Of a DNA stretch of 64,000 nt, positions 1 through 64,000 are shown in pieces. The DNA is from Alphaproteobacteria bacterium (lineage in GTDB: Bacteria; Pseudomonadota; Alphaproteobacteria; MPNO01): positions 224,001 through 288,000 of the forward strand of contig CBDFLJ010000002.1 in NCBI GenBank assembly GCA_965248835.1, written 5' to 3'. The notes below the pieces were generated by a model, which saw only the letters and a list, made by a program, of their open reading frames with translations, did no database searches and was not told the DNA's origin. The position numbers were made by a program, and so were the translations under genes. Position 1 is the stretch's first letter. Each line of letters starts with the position of its first letter.

Positions 1-165
1 GCGGTTCACGCCGTTCATGACCCGGCCGTGCGCGACCTCTACGGCCGGGACTTCGTCCTGATCCGCCCCGACCACCACGTCGCTTGGCGCGGCGACAGCC
101 TGCCCGGCGAGATCGAGGCCCTGCTGCGCACCGCCAGCGGTGCCGGACCGCCGCCCGGGACTTAG
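1..165 (+). CDS. FAD-dependent aromatic-ring monooxygenase, C-terminal end (gene starts outside the window)
   Basis: Frame 1 reads ...RDFVLIRPDHHVAWRGD...* (TAG 163-165). LxRPDxxVAWR is the C-terminal motif of PheA/TfdB-type hydroxylases. Confidence 0.8.
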   Translation, partial: AVHAVHDPAVRDLYGRDFVLIRPDHHVAWRGDSLPGEIEALLRTASGAGPPPGT

Positions 166-390
166 TCGGTGCATCAATTCGGAATTCTCCTAACCCATTG
201 TAAAACAAGAACCGGCCGTCAAGTGCGTAGGAATCCGCTGAGGAGAGCCGTGCGGCGCCCAACGCCTGCCGCGAGCTGATCGCCATCAACCCGACGGGCC
301 GGACGATGTAGGCCCGCCTCCCGGTCTGGCCGGACCCGCGGACCGCAACTATCCTTGCAGGCGAGACGGACCGGATGGGGAGGCTCCAAG

Positions 391-1161
391 ATGGAAAAGA
401 GCGGCAAACCGATCGTCTATGACGAGCTTTCCTGGATGGCGGCCAAGGAGCTGGTCGATGACGGCATGGACATGGTGATCATGCCCACGGGTGCGACCGA
501 GCAGCACGGCCCGCATCTGCCGATGAACGTCGACTACCTGGTCGCCTACCGGATCGCGCTCGGGGTCTCCGAGCGCACCGGGGTCCCGGTGCTGCCGCCG
601 CTGCCGATCGGCCATTCAAGTGGCCATGAAGGGATTCCGGGCACCCTGTCGCTGAGCCCGGAGACCTTCCAGAAGGTGGTCGAGGAGATTGCCGAGGGCG
701 TCTATGCCACCGGCTTTCGCCGTCTGCTGTTCCTCAACGGACACCTGCCCAACATCCACCCGCTGAACTGCTCGACGGTCAACCTGCGGGTGCGCCACCC
801 GGACTTCAAGCTTCAGGCGCTGAGTTGGTGGGACATCACGCCCGAGATTCAGAAGAAATTCTATGGCGATGAGAGCTACGGCGTGCCGCACGGCAACATC
901 GTCGAGACCTCAATCATGCGCTACTTCCGCGACGACCTGGTCGACATGACCAAAGCCAAGAAGGTCGGCGGAAGAGGTAAGAAGCTGTTCTTCTACTACC
1001 TGCTGCGCCAGGTCTCGCTGTCCGGTCACGGCGGCGACCCGAGCGGGGCCACGGTCGAGCTAGGCGAGGAGCTCTACCGGATGGCGGTCGACGGCCTGGT
1101 GCCGCAGATCGAGAAGGCACTCACCGAGGAGCCGCCGGAGCTGGCCGACGGCCTGCTCTAG
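391..1161 (+). CDS. Creatininase family amidohydrolase
   Basis: Motifs GATEQHGPHLP..D, GHSSGH..PGT, NGH..N and HG...ETS. GGAGG RBS before ATG 391. Confidence 0.9.
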   Translation: MEKSGKPIVYDELSWMAAKELVDDGMDMVIMPTGATEQHGPHLPMNVDYLVAYRIALGVSERTGVPVLPPLPIGHSSGHEGIPGTLSLSPETFQKVVEEIAEGVYATGFRRLLFLNGHLPNIHPLNCSTVNLRVRHPDFKLQALSWWDITPEIQKKFYGDESYGVPHGNIVETSIMRYFRDDLVDMTKAKKVGGRGKKLFFYYLLRQVSLSGHGGDPSGATVELGEELYRMAVDGLVPQIEKALTEEPPELADGLL

Positions 1162-1997
1162 GCTCTGGACCCATAAAAGCGCTTTATGATTCTGTTTGGA
1201 TCTGATTCAAGCTTCCAAACCATGGGAGCTTGAGGATGTCGGAGAGCTTTTGGCTGAGCGATGAGCAGTTTGGACGTCTGGCGCCGTTGTTGCCGACGGA
1301 CACGCGCGGCGTGCCGCGGGTTGACGACCGGCGGGTGATATCGGGGATCATCCATGTTCTTCAATCGGGCTGCCGGTGGAGGGATGCGCCGGCGGAATAC
1401 GGCCCTCACAAGACGCTGTACAACCGCTTTGTCCGCTGGGCGCGCAAGGGTGTATGGCAGGGCGTCTTCGTGCGGTTGGCGGAGGCTGGTGGACCGCCAG
1501 CGGCGGTGATGCTGGATTCGACCCATGTCAAGGCACACCGTTCGGCAGCAGGCGGAAAAGGGGGGCCGAGATCCAGGCGATCGGCCGCTCGCGGGGTGGG
1601 CGCACGACCAAGATCCATGCCGCCGTCGACGAGCACGGCCGGGCGCGACGGCTGATCGTCGGGGCGGGCCATCGCGGCGACGCACCGATGGCGGCGCGCC
1701 TGATCGGAGCGATGGCGCCCGGCCTGTGTATCGCCGATACCGCCTACGACAGCGACGCGCTCCGCGACCTGCTTCTCGACCGGGGCACCATCCCGGTCAT
1801 CCCCAACAATCCGACCCGCAAACGGCATCACCCGTTCGACCGTCAGGCCTACCGTCTGCGCAACGTCATCGAACGTGCCTTCGCCCGACTCAAGGACTGG
1901 CGCCGGATCGCCACCCGATACGACAAACTCGCCCTGACCTACACCGCCGCCGTCACCATCGCCGCCATCGTCATTTGTTGGTTATGAGTCTGGAGCC
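1161..1997 (+). mobile_element. IS5-family insertion sequence (two ORFs, frameshifted transposase)
   Basis: Imperfect TIRs GGCTCTGGACCCATAA (1161-1176) and TTATGAGTCTGGAGCC (1982-1997), flanked by TA within CTAG on both sides. Confidence 0.9.
1236..1987 (+). CDS. IS5-family transposase, expressed by -1 frameshift
   Basis: OrfA (WLSDEQF...GCRWRD.P..YGP..T.YNRF.RW...LDST) and OrfB (IGRSRGGRTTKIH...ADTAYD...YRLRNVIERAFARLK.WRRIATRYDK) overlap at the slippery run AAAAGGGGGG (1556-1565). OrfB is in the -1 frame. Confidence 0.9.
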
Positions 1998-1999
1998 TA

Positions 2000-3182
2000 G
2001 TCACCCGAATCTAAAGTTGGTGGCATAAGTTTTGATCGACGCGGAGGCAGAAGCGTTTGACGGCGGCGAGGATGTCGTCGGCTGATTTGGTCCATTTGAA
2101 GGGCTTGGGGTCTTCGTTGTGTTTTTCGATGAAGGCGCGGATGTCGGCTTCGAGCTGCTTCGTCGAGGTATGAACGCCGCGTCGCAGTTGCTTGCGCGTC
2201 AATTCGGCGAACCAGCGCTCGACCTGGTTGATCCAGGAGGCCGAGGTCGGCGTGAAGTGGACATGATAGTGCGGCCGCCGCGCCAGCCAGGCTCTGATCG
2301 CGGCGGTCTTGTGGGTGGCGTAGTTGTCCATGACGATGTGGATGTCGAGATCCTCGGGGACGCGGGCGTCGATCTGCTTCAGAAAGTCGAGGAACTCCCT
2401 GGCCCGGTGGCGCCTGTAGCACTTGCCGATGACGAAGCCCGTGGCGACATCGAGGGCGGCGAACAGCGAGGTCGTCCCGTGCCGGACGTAATTGTACGTC
2501 CGCCGCTCGGCCATGCCCGGCATCATCGGCAACACCGGCTGTTCGCGGTCGAGGGCCTGGATCTGGCTCTTTTCATCGACACAGAGCACCAGCGCGCGGT
2601 CCGGCGGCGACAGATAGAGCCCGACGATGTCGCGGACCTTGTCGACGAACAGCGGATCGCTCGACAGTTTGAAGGTCTGCGAGCGGTGCGGCTGCAACCC
2701 GAAGGCCGTCCAGATGCGCCGGATCGTCGTGTGCGACAGCCCGGTCTCCCGGGCCATCGAGCGGAGCGACCAATGGGTCGCATCCGCCGGCGTCGCGTTG
2801 AGCGTCCGTTCAATGACCTGTGCCACTTGATCATCCTCGATGGTCCGCGGCCGCCCCGGCCGAGGCTCATCCGACAGTCCGTCGATGCGGTCCTTCAGGA
2901 AGCGGCGGCGCCACTTGCCGACCGTGCGCTCGTGCACGCCGAGCTCGGCAGCGACCGCCTTGTTGGTCAGACCAGCCGCGCAACGCAGGATCATGCGGCA
3001 GCGGTCCGACACCGCGCGCGCGATCTGGCGACGGCGGAGCTGACGCTCGAGATACGACCGTTCTGCATCGCTCAGAACCAAAGCCGCAACCGGCCGGCCA
3101 ACGCCACGCACCATCGCAAACACCTCCAAAGCCCAACGACGATGGCCATCATATAGTGCAATTTACTTCAGTTCCAGGTGAC
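2000..3182 (-). mobile_element. IS630-family insertion sequence
   Basis: Ends TAGTCACCCGAATCTAAAGT and (reverse complement) TAGTCACCTGGAACTGAAGT. TA duplications at 1998-1999 and 3183-3184. Confidence 0.9.
2011..3114 (-). CDS. IS630-family transposase
   Basis: N-terminal HTH and DDE motifs VDEKSQIQAL, MDNYATHK, SWINQVERWF. GGAGG RBS upstream of ATG 3114. Confidence 0.95.
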   Translation of the reverse strand: MVRGVGRPVAALVLSDAERSYLERQLRRRQIARAVSDRCRMILRCAAGLTNKAVAAELGVHERTVGKWRRRFLKDRIDGLSDEPRPGRPRTIEDDQVAQVIERTLNATPADATHWSLRSMARETGLSHTTIRRIWTAFGLQPHRSQTFKLSSDPLFVDKVRDIVGLYLSPPDRALVLCVDEKSQIQALDREQPVLPMMPGMAERRTYNYVRHGTTSLFAALDVATGFVIGKCYRRHRAREFLDFLKQIDARVPEDLDIHIVMDNYATHKTAAIRAWLARRPHYHVHFTPTSASWINQVERWFAELTRKQLRRGVHTSTKQLEADIRAFIEKHNEDPKPFKWTKSADDILAAVKRFCLRVDQNLCHQL

Positions 3183-3315
3183 TAGCGTTGCGGCTCCAAC
3201 GCTTGTTTTCCGTGGTTCAATTCCGAGGGCTCGGACTTCCGCCCCAAACAACAAAGAGCAAAATAAATCGGGAAGTTACGAGACCCTGGACTGCGATCAT
3301 GAGCAATGGGTTGCG

Positions 3316-3456
3316 GTGGCGCGTCGGACACGCCTGTTCTGGTCGGAGGACGAAAAGCGCCGGATCGTGGCGCAGACCTATGCGCCCGGCGTTTCGGTGT
3401 CCCAGGTTGGGCACCGTTACGACGTCAACGCCAACCCGATCTTCAAGTGGCGTCGT
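3316..3456 (+). pseudogene. IS66-type TnpA (HTH accessory protein) fragment
   Basis: RRTRLFWSEDEKRRIVAQTYAPGVSVSQVGHRYDVNANPIFKWRR matches IS66 OrfA. Similarity then stops, and no tnpB/tnpC follows. Confidence 0.75.
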
Positions 3457-3750
3457 GTGCGGACGCCTCCCTGGATGCAAGCAGTTTTGGTCGGGTCTGG
3501 ACCATGCGGTCACCGCTCAGATGCACATAGGCCCATGAACGCGGACAATGCTCGCGTGGTCGCAAAGCTTGTTGTGCATTTCGGCTGCAATCCAATGCAG
3601 ATTTTCGTTCACCGGGAGCCGGCCATCCGTGGTCATGATGTAGGACTGCAGGGGACCCAGCGCGGTAGAGGGCGTTTGAAGAGAGAAAAAATTCTCCACA
3701 TGGAGGCAGGTCCAGTCAAGTACCAGCACGGCATGAATATTGTCACTGGG

Positions 3751-4764
3751 TTACAGTTTACTGGTTGTAATCACCAATTTGCCGAAATGTTGGTCCTCGC
3801 CCATGGCATTAAAGGCTGCCCGGGCATCTTCGAAGGCAAAAGTCCGGTCGATCACGGGCCTCATCTGGTTCGCGGCGATTGCCGCGTTCATATCGCGGAA
3901 CATCTCCCGGCTACCAACAAAGATACCTGACAAGCGGATCGATTTGCGCAGCAGGGGCTGCGGGTTTACCTTCCCCTCCGTCAGCGAGCCGATCATCCCG
4001 ATGTGCCCGCCAAAGCCCGTCGCGCCGATTGATTTCTGCAGCGTGCCGGGGCCGCCGACTTCGACCACCTGATCGACCCCCAGCCCGTCCGTCAAATCCA
4101 TCACCGCTTCGTCCCAGTCAGGCGTATCGACGTAGTTGACGGTTTCATCGGCACCCATTCCGCGCGCCCGTTGCAGTTTTTCGTCGCTTTTGGAAGTAAC
4201 GATGACCCGCGCGCCCATCATTTTGGAAAACTGGAGTGCGAAGATCGACACCCCGCCGGTCCCCAGCACCAGTACGGTATCACCGGCTTTCAAACCGCCC
4301 TGTACCACCAGGGCGTTCCACGCGGTCACGGCGGCGACGGTAAGTGTGCTGGCTTCCTCCCAGGTCAGGTGTTCGGGTACCGACACCAACGCCGTATGCG
4401 GTAGGATCGCCTCCTCGGATAACATACCCTCCTCCGCACCGCCCAGCGCGCTTGCCATGACCGGCGCGCGCATCCGGCCCGCTTCCCAGCGCTTGAAGAA
4501 ACAGCTTGCAACCCGGTCGCCCGGCCTGAAGCCCGTTACACCTTCGCCCACAGCCACCACTTCGCCCGCGGCATCGGAGTTTGGAATACGCGGCAGCGGC
4601 GTATTGCGTTCGCTGGGCGCGCTCACCGTTTTGAAATCGCGACGGTTGATGGACGACGCTTTCACCCTGAATCGCACCTCTCCAGGCCCCGGCTCACCGA
4701 TATCGATATCGACTAGTTTGAGAGCATCAATTCCATCGTCGTTTTCTATCCGCCAAGCTTTCAT
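3751..4764 (-). CDS. MDR-family NAD(P)-dependent oxidoreductase (alcohol dehydrogenase-like)
   Basis: MKAWRI...PGPGEV...P.SD.AGEVVAVG...GTGGVS...HFGKLVI. Start at ATG 4764 with GGAG RBS. Confidence 0.9.
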   Translation of the reverse strand: MKAWRIENDDGIDALKLVDIDIGEPGPGEVRFRVKASSINRRDFKTVSAPSERNTPLPRIPNSDAAGEVVAVGEGVTGFRPGDRVASCFFKRWEAGRMRAPVMASALGGAEEGMLSEEAILPHTALVSVPEHLTWEEASTLTVAAVTAWNALVVQGGLKAGDTVLVLGTGGVSIFALQFSKMMGARVIVTSKSDEKLQRARGMGADETVNYVDTPDWDEAVMDLTDGLGVDQVVEVGGPGTLQKSIGATGFGGHIGMIGSLTEGKVNPQPLLRKSIRLSGIFVGSREMFRDMNAAIAANQMRPVIDRTFAFEDARAAFNAMGEDQHFGKLVITTSKL

Positions 4765-4840
4765 TACAGTCTCCGGGTATTTCGTTTGATCTAAAGACGG
4801 CATGCGGCGACTGCCGGCGGGAACCAGACGGTCGCCCCCG

Positions 4841-5977
4841 TCAGGGAAGATCGACGGTCCACGCGTCATACGCATATACCCAGTCCGGGTCGGTCTTTTC
4901 GCGCATGAAATCGTTGCGGTGCGACGTCGCCTGAACCTTGGAGGTCCGCGGTTTCCGCACCGTTTCGAATCGTTTAAACGCGGCCGAGAAATCATCGGTT
5001 CCGCCATCGGCAAGGCAGCGCGACAATACCGCCGCGTCCTCCAGCGCATTCGCCGCCCCCTGCGCCATATAGGGCGTCATGGGATGGCAGGCATCGCCCA
5101 ACAGGGTGACATTGCCGTCGTTCCATGTCGGCAGGGGATCGCGTTCGAAAATCGCCCATTTATGGACCGACGGGCAGGCGTTCAGCACGGCGCGCACATC
5201 CGGGTGGAAGTGGGCGAACGCCGCCCGAAGTTCGTTTACATCGCCGGTGGCGGACCAGGACTCTACCTGAAAACCCGGCTCCGGCTGGCTCGTCGTGAAG
5301 TAGATTTCATCCGGTGCGGCGGTAACGTAGTAGATGATGATATGCCGGTCCGGGCCCCACCATTTGGCGCAGCCATCCATCAATTCGTGCCCATTCATCA
5401 GCGATGCCGGAAACACCGTCCGGTAGGCCAGACGCCCGGTGAACTGCGGCGGTTCGGCATCGAGCATCCAGTCGCGGACCACCGAATGCACGCCATCCGA
5501 CGCGATCACCGCATCGGCAGCCACGGTCTCGCCGTTCTCGAAAGTCAGCGTCACGCAGCTCTTAGACTGATCGATGCCGGAAAGCTTGTGATCATAGCGG
5601 ATCGTCTCGTCCGGGACGACGCCGTGCAGCGACGCATGAAGATCGCCGCGATGCATCAGCAGGTAGGGGACGCCGTATCGCTTTAACGCGTCGGGGCCGA
5701 GCGGATGATCGTTGGTCAGATTGCCGGTGTCGAAGTCCCGGTTACGAAAGTGCGGCGGCTCGAAGGCATCGGTGCGGATCCTGTCGCCAACGCCGATGGC
5801 ATACAATACCCGCATGGCATTGGGGGTCATCTGGATACCGGCCCCGATGCGCGCGAATGCCGGCGCCTGCTCGTAGATCGTGGTCTCGATCCCCACCTTG
5901 CGCAGACAGGCCGAAGCGGCCAGCCCGCCAATGCCGGCGCCGATGATGGCGATGTTGGGGTGCCTACTGGTCGTCAT
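4841..5977 (-). CDS. Group A flavin monooxygenase, 6-hydroxynicotinate 3-monooxygenase (NicC)/salicylate hydroxylase-like
   Basis: FAD motifs GAGIGG, DG.HS.VR and GDACHPM.P.MAQGA. The segment CAKWWGPDRHIIIYY resembles NicC. Confidence 0.8.
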   Translation of the reverse strand: MTTSRHPNIAIIGAGIGGLAASACLRKVGIETTIYEQAPAFARIGAGIQMTPNAMRVLYAIGVGDRIRTDAFEPPHFRNRDFDTGNLTNDHPLGPDALKRYGVPYLLMHRGDLHASLHGVVPDETIRYDHKLSGIDQSKSCVTLTFENGETVAADAVIASDGVHSVVRDWMLDAEPPQFTGRLAYRTVFPASLMNGHELMDGCAKWWGPDRHIIIYYVTAAPDEIYFTTSQPEPGFQVESWSATGDVNELRAAFAHFHPDVRAVLNACPSVHKWAIFERDPLPTWNDGNVTLLGDACHPMTPYMAQGAANALEDAAVLSRCLADGGTDDFSAAFKRFETVRKPRTSKVQATSHRNDFMREKTDPDWVYAYDAWTVDLP

Positions 5978-6402
5978 GAAGGTCTCTTGCTGATCCCCGC
6001 GTGCGGGTCAGTCCAGGCCGAGGAACTTGTTGCTGAATTCCGCGTCGTTCGAGCCGACATTCCCCAGATGACGCCCAAACCCGGCCCCGATGGTAGCAGT
6101 AGAGGTCCCATCCTGGAACCATGGGCGGCATTTCTGCCCGGCGAACCGAGTTTTCGACCGACGGATCGGCTTTGACAGCCCAATTCCGCTCGATTTCCTC
6201 CGCTCCGGACACATGTCTGCCTCCGTCATCTCGGTTTTTCCTCCGTTCTGGCCGTTGCCGGGGACGGTCGCCGCAGTCCGTCGATCAGTCCCGGGATGCT
6301 TCGGAACAGATCGCGGGACGGCGTCATCAAGGCGTTGCTTCATCTGGGGAATAGGGGTCCAATACTACCCGCCAACAGATTGCGACGGTTTCGGAGGCTC
6401 TC

Positions 6403-7050
6403 ATGCCGGATACGCCGAATTGGCACATCGTAGGGGATTGGTTCGACAACTGCAGTTGTGCCGTCGCCTGTCCATGCACGTTCGCGCAACCGCCGGATAA
6501 CGGCTATTGCGAAGGGGTCCTCCTTTGGCACGTCACGCGTGGGCATTATGGGGACACTGTCCTCGACGACCTCGTCTTCGTGCGGGTCGGCCGCTGGGAG
6601 GGCGACTTGTGGGCCGGCAAGGTCAAGGGTCAGGCTGGTGTTTTTGTCGATGATCGCGCCGATGATGCTCAGGCCGAGGCCTTGTCGGCAATCATCGGCG
6701 GTCGCGCCGGCGGCTTCATGGGCAAAGTGAACGCCTTGTTCACCGAAGGCCGAACGATCCGCGGCATCGAGCGCGCCAAGATATCCTTCGATATTGCCCC
6801 TGACCAGTCACGCTGGGGCGTTGACATTGCGGGCAAGGTCAAGGCCTGGGCGGAGGCCCTGACCGGACCGACCAGCAATCCTGGCGAATACCCGCGGCTG
6901 GCCAACGCGCCGGGGTCGGAAACCGGACCCGGGCCACAGCTGGTAACCTGGGGGAAGTCGACCGTGTGTCACGTCGACGCCTTCGGCTTCGACTTTTCCT
7001 GGGGCATCAACTCCGCCAAGCACATCCCGTTCGATTGGACAGGACCGTAA
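6403..7050 (+). CDS. DUF1326 family protein
   Basis: W...GDWFDNCSCAVACPCTFAQPP..G.CEG signature. GGAGG RBS. Confidence 0.85.
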   Translation: MPDTPNWHIVGDWFDNCSCAVACPCTFAQPPDNGYCEGVLLWHVTRGHYGDTVLDDLVFVRVGRWEGDLWAGKVKGQAGVFVDDRADDAQAEALSAIIGGRAGGFMGKVNALFTEGRTIRGIERAKISFDIAPDQSRWGVDIAGKVKAWAEALTGPTSNPGEYPRLANAPGSETGPGPQLVTWGKSTVCHVDAFGFDFSWGINSAKHIPFDWTGP

Positions 7051-7107
7051 GTCTTTGGCAAGGGTGCTGAGGCGGTCGCGCAGCCCGTCACCCCTCGGCA
7101 TGACCAG

Positions 7108-7866
7108 TCAAAGCAAAATCGCGGCACCAGCGGAAAGCAGGGCTGCGCCGAACACCCGAGTGAGCCAACGCGGCAGCCGCGGCCATTTTTCGAGAGCCAC
7201 CACGAGGGTAAGGAACACGATCCAGATCGGATTCATGACACCCGCAACGAACAGGAGGAGCATGAGCGCCCAGCAGCATCCCGCGCAGTAGAGGCCGTGC
7301 TTCAGCCCCATCGCCAGGGCGCCGCGTGTGCCATCGCGCCATTCCGCCATCAGAAAACCGACCGGCGTCCGGCAACGCCTCAGGCAGGCCTGCTTCAACG
7401 GCGTCAGTTGATAGAGGCCCGCAAGGATAAGCACACCTGCAGTCAGCCATTCAGAGCTGCTAACGATCGTCGGCGTCAGCATACCGCTAGCCTGCAGTCC
7501 CCACTGCGCACCGGCGGTGAGCGCGGAATACCCTATCCACACGACAAGATAGGCGCCGGCGAAGGCCAATGACCGCGATGTCGCCCGCCCGGCCTGCGCA
7601 TTGCGGCGTTCCAGAGAATCGAATGTCAGGATCATGGGGGCGGCCGCGGGCAGCATCATGGCAACCATCATGCCTCCCCACATGACGAAAACGGCAACCA
7701 CCGTCGCCCGGGACCATGCGGCATCGACCGGCATCATCAACGCGACGACCGGATGCGACATGCTGAGCGTCATCCAAGCGACGAATGCCCAGCTCGCAAC
7801 GAAGACAAGCCCCATTGCCGTCAAAATTTCAGCTTGGCGAAGAAACTGGCGGACAACCGCGTGCAT
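7108..7866 (-). CDS. DUF2182 predicted metal-binding integral membrane protein
   Basis: MW..MMVAMMLP, YQLTPLKQACLRRCR.P, HG.YC.GCCWALM, ALEK. Confidence 0.85.
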   Translation of the reverse strand: MHAVVRQFLRQAEILTAMGLVFVASWAFVAWMTLSMSHPVVALMMPVDAAWSRATVVAVFVMWGGMMVAMMLPAAAPMILTFDSLERRNAQAGRATSRSLAFAGAYLVVWIGYSALTAGAQWGLQASGMLTPTIVSSSEWLTAGVLILAGLYQLTPLKQACLRRCRTPVGFLMAEWRDGTRGALAMGLKHGLYCAGCCWALMLLLFVAGVMNPIWIVFLTLVVALEKWPRLPRWLTRVFGAALLSAGAAILL

Positions 7867-7904
7867 CACCAATCGCTCCCAGATGCATGGGCACAAACGA
7901 TTTT

Positions 7905-8240
7905 AGCGCGTCGTCCTATCCGGATGGATCATAGGGGGATTCTCAGAGTGTAGGATCTGTGATCCAAGATGTTCGCCGGGGAAGGAGGCCGGCGGAGATG
8001 CCGAAAGCGCTTTCCCTTGATCTTCGGGCTCGGGTTCTTGCGGCGGTGGCGGAGGGCCTGAGCCATCGGGCTGCGGCAGCACGGTTCGGCGCGAGCGCAG
8101 CCAGTGTCAGCCGGTGGCGTACTCTGGAGCGCGAACAGGGCGATGCGCGCCCCAGGGCGCCGCGCGGCGAGCGCCTCCGGATGGCGCTGCCTCATGGACA
8201 CTGGAACACCACGACCTTCGCCGCCGCTGGATACAGACCT
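7905..8240 (+). pseudogene. Internally deleted IS630-family remnant
   Basis: ATG 7998: MPKALSLDLRARVLAAV (HTH) is joined directly to RGERLRMALPHGHWNTTTF (DDE-domain segment); the rest is missing. Boundaries approximate. Confidence 0.75.
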
Positions 8241-8268
8241 ATAGGATCGGTTTCTGCTCTAATCGGGG

Positions 8269-9432
8269 TCAGACGACTTCCGGGACGCGCTCGGCCGGCG
8301 GAGTGTTGCGGCTGCGCCCGCTGGCCACCTTGCCGTCGATGATCACCATGCCGACGCCGGGGATATCGCCCATCTCGACCGAGTCCAGCATATCCTTGCC
8401 GGCGCTGTGCTGGGCGCGGTCGAGCAGCGCGAAGTCAGCCGCGCGGCCGACCTCGATCAGCCCGCAGTCGAGGTCGCGCACCCGTGCGGTGTTGCCGGTC
8501 GCGAAGCAGAACGCGGTCTCGGCCGGGACCTCGCCCAGCGCCGAAAGCATCGCAACCATGCGGATGATGCCGAGCGGCTGCACGCCCGACCCGGCCGGGC
8601 CGTCGGTGCCGAGGATCACTCGCGGCAGCTCGCCGAGCTCGCGCGCGATGCGCAGCGCAAACAGCGCCGCCTTCTCGTTGCCGTTGTGGACGATCTCGAT
8701 CCCCGCCTGGCACTGCTCGCACAGGCAGGCGATCTGATCGAGCGGCAGCGCGGTATGGCCGCCGTTGATGTGGCCGATGATGTCCGCACCGGCCTCCAGC
8801 ACAACGTCCTTGTCGATCAGGCCCGAGCCCGGGATCGACGGGCCGCCGGTGTGGATGGTCGATTGGATGCCGTACTTGCGCGCCCACTCGACCATGGTGC
8901 GCGCCTCGGCGCCCGCCTTGACCCCGCCGAGCCCGATCTCGCCCAGGAGCTTCACCCCGGCCTCGGCCATGAACCGGAAGTCGTCCTCGACCATGCCGGT
9001 CTCGAGGATCGGCGCGCCGGCGTGGACTTTCACCCCGCCGATGGGAAAGGCCGAGAACGCGCGCTGCGCCGTGATGGCCAGCGCGACGACGCCCTTGGGA
9101 TCGCGCGGCCGGCCGGGCAAATGGACCTCGCCGGCGGAAATCATGGTCGTCACCCCGCCGTGCATCGAGCTGTCGATCCAGTTGAGCTGGCTCTGGCGCG
9201 GGGTCCAGTCGCCGAAGACCGGATGGACGTGGCTGTCGATCAGCCCTGGGCAGAGCGTCACCCCTTTGGCATCGACGGTGGTCGTGGCGTCCCCGGTATC
9301 GCAATCGCCTTGCTTGCCGAAGGCCGTGATCCGACCGTCCTCGGCGACCAGCGTGTCGGCATCGATGACCGGGGCTTCCAGCGCGCCCGACAGCATCAGG
9401 CCGATATTCTTGATGACCAGCTTCTCCGCCAT
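8269..9432 (-). CDS. Enamidase-like metal-dependent amidohydrolase
   Basis: IKNIG..SG, PGLIDSHVH, HGGVTTMISAG, HTGG.SIPGS, HINGG, GDIPG, SRNTPPA: collinear with enamidase. Confidence 0.85.
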   Translation of the reverse strand: MAEKLVIKNIGLMLSGALEAPVIDADTLVAEDGRITAFGKQGDCDTGDATTTVDAKGVTLCPGLIDSHVHPVFGDWTPRQSQLNWIDSSMHGGVTTMISAGEVHLPGRPRDPKGVVALAITAQRAFSAFPIGGVKVHAGAPILETGMVEDDFRFMAEAGVKLLGEIGLGGVKAGAEARTMVEWARKYGIQSTIHTGGPSIPGSGLIDKDVVLEAGADIIGHINGGHTALPLDQIACLCEQCQAGIEIVHNGNEKAALFALRIARELGELPRVILGTDGPAGSGVQPLGIIRMVAMLSALGEVPAETAFCFATGNTARVRDLDCGLIEVGRAADFALLDRAQHSAGKDMLDSVEMGDIPGVGMVIIDGKVASGRSRNTPPAERVPEVV

Positions 9433-9510
9433 GACGCGGCCCACCCCTTGGTTGCGGTTACGATGACGGGCCGGAGGATTGCGAAATTCGCCGGCGCGTT
9501 CAAGGCCGGC

Positions 9511-10515
9511 TCAGGGCGCGGCTTCGTTCGACCAGATGGCGAACGCCATGCCGCAGCCGGTGCCGGCCGGCGAGCGGTAGCACGGCACGTAGTCGTGCCA
9601 GGCGAGCGCCAGCGCCTCGGCGGCACCGGCGGCGGCGATCCAGTTGCGGATCTCCGAGTTGCCGCCGTTGAGCCGGGCCAGCGGCAGCGAGCTCAACGTC
9701 TCGGCGTCCTTGTCCAGGCAGGCTTGCAGGACCGCCCGGTCCAAATCTTCATCGACGGTGAAGTGGCTGAGCCCGCCCGAGGCGACGATGCCGACGCGGG
9801 CCGGCTCCCACCAGGACTCGACCGCGTTGCGGATCGCCCGGCCCAGCGCGTAGCAGCGTCGCGGCCGCGGCTGGTTGGGCGGGTAGTAGGTGTTCAACAC
9901 CACCGGGATGATCGGCACCGTGGCGCCGTCCATCAGCCGGCGGTGGACGAAGCCGAAGGCATGGCCTTCGCCGCGTTCGCCGGCAAGCCTGGTGGCATCG
10001 CTGACGTCGAAATCGTGGTCCATGAGATATTCGACCAGGTGCAGCCCGAGCCCCGCGGCGACCGGATAGTCTCGGGCCGGGCCGGGCTCGTGGAACTGGG
10101 CGCGCGCCCGGCGCCAGAACGCCGGCGCGTCGTCGGGCAGCGACAGGGCCGCGTTGCGGATGGTCTCGCCGCGATACACCAGGATCGCCGGCATGTTGTC
10201 TTCGTGGTACTGCTCCTTCTGGTCGTCGCCGATGACGACCAGCGCATCGAGCCGTGCGTCGGCGATCGCCGCGGCCAGCCGGTCGAGCGCGGCGCGGCAT
10301 CGGTTCACCCGTTCGGCGATCACCGCGGTGCTGATCTGCCGGTCGATGTCCGGCGGCGCCTCGGCGAGCAGCGCCTCGTAGCTCCTGGGCTCGCCGGTGC
10401 GCGACAGCAGCCGCCGATTAAGCCGATCCCGCTCCGCGTAATCGGCATAGTCCTCGACCGTCAAGTTGAGCGCGGGGCTGTGTGAGGATCCAATCGCAAG
10501 GACGATTTCGGCCAT
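9511..10515 (-). CDS. LigB/DesZ-type extradiol ring-cleavage dioxygenase
   Basis: GSSHSP, IGDDQ.E, GHAFGFVHRRLM, NTYYPPNQP, SGGLSHF, SEIRNWI. Confidence 0.85.
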   Translation of the reverse strand: MAEIVLAIGSSHSPALNLTVEDYADYAERDRLNRRLLSRTGEPRSYEALLAEAPPDIDRQISTAVIAERVNRCRAALDRLAAAIADARLDALVVIGDDQKEQYHEDNMPAILVYRGETIRNAALSLPDDAPAFWRRARAQFHEPGPARDYPVAAGLGLHLVEYLMDHDFDVSDATRLAGERGEGHAFGFVHRRLMDGATVPIIPVVLNTYYPPNQPRPRRCYALGRAIRNAVESWWEPARVGIVASGGLSHFTVDEDLDRAVLQACLDKDAETLSSLPLARLNGGNSEIRNWIAAAGAAEALALAWHDYVPCYRSPAGTGCGMAFAIWSNEAAP

Positions 10516-10658
10516 ACGCGTACACCCGATCGCCAGCCGGCAATGCCGCTAATGTGGAGCAGGGCGTGCCGATTGTCGAGACAGGCCCGGGTGAAGTCTC
10601 GCTAGCCCATGACTTGTCCGCCAGGTGCCATGCGAACGCATGGCCTCGATCTGGAGCG

Positions 10659-11708
10659 CTACTCCGCTGCCTGGGCGCTGGCGCGTTGGTCGTCTGCGGC
10701 CGCCATGCGCTCGATGATGCGCCTGGCCTGGAGGCCGCCGCCGTCGTGGTTGATGTCCACGCGCACCGCATCGGGCCTGGTGTTCACGTTGGCCTGCTGC
10801 AAGCCGATGATCTCGATGTCCTCGAGGAAGGCCGTGTGAACGTTCTGGTAGAGCAGATCGGTGATCCACGGCTCGTCGATGCGGAAGTCGTGCGCCTGGG
10901 ACCAGAAGTAATGGGTGGTCCGCTCGGTCTCCGGCGTGATGGCGTTGAGGTTTCGCATCGTGAAGCCCTGGCTGCGGTCGCCCTGCGGTGCGCCGGTGCC
11001 CGCGATCGCGCCGCCGACATCGAGCCGGACGAAAGCCGGTGGCGTGAACTCGATGATCTGCCAGCGGTCGATCCTCTGGTCCGGCGCGAAGCCGCCCGCC
11101 CTCTGGAAGAAGGGCGGCGGCGTGCTGTCGAGCACCCAGCGGGTCACACGGACCAGATCGCCCTCGCGCTCGGCCTTCATCGGGGTCTCGGCCACCGCAT
11201 CGGTGCCCAGCGTCGTCGGGTGGATGTAGCTCAGGTGCGACAGGTCGAGCAGGTTCTCGACCAGCAGGATGTAGTTGCCCTCCAGGTCCAGCTTCTCGCC
11301 GCGGGCGCGGTAGTCCGGATCGTCCATCCAGTGGAAGTCCTCGATCGCATCGGGGTCGGCCAGGGCGGGATCGCCCATCCAGATCCAGATCCAGTGGTAG
11401 CGCTCGACGGTCGGGAAGCCACGGACCCTGGCCTCGGGCGGGATGGTCTTCTGGCCCGGCACCCGGACGCATTGGCCGCTCGGGTCGTAGGTCAGGCCGT
11501 GATAGGGGCACTGGATGTTGTCGCCGACAAGCGTGCCCCTGGACAACGGGGCGTGACGGTGACAGCAGCGGTCCTCCATCGCGACGGGGGAGCCGTCCTC
11601 CCGGCGGTAGAAGACCACCGGGATGTCCAGAAGCGTCCTGCGCAAGAGGTTCTGGCGGCCCACCTCGTGATCCCAGGCGCCGACATACCATGCGTTTTCG
11701 ATGAACAC
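10659..11708 (-). CDS. Rieske non-heme iron oxygenase, VanA-like
   Basis: Rieske motif DRCCHR...CPYHG; mononuclear-iron motif NLLDLSHLSYIH; F.ED. Confidence 0.9.
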   Translation of the reverse strand: MFIENAWYVGAWDHEVGRQNLLRRTLLDIPVVFYRREDGSPVAMEDRCCHRHAPLSRGTLVGDNIQCPYHGLTYDPSGQCVRVPGQKTIPPEARVRGFPTVERYHWIWIWMGDPALADPDAIEDFHWMDDPDYRARGEKLDLEGNYILLVENLLDLSHLSYIHPTTLGTDAVAETPMKAEREGDLVRVTRWVLDSTPPPFFQRAGGFAPDQRIDRWQIIEFTPPAFVRLDVGGAIAGTGAPQGDRSQGFTMRNLNAITPETERTTHYFWSQAHDFRIDEPWITDLLYQNVHTAFLEDIEIIGLQQANVNTRPDAVRVDINHDGGGLQARRIIERMAAADDQRASAQAAE

Positions 11709-11781
11709 GCGAGCCTCCTATCCGGTGAAGGCGGGAACGGCGGCACCGCCGGTGCCGCCGCTTGCCCGTCGCACCTGAGCG

Positions 11782-12855
11782 CTACTCCGCGGCGACGGCG
11801 GTGGCGTGTACCGCCTGTTCGGCGGCGATCTTGCGATCGATCATCGCGCGCGCCGCGATTCCGCCGGCATCCTGGTTGGTTTCGATCGTCGGCCGGTCGT
11901 CCCAGTTCTCTTGTTGCAGGTCGAAGAGCTCCCAATCCTGATGGAAGGCCTGCCAGATCTGCTTGTACTGCAACTCGGTCAGCTCCGCATCGATCGGCTT
12001 GCCGGACACCTGATAGGCGTTCGACCAGAAGTAGTGGGAGGAGTCCTCGGTCTCCGGGGTGACGAAGTTGAGGTTGTGGAACCCGAAGCCGTTCGCCGGC
12101 ACGTCGCGCTCCATCTCGGTATGGCCGAACTCCTTGCCCTCCGCCGCGTCCGGCGCCGCACCGGTGAACAGCCGTACGGCACCGGGCATGCGGAACTCGA
12201 TGATCTGCCAGCGATCGACGATCGTATTCTCCGGCCAGCCGCACATCTTCTGATAGGTCGGCGGCGGGTTCTGGCCGACGGTCCAGCGCGCGACGGTGAC
12301 CGAGTCCTCGTCCTTCAGGGTCTTGAGCACTGCGTGCTCGGCGACCGCGGCGTTGCCGATGGTCGACTTGTGGACGAAGGCCAGGTGCGACAGGTCGAGC
12401 AAATTGTCGATGACCAGCTTGTAATTGCCGTTGACGTGGAAGTAGGTGCCCTTGTCGCCCCAATCCTCCGACGATTTCCAGGGGTAGGGAATGATCAGCG
12501 AGTCGTCCGCCTCTGCCGCGTCGCCCATCCAGATCCAGATCCAGTTGTAGCGCTCGACCACCGGATAGGTGCGGACTTCCGCGCCCGGCGGGATGGTGGT
12601 CTGGCCGGGGACGTGGACGCACTTGCCCGAAGCGTCGAATTGCAGCCCGTGATAGTGACAGCGCAGGTTGTTGCCCTCGACCGCGCCCTTCCGGAGCGGC
12701 ATGCGACGGTGGCAGCAGCGGTCCTCGAAGGCCACCGGCGCGCCGTCTTCGGTGCGCCAGAAGACGACGTTCTCGTTGCAGATCTTGCGGGCGAAAGGCT
12801 GGCGCCCGATCTCGTGCGGCTCGGCGGCCACGTACCAGGTGTTCTTGAGGAACAT
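11782..12855 (-). CDS. Rieske non-heme iron oxygenase, VanA-like (second paralogue)
   Basis: DRCCHR...CHYHG; NLLDLSHLAFVH. Confidence 0.9.
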   Translation of the reverse strand: MFLKNTWYVAAEPHEIGRQPFARKICNENVVFWRTEDGAPVAFEDRCCHRRMPLRKGAVEGNNLRCHYHGLQFDASGKCVHVPGQTTIPPGAEVRTYPVVERYNWIWIWMGDAAEADDSLIIPYPWKSSEDWGDKGTYFHVNGNYKLVIDNLLDLSHLAFVHKSTIGNAAVAEHAVLKTLKDEDSVTVARWTVGQNPPPTYQKMCGWPENTIVDRWQIIEFRMPGAVRLFTGAAPDAAEGKEFGHTEMERDVPANGFGFHNLNFVTPETEDSSHYFWSNAYQVSGKPIDAELTELQYKQIWQAFHQDWELFDLQQENWDDRPTIETNQDAGGIAARAMIDRKIAAEQAVHATAVAAE

Positions 12856-13025
12856 GATAGCTTCCCTCCGTTCGCGCGTGTTGCGGCAGGCCCGGATTAT
12901 TGAGTATCGGGCCGCGGAGTGTCAATCGCGGGCAAGCGCCGCCGCCGACCGGTGATTGCGGCGCGGTTGTGCGCCGTTATAGTCGGACCTGTCGCAGAGC
13001 CGATAACCCCCACATGGAGGCCGTC

Positions 13026-13418
13026 ATGCAGAACCGAGCCATGTACCCCGAGGCCATTCACCCGCCGCTCGGCGCGTATGCGCACGCCATCGAGGTCCCG
13101 GAGAACGCCAAGCTTACCTTCATCGCCGGCCAGGTCGGGATCGACAAGGACGGCAACGTGCCGGCCGACTTTGCCGCCCAGGCCGACCTCGCCTGGCAGA
13201 ACTGCATGGCGGTGCTGGCCTTCAACTCCATGCGGATGAAGGATGTGGTCAAGATCACCCATTTCATCACCGATCCGGCGAACCTGCCGGTCTATAACGA
13301 GGTCCGCGGCAAGTATCTCGGCGAGGAGCGCCCGGCCTCGACGCTGTTGATCGTCGCCGGCCTCGCCCGGCCCGACCTGCTCATCGAGGTCGAGATGGTC
13401 GCCGCCATCCAGCGTTAG
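13026..13418 (+). CDS. RidA/Rid family protein
   Basis: YAHA...IAGQVG...PASTL..V.GL..P...IEVE. GGAGG RBS. Confidence 0.9.
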   Translation: MQNRAMYPEAIHPPLGAYAHAIEVPENAKLTFIAGQVGIDKDGNVPADFAAQADLAWQNCMAVLAFNSMRMKDVVKITHFITDPANLPVYNEVRGKYLGEERPASTLLIVAGLARPDLLIEVEMVAAIQR

Positions 13419-13662
13419 CGCCTGTCCCGAACAAGCGCCACCCCGCCGGCGGCGCCGGGTTCCGGTTCCATGCCTTGCGCGACCGCTCGAGGGGGATGCG
13501 GGCCACGCCTGGAGCGCGCGGTCCACCGGCTGTGAGACAACCGGGAGGAGCGCGGTCGTTGCGGATGCCCCGGGGGTCTGCAGACGCGGTTCTCGCACGG
13601 TGCCGACGCCGGCGCCTGGAGCCCGCGCATGCGATTCACGAATTGAGCCAGTTGAGCCAGGG

Positions 13663-15138
13663 CTACAGCGCCGCCTCGATCGTGTCGCAGATCGTTTTCA
13701 GCACTTCGACGCGGCCGGCATACTTGTCCTCCGCAGACACCAGGTGCCAGGGCGCGATGCCGGTGCCGGTGCGCTCGACCATATCGCAGACGGCCTCTTC
13801 GTAGGAATCCCACTTCGTTCGGTTGCGCCAGTCCTCTTCGGTGAGCTTGTAACGCTTGTGGCCGGTCTCCGCTCGTTCCCTCAGGCGGCGGTACTGCTCC
13901 TCCTGGCTGATGTGAAGCCAGAATTTGCCCACGATGATTCCATGGCGGTTCATCTCGAACTCGAAATCGTTGATCTCGCCGTATGAGCGCATCCAGTCGG
14001 CCTGTGCCGCGAAGCCCTCGACCCGCTCCACCAGCACCCGCCCGTACCAGGAGCGATCGAAGATCGCGAAGTGACCGGTGCGCGGCATATGGCGCCAGAA
14101 CCGCCACAGATAGGGATGCGCCCTTTCCTCGTCGCTGGGCGCGGCGACCGGAATGATGCGGTAGAACCTGGCGTCGAGCGCGGTGACCACACGTCGGATC
14201 GTGCTGCCCTTGCCCGCAGCATCGAGGCCCTCGAACACCAGGACGACCGAACGCCCGGTCATCTTCTTGTGCCGGGACAGCAGATTGAGCCGGCCTTGAA
14301 GCGTCTCGATCTCCCGGCGGTACCTATTGCGCGGCAATTTCCCGGTCAGATCGAGCGCGCGAAGAACGTTGCGGTCGTCGAGCTTGGGCAGCTTGGGGAG
14401 AATCACGTCGGGCGGTTTCGGCGGCCTGTTGTCCAGCCGCGCCCGCAACGACTCCAGCAGGGACATCGCCGTCGTGGTCAGACGGTACCTGGCGTCGGAT
14501 CCCTCGACCACGATCCAGGGCGCATGCGGGACACTGGTGCGCCGCAACGCGACTTCCGAAACGGCGCGAAAAGTGTCGTAGAGCTTGAACCGCTCCCAGT
14601 CGGTATCCGCCACCCGCCAGCGGGTCTGGGCGTCCTTTTCGAGCGCCTTGAGGCGTTCGCGCTGCCGCCGCTTGGACAGATGCAGCCAGTATTTGAGGAC
14701 CAGCGTACCCTCCGCGGCCAGCATCGCCTCGAAGCGGAGGATTTCATCGATGCTGGCTTGCAGATCGGCATCATCGGAGCTGCCCAAGACACGATTGACG
14801 ATCGGCGCGGTGTACCAGGTTCCGAAAAATATGCCGATCTTGCCCTTGGGCGGCAAAGCCCGCCAGAAGCGCCACATGCGCGGCCGTTCGCGCTCCTCCT
14901 CCGTGGGCTCCCCCATGCCATTGGCCTCGATCTGCCGGGGATCCATCCAGAAGTTGAGGGTGTTGACCGTCTCACCCTTGCCGGCTGCATCCACGCCGCT
15001 GATCAGGACAACGACGGAAAAGTCCCGCCGTTCGGCGAGCTCCGATTGCGCCTCGAGCAGAGCCTCGCGGAGTTCCGGTTCCACCTCCCTGAACGTCGCC
15101 TTATCGAGCTTGTGGCCGAGTTCGGCGGATTCAAACAC
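13663..15138 (-). CDS. pap: Polyphosphate:AMP phosphotransferase (two-domain PPK2)
   Basis: Starts FESAELGHK. Two PPK2 domains (G.DAAGKG twice) and FDRSWYGRVLVERVEG. Confidence 0.9.
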   Translation of the reverse strand: MFESAELGHKLDKATFREVEPELREALLEAQSELAERRDFSVVVLISGVDAAGKGETVNTLNFWMDPRQIEANGMGEPTEEERERPRMWRFWRALPPKGKIGIFFGTWYTAPIVNRVLGSSDDADLQASIDEILRFEAMLAAEGTLVLKYWLHLSKRRQRERLKALEKDAQTRWRVADTDWERFKLYDTFRAVSEVALRRTSVPHAPWIVVEGSDARYRLTTTAMSLLESLRARLDNRPPKPPDVILPKLPKLDDRNVLRALDLTGKLPRNRYRREIETLQGRLNLLSRHKKMTGRSVVLVFEGLDAAGKGSTIRRVVTALDARFYRIIPVAAPSDEERAHPYLWRFWRHMPRTGHFAIFDRSWYGRVLVERVEGFAAQADWMRSYGEINDFEFEMNRHGIIVGKFWLHISQEEQYRRLRERAETGHKRYKLTEEDWRNRTKWDSYEEAVCDMVERTGTGIAPWHLVSAEDKYAGRVEVLKTICDTIEAAL

Positions 15139-15287
15139 CGCGCGCCTCCGGGTTCGGGAATTGACCGCACCTGCAACGGCCATGTTGTCGTGGTCTGCGG
15201 TCCATCTCAAGGGTCGGGGGGTCATCATGACGGGAGCACCGGCGGTCCGCGATCGGCGTCGCCGGTCCGGCCTGCGCGCACCGGGCG

Positions 15288-17498
15288 CTACAGAAAACTG
15301 TACGGGTCGATGTCGACGTGGATTCGCACCCCGCCGTGCACCGGCACACGGGCCAGCCAGTCCGACAGGATCGGCTGCAGCTTGATCTCAAGCGGCGCCT
15401 TGACCAGCAGCCGGTGACGGTGCCGCCCGCGGATCAACGCCAGCGGCGCCGGCGCGGGCCCGAGGACGGCAAGGCCCGCGCTGCGCGGCGCGGCCCGGGC
15501 GAGCGCCCGACCGATGGCGGTGACCGCGTCCTCCTTGCGCCCGGCCACCACGATTCCGGCCAGCCGGCCGAACGGCGGCATGCCGGCGCGCTTGCGGGCC
15601 TCGGCCTCGGCCGAGATGAATCCGTCGCGGTCGCCGGCGATGAGTGCGCACATCACCGGGTGATCGGGCGCGTAGGTCTGGATCAGCGCCCGGCCCGGCC
15701 GCTCGGCGCGGCCGGCGCGGCCGGCAACCTGATGGAGCACCTGGTAGGTGCGCTCTGCCGCCCGCAGATCGCCGCCGTCGAGCCCGAGGTCGGCATCGAC
15801 CACCCCGACCAGCGTCAGATGGGGAAAATTGTGACCCTTGGCGACGAGCTGGGTGCCGATGACCAGATCGAAGGCGCGGGCGCGGATGCGGGCGATAAGC
15901 TCCTCTGCCGCGGCCGGCCCGCGCAGCGAATCCGAAGACATCAGCGCGATCCGCGCCCCGGGAAAGGCCGCCTCCGCCTCCTCGGACAGCCGCTCGACGC
16001 CGGGGCCGCAGGCCACGAAGCCATCCTCGGTCCCGCATTTGGGGCAGGTGGAGGCCGGCGGCGCGGTATACCCGCAATGGTGGCATTGCAGCCGTCCCGC
16101 GAGGCGGTGATCGACCAGCCAGGCGGTGCAGTTGGGACACGCCAACCGGTAGCCGCAGCCGCGGCACAGGGTGAGCGGGGCGTAGCCGCGGCGGTTGAGA
16201 TACAAAAGCACCTGCTCACCGGCGCCGAGCGTTGCGCGGGCGGCATCACGCAGGCTGGGCGACAGCCAGGACTGCGGCGCCATCGCCTCGGTGCGCATGT
16301 CGATCGCGGCCAGGCTCGGCACGCCGGCGCTGCCGAACCGATCGGGCAGGTGAACGCGCTGATACCGGCCGCGCGCGACATTGACCGTGGTTTCCAGCGA
16401 CGGCGTCGCCGATGACAGCACGATCGGGCAATCGGCGTTGCGGGCGCGCACGATGGCGATATCCCGCGCGTTGTAGATGACCCCGTCGTCTTGCTTGAAG
16501 CTCGAATCGTGCTCTTCGTCGACCAGGATCAGCCCCAGGCTGCGGAACGGCAGGAACAGCGCCGATCGCGCGCCGACGACGACCTGCGCCTTGCCGGCGG
16601 CAACGGCGCGCCATGTCTCGCGCCGTTGGGACCGGCCGACTTCGGAATGCCAGTGGCAAGGAGGCGCGCCGAAGCGGCGTTCGAACCGGCGCAGCCAGTC
16701 GACGGTCAGCGCAATCTCGGGAAGCAGCACCAGCACCTGGCACCGCCGTGCGAGCGCAGCGGCAATCGCCTCGAAATAGACCTCGGTCTTGCCCGATCCG
16801 GTGACCCCGTCCAGCAGCGTGACCGTTCGCCCCCCGCCGGCCGCGATCTGGGCTCGAAGACTCTCGGCCGCGGCGGCTTGCGGGCCGGTCAGGCAGGGTC
16901 CGGCGCGCCGCCAGTCCGGAACCGGCGGATCCTCTTCGAACGACAGCGAGACCGACCGGAGGACGCCGGCTTCGACCAGGCCGTGCACCACCGAGGCGCT
17001 CACGCCGGCCTCGCGGGCGATGTCGGCCATGCGGCGGGGCCTGCCGTCGGCCAGGATCTCCACCAGCCGCCGCCGGGCATCGGTCGTGCGCACCCCTTCG
17101 GGGATGGCGCGGGCCGAGGCAACGAAGGCGGTCTCGAGCTTCGGCGGGTCCAGCGCCTCGGGCACGCTCATCGCCATGCGCAGGACCGCGCCGGGCGCGC
17201 TCAGCGTGTAGGCGGCGGTCCAGGCGATGGTCCTGCGCAGATCCTCGCTCAACGGCGGGACGTCGAGCACCGCCTCGATCTCGCGCAGCCTGGCCGGGTC
17301 GACCGTGCCTTCGGCCTCGCCCCAGACGACGCCGGTGACCACTCGCTTTCCCAGCGGGACCCGGACGAACTGTCCGGGAGGCGCCGCGATCCCCTCGGGC
17401 ACGGCATAGTCGTAAGCGCCGGCCACCGGCAGCGGCACCAGGACGGCGGCGCGATCGGGCCCGATTCGCGCCTCTGTCCTGACAAGTTCGGGGTTCAT
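15288..17498 (-). CDS. priA: Primosomal protein N'
   Basis: [21 protein letters not shown], zinc-finger CxxC pairs, QVAGRAGR, C-terminal DIDPYSFL. Confidence 0.97.
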
Positions 17499-17586
17499 GA
17501 ACTACACTCTAGGATATCGGCTGGCGACGACCAACCGAGCGCTTTTCGGGCGAATCCTCCCAAGGCCGCGAAAACGGGGACACGGC

Positions 17587-18249
17587 ATGAAGTTCTTCGT
17601 CGACACCGCCGACGTGGACGAGATCCGCGATATCGCCGAGACCGGGCTGCTCGACGGGGTGACGACCAACCCCTCTCTGGTGGCCAAGACCGGCCGGCGG
17701 TTCCTCGAGGTGATCCGCGAGATATGCGAACTGGTCGACGGCCCGGTGAGCGCCGAGGTCGCCGCCACCGACCATGCGAGCATGCTGTCGGAGGGCCGCA
17801 AGCTTGCCCAGCTCGCGGGCAACGTCGCCGTCAAGGTGCCGCTGACCCCGGACGGGCTCAAGACCTGCAAGGCCCTCGCCGAGGACGGGGTGATGGTCAA
17901 CGTCACGCTGTGCTTCTCGGCCAGCCAGGCGATCCTGGCCGCCAAGGCCGGCGCGGCCTTCATCTCCCCCTTCATCGGCCGGCTCGACGACATCAGCCGC
18001 GACGGCATGGCGCTGATCGCTGATATCCGCCAGATCTACGACAACTACCCCGATTTCGGCACCGAGATCCTGGTCGCCTCGATCCGCAGCCCGAACCATG
18101 TCGCCGAGGCCGCCAAGATCGGCGCCGACATCGCGACCATCCCGCCCGCGGTGGTCCGCCAGCTCTTCAACCATCCGCTGACCGACAGCGGACTGGAGGC
18201 CTTCCTGAAGGACTGGGAAAAAACCGGGCAGTCGATCCTCGATGGCTGA
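17587..18249 (+). CDS. tal: Transaldolase / fructose-6-phosphate aldolase family
   Basis: [36 protein letters not shown]. Confidence 0.92.
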
Positions 18250-18889
18250 CGCGTTGGACGGCCACCGGACCGAGCCGGACGAAGAGCCCAGCGCGGATGC
18301 GGTCAGGGCCTATATCGAGCGGAACCCCGGGTTCCTGGCCACGCTGTTCGCGCCGCATCCCGCCGAGCAGGACGGCGTGGTCGACCTGCAGCGCCATATC
18401 GTCGATGGGCTGCGCCGCTCGCTGGAACAAGGCGATGCCCGCGCCCGCCAGATCCTCGCCGCGGCCGAGGCGCGCGCCCAGGCGGTCGAGCGCATCCACG
18501 GGGCCTGCCGCGCCGCGATCGATGCGGTCTCGCTGGACGACGTGATCTACCGGGTCGGCCGGGACTTCCCCGACACGCTCGACATCGAATCCGCGGCGCT
18601 GATTACCCAGGACCGTATCGCGCCGGCCCGGTTCAAGGCCCTGTGCCGTCGTGTCGGTCAGATCCGGCTGGGACCGGTGCGCGAGGCCGAACGCGCCGCG
18701 CTTGGCCCGCGCGCAAAGTCGGTGGCGACGATCAGTCTGAGGCTGCCGGAGGATGTGCCGCGTGCGGTCCTGCTCCTGGGATCGGCGGCCCCGGACGGCT
18801 TCGCGGCCGGGCACGGCACCGAGCTGCTTGAATTTTTGGGCGAGATCCTCGCGTTTTGCATCCGGCAATGGTCGCAACCCCCGGCCTAG
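18242..18889 (+). CDS. DUF484 family protein
   Basis: V.AY...NP.F, VVDLQ, LLLGS....F..GHGTELL.FL. Usual position upstream of xerC. Confidence 0.8.
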
Positions 18890-19812
18890 AGACCTTCGCC
18901 GCCAAGCCGGACCTGGCGGAGGCCATCCAGGCCTGGCGCGCTTGGCTCGAATCCGAGCGCCGCGTCTCGCCCCATACGGCCGCGGCGTATCTGCGCGATC
19001 TGAAACTCTTTCTCGACTTCCTGTGCGACCACCTCGGCGGCCTGGCCGGGCTTGCCAGCCTCGAAGGGCTGAGCCACGCCGATTTCCGGGCCTATCTCGC
19101 GCGCCGGGCGATGGCCGGCAGCGCCCGGACATCGACCGCGCGGGCACTGTCGGTCCTGCGCAGCTTCTTCCGGTTCCTGGAGCGCACCGGGCGGGCCGGC
19201 AACCAAGCGATCGGCGCGGTGCGGACTCCGCGCCTGCCCCAGTCGGTGCCCAAGCCGTTGGCCGAGGACGAGGCGATCGCGGTGATCGACAGCGCCGTGA
19301 CGGGCCACCCGACGCCCTGGATCGCCCGGCGCGATCACGCGCTGCTGATGCTGCTCTACGGCTGCGGCCTCAGGATCGACGAGGCGCTCCGCCTCGACCT
19401 CGCCGACGCGCCGAAGGGCCAGAGCCTGCGGGTCCACGGCAAGGGCGGCAAGGAGCGCCTCGCCCCGGTCCTGCCGATCGTCGCCGAGGCGATCGAAGCT
19501 TATGTCCGGGCCTGCCCGCTGCTGGTTCCCGGCGGCCCGCTGTTCGTGGGCGCGCGCGGCGGCCGGCTCAACCCCGGGGTCTTCCAGCGCCAGATGCGAA
19601 CCTTGCGCGCCCAGCTCGGCCTGCCCGAGACCGCGACCCCGCACGCGCTGCGGCACAGCTTCGCGACCCATCTGCTGCAAGCCGGCGGCGACCTGCGGAC
19701 GATCCAGGAGCTTCTCGGGCACGCCTCGCTGTCGACCACCCAGCGCTACACCGATGTCGACATCGCCACCCTGGTCAGGGTCTACGACAAGGCCCACCCA
19801 AGGGCACGCTGA
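18868..19812 (+). CDS. xerC: Tyrosine recombinase XerC
   Basis: LLYGCGLRI.E, GKG.KER, TPHALRHSFATHLL, LLGHASLSTTQRY. DUF484 synteny. Confidence 0.92.
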   Translation: MVATPGLETFAAKPDLAEAIQAWRAWLESERRVSPHTAAAYLRDLKLFLDFLCDHLGGLAGLASLEGLSHADFRAYLARRAMAGSARTSTARALSVLRSFFRFLERTGRAGNQAIGAVRTPRLPQSVPKPLAEDEAIAVIDSAVTGHPTPWIARRDHALLMLLYGCGLRIDEALRLDLADAPKGQSLRVHGKGGKERLAPVLPIVAEAIEAYVRACPLLVPGGPLFVGARGGRLNPGVFQRQMRTLRAQLGLPETATPHALRHSFATHLLQAGGDLRTIQELLGHASLSTTQRYTDVDIATLVRVYDKAHPRAR

Positions 19813-19896
19813 GCGGCCTATTCCGTGTCGTCGGGACGTCCGGCTGCGGCATAGCTCAGACAGGCCGCCAACATCCGCCCGTCGGTCGGCTTGAAC

Positions 19897-20946
19897 TCAG
19901 GCCTCGAGCAGGATGCGCTCGGGGTCCTCGATACATTCCTTGACGCGAACCAGGAACGTCACCGCCTCGCGCCCGTCGATAATCCGATGGTCGTAGGACA
20001 GCGCCAGATACATCATCGGCCGGATCACCAGTTCGTCGCCGATCACGATGGGCCGCTTCTGGATCTTGTGCATCCCGAGGATGCCCGATTGCGGCGGATT
20101 GAGGATCGGGGTCGACTGGAGCGAGCCGTAGACCCCGCCGTTGGTGATGGTGAAGGTTCCGCCGGTCAGGTCCTCCATGGTGAGCTTGCCGTCGCGCGCG
20201 CGCTTGCCCAGCGCGGCAATCCCGGCTTCGATGTCGGCGAAGGACATCAGGTCGGCGTCGCGCAGCACCGGGACCACCAGCCCCTGGTTCGTGCCCACCG
20301 CGACCCCGATGTCGTAGTGGTTCTTGTAGACGATGTCGGTGCCGTCGATCTCGGCGTTGACCGGCGGGATCTCCTTGAGTGCCACGGTGACCGCCTTGAC
20401 GAAGAAGCTCATCAGGCCGAGCCGGGCGCCGTGCTTGTCCTGGAAGGCATCGCGCAGCCGGTCGCGGATCGCCGTGACGCCGGACATGTCGACCTCGTTG
20501 AAGGTCGTCAACATTGCCGCGGTGTTCTGCGCCTGCTTCAGCCGCTCGGCGATCCGCTGGCGCAGCCGGGTCATCGGCACCCGTTCCTCGCGCGGGGCGG
20601 CGGCGGGCAGCGGCCGGGCTTCAGGGCTGGGCGGCGGCGTTGGCACCGGCGCTGGGGCGGGCGCGGTCGGCGCGATCGGCGGGCAGGGCGGTGGTGCGTC
20701 CGCCGCGGCGGCCTCGTCGATGACGCCGAGGACCGCGCCGACTTCGACGCTGTTGCCGGTCGCCACCTCGATCGAGCTCAGCACGCCGCTCGCTGCCGCG
20801 GGCACCTCCAGCGTGATCTTATCGGTCTCCAGCTCGACCAGCGGCTCGTCCATCGCGACCGGCTGGCCGGCTTCCTTCAGCCATTTCGCGACCGTCGCCT
20901 CGCTCACCGATTCCCCGAGACTCGGCACGATGATCTGGACGGACAT
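19897..20946 (-). CDS. sucB: 2-oxoglutarate dehydrogenase E2 (dihydrolipoamide succinyltransferase), short 349-aa form
   Basis: Lipoyl motif ETDK; catalytic domain [10 protein letters not shown]...YDHRIIDG. No E3-binding domain visible. Confidence 0.95.
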
Positions 20947-20972
20947 GGATCTTCCTTTCCGCGCCGGGCGGG

Positions 20973-23846
20973 CTATGCGATGCCCAGCGCCTCGTTGACC
21001 AGCGTTGTTTGTTCCCGCACGTGTTGGGCGTGGAGCCCGGTAGCGGTCGAGGCCGCCTCGGGCCGGCCGACGAAACGCGGCCGATCGGCGGCCGTCTCCT
21101 GCGTTGCCAGCAAGTCCTCGATCCGCCGGTCGATATAGGTCCAGGCGCCCATGTTGCGCGGCTCCTCCTGACACCAGACCACCTCGGCGTTGCGATAGCG
21201 TGCGAGCTCGGCGCCGAGCGAGATCTGCGGGAACGGATAGAGCTGCTCGATCCGGATCAGCGCGACGTCCCCGATGTCGTGCTGCTCGCGGGCGGCAAGC
21301 AGATCGTAGAAGACCTTGCCCGTACACAGCACCACGCGCCGGACATCAGCGTCTGCGACCGGCAGCCCGGGCTCGGGAAGGACCCGCCGGAACGACGTGC
21401 CCGGACCCATATCGTCCAGCCGCGAGACGCACCGGCGGTGCCGCAGCAGCGACTTCGGCGTCATGACGATCAGGGGCTTGCGGAAGCTGCGGTGGAGTTG
21501 GCGGCGCAGCACGTGGAAGTAGTTCGCAGGGCTGGTGATATTGCAGACCTGGATATTGTCCTCGCCGCAGAGCTGGAGATAGCGCTCCAGCCGGGCCGAG
21601 GAATGTTCCGGGCCCTGGCCCTCGTAGCCGTGCGGTAGCAGCATCACCAGGCCGGACATGCGCAGCCACTTGGTTTCACCCGAGGCGATGAACTGGTCGA
21701 TGATGAACTGCGCGCCGTTGGCGAAGTCGCCGAACTGGGCCTCCCACAGCACCAGCATGTTGGGATCGGCCAGCGTCATGCCGTATTCGAATCCCAGCAC
21801 CGAGGCTTCGGCGAGCGGGCTGTCGCGCGTCACGAACCGCCCCTGGTCCTCGCATATATGCGCCAGCGGGGTGTAGGTCGCCTCGGTCCGCTGGTCGATG
21901 AACACCGCGTGGCGCTGGGAGAACGTCCCGCGCCGGCAGTCCTGGCCGCTGAGCCGCACCATATGGCCCTCGATCAGGGCACTCCCGAAGGCCACCGCCT
22001 CGGCGGTCGCCCAGTCGACGCCCTCGCCGGTCTCGAAAATCGTCCGGCGGGCGTCGAGCAAGCGCTCGAGCTTGGGGTTGAGGTTGAAGTCCTGCGGCAC
22101 CGTGGTCAGGGCCCGGCCGATCTCCGCCAGGGTCTCCGGCGCCACGTCGGTCTTGCCGCGGCGCTCCTCGAGCGAGGGCGCGGTGGTGATCGACGCCCAT
22201 TCGCCTTCCAGCCAATCGGCCTTGTTGGGCTTGTAGGTCTTCGAGGCTTCGAAGGCGTCCTCCAGCTTCCGGCGGCATGACGCGGTCAGCGCATCGATCT
22301 GGTCGCGGGTCAGCGTGCCTTCCGCGACCAGGCGGTCGCCGTAGATCGCTGCGACGGTGGGGCGGGCGGCGATGGCCTCGTACATCAAAGGCTGGGTGAA
22401 GGCGGGATCGTCGGACTCGTTGTGGCCGAACCTGCGGTAGGTCCAGATGTCGAGGACGACGTCCTTGCGGAAAGTGTTGCGGAACTCGGTCGCGATGCGG
22501 GTGACGTGGATCACCGCTTCGACGTCGTCGCCGTTGACGTGGAAGATCGGCGCCTGGGCCGACTTGGCGATTTCCGTGGGATAGCGCGAGGCCCTGGTGG
22601 CGCTGGGCTTGGTGGTGAAGCCGATCTGGTTGTTGATCACGATATGGATGGTCCCGCCGGTCCGGTAGCCGGAGATGTCCGACAGGCCGAAGGTCTCCGC
22701 GACGATCCCCTGGCCGGCGAAGGCCGCATCACCGTGCATCAGGATACCGAGCACGCGCCGGCGTTCGCGGTCGCCGCGCTGGCGCTGCTTGGCGCGGACC
22801 TTGCCGACGACGACCGGGTCGACGGCCTCCAGATGGGACGGGTTGGCGGCGAGCGAGAGATGGACGTTGACGCCGTCGAAGTCGCGGTCGGCGGACGCGC
22901 CGAGGTGGTACTTCACGTCGCCCGAGCCGCCGACCTCCTCGGGCTTGTAGGACATGCCCTGGAACTCCGCGAAGATCGCCGCGTAGGGCTTGGACATCAC
23001 ATGGGCCAGCACGTTCAGACGGCCGCGGTGGGGCGTGCCGATAACCACCTCCTCGACGCCGAGCTGGCTGCCGCGCTTGAGGATTTGCTCGAGAGCCGGG
23101 ATCAGCGCCTCGCTGCCGTCGAGCCCGAAGCGCTTGGTGCCGGGATAGCGCACGTGCAGGAACCTCTCGAAGGCCTCGGCCTCGCACAGCCGCTCGAGGA
23201 TGGTCTGCTTGCCGCGCTGGGTGAAGTCGGTCTGGTTGCGGTCGCCTTCGATCCGGTCCTGGATCCAGATCTTCTCCTCCGCCGAGGTGATGTGCATGTA
23301 CTCCACGCCGACCGTGCCGCAATAGGTCTTGCGCAGCGCATCGACGATCTGGCGCAGGTTGGCCTGCTCGTAGCCCAGATTGTGGATGTGGATCGGGTGG
23401 TCCTGGTCGGTTTCGGTGAAGCCGTAGCTGGCCGGGTCGAGCTCGGTATGCGGCGCCGGCCGTTCGAGCCCGAGAGGGTCGAGATCGCAATGCAGATGCC
23501 CGCGCAACCGATGCGAGCGGATCAGCATCAGCGCCCGGATCGAATCGCGCGTTGCCCGGCGAATGTCCTCGGCACCGGCGGTGCCGTCGACCTGCGGTGC
23601 CGGCTCTTCCCGTTCTGCGGCCTCGTCTGCCTCGCCGTTGGCAATGACCCGGGCTGCGCGCGGCGACCAGCTCGCCCCTTCGAGCGCCTTCAGGACGCCC
23701 GGCGCCTCTTCGCGCAAATCCCGGAAGAACGCAGCCCAGTCGGCATCGACCGCGGACGGGTCGGCAACAAACCGGCCGTAGAGCTCCTCGATGAACGGTC
23801 CGTTCGCGCTTCCCAGAAAGGTCGCCGCGTCCTGCGCTGTCGTCAT
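20973..23846 (-). CDS. sucA: 2-oxoglutarate dehydrogenase E1
   Basis: [50 protein letters not shown]. Confidence 0.98.
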
Positions 23847-23936
23847 GGCTCAACCCTCAACGTCATGCCGGCACCTGGTCCCGACCCCGTTATACCGCCC
23901 GCCGGTCGACCGGTCCGCGAGGCCGCCGGATCCGCG

Positions 23937-24812
23937 CTAGGCGCGCATGGCCTCGGCCATGGTCTCACCGATCGCGGCCGGGGACGTCGTCACCTTGATT
24001 CCGGCCGATTCCAGCGCCTCGATCTTGTCGCCCGCGCGCCCTTTGCCGCCGGAGATGATCGCCCCGGCGTGACCCATGCGCCGCCCGGGCGGGGCGGTGA
24101 GGCCGGCGATGAACCCCACCACCGGCTTGCTGGTCTTGGATTGCTTGACGAAATCGGCGGCATCCTCTTCCGCGCCGCCGCCGATCTCGCCGATCATGAT
24201 GATGCCTTCGGTCCGGGGATCGGCGTGGAATTCTTCCAGACAATCGACGAAGCTTGTTCCGTTGACCGGATCGCCGCCGATGCCCACGCAGGTCGATTGG
24301 CCGAGTCCGGCCGCGGTGGTCTGGGCAACGGCCTCATAGGTCAACGTGCCCGACCGCGAGATGATCCCGATTCGGCCGCGGCTGTGGATATGGCCCGGCA
24401 TGATGCCGATCTTGCACTCATCGGGCGTGATTACGCCGGGGCAGTTGGGCCCGATGAGCCGCGAGCCGGAGTTCTCCAACGCGCGCTTGACGACCACCAT
24501 GTCGATCACCGGAATGCCCTCGGTGATGCAGACGATCAGGGGCACTTCGGCGCCGATTGCCTCCAGGATCGCATCGGCGGCGAACGGCGGCGGCACGTAG
24601 ATGACCGAGGCGTTCGCGCCGGTCGCCTCCACCGCCGCGGCGACCGTGTCGAAGACCGGCAGGTCGAGATGCCTGGTCCCGCCCTTGCCCGGGGTGACGC
24701 CGCCCACCATCGCGGTGCCGTAGGCGATCGCCTGCTCGGAATGGAACGTGCCCTGGGCGCCGGTGAAACCCTGGCAGATGACCTTCGTATCGGAGTCGAC
24801 GAAGATCGCCAT
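23937..24812 (-). CDS. sucD: Succinyl-CoA synthetase alpha subunit
   Basis: [26 protein letters not shown] overlap with sucC. Confidence 0.98.
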
Positions 24813-25981
24813 CACGCCACCTCCTCGACGGCGTGGACCACACGCTCCGCAGCCTGGGCCAACGTATCGGCGGAGACGATCGGAAGGCCGGAGTCGGCCA
24901 GCAGCTTCTTGCCCAGCTCGACATTGGTGCCCGCCAGCCTGACCACCAGCGGCACGTTGAGGCTCACCTCGCGCGCGGCAACGACGACGCCCTCGGCGAT
25001 CACATCACAGCGCACGATCCCGCCGAAGATGTTGACCAGGATGCCCTCGACATTGGGATCGGACAGGATCAGCTTGAATGCGGCGATGATCCTGTCGCGC
25101 GAGGCGCCGCCGCCGACATCAAGGAAGTTGGCCGGTTCGCCGCCATAGAGCTTGATGATGTCCATCGTCGCCATCGCAAGCCCGGCGCCGTTGACCATGC
25201 AGCCGATATTGCCGTCGAGCTTGACGTAGTTGAGATCGTGCTGGAGCGCTTCGCGCTCCATCGGGTCCTCTTCGTCCTCGTCGCGCAGCTCAACAATGTC
25301 GGCGTGGCGGAACAGCCCGTTGTCGTCGAAGGACATCTTCGCATCCAGGGCCATCACTTCGCCGGCTCCGGTCACGATCAGAGGGTTGACCTCCACGACC
25401 GAGGCGTCGAGTTCGACAAAGGCGGTGTACATGCCGGTGATGAACTTCACCGCTGCGGCGACCTGCTTGCCCTCCATTGCCAGCCCGTAGGCGAGCTGAC
25501 GGGCGTGGAAGGGCTGGATCCCGGTGGCCGGATCGATCCGCACGGTGAGGATCTTCTCGGGCGCGGCGGCGGCGACCTGCTCGATCTCCATGCCGCCTTC
25601 GGTCGAGCCTATCAGGGTCACGCGGCCGCTGTCGCGGTCGACCAGCAGGCCGAGATAGAGCTCGCGCGCGATGTCGCAGCCCTCCTCGACATAGACCCGT
25701 TTGACTTGGCGCCCGGCCGGCCCGGTCTGGTGGGTGACGAGCGTCGCGCCGATCAGCGCGTCCGCGGCCGCGCGGACCTCGTCGATGGAGCGGGCGAGCC
25801 GCACGCCGCCGGCTTTGCCGCGGCCGCCGGCATGGATCTGGGCCTTGACCACCCAGAGGCCGCCGCCCAGCGCGTCCGCCGCCTTGGCCGCCTCCTCGGG
25901 CGTATAGGCGATGCCGCCGCGCGGCACTGCCACGCCGTAGCGCGCCAGGAGTTGCTTGGCCTGATATTCGTGGATGTTCAT
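24812..25981 (-). CDS. sucC: Succinyl-CoA synthetase beta subunit
   Basis: [38 protein letters not shown]. Confidence 0.98.
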
Positions 25982-26008
25982 GGAGATGCCGTCCGGATGC
26001 TGCCGAGC

Positions 26009-27064
<1,056 letters not shown>

Positions 27065-27071
27065 TCAGCAC

Positions 27072-27285
27072 AAGCCCGTGTCCTGGTTCAAGAGATATGA
27101 GACGGCGGTATGAAGGCGGCGGTTACATCGGAACACGAATTCGTCGAGATAGCGGCGCAGGCCGTGGAAGGTGCCGAGCGCCCAGCGTTCGAGGTTGGAG
27201 AACACGCGGTGGACCCACCTCAGCACCATGTGGGCGGCCTTGGCGCCGATGACCTTCGGATCGTGGTCGTGGTCGGGCAGCCGCT
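27072..27285 (-). pseudogene. IS1595-family transposase C-terminal fragment
   Basis: AAHMVLRWVHRVFSNL.RW.LGTFHG...YLDEFVFR.NRR. Boundaries approximate. Confidence 0.75.
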
Positions 27286-27289
27286 CGTG

Positions 27290-27455
27290 CAAGCCATCGC
27301 CGATCTCGAAACCACCGGCGTGTTCAGCGCCCGCGGCGGGTCGGCGTGCTTGCTCCGCCGCGATGAACTGCCGACGGATTGGGACCCTGCGGCCGACAAG
27401 CGGCTGACGGTCTGGGAATGCGCGCAACACTTAGCGCGAGTCCTAGAGTCGGCGA
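27290..27455 (+). pseudogene. Fragment resembling the C-terminus of DUF1156-type DNA methyltransferases
   Basis: LL.RDELPTDWDPAADKRLTVWECAQHLARVLE, recognised from memory of DUF1156 proteins. Confidence 0.55.
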
Positions 27456-27458
27456 CCG

Positions 27459-27768
27459 GCAGCATCGTGGAGCGCTTCCACAAGACGGTGCTCAACGAGT
27501 TCTACCGGGTGGCGTTCCGAAAGAAGATCTACGGCTCAATCGACGAACTGCAGCGGGACCTGGATGCCTGGATGCAGGAATACAACCAAGTCCGATCGCA
27601 TCAGGGCCGGTGGTGCTACGGCAAAACGCCGATGACCACCTTCCTTGACACCGGCCATGTGGCGCGGGAAAAACTCCTGCCCGCGGCGTGACGATCCACA
27701 GCTGCCACTTGTCTCCCACCCGCCATGCCGATATGGCAGCGCTGATAGATAGAGTCTTGGTTTTTACA
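27459..27768 (+). pseudogene. IS481-family transposase C-terminal fragment with right end
   Basis: ERFHKTVLNEFYRVAFRKKIY..IDELQ.DLD.W..EYN..R.HQGRWCYGKTP (stop at 27691), then the end-like TGATAGATAGAGTCTTGGTTTTTACA (27743-27768). Confidence 0.8.
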
Positions 27769-27836
27769 ATTTAGCTGATGTTTCATCGCGGCAATCGGCA
27801 GGCCGGATTGGCCGTCGAGTTAGGGAGGAACGGATC

Positions 27837-28868
27837 ATGGATACGCTAAAAGTGTTTGGCTTTGTTGCCGCCACGACGGTTGTCGGTGCCAGCGCTCTGT
27901 TCACCGCGCCCCGGGCTAGCGCCCAGGAGGTGACGATGCGCCTGCACACGTTCGTGCCGCCGGTATCGCGTTCTTTCAAGAACCTCACCTGGTGGGCCGA
28001 GCAGGTGGAAAAGAAATCGGGGAACCGGATCAAGATAAAGCTGTTTCCGTCCCGCCAGCTGGGTGGCAAGCCGTCCGAACTCTACGACCAGGCGCGCCGG
28101 GGCTTCGTTGACATCATCTATTCGCTGCCGGGCTACTCACCGGGCCGCTTCCCACGTTCCGAGGTGATCGAGTTGCCCTTCATGGGCGGCAAGTCGCCCA
28201 GGATCATGTCGCCAGCGATTGCTTCGATGTACAATCCCTGGCTGAAGGACGACTACAAGGACACCCACCCCATCCTCATCTTCTCCGCAGGCTCCATGGC
28301 GCTGTTTTCCCATAAACCCCTGAAAAAACTCGACGATTTGAAGGGGCTCAAGGTTCGGGTTTCCGGGCGGCTCCTCGGCGGGGCCTTCAGTGCCATCGGC
28401 GCGACGCCCGTCGGCATCCCCGGCATCAAGATGGCGGAAGCCTTCCAGCGCAACGTGATCGACGCGGTGCTTACCGCCTGGACCATCTCCCTGCCCACCA
28501 AGATCGTCCGTATGGCCGAGCATTTCGCCTTACCGGGATTGAGCAATCCCGTCCTGATGTTGGTCATGAACGAGAAAAGCTACGCCCGTCTGCCCAGTGA
28601 TCTGAAAGAGGTCGTCGATTCGACCAGTGGCATGCCGCTGGCCAAGGAGTTCGGAGTGCGCTGGGAGAAGGACGACCTGCCGGGACTGGGCGTCGCCAAG
28701 AAGTCGGGCAAGCCTTTTCGCGCGTTCACCGCCGACGAGCAGCAGCGCTGGGCGACGGCCGCCCGCTCGGTGACCACGGGCTGGATCGCTGACATGAAGA
28801 AAAAGGACATCGATGGAGAAGGGCTAATCAAGGCCGCCCGCGCGGCGATCGCCAAGTACGACAATTAG
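27837..28868 (+). CDS. TRAP transporter substrate-binding protein (DctP family)
   Basis: Signal peptide; FPSRQLGG, PGYSPGRFP, DLKGLKVR, LVMN.K.Y..LP. Confidence 0.92.
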   Translation: MDTLKVFGFVAATTVVGASALFTAPRASAQEVTMRLHTFVPPVSRSFKNLTWWAEQVEKKSGNRIKIKLFPSRQLGGKPSELYDQARRGFVDIIYSLPGYSPGRFPRSEVIELPFMGGKSPRIMSPAIASMYNPWLKDDYKDTHPILIFSAGSMALFSHKPLKKLDDLKGLKVRVSGRLLGGAFSAIGATPVGIPGIKMAEAFQRNVIDAVLTAWTISLPTKIVRMAEHFALPGLSNPVLMLVMNEKSYARLPSDLKEVVDSTSGMPLAKEFGVRWEKDDLPGLGVAKKSGKPFRAFTADEQQRWATAARSVTTGWIADMKKKDIDGEGLIKAARAAIAKYDN

Positions 28869-28879
28869 ACTCCGGGAAT

Positions 28880-28918
28880 GGTGGCGGCGGGGCCTGGAAG
28901 GCCTCGCCGCCACCTTTT
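28880..28918 (+). terminator. Intra-operonic GC hairpin with T-run after dctP-1
   Basis: GGTGGCGGCGGGGCC / GGCCTCGCCGCCACC stem followed by TTTT. Confidence 0.65.
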
Positions 28919-28935
28919 CAATCCCCCATACCGCA

Positions 28936-29439
28936 ATGACCGAGCGTACGCCTCCTAAAAAGTCCGCCGGGCGCCGTTTCAACGTGGATTGGCTGCTCCG
29001 CAACGTGGCGCTCGCGGGCGGGTTCGCCGTGGCCGCCGTCTCCGGCATCACCGTAATCAGCGTCATCGGCCGCTACGCCTTCTCCATGCCGATCTTGGGC
29101 GATTACGAGATCGTCGAATATGGGATGTCCTTCGCCGCGTTTGCCTTCCTCGCCTTCACCCACAACACCGACGGCCACCTGGTCGCCGAATTCTTCTCGT
29201 CCCGTATGTCGAAGCGGACCACGCACGTCATCGATTCGATCCAGAACCTGATTCTCTTCACCATATTGGCAGTGCTCATCTGGCGGGTGGTCGTCGGCGG
29301 CTTCGACAAGTTCGAGACCAGCGACGAATCCATGTTCCTCGAGATGAAGGTATGGTGGCTGCATGTCGTGGGCACGTTGGGACTCGTGATGTTCGCCTGG
29401 GTCGCCTTTCGCAAAATCTTCCGGGGGTTGGAAGATTGA
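28936..29439 (+). CDS. TRAP small permease (DctQ)
   Basis: Four hydrophobic segments; V.GRY, G.YEIV, GH. Confidence 0.9.
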   Translation: MTERTPPKKSAGRRFNVDWLLRNVALAGGFAVAAVSGITVISVIGRYAFSMPILGDYEIVEYGMSFAAFAFLAFTHNTDGHLVAEFFSSRMSKRTTHVIDSIQNLILFTILAVLIWRVVVGGFDKFETSDESMFLEMKVWWLHVVGTLGLVMFAWVAFRKIFRGLED

Positions 29440-30749
29440 CCGGACCGGCGCTCGCCGGCGTGATGTTCGCCGTGCTCCTGGTGTTCATCGGGCTCAGGAT
29501 GCCCATTGCCATCGCGCTGTTCACGGTGGGCGCCATCGGCATGTCCTACCTGACCAGCTTCGAGCAGCTCTTGATATGGCTGGAGGCTGCGCCGGTGGGG
29601 CGCACGGCGAGTTATTCCCTTTCCGTGATCCCAATCTTTCTCCTGATGGGGCATCTCGCGGTGCATTGCGGGTTGAGCTCGGTGCTCTACAAATCGGCCC
29701 GCGCCTGGTTCGGCCACCGGCCCGGAGGCATCGCGGTTGCGACCATCGGCGGCTGCGCCGTCTTCGGGGCGATCTGCGGCTCGTCCATCGCCACTGGCGC
29801 CACCATGGCGACCGTGTCCCTGCCCGAAATGCGCAAACTGGGCTATTCGGGGGCTTTGAGTACGGGTTGTCTGGCGGCCGGCGGCACGCTGGGGATCCTT
29901 ATTCCCCCCTCCATCATCCTGGTCATCTACGCCATCATCGCCGAGCAGTCCATCGGCGACCTGTTCCTGGCCGCCGTTATTCCCGGCATCATCGCCACCA
30001 TCTATTACGTCATCGCCGTCATGATCTATGTCCGCGTCAAGCCCGGCGCGGGGCCGGCGGCGGAGCGCGTCGGCTGGCGGGACCGCTTCGAAAGCCTCAA
30101 ATTTGTTTGGCCCGTCCTGTTTATCTTGTTCATCGTCATCGGCGGCATTTACAAGGGCGTCTTCACGCCCACGGAGGGGGCGGCGGCGGGCGCCGCCTGC
30201 ACCGGAATCATTGCCTTGTTCCGACGCATGACCTGGGCCGCCTTCAAGGAAGCGCTGATCGATACCGCCAAGATTACGGGCATGATCTATCTGATCCTCA
30301 TCGGTGCCGAGATCTACGGCTCATTCATGGCCTTGTCCGAACTGCCGCTCACCATCGCCGGCATGATCACCAGCGCGGACCTTTCGCCCTTCGCCATCAT
30401 CACCGTCATATTGATCATCTATATCTTCCTCGGCGCGCTTATGGACGGCCTCGCGATGATCCTGATCACGGTGCCGGTCTTCCTGCCCATCTTCCTCGGC
30501 CTCGACATCCCTATGTCCGAGGAGGCCAAGGCCATCTGGTTCGGCATCATGGTGCTTTCCGTGGTGGAGACCGGGCTGATCACGCCGCCCGTGGGGCTCA
30601 ACGTCTATGTGATCAACTCCATGGCTCCCGGCGTGCCCTTGTCCCAGACATTCGCCGGCGTCATGCCCTTCGTTATCAGCGATTTCTTCCGCTTGGCGAC
30701 CATCGTCGGTTTTCCGGCGGTGGTGCTGTGGGCGCCGGGCCTTCTGTAA
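29436..30749 (+). CDS. TRAP large permease (DctM)
   Basis: TTG start overlapping the dctQ stop; GAICGSS.AT, GGTLGILIPPS, FTPTE, LITPPVG.N. Confidence 0.92.
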   Translation: MTGPALAGVMFAVLLVFIGLRMPIAIALFTVGAIGMSYLTSFEQLLIWLEAAPVGRTASYSLSVIPIFLLMGHLAVHCGLSSVLYKSARAWFGHRPGGIAVATIGGCAVFGAICGSSIATGATMATVSLPEMRKLGYSGALSTGCLAAGGTLGILIPPSIILVIYAIIAEQSIGDLFLAAVIPGIIATIYYVIAVMIYVRVKPGAGPAAERVGWRDRFESLKFVWPVLFILFIVIGGIYKGVFTPTEGAAAGAACTGIIALFRRMTWAAFKEALIDTAKITGMIYLILIGAEIYGSFMALSELPLTIAGMITSADLSPFAIITVILIIYIFLGALMDGLAMILITVPVFLPIFLGLDIPMSEEAKAIWFGIMVLSVVETGLITPPVGLNVYVINSMAPGVPLSQTFAGVMPFVISDFFRLATIVGFPAVVLWAPGLL

Positions 30750-30764
30750 CGCGGGCTCACCGCC

Positions 30765-31017
30765 TCATAGGTGCTGACGGGGAACATGCTCCTTGATCAT
30801 GTTCTCCATCCGACCGCGGGCGCACAGTTCCTTGTTCTCGACGGGTGACAGTCCGGGGAGATAGGCGATAGTCTCGTCCATGGTGAGCCGGATTTTCCTG
30901 TTGCCGAATGATCGTGGCCAGACACCAAAATCATGCGGAATCACAACAGCTTAATCCACGCTCACCACCTCTTTCACGCCGAGCGGTGAATTCACGCCGA
31001 GCGGTGAATAATTCGGT
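30765..31017 (-). pseudogene. Internally deleted IS1380-family remnant with left end
   Basis: ATG 30881: MDETIAYLPGLSPVENKELCAR joined to GRMENMIKEH (N-terminus plus late catalytic motif). End-like ACCGAATTATTCAC on the minus strand near 31017. Confidence 0.7.
30973..31008. repeat. Perfect 18-bp tandem duplication (TTCACGCCGAGCGGTGAA x2)
   Basis: Directly visible at 30973-30990 and 30991-31008. Confidence 0.95.
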
Positions 31018-31068
31018 CTAACATGCTCTCGAAACGCCGATCAATCGGCAAAAACCGGAGGAAACCTC

Positions 31069-32091
31069 ATGAATTACCGCACCGCATGCGCACCAACGAG
31101 GTGGGGCGCCTTGATCCTGGCAGTCGGCGCATTGGGCATTTTGTCGCCGGTGGCGTCCGCGACGCAACTCAAGCTTGGCCACTTCCTCCCACCGCGCCAC
31201 ACCAATCACACCAAGGTCATGCAGCCCTGGGCCAATGAAGTGGCGAAACGCAGCGGCGGCGATCTCACCATCCAGATCTATCCCGCGCGGCAACTCGGCG
31301 GCACGCCGGCGGGCCAGTACAACCAAGCGCTTCGCGGCATCGCCGACATCTCCTTCATGGTTCCCGGTTACACACCGACGGTTTTCCCGGGCACGGGGAT
31401 CGTCGAACTCCCCTTCCTTACCAAGGACGCACAGCACGCCACCCGCATTCTGTGGACCGTCTTCCCAAAATATCTCGCCAAGGAATTCAAGGAGGTGAAG
31501 GTCATCACCTTCTGGACGGTCGACAACTTCGTGATCAACTCACGCAAGCCGATCCGCAAGCTGGAAGACCTCAAGGGTCTCAAGATCCGTTCGCCGTCAT
31601 CGACGGTCAGCGACATCGCCAAAATCTGGGGCGCGGTGCCTGTCAACATGCCGATCACCAAGGTCTATACCAGCCTCGAGCGCGGCGTCATTAACGGCTT
31701 TTTCGCGGGACCGTCGGCCATGTTCTCGTTCAAGCTGGGCGAGGTCGTCAAATTCTATACGACCGGCGTGGGCGGATCGAACCTTCCGCTGTTCATCGTG
31801 ATGAACAAGAAATCGTGGAACGCGCTGTCCGACGCCCACAAGAAGATTATCGAGGAAACCTCGGGCTTGCCGCTCGGGCTCCAGGGTGCGGCGGCTTACG
31901 ATGCCCGCTACAAGAAGGCGATTGCCACGGCGAAAAAGCGATCCGGAGTGGAGGTCATCAATCTTTCCGATGCCGCACAGGCGAAATTCCGTGCGGCCGC
32001 GGCACCGATGATCGAGAACTGGATCGCCGCGCGTGAGAAGCAAGGCATCCAGGCCCGCGCCATGTACGAGCTGGCGAAGACCGTCAAGTAG
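31069..32091 (+). CDS. TRAP transporter substrate-binding protein (DctP family), second system
   Basis: Signal peptide; YPARQLGG, PGYTP..FP, DLKGLKIR, MNKKSW.AL. Confidence 0.92.
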   Translation: MNYRTACAPTRWGALILAVGALGILSPVASATQLKLGHFLPPRHTNHTKVMQPWANEVAKRSGGDLTIQIYPARQLGGTPAGQYNQALRGIADISFMVPGYTPTVFPGTGIVELPFLTKDAQHATRILWTVFPKYLAKEFKEVKVITFWTVDNFVINSRKPIRKLEDLKGLKIRSPSSTVSDIAKIWGAVPVNMPITKVYTSLERGVINGFFAGPSAMFSFKLGEVVKFYTTGVGGSNLPLFIVMNKKSWNALSDAHKKIIEETSGLPLGLQGAAAYDARYKKAIATAKKRSGVEVINLSDAAQAKFRAAAAPMIENWIAAREKQGIQARAMYELAKTVK

Positions 32092-32097
32092 GACCAC

Positions 32098-32140
32098 GGC
32101 GGAGGTGTGGCGCGATGAACCCTCGCGGCGCACCTCCGCC
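32098..32140 (+). terminator. Hairpin after dctP-2 (mRNA stabiliser or terminator-like)
   Basis: GGCGGAGGTGTG...CGCACCTCCGCC inverted repeat; no strong T-run. Confidence 0.5.
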
Positions 32141-32184
32141 GATCATGGGTGTGCTTTAGACACCTGATGAATGGCGGGCCACGC

Positions 32185-32667
32185 GTGAATCGTCTCGAGA
32201 GCTTGATAGAACGGACCGTGCGCGGTCTGGCCATCGTCGCCGGCTTCGCCATCGTCGCGATGATGCTGCTGACCTGCGCGGACGTCTTTCTGCGCTACTT
32301 CCTCAACGCCCCGATCGAAGGCACCTTCGACATTACCCAGATGCTTATGGTCGTCATCGTCTTTTTCGCGCTGGGCTATTGCGGCTGGACTGGCGGACAC
32401 GTCGTCGTCGACCTGCTGCGCGACGTGTTTTCGCGAAGGCTGCTGATTATTCTCTCCGTCCTGGTGAACGCCATCGGCGCCGCGGTGATGCTCGCCATCG
32501 TGTGGCAGGCGACATTGACCGCGCTCGACTTCATACGCACCGGCGAGACGCCGATGACGGTGCTAATCCCCAAATATCCTTTCATTATCGTGACGAGTTT
32601 CGGGGCACTGGTCTACGCGGTGGTGCTGCTGTTCAAGACACGCTGGCCCGACGAGCGGGTAGAATAG
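32185..32667 (+). CDS. TRAP small permease (DctQ), second system
   Basis: ADVFLRYFLNAPI.G, GGHV.VD. Start uncertain. Confidence 0.88.
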   Translation: MNRLESLIERTVRGLAIVAGFAIVAMMLLTCADVFLRYFLNAPIEGTFDITQMLMVVIVFFALGYCGWTGGHVVVDLLRDVFSRRLLIILSVLVNAIGAAVMLAIVWQATLTALDFIRTGETPMTVLIPKYPFIIVTSFGALVYAVVLLFKTRWPDERVE

Positions 32668-33975
32668 ATGAGCCCCGTCACCATCGGTCTCATCGGCATC
32701 CTGGCCCTGCTTGGCCTGCTGGCCATCCGCATGCCGGTCGGCGTCGCGCTGATCGTGGTCGGGCTTCTCGGCTTTGCCGCCGTCGCGGGCTGGGACGCGG
32801 CGTTGGGCCTGCTCGGCGCATCGCCGTTCGAGCATAGCTTCAATTATGAGCTTAGCGTCATCCCGCTATTCGTTTTGATGGGAAATTTCGCCCTGGTCTC
32901 CGGCATGAGCGGCGACGCCTACAACGCCGGTCAACGCTGGGTCGGCCATTGGCGGGGCGGGCTGGCGTCCGCCACGATCGTCGCGTGCTCGTTCTTCGCC
33001 GCCGTTTCGGGGTCTTCGGTAGCGTCCGCCGCCACCATGGGCGCGGTGGCCCTGCCGGAAATGCGCAAACGGGGCTACAGCACGCGGCTCGCGACGGGCT
33101 GTATCGCGGCCGGCGGCACGCTCGGGATCCTGATCCCGCCATCGACCGGCTTCGTCGTCTACGCAATCCTTACCGAGGAATCGATCGGGCGGCTGTTCCT
33201 CGCCGGCTTTTTCCCGGGACTGTTGCTGACCGTGCTGTTCGTGCTGACCATCAGCATCTTGACCCGCTTCCGCCCCGAAATGGGCCCGGCGGTACCGCGG
33301 GCGACCTTCGCCGAACGGCTCGGCGGGCTTCGTCAGGTCAGCGCGCTGTTGACGATGATCGTCATCACCTTGGGCGGCATTTATATCGGCGTGTTCACGC
33401 CCACCGAGGCGGCGGCGGTTGGCGCATTGTTTTCGATCGTGCTGGCGTTCTGGCGCCGCCGCGCGACCCCGGCCAACTGTCTCGACGCGTTGTTGCAGAC
33501 GGCGCGGACCACATCGTTCGTGTTCCTGATCCTAATCGGAGCGCATCTGTTTTCGCCGTTTCTCGCCGTCGCTCAAATATCAGCCACCATCTCGACCTTT
33601 ATCGAAAACGTCGACGCCTCGCCCAACATGGTGCTTTTCATGTTGCTGGTGCTGTTCATCGTTCTCGGCACCTTCCTTGAAGGCTTCGCGATGCTGGTCC
33701 TCACCTTGCCGATCGTGTTCCCCGTGATTACCGACCTCGGGTTCGACCCGATCTGGTTCGGCGTCGTCATGGTGATCGTGCTCGAGATGGGACTGATCAG
33801 CCCACCGGTGGGCGTCAACGTCTTCGTCGTCAAGGGCGTCGCGAAAGACGTGCCGATGAAGGAGATATTTATCGGGATCCTGCCGTTCTGGGCGACGATG
33901 CTGGTGTGTCTCGCGGTGCTGGTGGCATTCCCCGAAATCGCCCTGTTCCTCCCGAACTCGATGATTCAGAAATAG
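32668..33975 (+). CDS. TRAP large permease (DctM), second system
   Basis: AAVSGSSVA, GGTLGILIPPS, FTPTE, DPIWFG, ISPPVG.N. Confidence 0.92.
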   Translation: MSPVTIGLIGILALLGLLAIRMPVGVALIVVGLLGFAAVAGWDAALGLLGASPFEHSFNYELSVIPLFVLMGNFALVSGMSGDAYNAGQRWVGHWRGGLASATIVACSFFAAVSGSSVASAATMGAVALPEMRKRGYSTRLATGCIAAGGTLGILIPPSTGFVVYAILTEESIGRLFLAGFFPGLLLTVLFVLTISILTRFRPEMGPAVPRATFAERLGGLRQVSALLTMIVITLGGIYIGVFTPTEAAAVGALFSIVLAFWRRRATPANCLDALLQTARTTSFVFLILIGAHLFSPFLAVAQISATISTFIENVDASPNMVLFMLLVLFIVLGTFLEGFAMLVLTLPIVFPVITDLGFDPIWFGVVMVIVLEMGLISPPVGVNVFVVKGVAKDVPMKEIFIGILPFWATMLVCLAVLVAFPEIALFLPNSMIQK

Positions 33976-33984
33976 GTCGGGTAC

Positions 33985-34302
33985 CTATGCTCCGCCGGCG
34001 GGCCATTCCTCGCCTTCTCGCGTCAGCGCGGCCTCCTCGGGGCTGTAAACGGCGGCCACGGGAAGCGATGGGACACCGGTTTTCGATTGTCGGAAACTGA
34101 GGAAGCGGGTTTCGGGAGAAAAGGGCGACAGGTCGATCTCCGCAAAGAAAGACTCGGGCACGCCTCTCGGATCCACCGGGTCCATGCGGTCTTTTTCGTA
34201 GACGCCCGCCCTCTTGGAGATGCGCCACGCCCCGTCGCGTTTTTCCAACAGATCGAAGAACCGGAACAGCAATTGAAAGTCGAATTCGTGGCCCCAGAGC
34301 AT
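33985..34302 (-). pseudogene. C-terminal fragment of a SnoaL/NTF2-like family protein
   Basis: RFFDLLEKRDGAWRI..R..VYEKDRMDPVDP; the N-terminal half is absent. Confidence 0.6.
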
Positions 34303-34408
34303 TTGTCTGACATCAGCGCCTATCGTACAGATTGAGGTGATTTCGTAATGGAGGGATTCTGTCTCATCTCCGGTCCCGTGGTCTGGAACCCGCCAGTCAT
34401 CGCCAATA

Positions 34409-34434
34409 TGTCAGATTTAGTCAGAGCTAATACA
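34409..34434 (+). mobile_element. Isolated IS481-like terminal sequence
   Basis: TGTCAGATTTAGTCAGAGCTAATACA; 16/26 identical to 27743-27768, same orientation, ends in ACA. Confidence 0.55.
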
Positions 34435-34613
34435 GGCAACGGGTGATCGGAGCCGTGTCACCGCCGGCCGGCTCCGCGATGCACATCCTGTGCGCTCGGT
34501 CCTCGGCCGCTCGCTTCCGCACCGTTGGGTCGTTCCCCGTGCTTCCTACAATCACGTTCGGAAGCCGCGCGACGGGCGCTGCCGCTCGCACGCCGCCCGG
34601 GGTTCCGCGGGTC

Positions 34614-35735
34614 CTATGCGGACCGCGCCGCCGCGTGCTCGGTTGCGAGATAGACCTCGGTCTGCATTTCGTGGAGCCTGGAGATCGCACGTCTGAAGGC
34701 AAACGCGGCATCCCCGTCGGGATAGAGCGCATCGGGCGGCGCATCGGCCGAGACGACAAGGTTGACCCGGTGGTCGTAGAGCGCATCGATCAGGGTGACG
34801 AACCGCCTGGCCTCGTCGGCCCGGGCGGCGGCCAGGCAGGGCACGTCTGCGACCACCAGGGTGTGGAAGGTGCGGGCCAGGGTCAGGTAGTCGGCGGCCC
34901 CGAGCGGGCGGCCGCACAGCTCCGCGAAGGTGAACGCCGCCACGCCGCGGGCCGCCCGCGGCACCCGAAGCGTGCGCCCCTGGACCTCGAGCCGGGCCGC
35001 GTGCGGCACCGCGCCCTCGGTCAGCGCGCCGAACGCGGCCTCGATCGCGGCCTCGGCCGCCTCCCCGAGCGGGGTGTGATAGAGCTTGAGCGCGCCGATC
35101 TTCTCGCGGCGGTAGTCGGTCGGCCCGTCGAGCGCCAGCAGATCGAGCCGCGCCAGCAAGAGCTCGATGAACGGTGTGAAACGGTCGCGCTGCAGCCCGT
35201 CCTTGTAGAGTTCCGCCGGCGGAACGTTGCTGGTGGCCACCACGACGACGCCGCAATCGAACAGCGCCTCGAACAGCCGGCCGAGGATCATCGCATCGGC
35301 AATGTTCTCGACCTGGAACTCGTCGAAACAGAGCAGCCAGGCGTGCGCGGCAATCTCGGCGGCGACGCGCCGGAGCGGGTCGCGCCGCCGCGCACCGCGC
35401 AGCGCGTGCAGCCGGTCCTGAATTTCGAGCATGAACGGGTGAAAATGGGTTCGCCGCTTGGCCGCCAGCGGCACCGATTCGAAGAACAGGTCCATCACCA
35501 TGGTCTTGCCGCGCCCGACCCCGCCGAACAGATAGAGCCCCTGCGGCGGGTCCTCGCGGCGTTGCCCGAGACCGAGCCGGGCCCGCCAGCCCGGCCGGCC
35601 GGTCTCCGGGCGGTAACCGATCAGCGCGTTGTGCAGGCTCTGCAGCTTCTCGGCGGCCAGCGCCTGGTCGGGATCCGGCCTCAGCGCGCCGGCACGGATG
35701 CGGGCGCGCCAGACCGCGAGCGGTCCTTCACTCAT
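34614..35735 (-). CDS. zapE: AFG1/ZapE family ATPase
   Basis: GGVGRGKT, HFH.FM, CFDEFQV, TSN..P..LY.DGLQR, RFVTLIDALY. Confidence 0.93.
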   Translation of the reverse strand: MSEGPLAVWRARIRAGALRPDPDQALAAEKLQSLHNALIGYRPETGRPGWRARLGLGQRREDPPQGLYLFGGVGRGKTMVMDLFFESVPLAAKRRTHFHPFMLEIQDRLHALRGARRRDPLRRVAAEIAAHAWLLCFDEFQVENIADAMILGRLFEALFDCGVVVVATSNVPPAELYKDGLQRDRFTPFIELLLARLDLLALDGPTDYRREKIGALKLYHTPLGEAAEAAIEAAFGALTEGAVPHAARLEVQGRTLRVPRAARGVAAFTFAELCGRPLGAADYLTLARTFHTLVVADVPCLAAARADEARRFVTLIDALYDHRVNLVVSADAPPDALYPDGDAAFAFRRAISRLHEMQTEVYLATEHAAARSA

Positions 35736-35836
35736 CCGGCGGCTACGGCGGTTGACGGGCAGCGGCGGCCGCCGTTGATAGCCGATCCGCAGCCGTGATC
35801 AAGCAAATTCCACCCACCCGAGTGCCGCGGCAACCG

Positions 35837-36747
35837 TCACCGCCGCTCTCTTCCGGCGCGTGCCTCGCCGAGGGTGACCAAGGCAATACCGGCGGTGATC
35901 ACCACCAGCCCTGCGAGATGTGTCAGCGTCAGGGTTTCGCCGAACAGCAGGCTGGAGGTGGTTGTGATCCCGACGGGGACGCCCAGAAATCCGATCGATG
36001 CGGTGATTGCCGGCAAATAGCGCATGGTCGTGGTCAATGCCCAAAAGGTCACCGAGGTCCCCAACGGGCCGATCAGCGCGATGAGTCCGACATTGTCGCG
36101 GCTCCATTCGATCGACCGGCCGCCTTCCAGCGCCGCCGCAGCGACCAGGACGGTCGCCGCCGCGAACAGCAACTGCCACGGCGCGAGCTGCAGGGTGGTC
36201 AGGTGGTAGGTCCGGGTCCGCAGGTAGAGGATGCACCCCGACCAGGTAAATGCCGCGAGCATCAGCATCGCGTTGCCGATGACGACATCCCGGTCGGTCC
36301 AGTCGAAACCAAGCGGGTTGAACAGGATTACAAGGCCCGCGATACCCACCGCCAGACCCATTGCTTTGGCGGTCCCCAGGCGCTCGCCAAGCAACAGGAC
36401 CGCGAAAGGGGCCACCCAGAGCGGCGTGGAATAGCCCAGCAGCGCCGCTCTGCCGGATCCGACGCTCACCAAGCCGAGATGGGACAGGCTCATGAAGACG
36501 CCCATCATGAACACCCCGAGCGCGACGATGATCGGCACGTCCTGGCGCGCAGGCATGCGGAGCTGCCGGAGCAGGGCGAGCAGGATGAACAGGAAGATCG
36601 ATGCGCTCAGCAGCCGGGCGAAGCCGAACCACAGCGGCGGCATCGCATGCACGCCGATGCGCGCCAGCGGCCACACAGGCCATGGCTGCCGATGGTAAGC
36701 GCGAGCGCAGCGAAACCCAGTGCCGGTTTTACCTCGGGCGATGCGAT
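35837..36747 (-). CDS. EamA/DMT transporter with an apparent 5' frameshift (possible pseudogene or sequence error)
   Basis: The body WPLARIG...PPLWF...YSTPLWV is EamA-like. The first TM helix (PALGFAALALTIGSHGL) is in another frame upstream of ~36678. Confidence 0.75.
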
Positions 36748-36768
36748 CTGGCCGCTCCGGGTCTGCCG

Positions 36769-37548
36769 TCAGCGCCGCGCGAGCATGCGCTGCTTGATCT
36801 CGCCGATCGCCTTGGCCGGGTTCAGGCCCTTCGGGCAGGTCTGGGTGCAGTTCATGATCGTGTGGCAGCGGTAGAGCCGGAACGGGTCCTCCAGGGCGTC
36901 CAGCCGCTCGCCGGTCCGCTCGTCGCGCGAATCCACGATCCAGCGGTGGGCCTGGAGCAGGACCGCAGGGCCGAGGTAGCGATCGCCGTTCCACCAATAG
37001 CTCGGACAACTCGTGGTGCAGCAGAAGCACAGGATGCATTCCCACAGCCCGTCGAGCTTCTCCCGCTCCTTCGGCGCCTGCAAACGCTCGGCATCGGGCG
37101 GCGGCGGGGTGTCTGCCTGCAACCACGGCTCGATCGCGGCGTATTGCGCATAGACCGTCGTCAAATCGGGCACCAGGTCCTTGACCACCGGCAGATGGGG
37201 CAGCGGGTAGATCTTCACATCGCCCTTGATCTCGTCGAGATATTTGATGCAGGCCAGCGTGTTGGTGCCGTCGACGTTCATCGCACAGCTCCCGCACACG
37301 CCCTCGCGGCAGGACCGCCGGAAGGTCAGCGTCGAATCGACCTCGTTCTTGATCTTGATCACCGCGTCCAGCACCATCGGGCCGCAGGCGTCAAGGTCGA
37401 TGGTGTAGCTGTCCAGCCGCGGCGTCTCGCCCGAGTCGGGGTCGTAGCGGTAGATCCTGAACGTCTTCGCCCGCTTCGCGCCGGCCGGCGCGGCGTGGGT
37501 CGTTCCGGTGCGGATCCTGGAGTTTTTGGGCAGCGCAAACGCGACCAT
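36769..37548 (-). CDS. sdhB: Succinate dehydrogenase iron-sulfur subunit
   Basis: [27 protein letters not shown]...CP. Confidence 0.98.
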
Positions 37549-37563
37549 CGGTGGTTCCCGGAC

Positions 37564-39357
37564 TTAGTAGACCCGGTCCTTGGGCGGGATCGCCTGGACC
37601 TCGTTGCTCATGGTGTTGGTGTGAACCGGCCGGTAGTCGATGCGCGAGGTGCCGTCCCCGTCCAGCCACACCAGCGTGTGCTTCATCCAGTTCTCGTCGT
37701 CGCGCTCGGGGAAATCCTCGCGCGCGTGTCCGCCGCGGCTTTCCTCGCGATTGAGCGCGGCGTCCACGCTGACCACCGACTGGGCGAGCAGGTTGTCGAA
37801 CTCCAGCGCCTCGACCAGATCCGAGTTCCAGATCATCGAGCGGTCCGAGACCGCCATGTCGTCCCGCCCGCCCCACAGCGCGGCCAGCCTGGTCTTGCCT
37901 TCGGCAAGGATTTCGCCGGTGCGGAAGACCGCGCAATGGCTCTGCATGATCTGTTGCATCGCCAGCCGCAGCGCGGCGCAGGGTGTGCCTCCCTTGGCAT
38001 GGCGGCGCTCGTCCAGCCGGTCGAGCGCGCCCTGGCCGGCATCGGCCGGCAGCGGCGCCTGGTTGGCGCCGGGCTCGATGATCGCGACGCACCGGTCCGC
38101 CGCCGCCCGGCCGAACACCACAAGATCGAGCAGCGAGTTCGAGCCCAGACGGTTCGCACCGTGGACGGAGACGCAGGCCGCCTCGCCGATCGCCATCAGC
38201 CCGCCGACCGGGGTCTCGGCATCACCGTTCAGGGGCGCCACCACCTCGCCCAGATAGTTGGTCGGAACGCCGCCCATGTTGTAGTGGACGGTCGGCAGCA
38301 CCGGGATCGGCTCGCGGGTGACGTCAACACCGGCGAAGATCCGCGCGGTCTCGGCGATGCCCGGCAGGCGCTGGCCGATGATATCCGCGTCCAGGTGCTC
38401 GATATGCAGGTGGATGTGGTCCTTCTCGGGTCCGACGCCGCGCCCCTCGCGCATCTCCACGGTCATCGACCGGCTGACCACGTCGCGCGAGGCGAGGTCC
38501 TTGACGTTGGGCGCATAGCGCTCCATGAACCGCTCACCCTCGGCGTTGGTCAGATAGCCGCCCTCGCCGCGCACGCCTTCGGTAATCAGGCAGCCGGCGC
38601 CATAGATCCCCGTCGGGTGAAACTGGATGAACTCCATGTCCTCCAACGGCAGGCCGGCGCGAAGTACCATCGCATTGCCGTCGCCGGTCTGGCTGTGAGC
38701 GCCGGTGCAGGAGAAATAGGCCCGCCCGTACCCGCCGGTCGCGATCAGGGTCATCTGCGCCTGGAAGCGGTGGATGGTGCCGTCCTCGAGGTTCCAGGCC
38801 ATCACCCCGCGGCAGGTCCCGACCTCGTCGACGATCAGGTCGATCGCGAAATATTCGACGAAGAACGCCACGTCGTGGCGCAGCGACTGCTGGTAGAGGG
38901 TGTGCAGGATGGCATGGCCGGTCCGGTCGGCGGCCGCGGCCGTGCGCTGGGCCGGCGGGCCTTCGCCGTACCTGGTGGTCATGCCGCCGAACGGGCGCTG
39001 GTAGATTTTTCCCTCCGGCGTGCGCGAGAACGGCACGCCGTAGTGCTCGAGCTCGATGACCGCGGGGACCGCCTCGCGGCACATGTATTCGATCGCGTCC
39101 TGATCGCCCAGCCAGTCCGCGCCCTTGACGGTATCGTAGAAATGCCAGCGCCAGTCGTCCTCGGCCATGTTGCCGAGCGCCGCCGAGATGCCGCCCTGGG
39201 CGGCCACCGTATGGCTGCGTGTCGGGAAGACCTTGGTGATACAGGCCGTGCGCAGGCCCTTGACCGCCATGCCGAACGTTGCGCGCAGCCCGGCGCCGCC
39301 GGCGCCGATGACGATCACGTCATAGGTGTGATCGACGATCTCGTAAGCCTTCAACAC
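37564..39357 (-). CDS. sdhA: Succinate dehydrogenase flavoprotein
   Basis: [33 protein letters not shown]. Confidence 0.98.
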
Positions 39358-39360
39358 CGC

Positions 39361-39741
39361 TCAGCCCCCGAAGGCGAGCTTGAGGATGGCGAACGCCGCG
39401 GCGATGCCCAACGCCACGGCGGCAAACTTGACGGCCAGGATCGACGCGATCTTGAGCCATTCGGTGTGGACGTAGTCCTCGATCACCACCTGCAGGCCGA
39501 GCTGGGCGTGGTGAAAGCCGGCCACCACCGTCAGCAGCATCGCGATCGCGACCAGCGGATCGCCCATCCACGCCGCGAAGGCGGCATGATCGGCGCCGGT
39601 ATTCGCGGCAAGCGTGGCGACAAACCATACCGTCAGCGGCACCAGGGCGACCGCCGTGGCGCGCTGCGCCCACCAATGCGCGGTCCCATCCCTGGCCGAA
39701 CCGAGCCCGCGCGCGCGCGCCAGCGGAGACCGCAGGCTCAT
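39361..39741 (-). CDS. sdhD: Succinate dehydrogenase hydrophobic anchor
   Basis: GLGSA..GT.HWW.QR, H..LGLQVVIEDYVH. Confidence 0.96.
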   Translation of the reverse strand: MSLRSPLARARGLGSARDGTAHWWAQRATAVALVPLTVWFVATLAANTGADHAAFAAWMGDPLVAIAMLLTVVAGFHHAQLGLQVVIEDYVHTEWLKIASILAVKFAAVALGIAAAFAILKLAFGG

Positions 39742-40136
39742 GCGAACGCTCCCAAGCTGGCATACCCCCAGATCCAGGCGATGGCCGTCAGGACCACCGC
39801 AGCCAGCACGACCAGCCAGCCCGAGGCGTGGACGGTGTTCAGCCCGAAGCCGCGCCCGGCATCCCAGAACAAGTGCCGGATCCCGTTGCACAGGTGATAG
39901 AACAGCGCGAACGACCAGCCGGCCAGAAGCAGGCGGCCGATCGCCGATCCGGAGAAATTCTGGAAAGCGCCATAGGGCCCCGGTCCCGACGCACCGGCGA
40001 TCAGCCACCAGACCAGCATCAGCAGGCCCACGCCCAGCGCCACGCCGCTCGCACGGTGGGCGATCGACAGCACGGAGGTGATTTGCGGTCGGTAGATCTG
40101 AAGATGCGGGGACAGAGGCCTGTCGGTGTCGGTCAT
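39738..40136 (-). CDS. sdhC: Succinate dehydrogenase cytochrome b556 subunit
   Basis: RPLSPHLQIYR, SI.HR.SG, YHLCNGIRHL.WD. Confidence 0.97.
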   Translation of the reverse strand: MTDTDRPLSPHLQIYRPQITSVLSIAHRASGVALGVGLLMLVWWLIAGASGPGPYGAFQNFSGSAIGRLLLAGWSFALFYHLCNGIRHLFWDAGRGFGLNTVHASGWLVVLAAVVLTAIAWIWGYASLGAFA

Positions 40137-40251
40137 CGATCCTGTCGCGATTCCGCGCCGGTCGCGGCAACGGCCCGGTTTAGACCGCAGCCCAATTCAA
40201 GTCAATTCTCGCCCCGAGCCGGGCGGCTTGGCCCGCGGCTTGTGGACCGTT

Positions 40252-40299
40252 TGTGGATAAAATGTGCGGGGTTGGACCGCCCGATAGCACTTATTCACA
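40252..40299. promoter_or_regulatory. Pair of DnaA-box consensus matches upstream of sdhC
   Basis: TGTGGATAA (40252-40260) and TTATTCACA (40291-40299) both match TTWTNCACA. Confidence 0.5.
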
Positions 40300-40467
40300 G
40301 GAATCTGGGCCGCCGCGCGATTTGCCGTTGCCGCCGCGCGGAACGGTAGGAGACGATTATCGCGCGCGCAGGCGTGGGAGATGTCGGGGTCTAACGGAAG
40401 AAGACGCTGCGCGGTCGTTCTTCTTCGATTGGCCTTGCCGTCTCCGCGAGGCCTGGAGGCGTATTGC

Positions 40468-40608
40468 GCCGGACGGGTCTCGCTCCGCTCTGGTGAAGGG
40501 TCCGTACCTCCGCGGGCCTTAGCCGGTTGGCGGGGAGTCCGTGGAACGTTGGAGGGAGAGGCACCACCAAGCAGGCCGATGCCGTTTCGACGGTGGGGGT
40601 CGTCCGGT
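40468..40608 (+). ncRNA. Candidate structured small RNA
   Basis: Closing stem GCCGGACG.../...CGTCCGGT, internal helix TCCGCGGGC/GTCCGTGGA, TTCG-capped hairpin, and a promoter-like TTGCCG...GCGTATT immediately upstream. Confidence 0.55.
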
Positions 40609-40933
40609 CCAAGGCTGATTGCAACCGCGATCCGCAGCGGGCCGGGCCGAGGTCGGGATGTTTTCCCCGAAGCATCGTGACCGGGAGCGAAAAGGTGCCG
40701 TGGCGGACCGCGGATTGCCCGGCTACGGGGTGCCCTGCCCGTTGCCGCAGGCCGATGTTGCGCCAAGGACATCGATCGAACGCTTGGGCCCGGACCCTGG
40801 GACCGCCCGCGCGTCGACGGGCCTTTGGGCTCACGGGGTGCCGAGGATGTCCGCAAGGACGGGGGCAAGGCCACATGGCCGCCCCACTCGGCACCCCGGC
40901 ATTCGGGGCGCCTTGCATCTGGGATGATCGCGT

Positions 40934-41833
40934 TCAGCAGGCGCTGCGTTCCAGCGCCGCGATGCGCTCGGCCAGCGCCAGCGTGCGTTCGGCCTCCGCC
41001 ACGTGCAAGCCTTCGATCAGCTTGCCGTCGAGCAGCGTGACGCCCTTGCCTTCTCCGGCCGCGTCCCGCCAGGCTGTGCGGACCCGCCGGGCCCAGTCGA
41101 GCTCCTCGGCCGACGGGCCGTAGGCGGCATTCGCCCCCGCGATGGTCTTGGGGTGGAGCAGGGTCTTGCCGTCGAATCCGAACGCACGCCCCTGCCGGCA
41201 GGCGCGCTCGAACCCGGCATCGTCGGACAGATCGAAATGCGGCGCATCGAGCACCGACAGCCCGGCCGCGCGCGCCGCCAGGATGCACAGCCCGATGCTG
41301 GTCAGAAGCGGCAGCCGGTCGGGCGCGTGCAGGTCGGCGTGGAGTTCCTTCGACAGATCCGCCGTCCCCAGCGTCAGCGCGCCCATCCGCGGATGGGCAA
41401 AGGCCGTCGCGCGCGCGTTCAGCACGCCGATCGGGGTCTCCAGCATGCACCAGATCGCGGTCCGGGCCGTCGCGTCGGCCTCTTCGAGGAGCGCCGCGAC
41501 CCGCAGGACCGTCTCCGGCCCGTCGACCTTGGGCACCAGCACCGCATCGGCGCCCGAACCGGCCACCGCCGCGATATCGTCCTCGAACCAGACCGTGTCG
41601 GCGCCGTTGATGCGCACCACCAGCTCACGCGGACCGTAGCCGCCGGCCGCGATCTCGGCGAAGACCCTCGCGCGGGCCTCTATCTTGGCCTCGGCCAGGA
41701 CGCCGTCCTCGAGGTCCATGATCAGGACGTCGGCAGCCAGGCTCCTGCCCTTCTCGAGTGCGCGCGGGTTGGCGCCCGGCATATAGAGCGCGCTGCGGCG
41801 CGGGCGGACGGGTCTGTCGGCATGGGCGGGCAT
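40934..41833 (-). CDS. CitE/malyl-CoA lyase family CoA-ester lyase
   Basis: RPRRSALYMPG, DLEDGV, VRING, PKV, MLETP, GFDGKTLLHP. Confidence 0.9.
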   Translation of the reverse strand: MPAHADRPVRPRRSALYMPGANPRALEKGRSLAADVLIMDLEDGVLAEAKIEARARVFAEIAAGGYGPRELVVRINGADTVWFEDDIAAVAGSGADAVLVPKVDGPETVLRVAALLEEADATARTAIWCMLETPIGVLNARATAFAHPRMGALTLGTADLSKELHADLHAPDRLPLLTSIGLCILAARAAGLSVLDAPHFDLSDDAGFERACRQGRAFGFDGKTLLHPKTIAGANAAYGPSAEELDWARRVRTAWRDAAGEGKGVTLLDGKLIEGLHVAEAERTLALAERIAALERSAC

Positions 41834-41964
41834 CGGCGTGATCCGGGCTCGGGAAACGGCGCGCGGACTATAAGGCGACACCCGGGTGTGAAAAAGTCGG
41901 CCGCGTTGGCGATCCTTTCCATCCATCCACCCGGCGAGCGGGACATCGCGAAGAATATCCGCGC

Positions 41965-42360
41965 TTATTGCGCCGTCCGAGCGCGCATTCGGTGCAGCGC
42001 AAGCGAGGACGTCAGCACCGCGGCCGCGAACAGCACCAGCCCGGCATGGATGTCCGCGGTGGTGAACAGGCTGCCTTCCAGCGCCAACACCAGGACCGCG
42101 ACGATCAGGACATCGAGCATCGACCATTTCGAGAGCGCGGCGAGGAGCCCGAGCGCCTTGCCGAGCGCGGAATCGGCGGCGGCCGGACGGTGCCATGCCC
42201 AGAGCGCCACCGCCGTCTTGGCGACCGGCAGGACGACGGAAAAGCCGAAGATCAGCACGAACAGGCCGTAGCGGCCCTCCGACCAGAACGCCAGCACGCC
42301 GTCCAGGATCGAATAGGTCTCGCCGAACAGGGAAAACCTGGTGATCGAGACCGCGGGCAT
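41965..42360 (-). CDS. Paraquat-inducible protein A (PqiA) family membrane protein; true start probably further upstream
   Basis: SILDGV, FSVVLP..K, SKWSMLDV. An in-frame hydrophobic extension lies upstream. Confidence 0.75.
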   Translation of the reverse strand: MPAVSITRFSLFGETYSILDGVLAFWSEGRYGLFVLIFGFSVVLPVAKTAVALWAWHRPAAADSALGKALGLLAALSKWSMLDVLIVAVLVLALEGSLFTTADIHAGLVLFAAAVLTSSLALHRMRARTAQ

Positions 42361-42424
42361 CAGCAGGCCGGCGGCCAGGAGCGGCGCCGAGATCAGCAGC
42401 AGCGCCCCGGTGGCGCGGTCGCGC

Positions 42425-42712
42425 CTATCCGCCGGGGTCGAAATGGACGACCTCGGGCGCTTTGGCCAGGTAGTCGCGGAACTTGGCGCCGAAGACCTTG
42501 TAGTCCTCGGTCTCGCGGAAATTGAAGTGATCCTGGATCTGGTTCCATTCCGCGGTCAGCACGTAGGCGAGTTCAGGCTCGACGCGCTTGCCCCAGCGCA
42601 CGTTCGCAACGCCGGGCTGGCGGCGCAGGATCTGCGTGCCTTCGGTGAATCCGGCGACGAAGGCCTCTTCGTCCTCGGGCTTGACGAAAAGCGTGGCGAC
42701 CTCGATGACCAT
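42425..42712 (-). CDS. Antibiotic-biosynthesis-monooxygenase (ABM) family protein
   Basis: 95 aa; VKP..EEAF...QPG...EW....H..F...........P.V.HF. Confidence 0.8.
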   Translation of the reverse strand: MVIEVATLFVKPEDEEAFVAGFTEGTQILRRQPGVANVRWGKRVEPELAYVLTAEWNQIQDHFNFRETEDYKVFGAKFRDYLAKAPEVVHFDPGG

Positions 42713-42738
42713 GATCGGTTTCCCTGGTTTCGGTATGG

Positions 42739-43767
42739 TTATGCCGCCGCGATGGCGGGGCTGGTGTCGGTCAGCGCCTCGGCGATCTGGACCGCGTTCA
42801 GCGCCGCGCCCTTGCGCAGATTGTCCGCCACCACCCAGAAGCTGAGGCCGTTGTCGACCGTCGGGTCCGCGCGCACCCGGCTGATATAGACCAAATCCTC
42901 GCCGGCGCATTCAGCGGGCGTGACGTAACCCTCGTCCGCCCTGTGGTCGACCACCGCGACGCCCGGCATGTCGGCCCAGGCTTTCCGCGCGCCGTGCTCG
43001 GACAACGGCTCGGCGAATTCCACGTTCACCGCCTCGGCATGGCCGATGAACACCGGCACCCGCACGCAGGTCGCGCTCACCTTGATGTCGGGGTCCAGGA
43101 TCTTGCGGGTCTCGACGGCCATCTTCCATTCTTCTCGGGTCGTGCCGTCGTCCATGAAGACGTCGATGTGCGGAATGACATTGAAGGCGATCTGTTTGGT
43201 GTGGTGCTCGCTGAGCATCGGCTCGTTGACGTAGATGCCGCGGGTCTGGCGGAACAACTCGTCCATGGCATCCTTGCCGGCGCCGGAGACCGACTGATAG
43301 GTCGCCACCACGACCCGATCGATCCGCGCCCGATCGTGCAGCGGCTTCAGCGCCATCACCATCTGGATGGTCGAGCAGTTGGGGTTGGCGATGATGTTGC
43401 GCTTGGTGTGCTTGGCGATGTCATGGCCGTTGACCTCGGGCACGACCAGGGGGACATCGGGGTCCATGCGGAACTGCGAGGTGTTGTCGATCACCACACA
43501 GCCGGCCTTCGCAGCGCGCGGGGCGTGGATGCCGGAGATCTTGGAGCCCGGTGAAAACAGCGCAATGTCGAAACCCGAAAAGTCGAACTTTTCCAGGTCG
43601 TGGACCGTGAGCTCGTGATCCTCGCCGAAGGAGACCTCCCTTCCCACCGAGCGTTCGGAGGCGAGTGCGACGACCTCATCGGCCGGGAAATCACGCTGGT
43701 CAAGGCATTGCAGCATCTCGCGGCCGACGGCGCCGGTCGCGCCGACCACAGCCACTCTGTACCCCAT
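42739..43767 (-). CDS. asd: Aspartate-semialdehyde dehydrogenase
   Basis: GATGAVG, ANPNCST, YQSVSG, DNLRKGAA.N. Confidence 0.97.
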   Translation of the reverse strand: MGYRVAVVGATGAVGREMLQCLDQRDFPADEVVALASERSVGREVSFGEDHELTVHDLEKFDFSGFDIALFSPGSKISGIHAPRAAKAGCVVIDNTSQFRMDPDVPLVVPEVNGHDIAKHTKRNIIANPNCSTIQMVMALKPLHDRARIDRVVVATYQSVSGAGKDAMDELFRQTRGIYVNEPMLSEHHTKQIAFNVIPHIDVFMDDGTTREEWKMAVETRKILDPDIKVSATCVRVPVFIGHAEAVNVEFAEPLSEHGARKAWADMPGVAVVDHRADEGYVTPAECAGEDLVYISRVRADPTVDNGLSFWVVADNLRKGAALNAVQIAEALTDTSPAIAAA

Positions 43768-43898
43768 GACGGTTGCTCCTGATCACTCACGCGCACGGCG
43801 GCACCCCCGCCGAGGCGTCGACGGCGGTGCGGCCGGTTCTGGCCTGGAGGCCGAGATCTCGAATCGTGCGCCGAAGCGCGGCCCTTTCGGGCGGTCGG

Positions 43899-44069
43899 TC
43901 AGCTTCCCGACTTGGTCCCCGGCTGGGGCGTAACCGGCTCGCTGTCCAGAGCGGTAGTGATCGGAGCCGGCTTGGTTTCGGCCATCTTGCCGAACCCGCA
44001 GGCCATGGCCGAAGTCGAAACCGCGGCGGCAAATGCGCCGACGGCGATCAGGGCGAGCACCTTTTTCAT
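43899..44069 (-). CDS. Small secreted protein, 56 aa (below the ORF-track cutoff)
   Basis: MKKVLALIAVGAFAAAVSTSAMA|CGFGKMAETKPAPITTALDSEPVTPQPGTKSGS*. GGAG/GAGG RBS, classic signal peptide, GCCC-GAAA-GGGC hairpin after the stop. Confidence 0.75.
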   Translation of the reverse strand: MKKVLALIAVGAFAAAVSTSAMACGFGKMAETKPAPITTALDSEPVTPQPGTKSGS

Positions 44070-44192
44070 CGATCCTCACTCCAGGGTTTGCATGCGACTG
44101 GCGCCAGTATAGCCCGGTCCGGTCAACGTCAACAACGCGAAATCGCTCGGCACGCACGGGCAGGGTTCGGACGAACCGCAGCCGGGACCGTT

Positions 44193-45305
44193 TCAGGCCG
44201 CCGCGCGGTCGAGCGCGGCGATGACGGCCTCGCCCATCTGGGCGGTGGAGGCGAGCGTCTTGCCGGGCTGCATGATGTCGCCGGTGCGAAGCGCCCCGGT
44301 CAGCGTGTGGTCGACCGCGGCCTCGAGCAGGGCTGCGTCTTCTTCCATGTCGAAGGAATAGCGCAGCATCATCGCGAAGCTCAGCAGCGTGGCCAGCGGG
44401 TTCGCCTTGCCCTGGCCGGCGATGTCCGGCGCCGAGCCGTGGATGGGCTCGTAGAGCGCGCGCCGGCGGCCGGAGGAATCGGCCGGGCCCAGCGAGGCCG
44501 ACGGCAGCATACCGAGCGAGCCGGTCAGCATCGAGGCGACGTCCGACAGCATGTCGCCGAACAGGTTATCGGTGACGATGACATCGAACTGCTTGGGTTC
44601 GCGCACGAGCTGCATGCCGCAGTTGTCGGCCAGCATGTGGGACAACGCGATGTCGGAATATTCCGCCTCGTGCAGCCGGGTGACCTCCTCGCGCCACAGC
44701 AGGCCGCTTTCCATCACGTTCGACTTCTCGACCGAGCACACCCGCCCGTCGCGTTTCCGGGCCAGATCGAAGGCGACGCGGGCGACGCGGACGATTTCCG
44801 AGCTGGTGTAGACCTGGGTGTTGACGCCGCGGCGCTCGCCGTCGGGCAGGGTCTCGATCCCGCGCGGCTCGCCGAAATAGACCCCGCCGGTCAGCTCGCG
44901 CACGAACAGGATATCGAGCCCGGCGACCAGATCGGTCTTCAGAGTCGAGGCTTCGGCCAAGGCATCGAAGACCAGCGCCGGGCGCAGGTTGGCGAACAGC
45001 TCCATATCTTTGCGCAGGCGAAGCAGGCCTGCCTCGGGCCGGATCTCGAAGGCTACCTCGGCCCATTTGGGTCCGCCGCATGCGCCCAGCAGCACCGCAT
45101 CCGCGCCCATGGCCGCTTCCAGCGTCGCCTCGGAGAGCGGCGCGCCCTCCTCATCGATCGCCGTACCGCCGACCAGGCCCTCGGCGACATCGAAGCTCAC
45201 CTGGCGGCGGCGGTCCATCCAGTCGATCACCCGGCGGACCTCGCCCATCACCTCGGGCCCGATGCCGTCGCCGGGCAGCATCAGAAGCTTCTTGTTGGCG
45301 GCCAT
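44193..45305 (-). CDS. leuB: 3-isopropylmalate dehydrogenase
   Basis: [32 protein letters not shown]. Confidence 0.97.
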
Positions 45306-45314
45306 CGGTCTTGC

Positions 45315-45920
45315 TCAGGCCCAGGGTTGGGCCGATTTGTGGCTCTCCTCGAAGGCGGCGATCCTGTCGTCCTTCTTCAGGGTCAGCCCGATGTCGTCGA
45401 GCCCGTTGAGCAGGCAATGCTTCTTGAAGGGATCGACGTCGAAGCCGATGACCTCACCGTCGGGGCGGGTGATCTCCTGTTTTTCCAGATCGATCGAGAG
45501 CCGGGCGTTCTCGCCCTTCTCGGCATCGGCCATCAGCTTGTCGACCTGCGCCTGGGGGAGTTCGATCACCAGGATGCCGTTCTTGGAACTGTTGTTGCTG
45601 AAAATGTCGGCGAAGGACGGCGCGATCACGCAGCGGATGCCGAAATCGATCATCGCCCAAGGCGCGTGCTCGCGCGAGGACCCGCAGCCGAAATTCTCGC
45701 CGGCGACCAGGATCTTGGACCCGCGGTAAGCCGGCTTGTTGAGGATGAAGTCGGGGTTTTCCGAGCCGTCCTCGGCATAGCGCAGCTCGTTGAACAGGTT
45801 CTTGCCCAGCCCGGTCCGTTTGATGGTCTTGAGGAACCGGGCCGGGATGATGCGGTCGGTATCCACGTTGACCATCGGGAAGGGTGCTGCGATTCCGGTG
45901 AGGCTGGTGAACTTCTCCAT
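45315..45920 (-). CDS. leuD: 3-isopropylmalate dehydratase small subunit
   Basis: [29 protein letters not shown]. Confidence 0.97.
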
Positions 45921-45934
45921 GGCGCGGTGTCTCC

Positions 45935-47341
45935 CTAAATCAGGTCGCGGTGATCGCTGAGGTGGCCGTTGACCGCCGCCGCCGCAGCCATCGCCGGGCT
46001 GACCAGATGGGTGCGCCCGCCCGGTCCCTGCCGTCCCTCGAAATTGCGGTTCGATGTCGAGGCCGAGCGCTCGCCCGGCTGCAGCATGTCGCCGTTCATC
46101 GCGATGCACATCGAACAGCCCGGCTCGCGCCAGTCGAAGCCGGCCTCCTTGAAGATCGCATCGAGGCCTTCCTCCTCGGCCTGCTCCTTGATCAGGCCGG
46201 AGCCCGGCACCACCATCGCATAGACCGAGCCGGCCACCTTACGGCCCTTGGCCACGGCGGCGGCGGCGCGCAGGTCTTCGATTCGCGAATTGGTGCACGA
46301 GCCGATGAAGACCTTGTCGACCGTGATGTCGGTCAGGCGCTGACCCGGGTTAAGGCCCATGTACTCGATCGCCCGCTCGACCGAGCGCCTGCGGTTGTCG
46401 TCCTCCAGCCCGGCCGGATCGGGCACCGAGGCCGAGATCGGCAGCACCATCTCGGGGCTGGTCCCCCAAGTGACCTGAGGCTCGATGCCCGAGACGTGCA
46501 CCGTCGCCTCCTTGTCGTAGGTCGCGCCCGGATCGGACGGCAGGGTGCGCCAATAGGCCTCGGCCTGCTCCCAGGCCGCGCCCTTGGGCGCCAAAGGCCG
46601 GCCCTTGCAGTAGTCGAAGGTCTTCTGGTCGGGTGCCACGAGCCCGGCGCGGGCGCCGCCCTCGATGGTCATGTTGCACAGCGTCATCCTGCCTTCCATC
46701 GACAGGTCCTCGACCGCCTGGCCGGCATATTCGATCACGCAGCCGGTGCCGCCGGCGGTGCCGATCATGCCGATGATCGCAAGCGCCAGATCCTTGGCCA
46801 CCACGCCCGTCGGCAGCGCGCCGTCGACGGTGATCCGCATGTTCTGCGCCGGGCGCTGGATCAGCGTCTGGGTTGCCAGCACGTGCTCGACCTCGGAGGT
46901 GCCGATGCCCATAGCCAGGCAGCCGAACGCGCCGTGGGTCGAGGTGTGGGAGTCGCCGCACACCATGGTCAGGCCCGGCAGGGTGAAGCCCTGCTCGGGG
47001 CCGATCACGTGCACGATGCCCTGGCGGACGTCCTGCAGATCGATATAGGGCAGGCCGAACGCCTCGGCGTTCTTTTTCAACAGCTCGATCTGGATGCGCG
47101 ATTCCTCGTTCTCGATCGGCAGCGAGCGGTCCGAGGTCGGCACGTTGTGGTCGGGCACGACGAGCTGCGCATCCGGCCGGCGCACGCCGCGGCCGTTCGC
47201 GCGCAGGCCGTCGAAGGCCTGTGCGCTGGTGATCTCATGGATGATCTGGCGGTCGATATAGAGCAGGCAGGTCCCATCGTCCTGCACGTCGACCAGGTGG
47301 CTTTGCCAGATCTTGTCGAACAGCGTCCTGGGTTGCGACAT
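45935..47341 (-). CDS. leuC: 3-isopropylmalate dehydratase large subunit
   Basis: [35 protein letters not shown]. Confidence 0.97.
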
Positions 47342-47382
47342 TCCCAGCCTCCCTTGTTTCGCCCGACCGCGGCCGGCCGCAC

Positions 47383-47814
47383 CTATTCCTCGGCGGTCTG
47401 CCCGGTCTCCGCCGCCGCTTCCGCCTCGGCCTGTCTGGCGCCGCGGACCGGCCGGCGCTCGATCTTCTCCGCGATCCGCGCCTTCTTGCCGCGCCGGCTG
47501 CGCAGGTAGTAGAGCTTCGCCCGCCTGACCGCGCCGCGGCGGACGACCTCGATGCGGTCGATGCGCGGCGAATAGAGCGGGAAGACGCGCTCCACCCCCT
47601 CGCCATAGGAGATCTTGCGCACCGTGAAGGCGGAGTTGACCCCGCGGCTTGCGCGCCCGATCACCACGCCCTCATAGACCTGGATGCGCTCGCGCGTGCC
47701 CTCGACGATCTTGTAATGGACCCGTACCGTATCGCCCGGACCGAACTCGGGAATCTCGCGATCGGTGGTGAGCCTTGCGATCTGCTCGGCTTCGAGCTGC
47801 TCAATCGTGTTCAT
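47383..47814 (-). CDS. rplS: 50S ribosomal protein L19
   Basis: [31 protein letters not shown]. Confidence 0.98.
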
Positions 47815-48547
47815 CCTCGTCGTCCTTCCTTGTACCCCGCCGGTAGCCTTCCCACAGGTCCGGCCGGCGCTCGTAGGTCAGGCGCTCGGCCTGCGCACGG
47901 CGCCACTGCCTGATGCGCTCGTGATGTCCGCTCACCAGCGCCTCCGGCACGTCCCGTCCCCGCCATGTTTGCGGGCGGGTGTAGTGCGGGTACTCGAGCA
48001 AGCCATCGGCGAAGCTCTCCTCGGCCAGCGACCGGGCGGCGCCCAGAACGCCCGGCAATAACCGGACGCAGGCATCGATCAAGGCGATCGCCGCCGGCTC
48101 TCCGCCCGACAGCACGAAATCGCCGAGACTGAGCTCCTCGATCCCGTGTGCCTCGAGCACCCGTTCGTCGACACCCTCGTAGCGGCCGCACAGCACGGCC
48201 GCTCCCGGGCCTTCAGCCAAAGCGCGGACCCGGGCCTGATCGAGCAACCGGCCGCGCGGGCTCATATAGATCACCGGCCCGTGACCGGCCGGCAAGGCCT
48301 CCAACGCGTCCCCGATCACGTCGGCCCGCATGACCATGCCCGCACCGCCACCGAAGGGGGTGTCGTCGACGGAGCGGTGTTTATCGCGCGCAAACTCCCG
48401 AATGTCCACCGTTTCGAGCGTCCAAATCCCCTCGCGGAGCGCCCGGCCGGCAAGCGAATGGCCGAGTGGGCCCGGAAACATCTCCGGGAACAGGGTCAGG
48501 ACCCGGACGGCGAATAGCGGCCGTGCCGGGTCGCGGGTCTCATTCAT
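47801..48547 (-). CDS. trmD: tRNA (guanine-N1)-methyltransferase
   Basis: [36 protein letters not shown]. Confidence 0.97.
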
Positions 48548-49089
48548 GCGCGCGCGCCTTCGTCTTCGTCCTCATCCTCATCCGGTGGGACGACGATAAT
48601 CCGGCCCGCGGCAATCTCGATCGACGGCACGGCATCGCGGGTGAACGGGACCAGCAGGGGCACCGCGCCCGCTTCGCGCTCGATCTCCAGCACGTCGGTC
48701 GCGCCGGCCGGGACGATCCCGCTCACCCGGCCGATCACCGTGCCGTCCGCGCCGACAGCTTCGAGCCCGAGAAGATCGGCGTGGTAGAACTCGTCCTCGT
48801 CGGCCGTCGGCGGCAGCCTGGCGCGATCGACATAAAGCCGGGTGCCGCGCAGCGCCTCGGCCGCCGCGCGGTCCTCGATGCCGGAGATCCGCGCCACGAC
48901 CATGCCGCGGGCAGTGCCTTCGACAGCGATCTCGAACCGGCGCTCGCCGGGCTCGTCGTCGACCGGTCCATAGGCCGCCACGTCCTCGGGCACCGCGGTA
49001 AAGCTCTTGATCCGGACCGCGCCGCGAACGCCTTGGGCGCCGGCGATCGCGCCGAGACAGACCCGGTCGGCATCCGCGGCGCCCTCCAC
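48544..49089 (-). CDS. rimM: 16S rRNA processing protein RimM
   Basis: GAQGVRG.V, AEALRG, EFYHADL.G, LVPF. Confidence 0.95.
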
Positions 49090-49156
49090 CGAGAGCGCGG
49101 ATACGGTAACGACGGTGCCGCCGCGGCGGCGGTTTCGCGCCCGGTCCGCCGTCGGC

Positions 49157-49513
49157 CTACTCCTCGGCCGACTTTGCGGCGGTCTCGGCGGCCTGATTCA
49201 GCCGTTCCTGCGCCTTCGCCTTGGGTTGGCTTTTCTTCGGCGTTTCGCGGATCTCGGGCATCGGGATGATGTCGGCCTGACCGAGGAACTTCGCCACCCG
49301 CTCGCTCGGCAGCGCGCCTTGCCCGAGCCAATGCCGCACCCGGTCCTCCTTGATCACCACGCGGTCGGGGTGGTCACGGGCAAGAATCGGGTTGTAGGTG
49401 CCGACGCGCTCGATGAACCGGCCATCGCGCGGGCTGCGCGAATCGGCGATGACGATTCGGTAGAACGGCCGCTTCTTGGCGCCGCCACGGGCGAGTCTGA
49501 TTCTCAATGACAT
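49157..49513 (-). CDS. rpsP: 30S ribosomal protein S16
   Basis: [26 protein letters not shown]. Confidence 0.98.
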
Positions 49514-49570
49514 GTGATTGACCTCCTCGCGGCACCGACCGCCGCGTTTGCGATATCTCCGGCGGCGCGG

Positions 49571-50923
49571 CTAACGGGGCGGCATGATCTGGCCGAACCC
49601 GCCGCGCATCAGCCCCTTCTTGTCCAGCTTGCTGACCTTTTTCATCATCCGGCTCATTTCTTGGAACTGCTTCATGAGCCGGTTGACGTCCTGCACGGTG
49701 GTCCCCGACCCCGCGGCGACCCGACGCTTGCGCGAGGCCTTGATGAGCTCCGGCCGGCGCCGCTCGCGCGGCGTCATCGAGCCGATGATCGCTTCCTGGC
49801 GGACCAGCGCCTTCTCGTCGAAATTCGCCTGTGCGAGCTGGTTTTTCATCTTGGCCACGCCCGGCAGCATGCCCAGGATCCCGCCCATGCCGCCCATCTT
49901 GCGGATCTGGCGGAGCTGCTGGGCGAGGTCGTCAAGGTCGAACTGACCCTTTTGGATCTTCGCGGCCAGCCGGGCGGCCTCGTCCTCCTCGATGGTTTCC
50001 TGGGCCTTCTCGACCAGGCTCACGACATCGCCCATGCCGAGGATGCGCGAGGCGACGCGGTCGGGGTGGAAAGCCTCCAGCGCATCGAGCTTCTCGCCGG
50101 TGCCCAACAGCTTGATCGGGCAGCCGGTGACCGCGCGCATCGACAGCGCGGCGCCGCCGCGCGCATCGCCGTCGACCCGGGTGAGCACGATGCCGGTAAG
50201 CCCCACCCGGTCGTGGAAGGACGACGCCGTGGCCACCGCGTCCTGGCCGGTCATCGCATCGGCGACCAGCAAGGTCTCCTTCGGCCGGGCGGCATCGGCG
50301 ATGTCGGCGACCTCGGCCATCAGTTGGTCGTCGATCGCCAGCCGGCCGGCGGTATCCAGCACGACCACGTCGTAGCCTTCGCGCCGGGCGGTGTCGAGAG
50401 CGCGGTCGGTGATCATCCGCGGCGTCTGCAGGGGCACGATCGGCAGGGTGTCGACGCTAGCCTGGGTGCCCAGCACCGCGAGCTGTTCCTGGGCGGCCGG
50501 CCGGCGGATATCGAGCGAGGCCATGAGCACCTTCTTGCGGTGCCGTTCCTGGATCATGCGCCCCAGCTTCGCCGACGTGGTGGTCTTGCCGGAGCCCTGA
50601 AGGCCAACCATCAGGACCGCGACCGGCGGGCTCGCTCCGAGATCGATGTCGCTCGATGTCGCGCCCAACATCTCGATGAGTTGATCGTTGACGATCTTGA
50701 CGACCATCTGGCCGGGGGTGACGCTGCGCAGCACCTCCTGGCCGACGGCGCGCGCGCGCACCGCGTCGACGAAGTCCTTGACGACCGGCAGCGCTACATC
50801 GGCTTCCAGCAGCGCGATGCGGACCTCGCGCATTGCCTCGGCGATGTCGTGCTCGCTCAGCGCGCCGCGGCGCGTGAGGCGGTCAAGGACGGTGCCGAGC
50901 CTGGAGCTCAAGCCGTCGAACAT
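49571..50923 (-). CDS. ffh: Signal recognition particle protein
   Basis: ALLEADV, GLQGSGKTT, DTAGR, DGDARGG, RILGMGD, M-domain. Confidence 0.98.
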   Translation of the reverse strand: MFDGLSSRLGTVLDRLTRRGALSEHDIAEAMREVRIALLEADVALPVVKDFVDAVRARAVGQEVLRSVTPGQMVVKIVNDQLIEMLGATSSDIDLGASPPVAVLMVGLQGSGKTTTSAKLGRMIQERHRKKVLMASLDIRRPAAQEQLAVLGTQASVDTLPIVPLQTPRMITDRALDTARREGYDVVVLDTAGRLAIDDQLMAEVADIADAARPKETLLVADAMTGQDAVATASSFHDRVGLTGIVLTRVDGDARGGAALSMRAVTGCPIKLLGTGEKLDALEAFHPDRVASRILGMGDVVSLVEKAQETIEEDEAARLAAKIQKGQFDLDDLAQQLRQIRKMGGMGGILGMLPGVAKMKNQLAQANFDEKALVRQEAIIGSMTPRERRRPELIKASRKRRVAAGSGTTVQDVNRLMKQFQEMSRMMKKVSKLDKKGLMRGGFGQIMPPR

Positions 50924-50954
50924 TCTCGTTCACCGTTCCAGCCAATGCCGAACG

Positions 50955-50983
50955 CGCCAGTGCACGCTATGCGTGGACTGGCG
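50955..50983 (-). promoter_or_regulatory. ffh 5'-leader hairpin
   Basis: CGCCAGT-GCACGC-TAT-GCGTGG-ACTGGCG stem about 30 nt upstream of ffh. Confidence 0.45.
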
Positions 50984-51156
50984 GGCACCGCGGGGCGCAA
51001 TCCATCGGAGTCGATCCGTGGGGAGGCGCAATCTATGGCCGGGCGGCACGGCGGTCAAGCGCCGTCGGCGGGCAGGCGGCATGCGAAACCCGTCCACGCG
51101 ACGGCTCGCGGCTGGCCGCGGCTTGACGTATGGTTGGCGCTCCCCGGGGAGAACCA

Positions 51157-51957
51157 ATGGCCGACATCGCAAAGTTCGCGGTCTTCGAGACCCCCTGCCG
51201 AATTTGGGCGGTCTCCTCGATCCACGGCGAAGCGCGCGGCCTGGCCGCGCTGCATGCGGCGCTGGAAGAGCGGATCGTCGAAGGCGACCGGCTGGTCTAT
51301 CTCGGAAACGTCCTGGGCCGCGGCGGGGCGGTGCGCACGACCGTCGACCAGGTGCTGGCGTTCCGTCGCGCGTTCCTCGCCATCCCGGGCAACGACGTGA
51401 AGGACTACGCCATCCTGCGCGGCGCCCAGGAAGAGATGTGGAACAAGCTGTTCGAGCTGCAATTCGCCGTCAACCCGAGCGACGTCCTGGAATGGATGCT
51501 CGATCACGGCGTCGGCAGCACCATCGAGGCCTATGGCGGCAACCCGCGGGAAGGGTTGGCCGCCGCACGCCAGGGCACCATGATGCTCAACCGATGGACT
51601 GCGAACCTGCGGACCGCCTTCGGCGAGGCCCCCGGTCACCGCGACTTCCTCAGCAGCCTGCGCCAGGCCGCCTATACTGATGACGGCGCACTGGTCTTCG
51701 TCAACGCCGGGCTCGATGCCGAGCGCCCGCTCGATGCTCAGAACGATGCCTTCTGGTGGGAGCAACAGAGCTTCGACCGGATCGATCGGCCCTATTTCGG
51801 CTGCCGCCAGGTGGTGCGGGGTTTCGACCCGGCGCGGCGCGGCGTCGTTCTGACCGATCATACCGCCAGCCTCGACGGCCGCGCGGGGTTTGGCGGCGCG
51901 CCGATCGCCGCCCTTGTGACGCCCGGCGAAGGGGTGACTGAGATCGTCGAAGCTTGA
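51157..51957 (+). CDS. Calcineurin-like metallophosphoesterase-fold protein with degenerate active site
   Basis: SSIHG, LGNVLGRG, LRGAQE, FVNAG, VVRGF occur in the order and spacing of DxH, GDxxDRG, GNHE, HAG, GHT. Confidence 0.75.
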   Translation: MADIAKFAVFETPCRIWAVSSIHGEARGLAALHAALEERIVEGDRLVYLGNVLGRGGAVRTTVDQVLAFRRAFLAIPGNDVKDYAILRGAQEEMWNKLFELQFAVNPSDVLEWMLDHGVGSTIEAYGGNPREGLAAARQGTMMLNRWTANLRTAFGEAPGHRDFLSSLRQAAYTDDGALVFVNAGLDAERPLDAQNDAFWWEQQSFDRIDRPYFGCRQVVRGFDPARRGVVLTDHTASLDGRAGFGGAPIAALVTPGEGVTEIVEA

Positions 51958-52041
51958 GCCCGCGCCCGGCTCGCGTGTCTCCGGGCCGCATGCTAGAACG
52001 TCTCGGTTGACGGACGACGGCCGATCGAGGGAGGGGCGAGC

Positions 52042-52758
52042 ATGAGTGATTTGATCCAGGTGATGCGCGATCTGGTGATCGGCAACCGGATCCTGGCCAA
52101 TGAGGGCGTGGTCGATGCCTACGGCCACCTGAGCGTCCGCCACCCGGACAACCCCGAACGCTACCTGATGTCTTGCTCGCGCGCGCCGGGCCTGGTCACG
52201 CTGACCGACATCATGGAGTTCACGCTCGACGGCGATGCGGTCGATCCGCGCGACCGCGCGCCCTATGCCGAGCGGTTCATCCACGGTGCGATCCTTGAGC
52301 AGCGTCCGGATGTCCATTCGGTCGTCCATAATCATTCCCACGCGGTGATCCCCTTCGGCGTCACCGGGGTCAAGCTGCGCCCGCTGGTCCATGTCGGCGC
52401 GGCGATCGGGACCGAGATCCCGGTCTGGGACATCCGCGACAAGTTCGGCCATACCAACCTCTTGGTGGTCAACATGGAACAGGGCCGGGACCTCGCCACA
52501 TGCCTGGGCGGGAACCGGGTCGCGCTGATGCGCGGGCATGGCTGTGCGGTTGCCGGCGGCAACATCAAGCAATCCGTGATGACATCGGTCTATCTGCAGG
52601 TCGCAGCGAAGCTCCAGCGGGAGACGATGGCGATGGGCGATATCGCGTTTCTGTCCGACGAAGAGATCGCGCACTGCTCGGCGACCTTTGCCGGCGAGCT
52701 GTCGGTCGCCCGGGCATGGGAGCACATGGTCGTAAGCGCCGGCATGGCCTCCTACTAG
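52042..52758 (+). CDS. Class II aldolase/adducin family protein
   Basis: NRILA..GVVDAYGHLSVR, ERFIH, VVHNHS, LMRGHG. Confidence 0.88.
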   Translation: MSDLIQVMRDLVIGNRILANEGVVDAYGHLSVRHPDNPERYLMSCSRAPGLVTLTDIMEFTLDGDAVDPRDRAPYAERFIHGAILEQRPDVHSVVHNHSHAVIPFGVTGVKLRPLVHVGAAIGTEIPVWDIRDKFGHTNLLVVNMEQGRDLATCLGGNRVALMRGHGCAVAGGNIKQSVMTSVYLQVAAKLQRETMAMGDIAFLSDEEIAHCSATFAGELSVARAWEHMVVSAGMASY

Positions 52759-52770
52759 GGGGCGCCGGCG

Positions 52771-53289
52771 ATGGCGGGACCGAGCGCGGAGATCGCTGCG
52801 GCGATCGCGGACCAGGTCGCGGGCTGCGGCATCGAGCTGGTTACCTCGCTGCCCGACGGCTGGATCGCCGCGCTGATCGAGCGTTTCGAGGCCGACGAGC
52901 GGTTCGACCACGTTCCGGTCAACCGCGAGGAGTCGGCGATCGGGCTGTGCTCGGGCTCGTTCTTCGGCGGCAAGCGGTCCCTGGCGCTGATGGGCGCCTC
53001 GGGGCTGATGACCTGCATCTACGCGATCACCAAGATCAACTATACCTACATGGTGCCGCTGCTGATCTTCATCACCATGCGCGGCCGGCTCGGCGACCGG
53101 GCCAAGTTCCACGTCTCCAACGGGCTCTATCTGGAGCCGGTGATGCGCTCGATCGACCTGTCCTACACGGTCATCGAGCGTCGCGACCAGCTCGACGAGA
53201 TCCGGCGTGCCGACGCCCATTCGCGGATCATCGCCCGCCCCGTCGTGGTCGGCTTCACCCGCGACCTGCTGTACGGGGAGAGCGCGTGA
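52771..53289 (+). CDS. ThDP-dependent decarboxylase, alpha (PYR) subunit, ComD-like
   Basis: SLPD.W, VNREE.AIG.C.G, M..SG, TMRG. Confidence 0.8.
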   Translation: MAGPSAEIAAAIADQVAGCGIELVTSLPDGWIAALIERFEADERFDHVPVNREESAIGLCSGSFFGGKRSLALMGASGLMTCIYAITKINYTYMVPLLIFITMRGRLGDRAKFHVSNGLYLEPVMRSIDLSYTVIERRDQLDEIRRADAHSRIIARPVVVGFTRDLLYGESA

Positions 53290-53891
53290 TGGCTATGCCC
53301 ATGCAGGAATGCTTCGAAACGCTTGTCGCGCGCTGGACCGACCAGGTGGTCGTCACCTCGGCCGGCAATGCTTCGGAAATGTGGTGGCGCCTGACCGGGG
53401 AGACCGAGAAGGTGTTCTATCTCGAGGCCTCGATGAGCCTCGCGTCGCTGTTCGCTGCCGGTATCGCACACGGCATCCCCGCAGCCTCGGTCTGGGCGTT
53501 CTCGGGCGACGGAGCGTTCCTGATGAACCCCGGCATGCTGATGGTCGAGCGCCGCATGGCGCTTCCCAACCTCACCCATTTTCTGGTCGCCAACGGCTGC
53601 TACGGGGCGACCTACGAGATCGAGATGGCGGACCAGGGCGAGACCGACTATGCCGGGCTCGCGCGCGCCTCGGGCCTGCGCAACGTCTACAGCTTCGGTG
53701 CGATCGACGACCTGAAGTCCGGGCTCGAGGACGTGATGCGCTCCAACGGCGAATCCTTCGTGGTGCTGGAGGTCGAGCCGGCCGGCGAGGTCCTGCCCGA
53801 CCCGCCGATGGACGGCCCGGAATGCAAGTTCCGCTTCGGCCGCTACCTCGAGCGGACCTACGGGATCCGCATCTTCGACAATCAGCCGTAG
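53289..53891 (+). CDS. ThDP-dependent decarboxylase, beta (PP) subunit, ComE-like
   Basis: ThDP motif GDGAFLMN...NG.YG. TGATG coupling to the alpha gene. Confidence 0.8.
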   Translation: MAMPMQECFETLVARWTDQVVVTSAGNASEMWWRLTGETEKVFYLEASMSLASLFAAGIAHGIPAASVWAFSGDGAFLMNPGMLMVERRMALPNLTHFLVANGCYGATYEIEMADQGETDYAGLARASGLRNVYSFGAIDDLKSGLEDVMRSNGESFVVLEVEPAGEVLPDPPMDGPECKFRFGRYLERTYGIRIFDNQP

Positions 53892-53894
53892 AGC

Positions 53895-54830
53895 ATGTTG
53901 CGAACAAGCCGGTCCGGCCCGCGCCGGACCTTCATGGACGGCGAGGGGCCGGCGCACCTGGCGATGCTGCTGGCCGTGCTGATCTTCGGGGTCAACTACG
54001 TCGTCGGCCGCTGGGCCGTCGGCGATGTGCCGGCCTATACGCTGGGGTTCACGCGGTGGACGGTCGGCACATTGGTGCTGCTGCCCTTCGCCTGGCGCCG
54101 TATCGCGGGCGACCGGGCGTGGCTCGGCGCGAACTGGAAGCAGGTGATCCTCGCCGGCTTCCTGATGCCCTTCATGGGCGCCGGCCTGACCTACGTTGCG
54201 CTGATCCATACCGAGGCGATCAACGCCGGGGTGCTGCAAACCTCGCTGCCGGTCTTCATCATCATCCTGTCCTGGCTGGTGCTGCGCGAGCGCACGACGG
54301 CCGCCCAATGGCTCGGCACCTGCGTCGCCATCGCGGGCGTGCTCTATATCGTCTCGCGCGGCCGCGCCGAAGTGCTGCTCGGCATGAGCTTCAATATCGG
54401 CGATGCGATCCTGATCGCCTGCAATTTGGGGCTGGCGGGCTACGCCGTCACCGTGCGCCGGATGGCACCCGGCTATCATCCGCTGACGCTGCTGACCCTG
54501 GTCTGCGCGGTCGGCGCGGCGATCCACGCACCGTTCTTCGCCCTGGAGATGATATCGGACGAGCCGTTCCGGGCGAGCGTGGCGGCAGTGGCCTCGCTGG
54601 CCTTCGTTGCGATCTTTCCTTCGGTGATCGCGGTCATGGGCTGGAACCATGCGATCCGCACGCTCGGCGCGCCCAGGACCGGCTTCTACATGTACCTGGT
54701 GCCGGTCATCGCCGTCGTCGTGGCCGTGCCGCTGCTGGGCGAGGGGATCGGCATCTATCATCTGATCGGCGGCGCGCTGATCGCCGCCGGGGTCAGCGTG
54801 TCGACCCGCAGGCCGCGCGCCGCCGCCTAG
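53895..54830 (+). CDS. EamA/DMT family transporter
   Basis: FG.NYVVGR, RW, T.AINA, GD, WN.AI..LG. Start uncertain (53895 or 53934). Confidence 0.88.
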   Translation: MLRTSRSGPRRTFMDGEGPAHLAMLLAVLIFGVNYVVGRWAVGDVPAYTLGFTRWTVGTLVLLPFAWRRIAGDRAWLGANWKQVILAGFLMPFMGAGLTYVALIHTEAINAGVLQTSLPVFIIILSWLVLRERTTAAQWLGTCVAIAGVLYIVSRGRAEVLLGMSFNIGDAILIACNLGLAGYAVTVRRMAPGYHPLTLLTLVCAVGAAIHAPFFALEMISDEPFRASVAAVASLAFVAIFPSVIAVMGWNHAIRTLGAPRTGFYMYLVPVIAVVVAVPLLGEGIGIYHLIGGALIAAGVSVSTRRPRAAA

Positions 54831-54925
54831 CCGGCCGCCGCCGGCGGGGAAGAACCGCATCGGCGGCTTGCCTTTCCGGGAAATTGTCGCGCACTATCTC
54901 CGCCTTCAACGGGGAGGAGAAGACG

Positions 54926-56095
54926 ATGACCTACGACCCGAGAACAGCGACCGGCATTCCGACGGAGCCGGTCGGTTCCCTGCCCCGGCCGATGAAATTG
55001 CAGGAGGCCTACGCGGCCTATGACGAGGGCAAGATCGGCAGGGACGAGCTGGAAGCGGAGCAGGACAAGGCCGTGCGAGATTCGATTTCCCGGATGGAGG
55101 CGACCGGCTCGCCGATCGTCTCGGACGGCGAGCAGCGCTGGTCGAGCTTTGCGACCTACCCGATCACCGATACGCTGGCCGGCACCGGCCTTGCCGAGCA
55201 TCTCGGCCCGGGCGGGCAGTACTTCGCGATTTTCGCCGACGGCCACCATCGCCAGTTGCCGCGCCTGACGGGCGGGCCGTTCCGCTACAAGACCTATGCG
55301 GCCGATTCCCTCCGCAAGGCGCTCGCAGTCGCGAGCAAGCCGATGAAACAGGCGGTGATTTCGCCTTCGATGCTCGCTCTGCTGTACGCGCTTGACGAAG
55401 AAATCGAAGGCTACCCGCGCGAACGGTTCGAAAGCGACCTGATCGACGAATGCGAGAAGGATGTGCGCGCGGCATTCGACGCCGGCGCCGCGCGGGTGTC
55501 GATCGACTTCACGGAAGGCCGGCTGTCCTGCCGCAACGATTCGCGCAACCCGTGGACGGGGCGCAACATGCTTCCGCACTTCGTGGACCTGATCAACGGC
55601 GTGGTCGATCGCTTCACGGTCGAGGAACGGCGCAATATCGGGGTCCACACCTGCCCCGGCGGCGATTGCGACTCGGTCCACAGCGCCGATGTGCCCTATA
55701 ACGACATGCTGCCCAGCATGTTCCAGATCAACGCCGGCTACTTCCTGATACAGCTTTCGAGCGAACGCAATCGGGACCAGGTCTACAAGGACATCGGCGC
55801 CAGCCTGCGCGAAGACGCGAACGGCCTCGCCCAGATGGCCTATGTCGGCGTGACCAACCCGCAAAACCCCCGGGTCGAGTCCCCCGAAGAGGTGCGGGAC
55901 CAGCTTCTCGCCGCGGCGAAGCATATCGCCAAGGAGCAGCTCGGCTCGACCGATGACTGCGGCTTCTCGCCGTTCAGCATCGACGTCAAGCCCAATCACG
56001 GCTCGCCCGGCTACGCCCGGGACGTCGCCTTCCAGAAGATCGAAAGCCGGGTGAAGGGCACGACGATGGCGGCCGAGGAGCTCGGCGTTCACTAG
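54926..56095 (+). CDS. Cobalamin-independent methionine synthase II-like (single-domain) protein
   Basis: TEPVGSLPRP, DGEQR, HTCPGGD, DDCGFSP. GGAGGAG RBS. Confidence 0.85.
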   Translation: MTYDPRTATGIPTEPVGSLPRPMKLQEAYAAYDEGKIGRDELEAEQDKAVRDSISRMEATGSPIVSDGEQRWSSFATYPITDTLAGTGLAEHLGPGGQYFAIFADGHHRQLPRLTGGPFRYKTYAADSLRKALAVASKPMKQAVISPSMLALLYALDEEIEGYPRERFESDLIDECEKDVRAAFDAGAARVSIDFTEGRLSCRNDSRNPWTGRNMLPHFVDLINGVVDRFTVEERRNIGVHTCPGGDCDSVHSADVPYNDMLPSMFQINAGYFLIQLSSERNRDQVYKDIGASLREDANGLAQMAYVGVTNPQNPRVESPEEVRDQLLAAAKHIAKEQLGSTDDCGFSPFSIDVKPNHGSPGYARDVAFQKIESRVKGTTMAAEELGVH

Positions 56096-56241
56096 GGCCT
56101 GATCGGTTGGGGCGGAGCCGGTGTTTTGCGTCGGCATGGGCGCCGACCCCGATCGAGGCCCCCTTCGAGGCCCCGATCGAGGATAGCACTCACCCCGTGG
56201 AATGCAGCCCGATCGGTCCCGGGCGGAAACGGAGCCAGGGA

Positions 56242-57339
56242 ATGACTGAACCCACTTACGAAGCCGCCGGTGTGCCGGTCCGCGAGGCCATCCTCGAGGC
56301 GCACCGCAACGTGTGGCGGCGCATCGCCAGGCCGGGCGCGTGGTTGGACGGCCAGACACGGGTGGCCATCGCCGCGGAAAGCCGCAATGCGCGGGCCTGT
56401 GCGCTCTGCGCGGAGCGCAAGGCGGCCTTGTCACCCTACGCGGTCCAGGGCACGCACGATTCCCGCGGCGGTCTGCCCGAGGCGATTGTCGAGATCGTCC
56501 ACCGCATCGTCACCGATCCGGCCCGTCTGCAGCGGCAATGGTACGAGGCGGTCCTGGCCGACGGGGTGACGCAGACCGAATATGTCGAGGTCGTGGGCGT
56601 GGTGTGCTCGACCGTCGCTGTGGACACGTTTGCGCGCGCGCTGGGCGTGGCCGCGCCGGATCTGCCCGCGCCCGAGCCCGGGGCGCCCGGCCGTCGTCGT
56701 CCCGAGGGGATCAAGCCCGGACGCGCCTGGGTGCCGTGGATCGCCCCGGAGGACGCGAGCGAGGCCGAGGCCGACCTCTACGAGCATGGCGGGGCGAACA
56801 TCCGCCGCGCCCTGACGTCGGTGCCCGACGAGCAGCGCGGGTTCTTCGAGCTGGCCCACGCGCAATACCTGTCGGGCCCCCAGATCCGTGACGTCGGCAC
56901 CGACTACCGCGCAATCACCCGGCCGCAGATCGAGCTCCTCGCCGGCAGGGTGTCCGCGCTCAACCAGTGCGTCTACTGAACCACCAGCCATGCCATGATG
57001 CTCCGTGCGAGCATCGAAAAGAACCAGGTGGACTACGAATTGGGCGGCGTCATCGGCGACGGTGATGGGGGGATTCCGCAAGGCGGGCTTCTGATCGCGT
57101 TCGCCGAAGCTGTCGTCGGCACCGATGACGGACGACTGCATGAGGCGCGCGCGGCGCTGCTGGACGCCCTGGGGCCGGCCGCCCTGGTCGATGCCGCCGG
57201 CGTCGTGGCGACGTTCAATGCCATCGATCGCGTCGCCGATGCGACCGGCACGCCGATCGAAGACGAGCGGATCGAGGCGACCGCGGAGGTGCGTGCGGCG
57301 CTCGGCATCGACCGGTTCCCATCCGCCACCGTTGCCTGA
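56242..57339 (+). CDS. AhpD/alkylhydroperoxidase-related putative selenoprotein (UGA at 56977-56979 read as Sec; 365 aa)
   Basis: ELLAGRVSALNQC-V-Y-TGA-TTSH continues in frame into ORF 56995-57339. AhpD CxxC...H pattern and a downstream SECIS-like hairpin. Confidence 0.8.
56997..57015 (+). promoter_or_regulatory. Putative bacterial SECIS hairpin
   Basis: GATGCTC-CGTGC-GAGCATC. The loop starts 24 nt after the UGA and has G at its second position. Confidence 0.65.
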
Positions 57340-57504
57340 GCGTCCCGGACATGTGGGCGGTCCCCCGTCCCGATCCCGGAGGAAAGAGGCCTGCCGAGCC
57401 GACCCGGAAAAGATGGCCGGTGACGACCGCGCCTACTACCGTGAGATGATCGAAGCCGGCATGGCGGATACCTCCGGTCCAAAAAACCGCCCGCCGCCGC
57501 CGGT

Positions 57505-58326
57505 TTAGACCCGGCCCGCCTCCTGGATGACCGCAGTGTCAGTGTAGCCGGCGATCCAGCGCTCCATCATTGCCATGCACACCGGATCGAGGTCGAAGCG
57601 CGGCTCGGGGTCGGCGTCCCAGTGGCCGCAGCAATCCTGTCCGCGGACCAGCATCGCCGTGCGCCGACCGATGCTGGAGCGCACATGGGTCGGGATGTAG
57701 ATGAACGAAACGCCCATGCGGCGGTAGTCGGCGCGGTTGGGCTCCGAGCCGTGGATCAGCTTCTCGTGGTGGATCGAGAACTGGCCGGCCCTGAGCACCA
57801 GATCGACCGCGCGGCTGTCGTCGATGCCGCTGAGCGCCTGGCCGCGCGACAGCAGGTTGTCGGGATCGTAGGTTTCCTCGTGGATCAGCTCCGCGCCCCT
57901 GTGGCTTCCCGGGATCACCCGCACGCAGCCGCTCTGCGGCGTCGAGTCGCTGAGCGCCAGCCAGACCGTCGCCTCGGTATGCGGGTCGAGCCCGTAATAG
58001 GCCGAATCCTGGTGCCAGGACACGTAGGCGCCGTCGTGCGCGCCCTTGAACCAGAGGCTCGACAGATAGACCAGGATGTCCGGTCCCAGCACGTCCTCGA
58101 CCGCATCGAGGATCGCCGGGTCACGGGCGAGCGCAACGAGCGCGGGGAACACCAGGTGGCATTTGATGCGCAGCGTCTTTGTGGCGTTAACCGAGTGCTC
58201 GGCTTCGTAAGCCTCGAACATCGCGCGCAAGGCCGCCGCCCGCTCGGCGCCGATCCCTTCGATCGGGGCGACGAAGCCGTCGCGCTCGAAGGCCTCGATC
58301 TGGTCCCGGCGCAGCACCTTGCCCAC
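57505..58326 (-). CDS. Phytanoyl-CoA dioxygenase family Fe(II)/2OG oxygenase
   Basis: F.RDG, WHQD..Y, WLALSD, IPGSH, IHGS.PN...RR. Confidence 0.9.
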   Translation of the reverse strand: MGKVLRRDQIEAFERDGFVAPIEGIGAERAAALRAMFEAYEAEHSVNATKTLRIKCHLVFPALVALARDPAILDAVEDVLGPDILVYLSSLWFKGAHDGAYVSWHQDSAYYGLDPHTEATVWLALSDSTPQSGCVRVIPGSHRGAELIHEETYDPDNLLSRGQALSGIDDSRAVDLVLRAGQFSIHHEKLIHGSEPNRADYRRMGVSFIYIPTHVRSSIGRRTAMLVRGQDCCGHWDADPEPRFDLDPVCMAMMERWIAGYTDTAVIQEAGRV

Positions 58327-58333
58327 GGCCTGT

Positions 58334-59194
58334 TCAGATCCCCATCATGTCGCGGACCGCACGCATCAGCTTGCCGTCGGGGTTCTGGAAGTCGAAGACG
58401 ATATCGAAATGGTTGGTCTCGTTCATGTCGACCGCGGTGCAGCCGAACCCCGCCTTGCGCCAGGCCTCGGCGAAGATATAGGTCTGGCGTTTGAACTCTT
58501 CGGTCTCGTTGCCGCCATGGGAGACGATCAGCGGGCAGCCGGCCTCGGGCAGGTTGTGGATCGGGCTGTTGCGCCGCGCCGACTCGGGGTCGAGCTTGAT
58601 CCACTCATTGACCTCCGAAAGCATCACCGGCTCCAGGTCGAACAGCCCGCTCAGCGCGCAGGCGCCCTTGACGATGTCGGCCGGAACGCCCTGCCCGTCA
58701 TGCCAGCCGCCGGCGATCATCGCTCCTGTCAGATGTCCGCCGGCTGAACTGCCGCACACGAAGATCCTCTCCCGATCGCCGCCGAACGAGGCCGCGTTGC
58801 GCCAAGTCCAGGCGAGCGCTGCGCGGCATTGGCCGACGATGGTATCCAGGCTCGCTTCCGGCGCCAGGGAGTAGTTGACCGTCACCACCGCCGCGCCCAG
58901 CCCGACGAAGGCCTCGGCCATGAACGCCGATTCCTTCTGGCTCAGCATCCGCCAGTATCCGCCGTGAATGTAGAAGAAGACCGGTGCGTTCACGCCGGCC
59001 GGATAGATGTCCACGACCTCGTCCGGATGGCTGCCATAGGCGATGTCGGCCCGGCACTCCAACCGCTGTCTCGCGCGTGCGCTGTCGGATCCGTAGCGGG
59101 CGACCAGGGCCTCGAACTCCGCTACGGGGACCGTCGCCCGCGCGCGGTACTGGGCATCGAGGCTCGCTTGGTCGAAGTCGCGATAGACGCTCAT
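58334..59194 (-). CDS. Alpha/beta hydrolase (kynurenine formamidase-like)
   Basis: IHGGYW, GSSAGGHL, SG.FDL, HF. LD.QY N-terminus. Confidence 0.88.
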   Translation of the reverse strand: MSVYRDFDQASLDAQYRARATVPVAEFEALVARYGSDSARARQRLECRADIAYGSHPDEVVDIYPAGVNAPVFFYIHGGYWRMLSQKESAFMAEAFVGLGAAVVTVNYSLAPEASLDTIVGQCRAALAWTWRNAASFGGDRERIFVCGSSAGGHLTGAMIAGGWHDGQGVPADIVKGACALSGLFDLEPVMLSEVNEWIKLDPESARRNSPIHNLPEAGCPLIVSHGGNETEEFKRQTYIFAEAWRKAGFGCTAVDMNETNHFDIVFDFQNPDGKLMRAVRDMMGI

Positions 59195-60420
59195 GTCGGC
59201 TCCCGGTTCCCGGCCTGTTGCCGCTCCCGCCAACGCGCCGGTTCCTCGGCGGAGAACACCAGGGCCGCGCCGACCCCGGCCGCGGCCGCGCTGAAGACGA
59301 TGGCAATGGTGTAGCTCTGCCAGAGGTCGAAGGCAACGCCGGCCAGCGCCGGCCCGACGAACGCGCCCAGCCCGACCCCGGTATAGAGCACGCCGATGAT
59401 CCCGCTGAGCGCGCGGGTGCCGAAATAGTCCGCCATCACCGCAGGCGCAAGCGCCACCGCTCCGCCGTAGCACGCGCCGACCACGAACGCGAAGCCGCCG
59501 AGCGCTGCGAACCCGCTGGCCACGAGCCACCACAGGCTGCTCAGCGAGAGGCCCGCAAAGGTCAGCGCGAGCGCCCGCCACCGGCCGATCCGATCGGCTG
59601 CCCCGCCGATCGCGAACCGCCCGATCATGCTGCCGAGGCCGAGCAGGCTCAGCAGGACCGCCGCCGTCCCCGGCGCAATCCCGCGGTCCTCGGCAAACGG
59701 GATCAGGTGAACCATCGGGATGAACTGCCCGAAGGACGCGCACAGGAAGCCGATCAGCACCAGCGCGAACGGGCGCGAGCGCACCGCCCGGCCGAGTTCG
59801 ACGCCCTTCGCCGGTTCGGCACCGCGCATGCGGCCGCGCCGCGCCGGATCGCTGACCATCATTCCCGCGCCGCCGCCGAGCACGATCACCGCCAGGCCGA
59901 TCACCAGGAAGGCCGTCCGCCAGCCCATCTCGGCGATCACCAGCGCGGCCAGCGGCGGCACCACCAGCGTGCCGGCACCGATGCCGGAGACCGCAAGCCC
60001 CGAGGCCAGACCGCGGCGGCGGTCGAACCATTTCTGGACCGCAGCGACCGCCGGCACGTAGGACAGCCCGATCCCGACGCCGATGCCGATGCCGAACGCG
60101 GCCTGAACCTGCCACAACGCATCCGCCTGGCTGGCCGCGACGAGCCCGGCACCGACCAGCGCTGTGCCGCCGGCGACCAGCATCCGCGGTCCGATGCGGT
60201 CGGCGAGCACGCCGCTGCCGGGGCCGACCGCGAACAGCACCACCGCGGATACCGAAAAGGCCAGCGCCACCGCGCCGCGCGAGGCGCCGAACGCGTCCTG
60301 CAGGGGTGCGAAGAACGTCCCGAAGCTGTAAGCGCTGCCGAACCCCAGCAGAAGGATGACGAAGGTGCCGCCGACGGCGGCCCAGCCGTGCCGGGAATCC
60401 AGCTGCGCGGTCCTGCTCAC
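59191..60420 (-). CDS. MFS transporter (monocarboxylate porter-like)
   Basis: GW..V, G.LADRIGPR, WFDRRRGLA.G, DYFG. Confidence 0.9.
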   Translation of the reverse strand: MSRTAQLDSRHGWAAVGGTFVILLLGFGSAYSFGTFFAPLQDAFGASRGAVALAFSVSAVVLFAVGPGSGVLADRIGPRMLVAGGTALVGAGLVAASQADALWQVQAAFGIGIGVGIGLSYVPAVAAVQKWFDRRRGLASGLAVSGIGAGTLVVPPLAALVIAEMGWRTAFLVIGLAVIVLGGGAGMMVSDPARRGRMRGAEPAKGVELGRAVRSRPFALVLIGFLCASFGQFIPMVHLIPFAEDRGIAPGTAAVLLSLLGLGSMIGRFAIGGAADRIGRWRALALTFAGLSLSSLWWLVASGFAALGGFAFVVGACYGGAVALAPAVMADYFGTRALSGIIGVLYTGVGLGAFVGPALAGVAFDLWQSYTIAIVFSAAAAGVGAALVFSAEEPARWRERQQAGNREPT

Positions 60421-60821
60421 GCGGTGTCCGGGCGGCGAAGTCCGCTAATCGGCGTCCGGATCGGCCACGCCTCGCGCGGCGCCTTCGCGAAGCGCGACGG
60501 CGGAACCGCCGACCGCCAGCCGGCGGTCCTGCCGCCGCGGACGGCCACCCCTTCGATACGACTGTTCATCCCGCCCGATCGCGCCCGGCACGAAGTCGAT
60601 TTGCGCCGAAGCTATCACGAATGCCCATCGCGGTGTGTGCCCGGTAACCGACCGCCCGCGGCGCTACTTTCCGCGCGCTGCCTCCAGCCGTGTCGGGCTC
60701 GTGCCGAAACACGCCGGACACCGCATCGGCACCCTGTCTTGTTCGGCCCGGCGGCGACCGCAACCCCGGCGTCGAAACGCTGCTTCTGACCAATACGATC
60801 CTGCTGAAGCGCCGTCTCTGA

Positions 60822-61631
60822 TCAGATCTCCGCCTTCGGATCGAAGTTCGGTCGGCGCTTTTCCTGCAGGCTGGCGAGCCCTTCCCGCGCGTCCGGCCCG
60901 GTAAAGCCGAGGAACTCCAGCGCGAGCGAGGCATCGAAGGTCGGCCCCATCATGCGCAGCCAGTTGTTGAGTGCGTATTTGGTCCAGCGGATCGCGGTGG
61001 GTGCGCCGCGGGCGAGTTTCCTGGCAACGCTCAGAGCGGTCTCGAACAGTTCGCTTTCTTCGACGGCCAGCGCGACCAGGCCGATCCGTTCGGCCTCCTC
61101 GCCGCTCATCGGCTCGCACAGCAGGAGGTAGTATTTGGCCTTCGCCATGCCGCAGAGCAGCGGCCAGATGATCGCCGCGTGATCGCCCGCGGCCACCCCG
61201 AGCCTGGTATGGCCGTCGATGATCCGCGCGTCCTTGGCGGCGATCGGGATGTCGGCCATCAGCCCGCAAACCAGACCCGCACCGACCGCCGGCCCGTGCA
61301 TTGCCGACACCACGGGCTTGGAGCAGTTGAGGATGCCGTAGACCATATCGCGCGCCTCTCGCCAGACTCGCGCGCGGATGTCGAAATCGTTGACGATGCC
61401 TTCGACCAGCTCGAGGTCGCCGCCGGCCGAGAACGCCTCGCCCGCGCCGCGGATGATCGCCACCGAGACGTCGGGATCGGCCTCGATGTCGGCCCAGATC
61501 CGTACCAGCTCGGCATGCATCACCGCATCGGCGGCGTTGAGCTTGCCCGGCGTGTCCAGGATGATCTCCCGGATGCGGGGCTCGGGTGTGGCGAACTTCA
61601 GGCGCTCGTAGCCGGCGTAGCGGTCGGTCAT
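60822..61631 (-). CDS. Enoyl-CoA hydratase/isomerase family protein
   Basis: AFSAGGD, KPVVSA.HG.AVGAG, DGH..LG...[10 protein letters not shown]. Confidence 0.9.
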
Positions 61632-61734
61632 GGCATGGTCCCTCGCACGGTCGGTTTCGGGGCGGCGTGCTGGACGCCTCGGCGAACCTATCCTAGAACC
61701 TGGGGCCTGGACACAATCGGCGTGAGGGATCCCA

Positions 61735-62715
61735 ATGGCGCTCAAGCTCAACTTCGCCTGCGGCAGCTACGACAGGATGGAGCCTCTGAAGGACGGCTCG
61801 GTCCGGCCTGAGGGCATCGATCTCGCGTTTCTGGCCGTGGAGTCGCCGCGGGAGATCTTTGACCGCATGGCCGGCTCCCAGGCCTTCGATGCCTCGGAGA
61901 TGTCGACCTCCGAATTCATCAGCATGACCGACGCCGGCCGGTGCCCGTTCGTCGCCATCCCGGTCTTTCCGTCCAAGGCTTTTCGCCACGGCTTCATCTG
62001 CATCAACAAGAATGCCGGGATCAGGACCGCAAAGGACCTGGAGGGCAAGCGTGTGGGCGTTCCGCTCTACACCCAGACCGCCGCGGTCTGGGTGCGCGGG
62101 CACCTGGCCGAGGGCTACGGCGTGGACCTCGACACCATCGCGTGGATCCAGGGTGCGGTCGAGAAGGCCGGCACCCACGGCACGCCGACCGCGATGCCGC
62201 TTCTGAAGCCGGCCAACATCACGCAGAACGAAACCGGCCGGTCGCTGTCGGACATGTTGGCCGAAGGCGAGATCGATGCGTTGCTTGGCTCGCGCCTGCC
62301 CGATTCCCTGTTCGAGAGCGACCAGGTTGTCCGGCTGTTTCCCGACTACCGCGCGGTCGAGCGCGACTTCTACATCAGGACCAGGATCCACCCGATCATG
62401 CACCTGGTGGCGATCCGCAAGGACCTCTACGAGGCCGAGCCTTGGATCGCCGCCTCGCTGTACCGCGCCATGGAAGACTCCAAGAACCGGGCACTCGCGC
62501 GGCTGCGCCACTCCGCCGCCCAGAAGGTCATGCTGCCCTTCTTGTTCGCCGATATCGACGAGATCGACGAAGTCTTCGGCGGTGATCCCTGGCCCTATGG
62601 CGTGGAGTCGAACCGCCCGACTCTGGAGGCCTTGATGCGCCACATGCTTGACCAGAACTTCATCAGCGAGCCGATCCCGATCGACTCGCTGTTCGTGCCG
62701 GTCGACACCGTGTGA
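61735..62715 (+). CDS. 4,5-dihydroxyphthalate decarboxylase-like / substrate-binding-fold protein
   Basis: ACG.YDR, FD.SEMS, PVFPS..FRH, Y.QTAAVW.RG.L, PIMH, DPWPYG...NR. No signal peptide. Confidence 0.8.
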
Positions 62716-62758
62716 TCGTGCGCTCAATATAGGTGACCACCGAGCGAGGACTGACGCG

Positions 62759-63964
62759 ATGCCCGATGCCTATATCTGCGATGCCGTCCGCACCCCGATC
62801 GGCCGCTACGGCGGTGGGCTGAGCTCGGTGCGCCCCGACGATCTCGGGGCGGTGCCGATCGCCGCTCTGATGGAGCGCAACACGAGCGTCGACTGGGCGG
62901 CGGTCGATGACGTCTATTACGGCAACGCCAACCAGGCGGGCGAGGACAACCGCAACGTCGCCCGCATGTCGAGCCTGCTGGCCGGGCTGCCGGTCGAGGT
63001 CTCCGGCGCCACGGTGAACCGGTTGTGCGGGTCGGGTCTGGAGGCGCTCGCGCAGGCGGGGCGGTCGATCCGCACCGGCGAGGCGTCTCTGGCGGTGGCC
63101 GGCGGGGTCGAGAGCATGTCGCGCGCGCCCTTTGTGATGGGCAAGGCCGATACCGCGTTCTCGCGCAAGGCAGAGGTCTTCGACACCACCATCGGCTGGC
63201 GCTTCGTCAACCCGAAGATGGAGGCGCTCTACGGCATCGATTCGATGGGCGAGACGGCGGAGAACCTCGCCGAGGAACGCCAGATCACCCGCGAGGACCA
63301 GGACAGGTTCGCGCTGTGGAGCCAGCAGAAGGCCAAAGAAGCGCAACAGGCTGGCCGGCTCGCCGCCGAGATCGTTCCGGTCAGCATCCCCCAAAGCCGC
63401 GGCGAGCCGATCGTGGTCTCGATCGACGAGCACCCGCGCGGCGAGACCACCATGGAGACGCTTGCCAAGCTGCGCCCGGCCTTCAAGCGCGACGGCACGG
63501 TGACGGCTGGCAACGCATCGGGGGTCAACGATGGGGCCTCGGCGCTGCTCCTCGCCGAGGAGGACGCCGCCAGGCGCCACGGGCTGACCCCGCGCGGGCG
63601 GATCCTCGGTACGGCAAGCGCCGGCGTGCCGCCGCGGGTCATGGGCATCGGCCCCGCGCCCGCCACCCGTAAGGTGCTGGCGCTGGCCGGGCTCACGCTG
63701 GACGACATGGACGTGATCGAGCTCAACGAGGCCTTCGCCGCCCAGTCGCTGGCGGTGACCCGCGACCTCGGGCTCGCCGCCGACGACCCGCGGGTCAACC
63801 CAAACGGCGGCGCGATCGCGCTCGGCCACCCGCTCGGCTGCAGCGGCGCGCGGCTCGCCACGACCGCGCTCTACGAACTCGAACGCACCGGCGGCCGCTA
63901 CGCGCTGTGCACCATGTGCATCGGCGTCGGCCAGGGCATCGCCATGGTCATCGAGCGGGTCTGA
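62759..63964 (+). CDS. pcaF: 3-oxoadipyl-CoA thiolase
   Basis: [41 protein letters not shown]. Confidence 0.88.
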
Positions 63965-64000
63965 GCCGGTTTCGCCGGACCCGGCCGAGCGCATGCCGCC

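Follow-up and report, generated by a model that had tools for sequence, protein, structure and literature searches.

A UGA-containing gene of an alphaproteobacterium as a probable full-length selenoprotein of the AhpD-related CFYUT family (NF041238)

An AhpD-related family of proteins with selenocysteine in a CxxU motif has been in print since 2005. In the work of Zhang, Fomenko & Gladyshev (PMC1088965), a 'hypothetical protein 1' is described that has Cys homologues, a CXXU motif, and a stem-loop resembling a SECIS element, and a 2026 review (PMC13188914) equates this protein, from the Sargasso Sea selenoproteome of 2005, with the CxxU selenoprotein family NF041238. The family is represented by a curated NCBIfam equivalog model (AhpD_rel_CFYUT, 'alkylhydroperoxidase-related (seleno)protein'), and NCBI already names members by it. 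The name 'hypothetical protein 1' is absent from the GOS paper (PMC2398784), whose 'AhpD-like 1/2' families may or may not include NF041238, and the text of the BSepDB paper holds no NF041238 entry. No experimental report of selenium incorporation was found in the literature searched for any NF041238 member. The gene considered here lies in a window of 64,000 nucleotides of an alphaproteobacterial genome assembly, and an earlier note, made from the letters of that window, had read two neighboring ORFs as a single, hidden redox selenoprotein. The implied novelty does not hold, as the gene is an ordinary member of a family known since 2005, with which it has in common the C-x-Y-U-T motif, the position of the SECIS element, and the existence of both Sec and Cys forms. 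Nothing substantial sets it apart from the family, the motif reading CVYUT here and CFYUT in the name of the family. The reading as one gene has fared well, and we consider it very probable that positions 56242-57339 encode one 365-residue NF041238 selenoprotein in which UGA is recoded as selenocysteine by means of a hairpin.

The arrangement of the reading frame is as the earlier note had described it. ORF 56242-56979 ends in ...LNQ-C-V-Y-TGA, and ORF 56995-57339 resumes in the same frame five codons on (ACC ACC AGC CAT GCC); reading through the TGA yields C243-V-Y-U246-T-T-S-H250 within a product of 365 aa, and translation of the gene revealed no frameshifts or extra stops. This product matches NF041238 at 483.9 bits against a cut-off of 175 (E 3.2e-145), residues 13-360 covering positions 1-356 of the 357 in the model, and the opening of the model at product residue 13 fits the start at ATG-56242. 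Both the family match and a confident structure model run unbroken across ORF 56995-57339. The features of the locus are collected in Table 1, among them a terminator-like hairpin that suggests, from its consensus pattern, that the selenoprotein gene may form its own transcription unit.

Table 1. Positions of the selenoprotein gene and its associated features in the window
Feature	Position	Strand	Basis
Terminator-like hairpin just 3' of the upstream gene	56102..56122	+	Consensus scan only; 2 sites vs 0.7 expected
Shine-Dalgarno-like GGAG, 7 nt 5' of the ATG at 56242	56231..56234	+	Read from sequence
Single predicted selenoprotein gene, 365 codons plus terminal TGA (57337-57339)	56242..57339	+	Translation with TGA=U; NF041238 match
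N-lobe C53-A-L-C56, second CxxC without Glu/His relay	56398..56409	+	Residues 53-56
Predicted catalytic signature E231-x11-C243-x-Y245-U246-x3-H250, AhpD-type proton relay with Sec	56932..56991	+	Alignment A3; relay spacing
In-frame TGA, predicted selenocysteine U246	56977..56979	+	Sequence; TGA conserved at column
'Second ORF' of the plain ORF list, about 114-119 C-terminal residues, predicted AhpD-like C-lobe helices	56995..57339	+	NF041238 coverage; model
SECIS hairpin, stem GAUGCUC/GAGCAUC of 7 bp, loop CGUGC (57004-57008)	56997..57015	+	Fold, covariation, frozen codons, shared loop

One alternative is that the TGA is a true stop, leaving either two genes or a 245-aa protein with an untranslated remnant, and making the hairpin incidental or a small attenuator. 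A simple listing of ORFs does stop at this codon, as do public gene callers, and the earlier note had foreseen that automated annotation would split the gene: the collection entry P0003 is a protein of 245 aa, and 95 of the best 150 cluster representatives end exactly ahead of the Sec site. An ATG also lies five codons past the TGA in the window. Under selenium limitation, some termination at the Sec UGA very probably occurs. Against a true stop, the same-frame coding pattern continues past the TGA, with GC3 in the window gene at 0.88 5' of the TGA and 0.81 3' of it and codon-position differences over 39 family genes of 0.319/0.303/0.524 before and 0.328/0.316/0.542 after, and one family model and one compact predicted fold cover both parts. 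An independent start is likewise poorly conserved. The window sequence has no Shine-Dalgarno-like motif 5' of ATG 56995, in line with the earlier observation that the second ORF lacks a convincing ribosome-binding site; an in-frame ATG, GTG, or TTG occurs within 20 codons past the TGA in 25 of the 39 family genes and is absent from that range in the other 14, and only one of the 39 combines such a codon with a Shine-Dalgarno-like motif. The shortened product would, moreover, break off partway through the catalytic CxxU...H motif.

The identity of the internal codon argues in the same direction. TGA occupies the U246 column in all 39 family genes (37 loci; pairwise protein identity 29-95%), a figure that is not an independent count, since the genes were drawn from rows already flagged as containing one TGA and were located by a motif demanding a stop at that column. 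Independent evidence comes from searches of same-order and same-class genomes and from a metagenome scan in which the motif was open to either Cys or a stop. Matches above the NF041238 cut-off were present in 32 of 41 same-order genomes, and the matches listed, about 100, all carry one TGA, a single one of them having a TAG in addition; in the same-class sample, all 24 matches listed, from 14 of 301 genomes, carry one TGA. Among the matches listed for these 41 same-order and 301 same-class genomes, none above the cut-off was free of TGA. The metagenome scan, run with the Cys-form protein P0058, gave 55 loci, of which 49 cover the site, every one with TGA; the other six had no motif match within range. 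No family member was found in a phylum-level sample of 400 other genomes, in a scan that scored only four candidates per genome and that also missed the fifth copy in the genome of the window itself. While the real stop codons of the 39 genes vary (TAG in 18, TGA in 15, and TAA in 6), the internal stop was always TGA, and TAA or TAG was never found at that position in the family genes examined.

The Cys forms of the family, which the earlier note had proposed to look for, are continuous proteins, again unlike what a true stop would predict. Full-length homologues with Cys at the Sec column read CFYCT..H in alignment A1, and among the best 150 cluster representatives there are 28 that continue across the site and have Cys there; all ten of the Cys-form representatives that were checked have C by exact look-up, their sources using plain gene callers. 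Given this evidence, termination as the normal fate of translation at this UGA seems highly improbable to us, and we retain the reading of the locus as one selenoprotein gene.

The hairpin past the TGA is present as the earlier note had drawn it (GATGCTC at 56997-57003, CGTGC at 57004-57008, and GAGCATC at 57009-57015), its stem starting 17 nt and its loop 24 nt after the TGA, and RNAfold adds a pair between U56996 and G57016 for an 8-bp stem. As given in the accessible text of PMC13188914, the bacterial SECIS model allows a loop of 3-9 nt, a stem of 4-16 bp, and a spacing of 16-37 nt, with a G as one of the first two loop nucleotides and an MFE <= -7.5 kcal/mol; with a 5-nt loop in which G is second and U follows, a stem of 7-8 bp, and a spacing of 24 nt, the window hairpin falls within these published constraints, and to call it SECIS-like was apt. 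Taken as a single sequence, it is only mildly unusual compared with shuffles: its 71-nt context has a folding energy of -18.3 kcal/mol (z = -2.2), which 5 of 200 shuffles match, while the 19-nt hairpin by itself folds at -8.9 kcal/mol and the UGA plus 45 nt at -10.4 kcal/mol. A scan of positions 55500-58000 against Rfam (E up to 10) returned three chance-level matches and no SECIS family, it being uncertain whether Rfam has a model for this SECIS type.

What places the hairpin beyond chance is the comparative evidence, namely covariation, frozen codons, and the metagenome genes. Across the 39 family genes, 89.4% of helix cells are paired, compared with 26-51% after sliding, and the covariation score was matched by none of 500 shuffles, a count that overstates the significance because the sequences are related. 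Double-sided changes occur at only one pair of the hairpin; pair 31-47 is CG in 26 genes, AU in 5, GC in 3, UG in 3, and something else in 2, and the outermost pair of the 7-bp stem of the window gene is retained in only 15 of 39. The Leu and Arg codons within the hairpin are, by comparison, frozen: all 39 genes have CTC for Leu and CGT for Arg, whereas conserved codons elsewhere drift. Over 45 conserved codon columns of at least four-fold degeneracy, codon entropy is <=0.49 bits only at Leu+8 (0), Arg+9 (0), and Ser+11 (0.49) and ranges from 0.66 to 1.88 bits in the remaining conserved columns, and the codons of the hairpin differ at third positions by 0.196, compared with 0.52-0.54 elsewhere. 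The same loop also recurs 19-21 nt past the TGA in three unrelated selenoprotein genes of the genome, of the Rdx (51.9 bits), T4_deiodinase (67.1 bits), and DSBA (123.6 bits) types, all of which have TGA at known Sec positions. By these comparisons, the hairpin at 56997-57015 behaves as a SECIS element and is constrained at the level of RNA, and the earlier suggestion to look for a conserved UGA together with a conserved hairpin was borne out on both counts.

The genome encodes what decoding of such an element would take. The selA (559 bits), selB (444 bits, adjoining selA), and selD (309 bits) genes all score above curated cut-offs, as does a tRNA-Sec with anticodon tca (74.7 bits) on another contig, a scan of the window itself having found no tRNA; all four components that the earlier note had named for a search are thus in place. 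SelD would supply selenophosphate, from which SelA would make Sec on the tRNA, and the hairpin within the coding sequence would recruit SelB carrying Sec-tRNA(Sec, anticodon UCA), so that the UGA at 56977-56979 would be recoded to selenocysteine in translation. This machinery also bears on a further alternative, in which near-cognate tRNAs or mischarged tRNA-Sec read the UGA mostly as Cys or Trp and the product is effectively a CxxC or CxxW protein. Other systems are known to insert Cys at Sec codons when selenium is short, and the Cys forms of the family are evidently viable. Retention of the complete Sec machinery runs counter to such a reading, as does the strong RNA-level selection on the hairpin in every Sec-form gene examined, which would be pointless unless decoding depended on SelB, and we regard Cys or Trp as the usual residue at position 246 as very unlikely.

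Five NF041238 paralogues, each with one TGA, are present in the genome, the window copy being recovered by six-frame search at 475.2 bits with one TGA inside, and relatives have from two to about six copies. Assembly duplication was considered as a source of the paralogues and rejected, as repeats extend over only about 20 kb at contig ends and the paralogues are divergent. That the window gene is a pseudogene, or its TGA a sequencing or assembly error for TGC or TGT, as repeat-bounded contig ends and an estimated contamination of 9.5% might lead one to suspect, can be considered effectively refuted by sequence comparison, with the same TGA in five divergent paralogues, about 100 genes elsewhere, and 49 metagenome genes and with an intact reading frame in the window gene. 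The earlier note had also asked whether homologues might stop here with TAA or TAG, lose the residues that follow, or occur without Sec machinery; the internal stop is invariably TGA, the T-x-x-H is conserved, and the machinery is encoded, all in keeping with selenocysteine at this position.

The relationship of the protein to AhpD calls for some care. TIGR00777, the model for AhpD sensu stricto, was not reached (12.8 bits versus 191.95, E 0.08, residues 224-262 only), nor was the peroxidase-related TIGR01926 (41.3 bits versus 81.8, residues 226-341), and Pfam CMD (PF02627) was barely reached (25.1 bits versus 23, residues 225-256 only). To judge from these profile scores, the window protein is no AhpD in the strict sense. 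Its predicted model (pLDDT 95.3, pTM 0.94) is all-helical with two AhpD-like lobes, and comparison of the N-lobe and C-lobe profiles by hhalign (E 2.1e-4, probability 46%, 124 columns), in which C53xxC56 falls on C243xxU246, indicates that the two AhpD/CMD-like lobes probably arose by internal duplication. The CALC motif in the N-terminal half, already remarked upon in the earlier note, is the N-lobe CxxC, which is present in 36 of the 39 family genes and deleted in three.

In a Foldseek search of the PDB, nothing reached E <= 0.001, the best value being 1.4e-3, with 2prr and 6k40 at a TMt of about 0.7, and a profile search against the PDB found the AhpD 6k40 at E 3.5e-14. By VIA-align, AhpD/CMD proteins superpose on model residues 160-357 with Z 8-12.9, in a range where, for helical models, values below about 13 can reflect a mere common arrangement according to the note of the tool. 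The peroxidase-related AhpD core proteins (6k40 of D. radiodurans, 2prr, 2oyo, 2pfx, and 3c1l; TIGR01926-like), of which 6k40 is closest by profile and 2prr and 6k40 by Foldseek, have a CxxC...H that aligns with the CxxU...H of the window protein but, unlike it, consist of one lobe, have a length of about 190 aa, and use Cys. M. tuberculosis AhpD (1gu9/1knc) and the AhpD-like PA0269 of Pseudomonas aeruginosa (2o4d/2ijc) share the C-lobe CMD/AhpD helical fold and the relay spacing (1gu9_A: Z 8.0, rmsd 2.8, 136 residues), whereas the window protein is double their size, with an additional N-lobe bearing its own CxxC and Sec in place of the second Cys. The CMD-fold debrominase Bmp8 (6ohi/6ohj) superposes on model residues 95-355 (Z 12.9, rmsd 2.9, 174 residues), although it is a single-lobe, Cys-based protein with 16% identity; in Bmp8, the CMD fold serves a thiol-based reductive chemistry distinct from the reduction of peroxides. 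The best match over the whole chain is human Sestrin2 (5cuf, 5dj4), with 5cuf_A at Z 16.9 and rmsd 3.4 over 242 residues of model 1-338. Sestrin2, which has a leucine-sensing role, likewise has two AhpD-like lobes per chain, but with 10% identity and no sequence-level signal, the likeness in the predicted model is a resemblance of architecture, and homology is not shown.

The accessible text of PMC3141380 gives the relay residues as Glu36/Cys48/Tyr50/Cys51/His55 in PA0269 and Glu118/Cys130/His132/Cys133/His137 in M. tuberculosis AhpD, and the spacing of 12, 2, 1, and 4 is the same in the window protein as in these two. E231, C243, U246 (shown as C), T247, and H250 are invariant in the 34 sequences of alignment A3, and Y245 is conserved in at least 90%; the relay region also aligns, weakly, to chain positions 111-150 of 1gu9 (E 0.043) and to TIGR00777 positions 111-150. 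By sequence alignment, then, the C-lobe holds the AhpD proton-relay pattern with a predicted Sec at the second Cys. The chemistry is most likely that of a selenol/thiol oxidoreductase, in whose putative cycle Sec246 would attack an oxidized substrate, whether a hydroperoxide, a partner protein with a sulfenate or disulfide, or some other electrophile, and Cys243 would resolve the adduct to a selenenylsulfide. A cellular reductant would then recycle the enzyme, possibly through Cys53-x-x-Cys56 of the N-lobe.

The window neighbors (EamA, MetE-like with a weak Meth_synt_2 match, PhyH, and MFS genes) point to no substrate or reductant, since they are not conserved between copies, none of them having been found beside other copies within the flanks examined. 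No ahpC neighbor occurs among the window genes examined, nor did any halogen-related gene stand out in the vicinity of the selenoprotein gene. An EamA gene is near three of the five paralogues in a genome with about 37 EamA genes (74 domain hits); EamA as a general partner was rejected, being near only one of nine copies in three complete relatives, and it was retained as a possible link for the paralogue-3 subfamily. An apparent EamA-AhpD fusion, in open frames of 671-678 aa, was likewise discarded, as the long frame crosses the EamA gene out of its register and gives an Arg/Gly-rich translation.

A broader reading that would join these observations is tentative, and we hold it to be rather doubtful. 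The family may have undergone a lineage-specific radiation as a double-AhpD enzyme that is Sestrin-shaped and uses Sec almost throughout, with copies in different metabolic neighborhoods that are perhaps substrate-specialized selenol reductases for small-molecule electrophiles and not general peroxidases, such specialization being possible because every copy lies in a different metabolic neighborhood. In the same scenario, SelB would read one narrow apex, C-CGUG[A/C]-G, common to four unrelated selenoprotein families and dictating Met/Leu/Val...Ile/Gly/Ser/Ala around a conserved Leu-Arg. Neither the lineage radiation nor the narrow SelB apex, nor any mention of five copies per genome, was found in the accessible text of the literature searched.

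The current understanding of selenoproteins is unchanged by these findings, and their immediate value is for annotation, as the window gene and the four other copies each deserve a single selenoprotein entry in place of one for a protein of 245 aa and a leftover of 114 aa. With five copies of the family alongside SelW-, deiodinase-, and DsbA-type selenoproteins that use one SECIS apex, this organism would be a convenient system for addressing the function of the family, and it would be equally convenient for defining how alphaproteobacterial SelB recognizes SECIS elements.

The UGA at 56977-56979 is supported as a selenocysteine (Sec) codon by every bioinformatic criterion for such a reading, and the interpretation of the locus as one Sec-containing AhpD-like gene, made in an earlier note from the sequence alone, is right. 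A plain ORF list gives two ORFs because the in-frame TGA interrupts a single continuing frame, and re-reading the sequence reproduced the split ORFs, TGA position, hairpin, and spacing that the note had described. The third-position GC content of the frame is 0.88 before the TGA and 0.81 after it.

Features of the selenoprotein locus, its paralogs, and related genes. Positions without a prefix are those of the window; G000 is the window's own genome, with contigs C1 and C2; G007 is a relative's genome; L numbers are loci (the four further paralogs are in L022-L025 and L059-L062).
Feature	Location	Strand	Remarks
Start codon ATG	56242	+	GGAG 7 nt upstream
In-frame TGA	56977-56979	+	Right after Cys-Val-Tyr
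Same-frame continuation	119 codons beyond TGA; terminal TGA 57337-57339	+	Thr-Thr-Ser-His...
ORFs in plain list	56107/56242-56979 and 56995-57339		Two ORFs
Hairpin	GATGCTC 56997-57003; loop CGTGC 57004-57008; GAGCATC 57009-57015		Loop begins 24 nt after UGA
Upstream gene	54926-56095	+	About 390 aa; Pfam Meth_synt_2 weak (29.7 bits), near C-terminus only
Terminator-like hairpin	56102-56122		After MetE-like gene
Paralog	C2:2105734-2106789	-	
Paralog	C2:2479166-2480221	+	
Paralog	C1:746213-747268	+	
Paralog (fifth copy)	C2:1305984-1307018	-	
EamA-type transporter	L060:3085-3966 and G007:C1:381750-382559		Directly upstream of paralog-3 subfamily, same strand
Deiodinase-like selenoprotein candidate	G000 C1 TGA 1772552; L064:365-1051	+	FGSYT-U-PPY; Pfam T4_deiodinase 67.1 bits
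DsbA-like selenoprotein candidate	G000 C1 TGA 1141961; L065:184-804	-	DYV-U-PWCY (UxxC); Pfam DSBA 123.6 bits
SelW/Rdx-type gene, 71 codons	G000 C1 TGA 1326363; L063:134-346	+	MKFRIEY-C-V-A-U-N-Y; Pfam Rdx 51.9 bits
selA, selB	C1, adjacent		559 bits and 444 bits
tRNA-Sec	C1, about 2 kb past selA/selB		74.7 bits; ARAGORN tRNA-SeC, anticodon tca
selA + selB + tRNA-SeC(tca) cluster	G000 C1:1178871-1184426		tRNA about 2.2 kb after selB match
selD	C1, away from selA/selB		309 bits

The gene is an ordinary member of a published selenoprotein family with a curated model. The read-through product P0002, written with Cys in place of Sec, matches NCBIfam NF041238 ('AhpD_rel_CFYUT, alkylhydroperoxidase-related (seleno)protein'; an equivalog model; cut-off 175 bits) over model positions 1-356 of 357 (E 3.2e-145, 483.9 bits). 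The only Pfam match is a marginal one to CMD near the motif (25.1 bits vs 23), and since the protein scores below the cut-offs of both TIGR01926 and the strict AhpD model, we do not call it AhpD. The family was introduced as 'hypothetical protein 1' from four sequences in the 2005 Sargasso Sea paper (PMC1088965), the relevant passages of which report a conserved CXXU motif, Cys homologs, and a SECIS-like stem-loop and offer no functional clue. A 2026 review (PMC13188914), the one paper in the library searched that gives the accession, equates NF041238 with 'hypothetical protein 1'. Given the curated model, the 2005 paper, and the NCBI records in which members already carry the NF041238 name, the family is described rather than 'hidden', as the earlier note had called it.

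The in-frame TGA is conserved among homologs. The window's own genome encodes five NF041238 paralogs over the cut-off (CVYUTTSH, CFYUTTTH, CTYUTAGH, CVYUTSSH, and CFYUTTGH), each with exactly one TGA, and the four outside the window have the same hairpin core as the window gene; the fifth copy lacks the CxxC of the N-terminal AhpD-like half (N-lobe). Matches over the cut-off were found in 32/41 genomes of the same order, where all of those listed (about 100) have one TGA, one of them also contains a TAG, and none lacks the TGA. A class-wide sample contained the family in 14/301 genomes, with one TGA in 24/24 matches listed, and a phylum-wide search of 400 other genomes, at reduced sensitivity, found no family member. 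Among metagenome genes covering the Sec site, 49/49 have TGA. The order, class, and metagenome sets provide the independent TGA counts, because the 39 genes used for the alignment analyses were picked from TGA-flagged rows and located by a motif demanding a stop at the Sec column. Within those 39 genes, sequence pairs differ on average by 0.319, 0.303, and 0.524 at codon positions 1, 2, and 3 upstream of the TGA and by 0.328, 0.316, and 0.542 downstream of it. An in-frame start occurs within 20 codons past the TGA in 25/39 genes, accompanied by an SD-like motif in 1/39, and the genuine stops are TAG (18), TGA (15), and TAA (6), while the internal stop is always TGA.

Homologs with Cys at the UGA column, for which the earlier note had proposed a search, do exist. 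Three full-length database homologs have CFYCT..H at the aligned column, and of the 150 top-ranked representatives in an exhaustive search, 28 cross the site with Cys, 2 with Gly, and 2 with Leu, while 95 stop exactly before it, 22 are shorter fragments, and 1 is unclear. As U is displayed as C by the tools, ten Cys forms were checked by exact look-up, and in 10/10 the source record (a Logan, ENA, JGI, or Tara gene call) has C. The 95 truncated representatives, together with the 245-aa database entry for the window gene itself (P0003), bear out the expectation that automated annotation splits the gene. Family entries in public collections are mostly 245-aa truncations ending one residue before Sec; one such NCBI MAG entry is named just 'hypothetical protein'.

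The hairpin downstream of the UGA falls within the bacterial SECIS model as set out in PMC13188914 (a loop of 3-9 nt on a stem of 4-16 bp, a distance of 16-37 nt from the UGA, a G at one of the first two loop positions, often with G or U after it, and MFE <= -7.5 kcal/mol), with a CGUGC loop, a 7-8 bp stem, 24 nt spacing, and an MFE of -8.9 to -10.4 kcal/mol. Single-sequence evidence is only moderately unusual: the hairpin alone folds at -8.9 kcal/mol, and with 71-nt context at -18.3 kcal/mol (z -2.2, 5/200 shuffles as good). Across the 39 genes of alignment A2, 89.4% of cells are paired, compared with 26-51% after shifting the 3' arm by 1-3 columns, and the covariation score of 0.197 was reached by 0/500 shuffles. 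Pair 31-47 is seen as C-G 26, A-U 5, G-C 3, U-G 3, and unpaired 2. Double-sided change is confined to one pair; the outermost pair of the window stem is kept in 15/39 genes, the RNAalifold consensus has only 5 pairs, and in one subfamily, including the fifth paralog, pairing appears to require a bulged U. Codons in the two arms change non-synonymously and in concert (ATG...ATC, CTG...GGC/AGC, GTG...GCA), so that RNA pairing appears to steer the amino acids on either side of a conserved Leu-Arg. Of the 45 codon columns where the conserved residue is at least four-fold degenerate, only Leu+8 (CTC 39/39) and Arg+9 (CGT 39/39) have zero codon entropy and Ser+11 has 0.49 bits, all three inside the hairpin, compared with 0.66-1.88 bits at the other 42; CGT is a minor codon at other Arg columns (1-7 of 36-39). 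The independent metagenome set has CTC in 49/49, CGT in 47/49, and AGC in 49/49, with 292/294 helix cells paired. The published constraints, covariation, frozen synonymous sites, and an apex common to other selenoprotein genes thus sustain the SECIS-like nature claimed for the hairpin.

That common apex emerged from scanning the window's genome for hairpins with a CGTG[A/C] loop downstream of a TGA, which recovered 4/5 paralogs along with deiodinase-like and DsbA-like candidates whose hairpins of this type each lie 20 nt downstream of the TGA. A separate scan, with the core motif, turned up a SelW/Rdx-type gene whose hairpin (CCCTC-CGTGC-GAGGG, loop 21 nt after the TGA) has the apex of the AhpD-related genes. 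Three further scan hits have non-coding-like composition and are regarded as chance. The Sec machinery that the earlier note had suggested seeking is present in full, comprising selA, selB, selD, and tRNA-Sec. A review passage describes selC as nested within selB in some alphaproteobacteria. In the window's genome, the tRNA-Sec gene comes after the end of the selB model match.

The AlphaFold2 model, built from a 34-sequence alignment, is all-helical (pLDDT 95.3, pTM 0.94). By sequence profiles and Foldseek, the C-terminal half (about residues 160-357) groups with 'peroxidase-related AhpD core' proteins, including 6k40 (D. radiodurans AhpD; E 3.5e-14), 3c1l, 2oyo, 2prr, and 2pfx (TMt about 0.7). 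The best whole-chain match in a structural search against representatives is human Sestrin2 (5cuf_A, Z 16.9, rmsd 3.4 A, 242 residues, model 1-338); single-lobe CMD/AhpD matches to the C-lobe are Bmp8 (Z 12.9), SMU.961 (12.6), 2pfx (12.5), Atu0492 (10.8), and MtAhpD (8.0). Since a common arrangement is often enough to bring helical models to a Z of about 13, only Sestrin2 is clearly above that level. Profiles of the two lobes align over 124 columns (E 2.1e-4, probability 46%), with C53xxC56 falling exactly on C243xxU246, and an AhpD-like unit is probably duplicated internally, which would match the two-unit architecture of Sestrin2. The C-lobe has four invariant residues, E231, C243, U246, and H250, and a nearly invariant Y245, with a spacing identical to that of the proton relays given in PMC3141380 for PA0269 (Glu36/Cys48/Tyr50/Cys51/His55) and M. 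tuberculosis AhpD (Glu118/Cys130/His132/Cys133/His137). Around the N-lobe CxxC, the alignment of the two lobes has Val and Lys where the relay Glu and His would stand, and this CxxC is itself absent in 3/39 genes.

The most likely chemistry would be a selenol/thiol oxidoreductase cycle of the AhpD pattern. UGA recoding through SelB, presumably bound to the in-frame SECIS, is supported by all of the results above. In the enzyme, Sec246 would be the attacking residue, Cys243 would resolve the adduct to a selenenylsulfide, and an external reductant would regenerate the enzyme, possibly through the N-lobe dithiol.

Gene context gave no pointer to the substrate among the copies examined. Upstream of the window copy are an EamA transporter and a MetE-like gene, and a PhyH dioxygenase gene faces it; other copies have different neighbors. 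EamA adjacency is confined to one subfamily, and the EamA-paralog-3 order is common to the window's genome and G007, a relative from another genus; long open frames resembling an EamA fusion to the selenoprotein were out-of-frame artifacts. The gene directly upstream of the window copy may encode a MetE-like thiol alkyltransferase. Its weak match to Meth_synt_2, the catalytic domain of cobalamin-independent methionine synthase, covers residues 336-380 of translation P0123 (422 residues; 54827-56095), which starts 33 residues before the ATG at 54926. Two relatives have family copies side by side, convergent in one (L038, G003:C66) and tandem in the other (L043, G024:C34), which points to recent local duplication.

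The first 20 kb or so of C1 recurs in inverted orientation (99.3%) as the last 20 kb of that contig, the repeat stopping by about 25 kb, and the last 9.5 kb of C2 matches the start of C1 (99.97%). The simplest explanation for these end repeats is that the assembly broke at a repeated element, and part of the 9.5% 'contamination' estimate may come from them.

Named relatives are Rhodospirillaceae or Alphaproteobacteria MAGs, one NCBI entry being a Rhodospirillales bacterium, and one Cys-form cluster is labeled Gammaproteobacteria. In the window's order, the family occurs often and in multiple copies; in the class it is sparse. What may be modestly new is the five-fold paralogy in the window's genome, the almost exclusive reliance on Sec across this order, the predicted Sestrin-like two-lobe model, and a single SECIS apex common to four families in one genome.
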